Of a stretch of 14,225 bases of DNA, positions 1-14,225 are shown one piece after another. Each line of letters opens with the position of its first letter. Positions within the stretch are counted from its first letter, which is position 1. The position numbers and the translations under genes are program-made. This stretch comes from Paraspadella gotoi. Taxonomy: Eukaryota; Animalia; Chaetognatha. The stretch spans positions 1 to 14,225 of the forward strand of contig JBJCIZ010000055.1 in the NCBI GenBank assembly GCA_051294375.1, written 5' to 3'. The notes beneath the pieces were generated by a model. That model saw only the letters and a program-made list of their open reading frames with translations. It had not been told where the DNA came from and did not search any database.

Positions 1-733
1 GGAGAGATAATTTACACGGTAGGGCAGAGATGATATAAAAGAAACAAAAAAAGTGCCATCTTGGAAACCTGCAAAATTTTAAAGTACACTACTATGAGGC
101 ACTCCCTGTGATAGGTTTAGCAAATTCCGGTACCTCTGAACCAAGAACTTAATTTTTACAAATGTCACATAAAATTCTATTGATATACATCAAACATTAT
201 CTACGCGACAAGAGCTTTTAATTTAAGACGCACTCTCAAGTCTCAACTTTCTACGACTTTGCATTGTTGAGTTATTTATAAAAATAACTTAATTTTACAA
301 ACAAGACAGTAATTACAATTAGGAGATGCGTCGTGTATTTTCTACATCTGTAATGACACGACAGTAATAGGGTGACACAGAATTACCCTTTTAGGAAGCA
401 GGAAGATTGTTTTAAAACTCTCTCTCTTTTTTTTTCATAGAGAAAAACGGACATGTGTCGGCTTTAATATTTCAATCCTTCATATTATGAAAAATTGCAA
501 GATTACTTGTTTTACTATATTAACTGCTAGGCGACCACTGGGCTAAAACCCCAGACCTCTGGGTTTGGTGGCGAAGGACTTGCCTCTGGCACCCATTGAT
601 GAACGGTTGGTAGATTTTAGTCCACTATAATTTCTTTAAATCTCAAAACAACGATAAAGAAAATATTATAACGCAGTATAATTCTAAAAATTTGTAATTT
701 GTCCTACCTATTATTAATGTATAACCAGCAAAT

Positions 734-1125
734 TTTATGGGACTCGAAGAATCAGAACGATTGTGGGGCAGAAAAACGCACTATAAAGTCACTTTTTGAT
801 AATTTAAAAAATTAAAATTTTGTTTCATAATTGGTAATAACTTTTTCACGAGCCTATAATGTTTTTAAATTTTTTTTAGATAACTGGGATATTTTACAGT
901 CATCAAGAGGGGGGAAAAAGCCTAAAGATGTGTATAGTATAGTATAGTATATACATACTTAGGCTTTTTCCCCCCTCTTGATGACTGTAAAATATCCCAG
1001 TTATCTAAAAAAAAAAAATTATTACCAATTATGAAATAAAATTTTAATTTTTTAAATTACCAAAAAGTGACTTTATAGTGCGTTTTTCTGCCCCACAATC
1101 GTTCTGATTTTTTGAGTCCCATAAA
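734..1125. repeat. Near-perfect ~390-bp palindrome / foldback (MITE-like)
   Basis: 734-925 is the reverse complement of ~959-1125 (TTTATGGGACTC...GAGTCCCATAAA; GAGGGGGGAAAAAGCCTAA / TTAGGCTTTTTCCCCCCTC). Centre is (TATAG)n; left arm has ~29 extra nt. Confidence 0.9.
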
Positions 1126-1198
1126 CAGATGTATAGTGTATAGTGTTAACTCACAACCTTTATTACATCAAAAACAAAATATTCCAACTTGCGAAATA

Positions 1199-1836
1199 TC
1201 TTCGCTGTCCTCATTACATTTAATCTTGGGTGTTACTAACAAACTCTGCTGCAAGCTTGAACAAAGGTGGCCCGACTTTCACTTATGGCCCGATTCTTTG
1301 TATTTGTTACGTGATGAATATTTTGGAAAGACTTTCGAAGTAAATAATGTTAAATAGCTTTGCTGGTCTTAGAACCAGCTTTGATTATGTATGTTCACCC
1401 CGCCTATAAGAATCTAACCTTCAGTCGTGACCCAGTGCCTGATTTAATAATACCATCACTATTAGGTACCGGGATCGATCCCTGATGATACCTACCCTGT
1501 GGGAAGATTGAGGACGGCCATAAACCTCTTTGGGGACCTTGAAACCCATCTAGCCTGGTTCCAAGCCCAGGACCCTTTCCCTGGCTGATAGAAGGGTTAA
1601 TTAAGTTGTGCCAAGTCACCTTAGGCCCATATAGCGCCTTATTCACTTATGTCCATGTCTAATTTTATAATTTTGTTTTTAATCAGGGTAACGAGTGTCG
1701 AACACTTTTATCAAGAACAGATGTTTTAATGAATATAATTCCTGAAGAGCTTTATAACTACTTTAAGGCGTTGGAAGCATTTAATTCAGTTGTTGGTGCC
1801 TGTTTTGGATGTATTAAAACAGTTGACATTGTTTAA
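1199..1836 (+). pseudogene. Transposase fragment (Chapaev/Transib/RAG1-like C-terminal core), two exons joined across a GT-AG intron 1340-1686
   Basis: Exon ending 1339 reads SLSSLHLILGVTNKL...RDEYFGKTFE. Donor GTAAAT at 1340, acceptor TTTGTTTTTAATCAG at 1686. Next exon reads in phase GNECRTLLSRTDVLMNIIPEELYNYFKALEAFNSVVGACFG, restoring LHxxLG...FEGNxCRxLL...VVxxCFG motifs. An ITPSCH remnant follows at ~1858-1875. Confidence 0.7.
1388..1645 (+). mobile_element. GC-rich ~258-bp insertion, probable solo LTR distantly related to the TRIM LTR
   Basis: TG...TTCA ends; flanks ATTA/CTTA (or TTATGT duplicated at 1385-1390 and 1647-1652); sits inside the transposase intron; TATAAG 1405, A-box-like TGACCCAGTGC 1428, B-box-like GGATCGATCCC 1472; local similarity to the TRIM LTR. 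Confidence 0.5.
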
Positions 1837-2087
1837 ATTTAATTTATACGGAGTATTATTACACCATCATGTCATTATGAATCATTTAACCTAATTTTTT
1901 AAAAAATAAGTTATTTTTATAAATAACTCAACAATGCTCAGTCGTAGAAAGTTGAGAGTGGTCTTAAATTAAAGCTCTTGTCGCGTAGATAATGTTTGAT
2001 ATATAACAATAGAATTTTATGTGACATTTGTAAAAATTAAGTTCTTGGTTCAGAGGTAAGTTAAAACAAAAATAAAAAATCTTTAAC

Positions 2088-2355
2088 TGAAGAGGCTGGT
2101 TTTACAGGGCGCCACACCCGCAGCGGTGTCACCTCGTGGGACAGCGAGACAGCATGTTCATGTAGTCCAGAGCTTTGGATCTGGCAGTAGGCCCATGCCT
2201 ACAGGCGGGTTACCCGGTCCATCCCACTTTCTACATGACAACCTCAGGGCTCGAACCAGGGACGCACATTGGGATGGTGCATTAGTCCACTGAGCCACTG
2301 AGGCGCTGCGAAAGAAACAGCTTTAATCCATCTGTGGTGATAGGACCACCAGACA
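2088..2355 (-). repeat. TRIM 3' LTR
   Basis: Minus strand (TG)TCTGGTGG...CTCTTCA, preceded by GGGGGCGGC. Confidence 0.9.
2247..2297 (-). promoter_or_regulatory. Pol III type-2 internal promoter (A and B box) in the 3' LTR
   Basis: A box TGGCTCAGTGG (2297-2287), B box GGTTCGAGCCC (2257-2247), starts 40 nt apart; enclosed by a GCCTCAG/CTGAGGT stem. Confidence 0.72.
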
Positions 2356-2364
2356 GCCGCCCCC
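2356..2364 (-). promoter_or_regulatory. Polypurine-tract-like sequence of the TRIM
   Basis: GGGGGCGGC immediately 5' of the 3' LTR on the minus strand. Confidence 0.7.
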
Positions 2365-2512
2365 AGGACTCTCACATATGAGAGTACGAAGTAGGGGATG
2401 AAGCGCATGTCTCTCCGCTGAACCTCTCTTCATTCTGGTGGCCTTTGCGTTGAGTGGCAGCTTGCGTAGCTCAAACCACATCAAGGGCAGAGGAGTATTA
2501 TCATGCCCGGTT

Positions 2513-2543
2513 GGTTGCGTGTTCGTATCACGTCGGCTCACCA
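2513..2543 (-). promoter_or_regulatory. Extended primer-binding site complementary to the tRNA-Trp 3' end
   Basis: Plus strand GGTTGCGTGTTCGTATCACGTCGGCTCACCA versus the metazoan tRNA-Trp 3' end as I recall it, GGTTGCGTGTTCRAATCACGTCGGGGTCACCA. Confidence 0.88.
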
Positions 2544-2544
2544 T

Positions 2545-2812
2545 TGAAGAGGCTGGTTTACAGGGCGCCACACCCGCAGCGGTGTCACCTCATGGGGACA
2601 GCGAGACAGCATGTTCATGTAGTTCAGAGCTTTGGATCTGGCAGTAGGCCAATGCCTACAGGCGGGTTACCCGGTCCATCCCACTTTCTACATGACAACC
2701 TCAGGGCTCGAAACCAGGGACGCACATTGGGATGGTGCATTAGTCCACTGAGCCACTGAGGCGCTGCGAAAGAAACAAGCTTTAAATCATCTGTGGTGAT
2801 AGGACCACCAGA
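2545..2812 (-). repeat. TRIM 5' LTR
   Basis: Minus strand TCTGGTGG...CTCTTCA, followed after 1 nt by TGGTGAGCCGACGTGAT. Confidence 0.9.
2704..2755 (-). promoter_or_regulatory. Pol III A/B box in the 5' LTR
   Basis: A box TGGCTCAGTGG 2755-2745; B box GGTTTCGAGCCC 2715-2704 (one extra T versus the other LTR); TTTAAA at 2781-2786 upstream. Confidence 0.62.
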
Positions 2813-3513
2813 TAACTACTTTTTAAAAAAAAACATGCCTTTACCGGAATTTGCTAACCTATCACAGGGAGTGCCTCATAGGTGTACTTTAAAATTTTTC
2901 AGGTTTCCAAAGATGGCACTTTTTTTGTTTCTTTTATATCATCTCTATATCGTCGGCGTCACGCTGTTTTATATATACAAGTTTGAGGCAAACAATGTCG
3001 GATCTGCCTACGATAATTAATTAATTAATAGATTAATTAATTAATTAATTTTAATAATTAATTATAATTTATATTCAGGCCTTGTCATCAATCGATGTCC
3101 TTAAAATTGAGGTCAGGACAGTTATTAAATGTTTTGTTTACATTTATCAAAACAACAAATATCCTCTATTATCGAGCCAGGCGGGCAAAGCCCGTCCTGG
3201 CTAGATTTTGATTCGGTTAGCTTTCGGTCACGCTTTTTTGCAATCATGGCTTCTGAAAGTGTGATATCATAGGGAGTTGAAATTTCATATATGGCTTCTA
3301 AGATCAAGATCTTTAAATTCTGATGTTTCATATCAATATTCGTATTTGTTTATGTTTTATTTACAAAACAAAAACGTTTTAATTATATGTCGCTCTCTCT
3401 CTCTCTTTCTTTTAAATATATGTCGCTCTCTCTCTCTCTCTTTTTCTCCGTCACTGCTTCTTCTGATTTGTCTAAAAACGAGTTCCGGCTCTGCAGCGTC
3501 TGTCCAGCTTCTT

Positions 3514-3544
<31 letters not shown>

Positions 3545-3585
3545 TTACAAAAAAATTTTTAGATATAATGTGGGCTCACTAATGT

Positions 3586-3668
3586 AAAAAAACGATGCCG
3601 CGAACAGGGTGCGAACCCGGGTCCTTTAGGTAGAGAACAACTCACTCTACGTCCGGCGCCATAGTTAC
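3586..3668 (-). ncRNA. tRNA-derived Pol III-like unit (pseudo-tRNA / SINE head)
   Basis: Minus strand TGGCGCCGGAC (A-like, 3661-3651), GGTTCGCACCC (B-like, 3617-3607), hairpin GTAGAG/CTCTAC, T7 run at 3592-3586; no proper cloverleaf. Confidence 0.55.
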
Positions 3669-3900
3669 TACTGATTCTTTAACGAGTAAAGGGGCTGTAG
3701 AGCTTCTCTCTCTCTCTTTTAATTATTATATATCGCTCTTTCTCTCTCTCTTTTTCTCTGCAGCGGCTGTCTCTCTCTCTCTCTTTTTCTCTCTGTGTGT
3801 TTGTCCCTCTCTGTCCGATCTCTATTACCATTTATTCCGCGCTTTTTTTCAATACAAAAATCCCATATTTTCATCCGAGATTTTCGTGGATTATTCTCTT

Positions 3901-3938
<38 letters not shown>

Positions 3939-3961
3939 ATACGCGCATTTGTTTGTTTTAT

Positions 3962-4147
3962 TGACTATCATCGCATTAATGAATGACAATCATCGCATCA
4001 GTGAATGACTATCATCACAGCAGTGAATGACTATCATCGCATCAATAATTGATTATCATCGAATCAATAATCCAATTACTATTACATCAATAAATTACTA
4101 TTTACATCAATCAATTAGTATTACCTCAATCAATTACTATTACATCA
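3962..4147. repeat. Minisatellite: ~22-bp units (GACTATCATCGCATCAGTGAAT) grading into ~19-bp units (ATTACTATTACATCAATCA)
   Basis: Tandem units read directly. Confidence 0.85.
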
Positions 4148-4263
4148 TAATTCGTTATCGCATGTTTCATTCGTTTTTTTTTTCCGGTTTTTTTCATTAA
4201 TTTTCTTTGATAGTGGGCTCTGGCTCGATCTTGAGTCTTTTAAGATTTTTTTATTTTATGTCT

Positions 4264-4303
<40 letters not shown>

Positions 4304-5109
4304 ATGCAATAGCGACGATCCTTATGCTTTTAAGATTTTTTTAACTTGCATCATTTTTCAACTTGCATCATTTTTTCAACTTGCATTCCGTCAAAACTTT
4401 ATATCTAGCTTCTTCACTCACTTTCCTACTGGCTCACAAATTTCATCTCAATCTATCATGGTTAAAATAAATAAAAAGATTCAAGTAAATGTGACTCATA
4501 TTTTTTTCATTTAAACTCATTTCCACTGGTACGTTTCTACTGAAACTTTATATCAAGCTTCGTCACACATTTTCCTACCCACACACAAAATTTCAACTCA
4601 ATCTATCCATCCAATTATGATTAATTAGAGTATTTATTGGTTAAAATAAGTAAAAAGATTTTAGTAAATTCGACTTATGTTTTTTCCATTTAAACTAATT
4701 TCCACTCACACGATTCCATCGAAACTTTATATCCAGCTTTATAACACACTTCCTACTTACACACAAAATTTAATTCCAATCCAACCAGCCAATCACGAGT
4801 TATTGGAGCTTTTTGCTAAGATGGGACGGACGGATGGATGGACGGACGGACGGACGGACGGACATCATTTTTTTTGCATAATTTATCATAATTCGATGTT
4901 CTGACATGATATAAGTGTGTGCCCGACAATATTGAGGGGGCAGACCGACGGACCGACAAAGTGAGTTATAGAGTCGGATATGCTGATAAGCAGATCCGAC
5001 TAAAAACTACTACGCTTTTATAGGTTTGGCTGTGACTTACCGTTTTTTTTAAAATAAAAATTATTATGAATTATGATAAAGTTTTACAAAAGTGTGCGAT
5101 CATAGTAAG

Positions 5110-5399
5110 TTAAAAATTTAGATATGGCTTCTCATCTTGAATAGCTTTGATATTTTCCTATTACATTTGGATTTAAGTATTTTTTGTTTGAATTTCCACT
5201 TCATTATTATTTACTGCAATATGCAAATGAGATTATAGTACTCATTATAATATCCAAATTAGTATATAGAAATGCTTTAATCTAATTTACATATTGCAGT
5301 ATATAATATTGAAGATGAAATTCAAAATTTTTTTTTAATCTATAATAAAAATGGGAACTCAAAATAACTTTTTAATGAGAAGCTATATCTTAATTTTAA
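5110..5399. repeat. Diverged AT-rich foldback (MITE-like)
   Basis: AAAATTTAGATATGGCTTCTCAT (5113-5135) vs ATGAGAAGCTATATCTTAATTTT (5375-5397); inner arms TTGAATTTC...ACTGCAATATG vs CATATTGCAGT...GAAATTCAA. Confidence 0.75.
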
Positions 5400-5529
5400 T
5401 ACAAATAAAAATAAAATCTTTTAGAAGCTGCGATTGGAAAAAAATTGGAAAAATTTCCAATTGTAAGCAATTGTAACATATTTTTGCCTTTCTTTTATTT
5501 CTTTAAATTATATATATATTTTTTGCTTT

Positions 5530-5995
5530 TTTAGAAAAGACGAGTTCAGGCTCTGGAGTGATTGTACAGCGGCCTTCCAGCAGCTGTCCAGCTTTGTCTC
5601 TCTTTCTCTCTCTCTCTCTTTCTGTCTCTTTCTCTCTTTACGATCTCTTGCGTGATCGTTCGTTTTTTGAAAAATTCTGATTATTTTTTTCCTTCTAAAA
5701 CTTTATTATCGCCATTTATTCCACGCTTTTTTTTTTCAATACAAAATCCCAAATTTATATCTGAGATTTTCGTGGATTTTTTTGAGAAAATGTGAAGAAT
5801 AACTTACTTGACCTGGATTTCGTGGCCGTTGCAGGGCAACGAGTAAACAATGTCAAGGAACATGACCTAAAACGCGTTTTGATGGCAACGGAAACGTTAC
5901 GTGTATAAAAGGATCAACTTGACCAAGATCACGCCGCCGTTGCGAGGCAACGGATAACCGATATAATTGGAAAGAAATTCGGTTTTTCTTTTCTT

Positions 5996-6026
<31 letters not shown>

Positions 6027-6455
6027 GATTATTTTTTCCTTCTATAAACTTTTATTATCACCATTTATTCCGCGCTTTTTTTTTCATACAAAATCCCAAA
6101 TTTATATTTGAGATTTTCGTGGATTTTTTTGAGTAAATGTGAAGAATAACTTACTTGACCTGGATTTCGTGGCCGTTGCAGGGCAACGAGTAAACAATGT
6201 CAAGGAACATGACCTCATAACGCGTTTCGCGTTCTCTCTCTCTCTCTGTCTCTCTCTCTCTCTCTCTTTTTACAAAAAAAAAATTTATTCACTTTTTTTT
6301 TCACCACCGTCATTAGAAAAAGACGAGTCTTGCGTGATCGTTCGTTTTTTGAAAAATTCTGATTATTTTTTTCCTTCTAAAAACTTTTATTATTGCCATT
6401 TATTCGCGCTTATTTCCCAAATTTACATCTGAGATTTTCGTTGATTTTTTTGAGT
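5530..6455 (+). repeat. Repeat-derived segment related to the family-2 interior, with ~340-bp tandem duplication
   Basis: Block TGATTATTTTTTCCTTCTA...GAGATTTTCGT recurs at ~5678, ~6026 and ~6360 and resembles 3830-3895; (CT)n tracts in between. Confidence 0.75.
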
Positions 6456-7323
6456 TATGACGGCTGTTTTACAAATATCCTGCTCTGCTACAGGTACTTG
6501 ATGGTAGCCTTTACAAAGGTCTACTTTTGAAAAAATTGTTTTGCCTGCGACATGTGCGTTGAAATCCATTAAATTTTTGATGGGGTAGCGGTTGTCTTTT
6601 GTGACTGCGTTGAGGCGCCTGTAGTCGCCGCAACAACTAAGTGAGCCGTCAGGTTTTTTAACCACATGTAGTGGTGATGCCCAAGCACTCTTGCTCTTCC
6701 GTATAATGCCCAGCTTCTCCATTTTTGCAAATTCTTCTTTGGCTGCTTTGAGTTTGTCAGGTGCAAGTCGGCGTGCTTGGGGTGGACAGGCGGACCCTCG
6801 GTTGGAATGTGGTGTTCTACACCATGCTTGGTCTTCGAAGGGTCAAATCTGAGTTGTGTGAGTTCTGGGCGTTCGTCAATCAATTTGAAATAGGCATTAT
6901 TGACTGTATTGACTCTGAAAGGCCTGTCCAGGTAAGATTTGCCTGCGATTGTTGAAAAATCATCAAGATCCACGAGTAGGCCGAGCTTGTGGTCGGCGGC
7001 TAAATGATGCTCCATCAGAAAATCAGCTCCAAGAATAGGGGTCGTAACGTCAGCGAGTACGGTTGTTAGTGAGTATGTGCGTCTTCCTAGTCTGATAGTG
7101 ATTTGTTTGGTGCCGTAGGAAGAGATTGGAGACCCATTTGCAGCATGAAGTTGAGGCGCGGAGCCCCGCGGAGCTTTTCTGATGGCGAAGGCGCCATCAA
7201 GGTGACGCTTGCACCACCGTCCACAAGCCATGCCAAGTTGTTGTTGTCGTACACGTGCAGTAAGGGCTCTGTACAACTAGCAGCGGCGTTTACTGCCTCC
7301 GGCTGCTGGCTCGGCCGTTTCCC
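6452..7323 (-). pseudogene. pol: pol fragment: aspartic protease and N-terminal reverse transcriptase, two frameshifts, truncated before YXDD
   Basis: WLVDGGASVTL...AANGSPISSYG...PILGADFL; HHIPTEGPPV; LGIIRKSKSAWASPLHVVKKPDGS..CGDYRRLNAVT..RYP..FSKVDLCKGYHQVPV..DICKTAVIT. Frame changes near 7170 and 6778. Confidence 0.93.
7279..7323 (-). promoter_or_regulatory. Programmed -1 ribosomal frameshift signal (G GGA AAC plus downstream stem-loop)
   Basis: GGGAAAC at 7323-7317 is in the gag phase (CGG GGA AAC); the -1 frame opens into protease; stem AGCAGC/GCTGCT with inner GGC/GCC begins ~9 nt downstream. Confidence 0.8.
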
Positions 7324-8690
7324 CGCCTGCATCTTGGGTAACATTTGATTGCTCGGTCTCCAAATGTCCGATGATAGAAACAAAGTCCATTGATGAAATC
7401 AGGAGAGGAGTTGAAAGAGTTTGCAACTGGTCGGCGAGAGAAGGTAGTGCTGTTGCTGTTGTTGGGGAAACGGCGCTGTTGTGTTGTCGCTGGTCTTCGG
7501 CAGCCAGGTCGGACCTGTGTCCTGGGGCATAGTTGGCCACGTCCGGAAGTCGCGGCACACACGCTGGCGTATGTGCATGGAGGCACATCCTCTGGTGGAT
7601 GCGTCATCCGCCAAGTCGGGCGCATACTCATCGCACTCGACATGACTGACGACTTTTCCAATGGGTTTTGAGGTGATCTGAAGATCACCTTGGGCAGAGT
7701 AAAATGCGTCCGCCTTCTTGGCGATCGCTTCTGGCGTCTCGTCCCCATCGCTGACTACCCTTCCGGCCACATGGGCTGGGAGGACCTCGGCCAGGATCGC
7801 ATTGAGGAGATGGTCGATCGTCAGGGATTCGACTTCAGTGCGCAGTGCGGCCACGAACTGCGAAGGAGTGCGTCCTGCGAGGGAGTGGTGACCAAGGAGT
7901 TTTTGCGCCTTTTGCCGGGGCTTCTCGGCGAACAGCTCAGATGCTTTTTCACAGCTAGGTAACCACCAGAGACAGGGTGGTCATTGGTGTAAAAACCTCT
8001 GATCAGGACCTGGTGCTCCTGTGGTACTGCGCCTAGAAGGTGCATCTTTTTGTGCTGCTCATCCACAACTGCAGCGAGGCGGAAACTCCCCTCGACAGCA
8101 GCAAGCCAGGCTCTGATGTTGCCGACATCAAAAGGCGGCAGCTTAGGCGTCTTGGACCGGTTGGTGCTTGGCGCCTGGTAGTCCATTGGTACGGTGGAGG
8201 CTCCTACCGCGTCGACGTTGTCTGGGTGTTATTGACCTGCGAACTGGCATAATCTTTGACTAAGGTCGCCTGTGGACCTGTGTGGCATCGCCGGTGGTGC
8301 CTGCTGAGCTGCTAGCAGGCGTTGGAGGGTTGATGTGAGGTACTCAATTGAGGACCTCACGCTCTCATTGAAGCTTTCTTGCTTTGCCTCCAATCCCAGA
8401 ATCCTGTTGTTGAAAGACTGGATCAGCCCGTTTGATGACCCTGGTACGGTCCTGAAGGAACCGACGTTGGATCGGGGGGGCGTAATCACGCTCTTGACTT
8501 TGGTCTGGTCACCGCGTGGCGTCTTGAAGGCGTCGTCCTGTTCCGGCGATGGTGGCGGCGATGAGATCGGGGTGGGGGGTGTGACAACGTCCTCCATGCG
8601 GCGTCGTTTGAAGTTTTCCGCTGAAGGCGAGGTGGAGGCGCGGCGGGTTCCGCATCCGTGAGGGGCCTCCATATCGAGCAGATGTTCCAT
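7290..8690 (-). pseudogene. gag: gag with long N-terminal extension; one in-frame stop (8229-8231) and two frame disruptions
   Basis: Pieces 8690-8229, 8186-~7940, ~7940-~7600 and ~7600-7290; KLPPFDVGNIRAWLAAVEGSF, RTPSQF, AKKADAF and the C-terminal CHCC motif. Confidence 0.82.
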
Positions 8691-9600
8691 GATCGTAGAG
8701 ACTGCTGATTGTAAAAAAAAATAAAAATTCACTAATTCTGCACCGAACAGAAAATTTCGATCTCGGCAGCATAAAATTAAATGATATTACTCATTTGACT
8801 TACATAAAATTTTTGATGGCCTGAGGAGTATAACGCGTTTAACTATAGCTCATGCAGGATGACGCTAATTTTTTTTTAAAATCTGATGAATAAAAATTCT
8901 CTGTAAAGAAAAAAAAAACTTTTTTGAAGGTCTCAAGTTTTTAATCGTATTTTCTTAGCTTACCGTCTAAAAAAATAAAGATGACCTGATCCAAAGTCTA
9001 AAAGTTATTATTCCGAAATTTGATCATTGACCTTTAACGTTCTCGTCGAAAAGATACTATAAATACTTAAAACAGATTTTTAGAGCATTGTCTATGGCTG
9101 ACTCCCTATAGCCCTTAAACGTTTATAAAATTAAACCTCGGAAAATTCTCTGACAAAACTGTTTAAACGGCGCGGTAAAATGAAAAACGCGTTGGCGAGA
9201 CGGTCATTCACGATACCGTAAGTTAAACTGTAATTAAATTAAATGGACGAAAATTGATTAGGATTAGTATCGTAACTCAAAACCTCAAAGTTAAACCAAA
9301 TACAAATCGTTGAAAACTCCTAAAAAAAAATATTTAGAACTGAGAGCCTTTTGACTGCGGTTAATCCGGGTAGCGAATGCCGAAATGTTGGACGTTGGAA
9401 AAGACGCGCGCGACTGAGAAAAATAGAAATTGCGAAAATTGGCTGATGGCGAAATAGACCGTTAAACTGAGTGAATCTTCTTCACTAATTCAACCGCCTA
9501 TTTACAATTGATAAATAAAATAATTGATCAATCACTCGATCAATCAAATCATAAACCAATCGATCAGCGTCAGTAAAAATCAGAAGGTTACTTATCTTAA

Positions 9601-9613
9601 GTCGGGATCACCA
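9601..9613 (-). promoter_or_regulatory. tRNA-Trp primer-binding site
   Basis: TGGTGATCCCGAC one nt after the LTR end TACA; complement of the tRNA-Trp 3' end with one G:U pair. Confidence 0.88.
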
Positions 9614-9614
9614 A

Positions 9615-9873
9615 TGTAGAAGACGAAAATAATAATAATAAATTGTGACGATGTAAGAGAAGTAGAAAAGAAGTGAGACTAGCTCTCTCCTGATTCACTT
9701 TTATAATCGCCCGAACCAACTTGACCTTACGGTCGCCACGGCCCTATTACTGTGTCCGGTCAATCTAAGGTCATTGCCAAAGCTAAGGCAAAGTGACCGT
9801 GTGGAATAGACCGGCTCGAAGAAAGAGGAGAGAGGAAGGGTTTAGAGAGAGAGACCGGTGGTAAGTCGCCTCA
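9615..9873 (-). repeat. 5' LTR of the CsRn1-like element (~259 bp)
   Basis: Ends TACA at 9618-9615; TATAAAA at 9705-9699; TG start at 9873 inferred from the junction with HINE sequence (no second LTR to confirm). Confidence 0.7.
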
Positions 9874-11677
9874 CTTGCATCATTTTTTCACATTAATTAA
9901 TTAATTATTTAATTAAAACATTTATTAGTAATCATTAATATTAAAGATTCAAGTAAATGTGACTTATGTTTTTTCCATCTAAACTCATTTACACTGGCAC
10001 AATTCCGTCAAAACTTTATATAATTATTATATATGCAACGATCCTTATGCTCATTTTTCTGCTCGCTCTCTCTCTCTCTCTCTCTTTGCAATTGCGACGA
10101 TCCTTATGCTTTTAGGATTTTTTTAACTTGCATCATTTTTCTGCTTGCATCATTTTTTCACATTAATTAATTAATTAAAAATTTGTATTAATAACCTCTA
10201 TCTAACTTTTAAAGCTCTATCAGAATCTATTAAAAAAAATTGAAAATTTAAAAAAAATTTTCAACTTTATATAGTAATTAAATAATTTTTAAATGCTTCT
10301 GTGATAAATTTTAAAAATTATTTTCATTTTCATTATCTCTAACAGTCACTTAACCATTATTTATTTGAGAGAACTTCTAGTTTTCAACCTGTTCCGGCCT
10401 ACTGATTAATTAATTATTGATTAATTAATTGACTAATTGATTAATTAACTGATTAATTATTTCATTTATTAATACATCCTGCATATACATTTAATATAAA
10501 AGGAAAAAGAATCATAATCAATTAGTGAAACAGGTTTTTTGTTTTTTTCCATTTAAACTCATTTCCACTCAAAAGATTCCATCGAAACTTGGTTTCCTGT
10601 TTAATCACACACTTTTCTACTCACATACAAAATTCCAGGTCAATCGATAATTAAGTGGTAATAAGCTAACTTGGTCAACTTGCATAATTTAATCAATTTG
10701 CATAATTTGGTCAACTGACATAATATGGTTAACTGACATAATTTGGTCTACTGACATAATTTGGTCAACTGACATAATTTGATCAATTAAGATAATTTGG
10801 TCAACCGGCATAATTTGGTCAACTGGCATAATTTTATTAACTGGCCTAATTTGGTCAACTGGCATAATTTGGTCAACAGGCATAATTTGGTCAACTTGCA
10901 GAACTTGATCAACTTGCAGAATTTGGTCAACTGGCATATTTTTGTCAATTGGCATAATTTGTCAATCAATCAATCAATCAATCAGAGAGAGATAGAGAGA
11001 GAGAAACTTTAAAAAATTCAAATAAATGTGTCTTTTGGTTTTCTAATTTGAACTCTTTTCCCCTCCTACAATTCCATCAAAAAATTTATATCCAGCTTCA
11101 TCACATACTTTCCTACCCACACACAAAATTCAATTTCGATTTATCTGTCCAATTTTTAATAAACATAATAATTATGAGTAAATTTAAGTAAAAATACTTC
11201 AAGTAAATATGACTTTTGTTTTTTTCCATTTTAACTCGTTTCCACTCGCACGATTCCATCGAAACTTTATATCCAACTCAATCACACACTTTCCTACCAT
11301 CATACAAAATTTCAAGTCAATTGCCCTATCCACTCATGAGCAATTGGCGTTCAAATAGTGAAATATATTTTTTTGTTTTTTCCATTTAAACCAATTTCCA
11401 CTCGCACGATTCCCTCGAAACTTCATATCCATCTCAATCACACAGTTTCCTACCCACACACAAGATTTCATACCAATCCATCCATCCAATCACGAGTAAT
11501 TGGAGTTTTTTGCTAAGGTGGGACGGACGGACGGACGGACGGACGGACAGACGGACGGACGTACATAGTTTTTTTTGCATAATTAATCATAATTCGATGT
11601 TCTGACATGATATAAGTGTGTGCCCGACAATATTGAGGGGGCGGACCGACGGACCGACAAAGTGAATTATAGAGTCG
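9874..11677 (-). mobile_element. HINE family 1 copy lacking the 5' hairpin
   Basis: 11380-11677 aligns with 4680-4976; (GTCC)n at 11521-11560; the same central repeats and ACTTGCATCATTTTT / GCGACGATCCTTATGC blocks as 4287-4385. Confidence 0.78.
10671..10960. repeat. 18-bp minisatellite (TTGGTCAACTGGCATAAT)n
   Basis: Tandem units read directly; inverted copy at 13210-13525. Confidence 0.95.
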
Positions 11678-11734
11678 ACAACTTTTTATACTAAAAAAAA
11701 TCAAATTTGAGAAAAGAAAATTAATTTATAAACA

Positions 11735-12410
11735 AAGAAAAAGAAGAAAAGAATAAATATAAAGAAAGAATAGAAAGGAAAGAAAGAAAAGAAAGGAAAG
11801 AAAGAAAAGAAAGAAAAAAAAATAAGAGAAAAAAAAGAAAGGAAAGAAAGAAAAGAAAAAAAAGAAAGAAGAGAAAAAAAAGAAAGAAAAGAAAGGAAAG
11901 AAAGAATAGAAAGGAAAGAAAGAATAGAAAGGAAAGAAAGAATAGAAAGGAAAGAAAGAATAGAAAGGAAAGAAAGAATAGAAAGAAAAGGAAAGAAAAA
12001 ATAGAAAGAAAAGAAAAGAAAGAATAGAAAGGAAAGAAAAAATCGAAAGGAAAGAAAAAATAGAAAGGGAAAAAAAATAGGAAGTAAAGGAAAAATAAAA
12101 AGGAAAGAAAGAATAGAAAGAAAAGAAAAAATAAAAAGGAAAGAAAAAATTGAAAGGAAAGAAAAAATTGAAAGGAAAGAAAGAATAGAAAGGAAAGAAA
12201 AAATAGGAAGGAAAGAAAGAATAGAAAGGAAAGAAAGAATAGAAAGGAAAGAAAGAATAAAAATGAAAGAAAGAATAGAAAGGAAAGAAGGAATAAAAAT
12301 GAAGAAAGAATAGAAAGGAAAGAAAAAATAGAAAGGAAAGAAAGATTAGAAAGGAAAGAAAGAATAGAAAGGAAAGAAAGAATAGAAAGGAAAAAAGAAA
12401 AATAAAAATA
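11735..12410. repeat. Purine-rich 18-bp minisatellite (AAAGAAAGAATAGAAAGG)n
   Basis: ~680 bp almost purely A/G on the plus strand with 18-nt period. Confidence 0.95.
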
Positions 12411-12509
12411 GAGAGAGTGACGAGAAGAAAGAACGAAATAAAAACCTGATGTTGCGATAGCAAAATGATAACATGCACAAATGCGAAGCCTAATTTTATG
12501 AGTTCAATC

Positions 12510-13174
12510 CTCTATAATTCACTTTGTCGGTCCGTCGGTCCGCCCCCTCAATATTGTCGGGCACATACTTATATTATGTCAGAACATCGAATTATGATAA
12601 ATTATGCAAAAAAAAACGATGTCCGTCCGTCCGTCCGTCCCACCTTAGCAAAAAACTCCAATTACTCGTGATTGGATGGATGGATTGGTATGAAATTTTG
12701 TGTGTGGGTAGGAAACTGTGTGATTGAGATGGATATGAAGTTTTGAGGGAATCGTGCGAGTGGAAATTGGTTTAAATGGAAAAAACAAAAAAATATATTT
12801 CACTATTTGAACGCCAATTGCTCATGAGTGGATAGGGCAATTGACTTGAAATTTAGTATGATGGTAGGAAAGTGTGTGATTGAGCTGGATATAAAGTTTC
12901 GATGGAATCGTGCGTGTAGAAATGAGTTAAAATGGAAAAAACAAAAGTCATATTTACTTGAAGTATTTTTACTTAAATTTACTCATAATTATTATGTTTA
13001 TTAAAAATTGGATAGATAATTCGAAATTGAATTTTGTGTGTGGGTAGGAAAGTATGTGATAAAGCTGGATATAAATTTTTTGTTGGAATCGTAGGAGTGG
13101 AAAAGAGTTCAAATTAGAAAACCAAAAGACGCATTATTTGAATTTTTTAAAGTTTCTCTCTCTTTATCTCTCTC

Positions 13175-13213
<39 letters not shown>

Positions 13214-13536
13214 CCAAATTATGCCAATTGACAAAAATATGCCAGTTGACCAAATTCTTAAAGTTGACCAAATTATGCCAGTTGACCAAATTCTGCAAGT
13301 TGATCAAGTTCTGCAAGTTGACCAAATTAGGCCAGTTGATAAAATTATGCCAGTTGACCAAATTATGCCGGTTGACCAAATTATCTTAATTGATCAAATT
13401 ATGTCATTTGACCAAATTATGTCAGTTGACCAAATTATGTCAGTAGACCAAATTATGTCAGTTAACCAAATTATGTCAGTTGACCAAATTATGCAAGTTG
13501 ATTAAATTATGCAAGTTGACCAAGTTAGCTTATTAC
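12510..13536 (+). mobile_element. HINE family 1 copy, inverted relative to 10658-11674, interrupted at 13537
   Basis: Reverse complement of 10658-11674 throughout, including (GTCC)n, central repeats, (ATTG)n and the 18-bp minisatellite. Confidence 0.85.
13210..13525. repeat. 18-bp minisatellite (TTGACCAAATTATGCCAG)n
   Basis: Tandem units read directly. Confidence 0.95.
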
Positions 13537-13625
13537 TAGGGTTCCGAAAACCGTTAATTTTTGAGAAATTTCGCTTAACCGTTAAAACGAATATTTTTAA
13601 CGGTTAACCGTTAAAATCGGTTAAT
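13537..13625. mobile_element. hAT-like DNA transposon terminus
   Basis: HINE homology stops abruptly at TAGGGTTCCGAAAACCG; clustered sub-terminal AACCGTT/CGGTT motifs; partner end not seen in the window. Confidence 0.5.
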
Positions 13626-13810
13626 TTTATAATTTAACTTTAAAATATTATTATTTAAATCAAACTAAAGTATTTAATGGTATTTTATCTTTAACTCTTG
13701 CACCTGAATCTGTTTTATCTTTTATTTCAGATAGATAGCTACACATTTTAGTTAGTAAATTATAACAAAGTTTTTGATTTAATTTTTACAACGATTTTAT
13801 TTTTTATCTT

Positions 13811-13854
13811 AGCAGACCTGTTTTGGCTCACAAATTCGAGCCTTCATCAGGGCT
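13811..13854 (-). ncRNA. Degenerate minimal type-I hammerhead ribozyme (Penelope-like element remnant)
   Basis: Minus strand AGCC-CTGATGA-A-GGCTC(GAATTTGT)GAGCC-AAAA-CAGG-TC-TGCT; core GAAA reads AAAA; AATAAA just downstream. Confidence 0.65.
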
Positions 13855-13897
13855 TTTTTACAGTTTTGAAATTGAACATATTTTGTGAGTTAAAGAA

Positions 13898-13899
<2 letters not shown>

Positions 13900-13952
<53 letters not shown>
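13900..13952. repeat. (GA)n microsatellite
   Basis: About 26 perfect GA units. Confidence 0.97.
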
Positions 13953-13956
<4 letters not shown>

Positions 13957-14225
13957 AAGAAGTTCAAGGTTAAAGCTTCCAACAAAGAATTGAGAAAGGA
14001 CAGTGGTCAGTGGTGAGGACAGATTTTAGACAAGGCCAGTTTTGAATAAGTTGTGAAAAGAAGTGAAAATTTGGTGAGAGAGAGAGAGAGAGATAGAAAG
14101 GGGGAGAGAGAGAGAGGAAATATATACAATTACATTTGGCAATGTACAACAGGGATAAAGATAATAGAAACTTGAAATGTTCTGTCTAATAACAATTTAA
14201 AAATAAATTAATTTGAAATATAAGA

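Follow-up and report, generated by a model that had tools for sequence, protein, structure and literature searches.

A probably new family of Helenus-kind TRIM with tRNA-like LTR segments and an extended tRNA-Trp primer-binding site

Helenus (TRIMp3) was described by Kojima (2024, Biology 13:119; PMC10886601), in the sections of that paper available, as TRIMs with tRNA-derived sequence in their LTRs, with hosts among fungi, one plant and six animal phyla. Its animal members have 4-bp TSDs and Gypsy-type primer-binding sites (PBSs), with tRNA-Trp among the primers, and Pol III activity is presented in these sections as validated for Cassandra only and unvalidated for Helenus (PMC10886601). A meeting report that appeared since 2024 does no more than cite the Helenus paper in the part of its text available. 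For the 14,225-nucleotide stretch of DNA analysed here (the window), an earlier note had proposed a TRIM whose LTRs each carry a tRNA-type promoter motif, which is right; it had also held such an element to be undescribed, which is wrong, since Helenus/TRIMp3 was published in 2024 with animal members that have 4-bp TSDs (PMC10886601). Its observation of the element anatomy is confirmed and its interpretation is partly supported; two features that it had not noted are the TC start of both LTRs and a PBS of 31 nt.

The element is a non-coding TRIM of 725 bp at 2088–2812 (element features, like those of the neighbouring Gypsy, are on the minus strand unless stated otherwise). Its 5′ LTR (2545–2812, 268 bp) and 3′ LTR (2088–2353, 266 bp) both have TC at the start and CA at the end, and align with 260 matches, five mismatches and four one-base gaps over 269 columns (96.7% identity), in line with the two LTRs of about 266 bp first reported; the internal part is 191 bp. 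One-base changes in run length, which may be assembly errors, make up most of the differences that separate the two LTRs from each other and the window from the contigs described below. GC content of the TRIM is 55%, in a window with mostly 25–40%. The TSD TAAC, also recorded earlier, is found in the flanks on the plus strand at 2084–2087 (left) and 2813–2816 (right), with a probability of 0.007 for a chance four-of-four match given the flank composition, and is seen at one copy only. None of the three internal ORFs of at least 80 aa had a Pfam match, which upholds the view that the element has no credible coding capacity. The polypurine tract that had been claimed has a candidate at 2356–2373 with a G5 core, but it is weak, at 13 purines out of 20. 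The TRIM lies inside an AT-rich piece of ~54 bp, with TA on both sides, within a repeat of ~270 bp (1902–2058 and 2842–2946), and an uninterrupted paralog of this host repeat, at window positions 26–296, is without the ~54-bp piece.

Neither LTR starts with TG, and a TG directly precedes the 3′ LTR at 2355–2354. We considered TG..CA ends with a mutated 5′ TG and rejected them, as only a 2-bp duplication would remain; a TG/TA reading of the LTR ends gives no 4-bp TSD. In another copy, from sequencing run X5 (one among the 32 pieces listed), the match is lost at 2353 and the sequence beyond is unrelated. The TC start is most likely an ancestral TG end that was trimmed two bases too far. In the available part of the published Helenus consensus set (Data S1; PMC10886601), no LTR starts with TC and eight start with TA.

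The PBS starts one base after the CA end of the 5′ LTR. Its canonical part (2527–2543) is the complement of tRNA-Trp positions 76–59, with one G fewer than in other copies, where this G is present (in loose ends in runs X1 and X2 and in the letters at joints in X5). Position 2526 stands opposite tRNA position 58 (m1A58) and, read in tRNA sense, is T here, G in other copies and A in the tRNA gene; beyond it, 13 of 13 bases (2513–2525) are complementary to tRNA-Trp positions 57–45, in the T arm and variable loop. The PBS thus has 31 nt and matches tRNA-Trp from position 76 to 45, 14 nt beyond the usual 18, with position 58 as the sole substitution in 32 columns. Compared with a eukaryotic tRNA-Trp gene (locus L012), 27 of 29 columns agree and CCA follows, a score that none of 2,000 shuffles reaches, so that the PBS claimed in the earlier note stands as a tRNA-Trp complement next to the 5′ LTR.

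The published definition of Helenus asks for a TRIM of less than about 1 kb with two LTRs and no protein, as found here at 725 bp, and the PBS, the 4-bp TSD of animal members (from one copy here) and the LTR boxes (with an extra T in the 5′ B box) are found as well. The TG/TA..CA ends usual in published Helenus, which are outside the stated definition, are replaced by the TC start. Judged by sequence, the TRIM conforms to the definition of Helenus. An exact search with six 10- or 11-mers of the TRIM gave no match in the available part of the published Helenus set, in a search by short words from which line breaks can hide matches, and five sequence words of the TRIM had no occurrence in the literature searched. 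Since it shares no words with the published set, the TRIM probably represents a new family of Helenus kind.

By pattern matching, the 3′ LTR has an A box, TGGCTCAGTGG, at 2287–2297 and an intact B box, GGTTCGAGCCC, at 2247–2257, with 40 nt from A-box start to B-box start, in accordance with the spacing of about 40 nt noted earlier. The same A box, TGGCTCAGTGG, is found in the 5′ LTR at 2745–2755, together with a B box that, by LTR alignment, has one extra T (2704–2715), already pointed out in the earlier note and due to a mutation or an assembly error. When the 3′ LTR was dinucleotide-shuffled 20,000 times, one shuffle matched a strict A+B pattern and 28 matched a loose one, both patterns having been composed from the consensus once the sequence had been seen. 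Neither pattern has a match elsewhere in the window, and the 5′ LTR fails both through the extra T at 2715–2704. The Helenus box motifs, TRGCY..YGG (A) and GGTTC (B), are present in the 3′ LTR.

The resemblance to tRNA goes beyond the boxes. We delimited a tRNA-derived segment of 64–65 nt in each LTR, at 2241–2304 in the 3′ LTR (from a rod, a stem and alignment to tRNA) and at 2698–2762 in the 5′ LTR (from LTR alignment and a fold z-score of −4.5). The bases before the A box (2304–2298) pair fully with those after the B box (2247–2241) in an acceptor-like stem of 7 bp, which arose in 1,840 of 200,000 shuffles with the boxes held fixed. The segment is predicted to form an unbranched rod and not a cloverleaf, with fold z-scores of −4.2 (3′ LTR) and −4.5 (5′ LTR) for boundaries chosen by the analyst; a rod-like refolded tRNA head is typical of several SINE RNAs. 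It aligns end to end with tRNA-Arg (0 of 500 shuffles), the best of the nine tRNAs tried, three of which were equalled by fewer than 10 of 500 shuffles. It is about 8 nt shorter than a tRNA, with most of the 3′ strand of the T stem missing, and ARAGORN and Rfam do not call it as a tRNA. We read the box region, from its sequence, as tRNA-derived and as more than two motifs. The LTR tail folds no better than shuffles (z 0.02), three Rfam scans gave no match to 5S rRNA in the TRIM, and Rfam scans of the LTR detected neither a ribozyme nor any other RNA family. As to self-priming, the LTR match to tRNA-Trp is only 8 nt, equalled in 796 of 2,000 shuffles, and this candidate was rejected; the segment is not Trp-like and would therefore be unable to prime the PBS of the TRIM itself.

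Upstream of the tRNA part, the 3′ LTR has AT-rich motifs at 2311–2327, with ATTAAA at 2327–2322 and TTTCTTT at 2317–2311. The sense strand of the TRIM lacks a T4 run, as had been stated, but this is uninformative: T4 is likewise lacking in 4,083 of 5,000 shuffles that keep dinucleotide composition and in 2,068 of 5,000 that keep mononucleotide composition, and we therefore take its absence as no evidence. The first T-run past the 3′ LTR is a T6 in the flank (2074–2079), the predicted Pol III stop for this copy.

Some words of the TRIM were found in ten sequencing runs from four studies, nine of these runs being from one organism and none being listed as RNA, and contigs were examined from four of the 12 runs listed (X1, X2, X5 and X9). 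Summed contig depth, which is not copy number, was in X1 61,000–87,000 in the 3′ LTR bins, 3,000–10,800 in the internal bins and 36–73 in two quiet flank bins; in X9, a 99-nt LTR contig identical to the window had a depth of 872, internal contigs 211 and 226, and rare contigs 2–3. On a plain reading of depth, distinct from a copy count, this is a multi-copy family with hundreds of copies and an excess of LTRs. X9 is only guessed to be RNA; it covers the flanking repeats as the DNA runs do and hence gives no information on expression. In X1, X2 and X5, the bins of the A and B boxes have about the depth of other LTR bins; in X9 their depth is that of the LTR-start bin and falls below that of the two tail bins. 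The boxes are therefore neither a free SINE nor absent from most copies, and the depth profile thus speaks against a stray SINE missing from most LTR copies, one of the outcomes that the earlier note had named as fatal to its proposal. Most depth in the B-box bin belongs to the 3′ LTR form in all four runs (in X1, 77,775 vs 17,703 for the 5′ LTR form); the common form thus lacks the extra T. Some low-depth copies are without the A- or B-box region (joints 2269–2307 and 2699–2744). In X1 and X5, two of the four runs, a contig of 168 nt joins 2072 to 2821 without the TRIM; it is ~93% alike and may be an allele or a paralog. A 19-mer scan of metagenomes gave two matches, both by chance and in bacterial genes.

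These data also bear on the highly improbable and largely refuted reading that the two 'LTRs' are tRNA-SINE copies that flank a tRNA-Trp fragment by chance. A SINE-like layout of the LTR (a tRNA head near the 5′ end and a tail of 150 nt), an LTR depth far above the internal depth and an LTR start other than TG are all as it would predict; yet the PBS lies one base past a CA end, the weak polypurine tract lies ahead of the second repeat, a single TSD surrounds the whole unit, a tail that is A-rich or made of simple repeats is lacking, and the internal part, too, occurs in many copies.

A candidate for the helper class lies in the same window, 3.6 kb from the TRIM and on the same strand: a broken, 3′-truncated Gypsy at 6423–9874, with an LTR remnant (about 9874–9615, CA end at 9615), a Trp PBS (9613–9601) and a CHCC motif, CX2HX9CX3C (7382–7329). 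DUF7041 (gag) and a partial reverse transcriptase (RVT_1) are detected in it, both below curated cut-offs; its reverse transcriptase has 1,099 relatives at E ≤ 1e-20, and the named ones labelled eukaryote are all animals. On these labels and the 4-bp TSD of the TRIM, we take the host to be an animal. The CsRn1 clade is defined by a Trp PBS, a 4-bp TSD and a CHCC gag in the available text of PMC2582038 and PMC3630058, and we assign this neighbour to it on the sequence of its Trp PBS and CHCC motif; a TSD and a GPY motif are missing from the truncated copy. CsRn1-clade Gypsy elements (PwRn1, AgCR, CsRn1_Cv1) share with the TRIM the tRNA-Trp PBS and the 4-bp TSD, but encode Gag-Pol, whereas the TRIM is without coding sequence (PMC2582038, PMC3630058). 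A CsRn1-clade Gypsy is thus a likely helper of the TRIM. The LTRs of the TRIM and of this neighbour have no similarity, and at tRNA position 70 the Gypsy PBS has T and the TRIM has G; this exact Gypsy family may therefore not be the helper.

Several other features of the window were recorded. A 185-codon proline-rich frame without Pfam match lies upstream of the Gypsy gag region (8229–8786). At 10658–13536 is a foldback-like element, in which inverted arms of 1 kb, 91% identical and with subrepeats of 18 and 156 bp, enclose a purine-rich 9/18-bp array; stretches of the arm occur again at 4468–4976. Nested perfect inverted repeats at 734–1125 form a MITE-like hairpin, for which all Rfam microRNA matches are below gathering scores.

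Overall, we consider it likely that the element is a non-coding TRIM of Helenus kind, probably transcribed by Pol III and probably copied and inserted by proteins of CsRn1-clade Gypsy elements. The anatomy with its boxes, PBS and TSD is observed, as are the many copies and a related site that is free of the element; from these we infer the later steps as follows. TFIIIC would bind the A and B boxes of the 5′ LTR, and Pol III would initiate near 2762–2768, at the tRNA-like 5′ end; meeting no T4, it would read the PBS, the polypurine tract and the whole 3′ LTR up to the T-run in the flank (2079–2074). The RNA would then have ~215 nt of LTR at both ends, which would be sufficient for strand transfer. 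A Gypsy particle would package it, tRNA-Trp would prime, and integration would produce the 4-bp duplication. In this scheme the tRNA part, as a rod that would not prime its own PBS, would act as a promoter only, and the 14 extra PBS bases would come from plus-strand synthesis through m1A58 of the primer, with mis-incorporation there.

Transcription by Pol III is the natural reading of the LTR motifs, although ATTAAA, ~25 nt upstream, would suit Pol II too, and TTTCTTT, which directly precedes the predicted start, might end some transcripts prematurely. It is also conceivable, but unlikely in our estimation, that this is an ordinary Pol II TRIM in which the tRNA-SINE remnant of the LTR is a passenger whose boxes no longer drive full-length RNA. 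ATTAAA/TTTAAA at LTR position 27–32 suits a TATA or polyadenylation role, the 5′ B box is broken in this copy (a point against Pol III transcription of it), some low-depth copies are without one or other box region, and Pol III use is unvalidated for Helenus in the available text of PMC10886601. Against this stand the 3′ LTR boxes, both of which match the consensus (1 of 20,000 shuffles), the retention of the acceptor-like stem and the rod, and the presence of the box region in most LTR copies. On balance we prefer transcription from the internal boxes.

The long PBS has putative parallels. A scan for the PBS stretch returned 11 loci: eight phage tRNA-Ala genes, one eukaryotic tRNA-Trp gene (L012), which carries the 3′ end that the TRIM PBS complements, and two non-tRNA stretches. 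L012 (1–538) belongs to a bacterial MAG record and is a eukaryotic cluster, in which the tRNA-Trp is accompanied by 5S rRNA, tRNA-Asn and a cut tRNA. In the phage tRNA-Ala(TGC) genes (L003–L010, 258–332), the 24 bases of the variable loop and T arm are identical to those of eukaryotic tRNA-Trp. Both non-tRNA stretches are CCA-ended complements of tRNA-Trp with A58 intact, and reach position 38 in L011 (292–332; about 11110–11150 in L014) and position 44 in L013 (203–235), having been found with a pattern that demands the extension. L011 and L013 are eukaryote-like contigs in bacterial MAG records, and their PBS-like stretches are putative; BEL/Pao genes lie 3.4 kb past the L011 stretch. In the neighbouring Gypsy, a long Trp PBS is present in decayed form (9613–9579), in which a 13-nt core is followed by 11 of 11 bases of tRNA positions 48–38, an extension equalled in two of 2,000 shuffles. 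Similar long Trp PBSs thus appear to occur in three other elements, putatively in L011 and L013. Two of the other extensions (L011 and the neighbouring Gypsy) end exactly at position 38, beside G37. The G37 of tRNA is often methylated.

Within the TRIM family, position 58 (2526) is the only variant between 2463 and 2545 among the variants listed (40 of 68). By depth, the share of G there is 42% in X1, 2.5% in X2, 61% in X5 and 100% in X9, and A is found in none of the four runs among the same 40 of 68 variants. In the available text of PMC8599865, m1A58 normally halts the plus-strand copy after 18 nt, and retroviral products of read-through past it are described as dead ends; where m1A is followed by A, reading through it yields mismatches with little C (PMC4787781, text available in part). 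The alleles T and G at position 58 fit this m1A-A signature, and we think it reasonably probable that the extra PBS bases originated when a reverse transcriptase read through m1A58.

Position 58 would be no such scar if an antisense B box had been lost there (on the opposite strand, the T-arm copy reads as a B box) or if the tRNA piece had been captured once and had mutated by chance, an explanation that we regard as possible but rather unlikely. It agrees with position 58 also being an invariant B-box base (by the consensus), with the fact that one later substitution can yield both alleles and with the retention of A58 in L011 and L013. It sits less well with position 58 being both the sole substitution in 32 columns and the only listed variant of its region, with the match of both alleles to the m1A-A signature (PMC4787781, as available) and with the halt of two other extensions exactly at 38, adjoining G37.

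Taking read-through as the preferred origin of the extension, a further step, which we put forward tentatively and as doubtful, is that the PBS is re-copied from the primer tRNA in each cycle: the helper reverse transcriptase would read through m1A58, and overlong plus strands would still transfer and integrate because the T-arm complement is already present. If so, PBS position 58 would be a genomic record of tRNA modification that switches repeatedly between T and G, and LTR elements with long Trp PBSs ending at 45, 44 or 38 would form a frequent class that has been overlooked, and would tolerate the failure of the m1A58 strong stop or make use of it. A long PBS that differs just at 58 suggests that read-through products can be fixed and perhaps recycled. 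Neither a long PBS nor m1A58 read-through in retrotransposons was found in the literature searched, the coverage of which was partial, and long PBSs may well be in print; a nematode Cer element study reportedly deals with long PBSs in BEL elements.

The kind of element is already published. What is gained is a probably new multi-copy family, seemingly young, in which most copies have an intact B box and which would be well suited to the Pol III test still needed for Helenus. As far as the published descriptions are available, the TRIM shares with Helenus the tRNA-like TRGCY..YGG and GGTTC motifs in both LTRs, a PBS to a tRNA 3′ end, a size within 311–1,263 bp and likely solo LTRs. With Helenus-2_SyJa it shares the tRNA-Trp primer, but the PBS of the latter matches ~14 nt, compared to 31 nt here; coelacanth LTR1_LCh may, by eye, have a decayed longer PBS match. 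Here the tRNA part is in the first half of the LTR, followed by a 150-nt tail with no T-run, whereas in the Helenus families examined from bivalve, brachiopod, nemertean and wasp it is near the LTR 3′ end, often followed by T4–5, and in the ctenophore Helenus-1_MLe it is at the LTR 5′ end. Plant Cassandra and nemertean Ajax are likewise TRIMs whose LTRs each contain an internal Pol III promoter but differ in that theirs is 5S rRNA sequence, with no 5S match here, and Ajax further in its 5-bp TSDs and tRNA-Leu primer (PMC10886601, available sections). Two other short non-autonomous LTR elements of animals are ta-TRIM of taeniid cestodes, which has mostly 4-bp TSDs but a 9-base Leu PBS and TG..CA ends, with 'polymerase III' absent from the available text (PMC4558846), and biv-TRIM, which differs in having no canonical PBS in the part of the description available (PMC6934838). 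Finally, tRNA-derived SINEs (SINE2) also have a tRNA head with A and B boxes (PMC10886601, as available), but the TRIM has no LINE-type tail, and its head lies within a terminal direct repeat, in an element with a PBS, a weak candidate polypurine tract and a fixed short TSD.

What the first reader, a model, noticed from the sequence alone, without database searches (positions are those of the whole stretch)
2513..2543. Over-long (~31 nt) tRNA-Trp PBS with a substitution exactly at the m1A58 position
Seen: the match to tRNA-Trp runs from CCA through the whole T arm into the variable loop (GGTTGCGTGTTCGTATCACGTCGG-CTCACCA), with T where the T-loop has A58 (GTTCG-T-ATC) plus a mismatch/indel in the acceptor part. 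Known: plus-strand copying of the primer normally stops at m1A58, limiting a PBS to 18 nt or less, and RT read-through of m1A gives mismatches. Inference: either a fossil of RT read-through of the mature modified tRNA, or a selected extension letting the parasite out-compete its helper (13-nt PBS at 9601) for primer. The tRNA sequence is from memory of metazoan tRNA-Trp.
Basis: partly seen in the sequence, partly recalled or inferred. Interest (0 to 1): 0.75.

Follow-up and report, generated by a model that had tools for sequence, protein, structure and literature searches.

The report
Retrotransposon copies its primer tRNA's tail
A small jumping gene carries a stretch matching its primer tRNA that is 14 bases longer than the textbook 18 and has the wrong letter at tRNA position 58, as do its sister copies and similar elements elsewhere, likely because the copying enzyme overran a methylated base and the slip was inherited, so these elements may record tRNA modifications in DNA.

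Summary
Observation confirmed. Window 2513-2543 matches a tool-derived eukaryotic tRNA-Trp from position 45 to the CCA end, with T in place of A58. It is the primer-binding site (PBS) of a 725-nt TRIM with tRNA-like A/B boxes in its LTRs and a 4-bp TSD, which fits the Helenus group. In contigs of 4 host runs, sister copies read T, G, or G plus an inserted G at 58; none is listed with A (which filters some contigs). The missing acceptor G is nearly private to this window. The feature is not unique. Of 17 non-redundant CCA-ended tRNA-Trp tracts from other contigs, 5 differ at 58, against 4 of 138 other tract sites (p about 0.001). Tracts reach positions 27-48, and 5 of the 17 lie upstream of a CsRn1-type gag. 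The Gypsy in this window also carries tRNA positions 38-48 beside its PBS. Best reading: inherited reverse-transcriptase over-extension on the mature, modified primer, probably recurring (0.7). The idea that the parasite out-competes its helper is not supported. New variant of a known kind: a long, inherited counterpart of the lentiviral primer over-extension sequence.

The parts
2513..2543 (-). Extended primer-binding site, complementary to tRNA-Trp positions 76 to 45
   Evidence: Alignment to L010 and L022 tRNA-Trp
2513..2525 (-). Over-extension beyond the canonical PBS (tRNA 45-57: variable loop, 5' strand of T stem, T loop)
   Evidence: 13 of 13 identical in register
2526..2526 (+). tRNA position 58: T here; G, or G plus an inserted G, in sister copies; A not listed
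   Evidence: tables 3, 4, 7, 8
2527..2543 (-). Canonical PBS (tRNA 59-76), one G short in this copy
2545..2812 (-). 5' LTR of the TRIM
   Evidence: 96.7% identical to the other LTR over 269 columns (alignment)
2088..2353 (-). 3' LTR of the TRIM
2354..2366 (-). Purine-rich tract next to the 3' LTR (likely PPT)
   Evidence: sequence
2247..2297 (-). tRNA-like A box (2297-2287) and B box (from 2257) in the 3' LTR
   Evidence: motif match to the Helenus definition
2704..2755 (-). Same A box (2755-2745) and B box (from 2715, one extra T) in the 5' LTR
2084..2087 (.). 4-bp target-site duplication, left copy
2813..2816 (.). 4-bp target-site duplication, right copy
9601..9613 (-). 13-nt tRNA-Trp PBS of the neighbouring Gypsy (A at tRNA position 70)
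9579..9589 (-). Second tRNA-Trp patch beside the Gypsy PBS: tRNA positions 38-48, 11 of 11
   Evidence: 4 of 20000 shuffles reach 11 nt
6423..8786 (-). Broken, truncated gag-pol of a CsRn1-type Gypsy (gag domain, CHCC motif, RT fragment)
   Evidence: RVT_1 E 4.6e-6 and DUF7041 E 0.0017, both under the curated cut-off; CHCC motif; RT homologues up to 68% identical

Best explanation
The tract is the primer-binding site of a Helenus-type TRIM that matches tRNA-Trp 14 bases past the usual limit, and it likely arose when reverse transcriptase overran methylated A58 of the primer tRNA, put in a wrong base there, and the overrun DNA was kept at plus-strand transfer. Shown: the match, the LTR/TSD setting, several non-A states at 58 among host copies, and the same outlier site in other organisms' elements. 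Inferred: (1) plus-strand DNA sometimes runs past m1A58 into the T arm and beyond; (2) its 3' tail anneals just downstream of the PBS and is fixed after integration; (3) once present, the extension makes later overruns complementary, so they transfer productively and rewrite position 58 and the junction again; (4) the enzyme is supplied in trans by a tRNA-Trp-primed CsRn1-type Gypsy. The tract would then work as a long primer over-extension sequence.
For: Host family (4 runs, 3 studies): three states at 58 (T; G plus inserted G; G alone), each with a different indel at the 5' junction near position 45 (2511-2516), while the abundant contigs carry no other letter change between. G-bearing share of laid depth: 0.43, 0.02, 0.62, 1.00. 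m1A followed by A gives T/G mismatches with low C (PMC4787781). Other contigs: 19 metagenome hits = 2 bacterial tRNA-Glu, 1 whole tRNA-Trp, 16 CCA-ended tRNA-Trp pieces, plus 2 such pieces among 3 genome-collection hits. After dropping one 98.6% duplicate, 5 of 17 are non-A at 58 (3 G, 1 C, 1 T), against 4 of 138 free tract sites, p=0.0008. Metagenome-only control: 5 of 15 against 1 of 30 at free sites 69/70, p=0.012. Related loci differ at 58 (L015 G vs L017/L027 A; L028 G vs L012 A; L029 G vs L021 T) and in tract length and the position-57 letter. L014 runs to position 28 with its only mismatch in 28-47 at G37; L012 and L028 end exactly after G26; L009, L016 and the window's Gypsy end exactly after G37. 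Positions 26, 37 and 58 are RT-readable modification sites in human tRNAs (PMC11770116). The CCA end is present throughout. DUF7041 gag lies downstream on the element strand in L013, L015, L018, L026, L027.
Against: 12 of 17 outside tracts keep A58, so read-through there was mostly faithful or the tracts came another way. Yet the host family shows no A, which plain misincorporation does not predict. Human-like contigs are dropped silently. Depth at 2526 is 0.64 (X1) and 0.81 (X5) of that at 2392, so an A class could be hidden there, though not in X9 (1.16) or X2 (1.07). X2 is 98% T and its other classes may have failed to align. Enrichment of tract ends after 26/37 is weak and post hoc (p 0.04 to 0.11) and the loci are not all independent. 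The scan required the tract from 48 onward, so it gives no frequency among Trp-primed elements. The 4 other non-A loci (L020, L021, L028, L029) have no gag hit in the ORFs scanned and could be tRNA retro-fragments. The TRIM tract ends at 45, not after 26 or 37. No host tRNA sequence or modification data were obtained. In HIV-1, products running to 37 are reported as unable to serve as templates (PMC13191261).
Confidence: 0.7

Rival explanations
1. One old capture, since kept by selection for a longer RNA-primer duplex; position 58 varies only because m1A cannot pair, so any base opposite it is neutral.
For: The predicted duplex roughly doubles, from -22 to -26 kcal/mol for the canonical part to about -48 for the whole tract (unmodified RNA). 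Pairing outside the PBS is known, including the ASLV U5 interaction with the T arm of tRNA-Trp (PMC13191261). The Gypsy keeps 38-48 intact while the T-arm part has diverged, which looks like selection on a patch. Not exclusive of the best explanation.
Against: Neutrality does not raise the mutation rate: three different changes at one base, each with its own junction indel, in a family whose LTRs are about 97% identical is unlikely without re-copying. It does not explain the mismatch at G37 or the ends after 26 and 37. Gag-coding elements have the tract too, so an advantage over the helper is not indicated.
Confidence: 0.2
2. The extension came from DNA-level recombination or insertion of a tRNA-Trp gene, pseudogene or SINE piece at the PBS, followed by ordinary mutation (possibly selected loss of an antisense B box).
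For: The LTR already holds a tRNA-like piece, so such captures happen in this lineage. A58 is part of the B-box motif (established knowledge). Most outside tracts keep A58.
Against: Many separate families show the tract in exact register with PBS and CCA, with graded 5' ends and changes concentrated at modified positions. No tRNA-gene flank is seen in any tract.
Confidence: 0.07
3. Chance similarity or a sequencing error at 2526.
For: The window has probable homopolymer indel errors.
Against: 13 of 13 in-register match, p about 3e-8; T58 carried by high-depth contigs in three runs.
Confidence: 0.01

Closest known systems
Helenus TRIMs (TRIMp3; Kojima 2024, PMC10886601)
   Same: Two LTRs, short non-coding interior, total under 1 kb, tRNA-like A and B boxes in each LTR, PBS and PPT, 4-bp TSD as in animal Helenus, PBS type shared with a Gypsy.
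   Different: The two Trp-primed Helenus in the paper's data match only about 13 nt and its Figure S2 shows no long extension. Three short motifs of this element found no match in its supplement. The LTR appears to start TC rather than TG.
Primer over-extension sequence of lentiviruses and spumaviruses (PMC13191261, PMC8599865)
   Same: Sequence directly downstream of the PBS complementary to the primer beyond position 58, which lets overrun plus-strand DNA transfer.
   Different: Described as reaching position 55/54; here it reaches 45, and 38 or 27 in other elements. It sits in Gypsy/TRIM elements and carries a modification-type mismatch that varies among copies.
CsRn1-clade Gypsy elements (PwRn1, AgCR; PMC2582038)
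   Same: tRNA-Trp PBS including the variant with G at PBS base 7, CHCC gag motif, 4-bp TSD.
   Different: The passages read give a PBS of about 12 nt and mention no extension or second patch (its PBS figure file was not viewable).
m1A reverse-transcription signature in tRNA-seq (PMC4787781, PMC11770116)
   Same: T/G mismatches at m1A followed by A; stops and mismatches at 26, 37, 58.
   Different: Measured in vitro on cDNA; here the pattern is in inherited genomic DNA.

Membership tests
TRIM | Two LTRs, under 1 kb, no coding capacity | tested here: met
   LTRs 2088-2353 and 2545-2812, 725 nt in all; the only stop-to-stop frame of 100 aa or more crosses PBS and LTR and was not scanned for domains
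TRIM | PBS after the 5' LTR, PPT before the 3' LTR | tested here: met
Helenus | tRNA-like sequence in LTR with TRGCY..YGG A box and GGTTC B box | tested here: met
   Both motifs in the 3' LTR, 40 nt apart start to start; the 5' LTR B box has one extra T in a run. ARAGORN and Rfam call no tRNA, so the evidence is motif-level
Helenus (animal) | 4-bp TSD | tested here: met
   TAAC on both sides when the LTR ends at 2812; one other junction in run X5 breaks at the matching place, 2353
Helenus / TRIMp3 | Transcription by RNA polymerase III | not testable with these tools
   No run of four or more T on the element strand is compatible but is no test
Helenus | Identity with a described family | tested here: inconclusive
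   Three element-specific motifs of 9-14 nt absent from the paper's supplement; no alignment to its sequences was run
CsRn1 clade (neighbouring Gypsy) | tRNA-Trp PBS and CHCC gag motif | tested here: met
CsRn1 clade (neighbouring Gypsy) | RT phylogeny within the clade | not tested
   Only a homologue list was obtained
Primer over-extension sequence | Complement of primer positions past 58 directly downstream of the PBS | tested here: met
Primer over-extension sequence | Rescues plus-strand transfer of overrun DNA | not testable with these tools
   Inferred only

The most novel reading that the evidence does not exclude
tRNA-Trp-primed (CsRn1-type) Gypsy elements and their TRIMs routinely overrun m1A58, complete strand transfer with the overrun tail, and keep rewriting the DNA next to the PBS from the mature primer. 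Their copies would then be a heritable archive of tRNA modifications (58, 37, 26) and isodecoder use in animals never studied by tRNA-seq, and a long or split over-extension patch would be a working part of their replication.
Probability: 0.45. Interest if true: 0.82.

Novelty: new variant of a known kind. Interest (0 to 1): 0.64.

Why it matters
The textbook holds that plus-strand synthesis stops at m1A58 and that longer overruns are dead ends. If these tracts are inherited overruns, animal Gypsy elements do inherit primer sequence, and the fate of over-extended strong-stop DNA can be counted from genomes alone. Copies would report tRNA modification sites and the error spectrum of a natural retrotransposon enzyme in vivo. 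In practice, such tracts can be mistaken for tRNA pseudogene fragments and are missed by PBS finders that assume 18 nt or less. The element is also a further, apparently undescribed, Helenus family.

Tried and rejected
No whole genome is held, so neither a copy census nor the host tRNA-Trp was available. ARAGORN found no tRNA in the window. Rfam on 2000-2900 gave 4 matches, all far under their gathering scores. No RNA holder listed. Only 4 of the 12 listed runs were laid; the variant table for more samples stays open. Viral contigs: the T-arm motif hit 8 phage tRNA-Ala genes only; two protein scans for an unbiased set of CsRn1-type loci found no relatives; the split-PBS motif gave 6 hits, 1 tRNA-Arg gene and 5 apparent chance matches. 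Three older papers sought by recalled PMC ids were not held, so Ty1 primer-inheritance and HIV strand-transfer primary data were not read. Ten full-text searches of the open library listed no paper that, from title or abstract start, describes inherited long PBS extensions with a position-58 mismatch in retrotransposons; subscription journals and Repbase notes were not searched. Two look-ups of earlier scan findings were empty. Rejected: the acceptor indel as a family trait; sequencing error at 58; a plain 13-nt helper PBS. Rows dropped before counting: L010, L022 (whole tRNA-Trp), L019, L024 (bacterial tRNA-Glu), L025 (98.6% identical to L013). The 1-of-34 control counts two sites fixed by the pattern, so the control is quoted instead.

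Full report
Observation. The window has no tRNA gene and no genome is held, so I obtained tRNA-Trp from a motif scan. L010:358-429 is an ARAGORN tRNA-Trp(CCA) in a eukaryote-looking tRNA/5S cluster, and L022 is a second one. Window 2513-2525 equals positions 45-57 (13 of 13, chance about 3e-8). Window 2526 is T for A58, and the rest follows positions 59-76 with one G missing. C70 occurs in L010 itself. The honeybee 3' end printed in Kojima's Figure S2 has G70 and A58-A59. The host's own tRNA-Trp was not seen.

The element. On the minus strand the tract is the PBS of a 725-nt TRIM: LTRs 2545-2812 and 2088-2353, 96.7% identical, a purine tract before the 3' LTR and a 4-bp TSD. Each LTR has an A box and a B box on the element strand. 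This fits the definition of Helenus in PMC10886601, of which I read parts 1-4 of 6 of the text, supplement parts 1 and 10 of 11, and one supplement search. Its two Trp-primed families match only about 13 nt. A broken Gypsy at 6423-9850 has a Trp PBS, a CHCC motif and weak RVT_1 and DUF7041 hits, the traits of the CsRn1 clade (PMC2582038, passages). It is a plausible type of helper, but no shared sequence with the TRIM beyond the PBS was found.

Host copies. Ten of 12 listed runs hold part of the element; I laid four. At 2526 the only other letter listed is G: 43%, 2%, 62% and 100% of laid depth. Three classes can be read from the tables: T; G with an inserted G; and G alone at about single-copy depth. 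There is also one heavily diverged copy with G. [quoted passage not shown] Most depth has the G that the window lacks. Limits: these are contigs, depth is not copy number, some contigs did not align, and human-like contigs are filtered unseen. An A class could hide in X1 (depth ratio 0.64) or X5 (0.81), not evidently in X9 or X2.

Other organisms. A metagenome scan from tRNA position 48 to CCA, with 58 and 69/70 free, gave 19 loci: 2 bacterial tRNA-Glu, 1 whole tRNA-Trp and 16 tRNA-Trp 3' pieces without a gene. The genome collection added 2. One duplicate was dropped. Of 17, 12 keep A58 and 5 do not (3 G, 1 C, 1 T), against 4 mismatches in 138 unconstrained tract sites (p=0.0008; the tract-end rule favours few mismatches) and 1 of 30 at 69/70 (p=0.012). 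The four other mismatches are at 37, 38, 41 and 47. Tract ends lie at 27, 27, 28, 32, 38, 38, 40-47 and the pattern edge; the excess just after 26 and 37 is suggestive only (p 0.04-0.11). Five of the 17 have a DUF7041 gag downstream, L017 is 88% identical to one of them, and L014 has a protease (22 ORFs were scanned, not all that were listed). Four of the five non-A loci lack such proof. Related loci differ at 57, at 58 and in length, which points to separate copying events.

The neighbouring Gypsy. 9579-9589 equals tRNA 38-48; 4 of 20000 shuffles reach this, and it is the only such place in the window besides the TRIM. The supposed short-PBS helper therefore has its own, decayed or split, extension.

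Mechanism. In retroviruses plus-strand DNA stops mainly at m1A58, with minor products at 55, 54 and 37. Lentiviruses carry a short over-extension sequence that lets the 55/54 products transfer, while the product at 37 is reported not to (PMC13191261, passages and section 9; PMC8599865, passages). RT reads through m1A with mismatches, low in C when A follows (PMC4787781, passages). Positions 26, 37 and 58 are RT-readable sites and m1G37 reads as G/C/T (PMC11770116, passages). That tRNA-Trp itself is modified at 26, 37 and 47 is recalled, not tested; the passages seen of PMC10275265 did not address it. I infer that overrun tails were fixed next to the PBS and, once there, allow and record later overruns. 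Selection for a stronger primer duplex (about -48 versus -22 to -26 kcal/mol) may help keep the tract but does not explain the changes at 58. The absence of A in the host family, against 12 of 17 A elsewhere, is unexplained: enzyme bias, few founding events, filtering, or selection against an antisense B box.

Novelty and verdict. The element type (Helenus), the clade traits and the short viral over-extension are known. Ten searches of the open library (listings only, except the papers named) showed no report of long inherited extensions with a modification signature in Gypsy or TRIM elements. Older and subscription literature and Repbase notes could not be checked, and figure files of PMC2582038 were not seen.

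Noticed in passing
window 9579-9613: The Gypsy PBS is split: tRNA-Trp 38-48 intact (11 of 11), 11 diverged bases where the T arm would be, then the 13-nt PBS. It ends exactly after G37.
   Followed up: partly
window 2812 and 2353: TSD and one other junction put the LTR's 5' end at TC, not TG.
   Followed up: partly
window 2088-2814: All 4 gap columns between the LTRs lie in homopolymer runs, and nearly all contigs have one more T behind 2556; the assembly probably has run-length errors, which may also account for some Gypsy frameshifts.
   Followed up: partly
runs X2, X5, X9: The share of the T and G+G classes differs strongly between samples, which may reflect separate recent expansions or alignment loss.
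   Followed up: no
L018:1184-1229, L026 (minus strand, next to the PBS), L013:1173-1300: Stacked partial repeats of the tRNA-derived tract beside the PBS, some with T or G at 58 while the main tract has A; looks like successive captures.
   Followed up: no
L012, L028: 50-nt tRNA-Trp tracts (27-76) in a shared family, followed by ORFs that look LINE-like (PHD finger in L028), not gag.
   Followed up: partly
L014:1-1173: tRNA tract 28-76 runs directly into a gag-protease frame, as expected of a deletion made when an overrun tail anneals far downstream.
   Followed up: no
L009, L010, L011: Eukaryote-looking contigs (tRNA and 5S cluster; extended PBS tracts) inside records titled as bacterial MAGs: probable contamination.
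   Followed up: no
window 10600-13540: Large inverted-repeat (foldback-like) element with 18-nt and about 156-nt subrepeats around a purine-rich satellite; related subrepeats at 4385-4976.
   Followed up: no
window 734-1125: 113-nt inverted arms, 96% complementary, 166 nt apart (MITE-like).
   Followed up: no
window 520-600 and 1330-1660: Two GC-richer islands of unknown repeat type, no second copy in the window.
   Followed up: no
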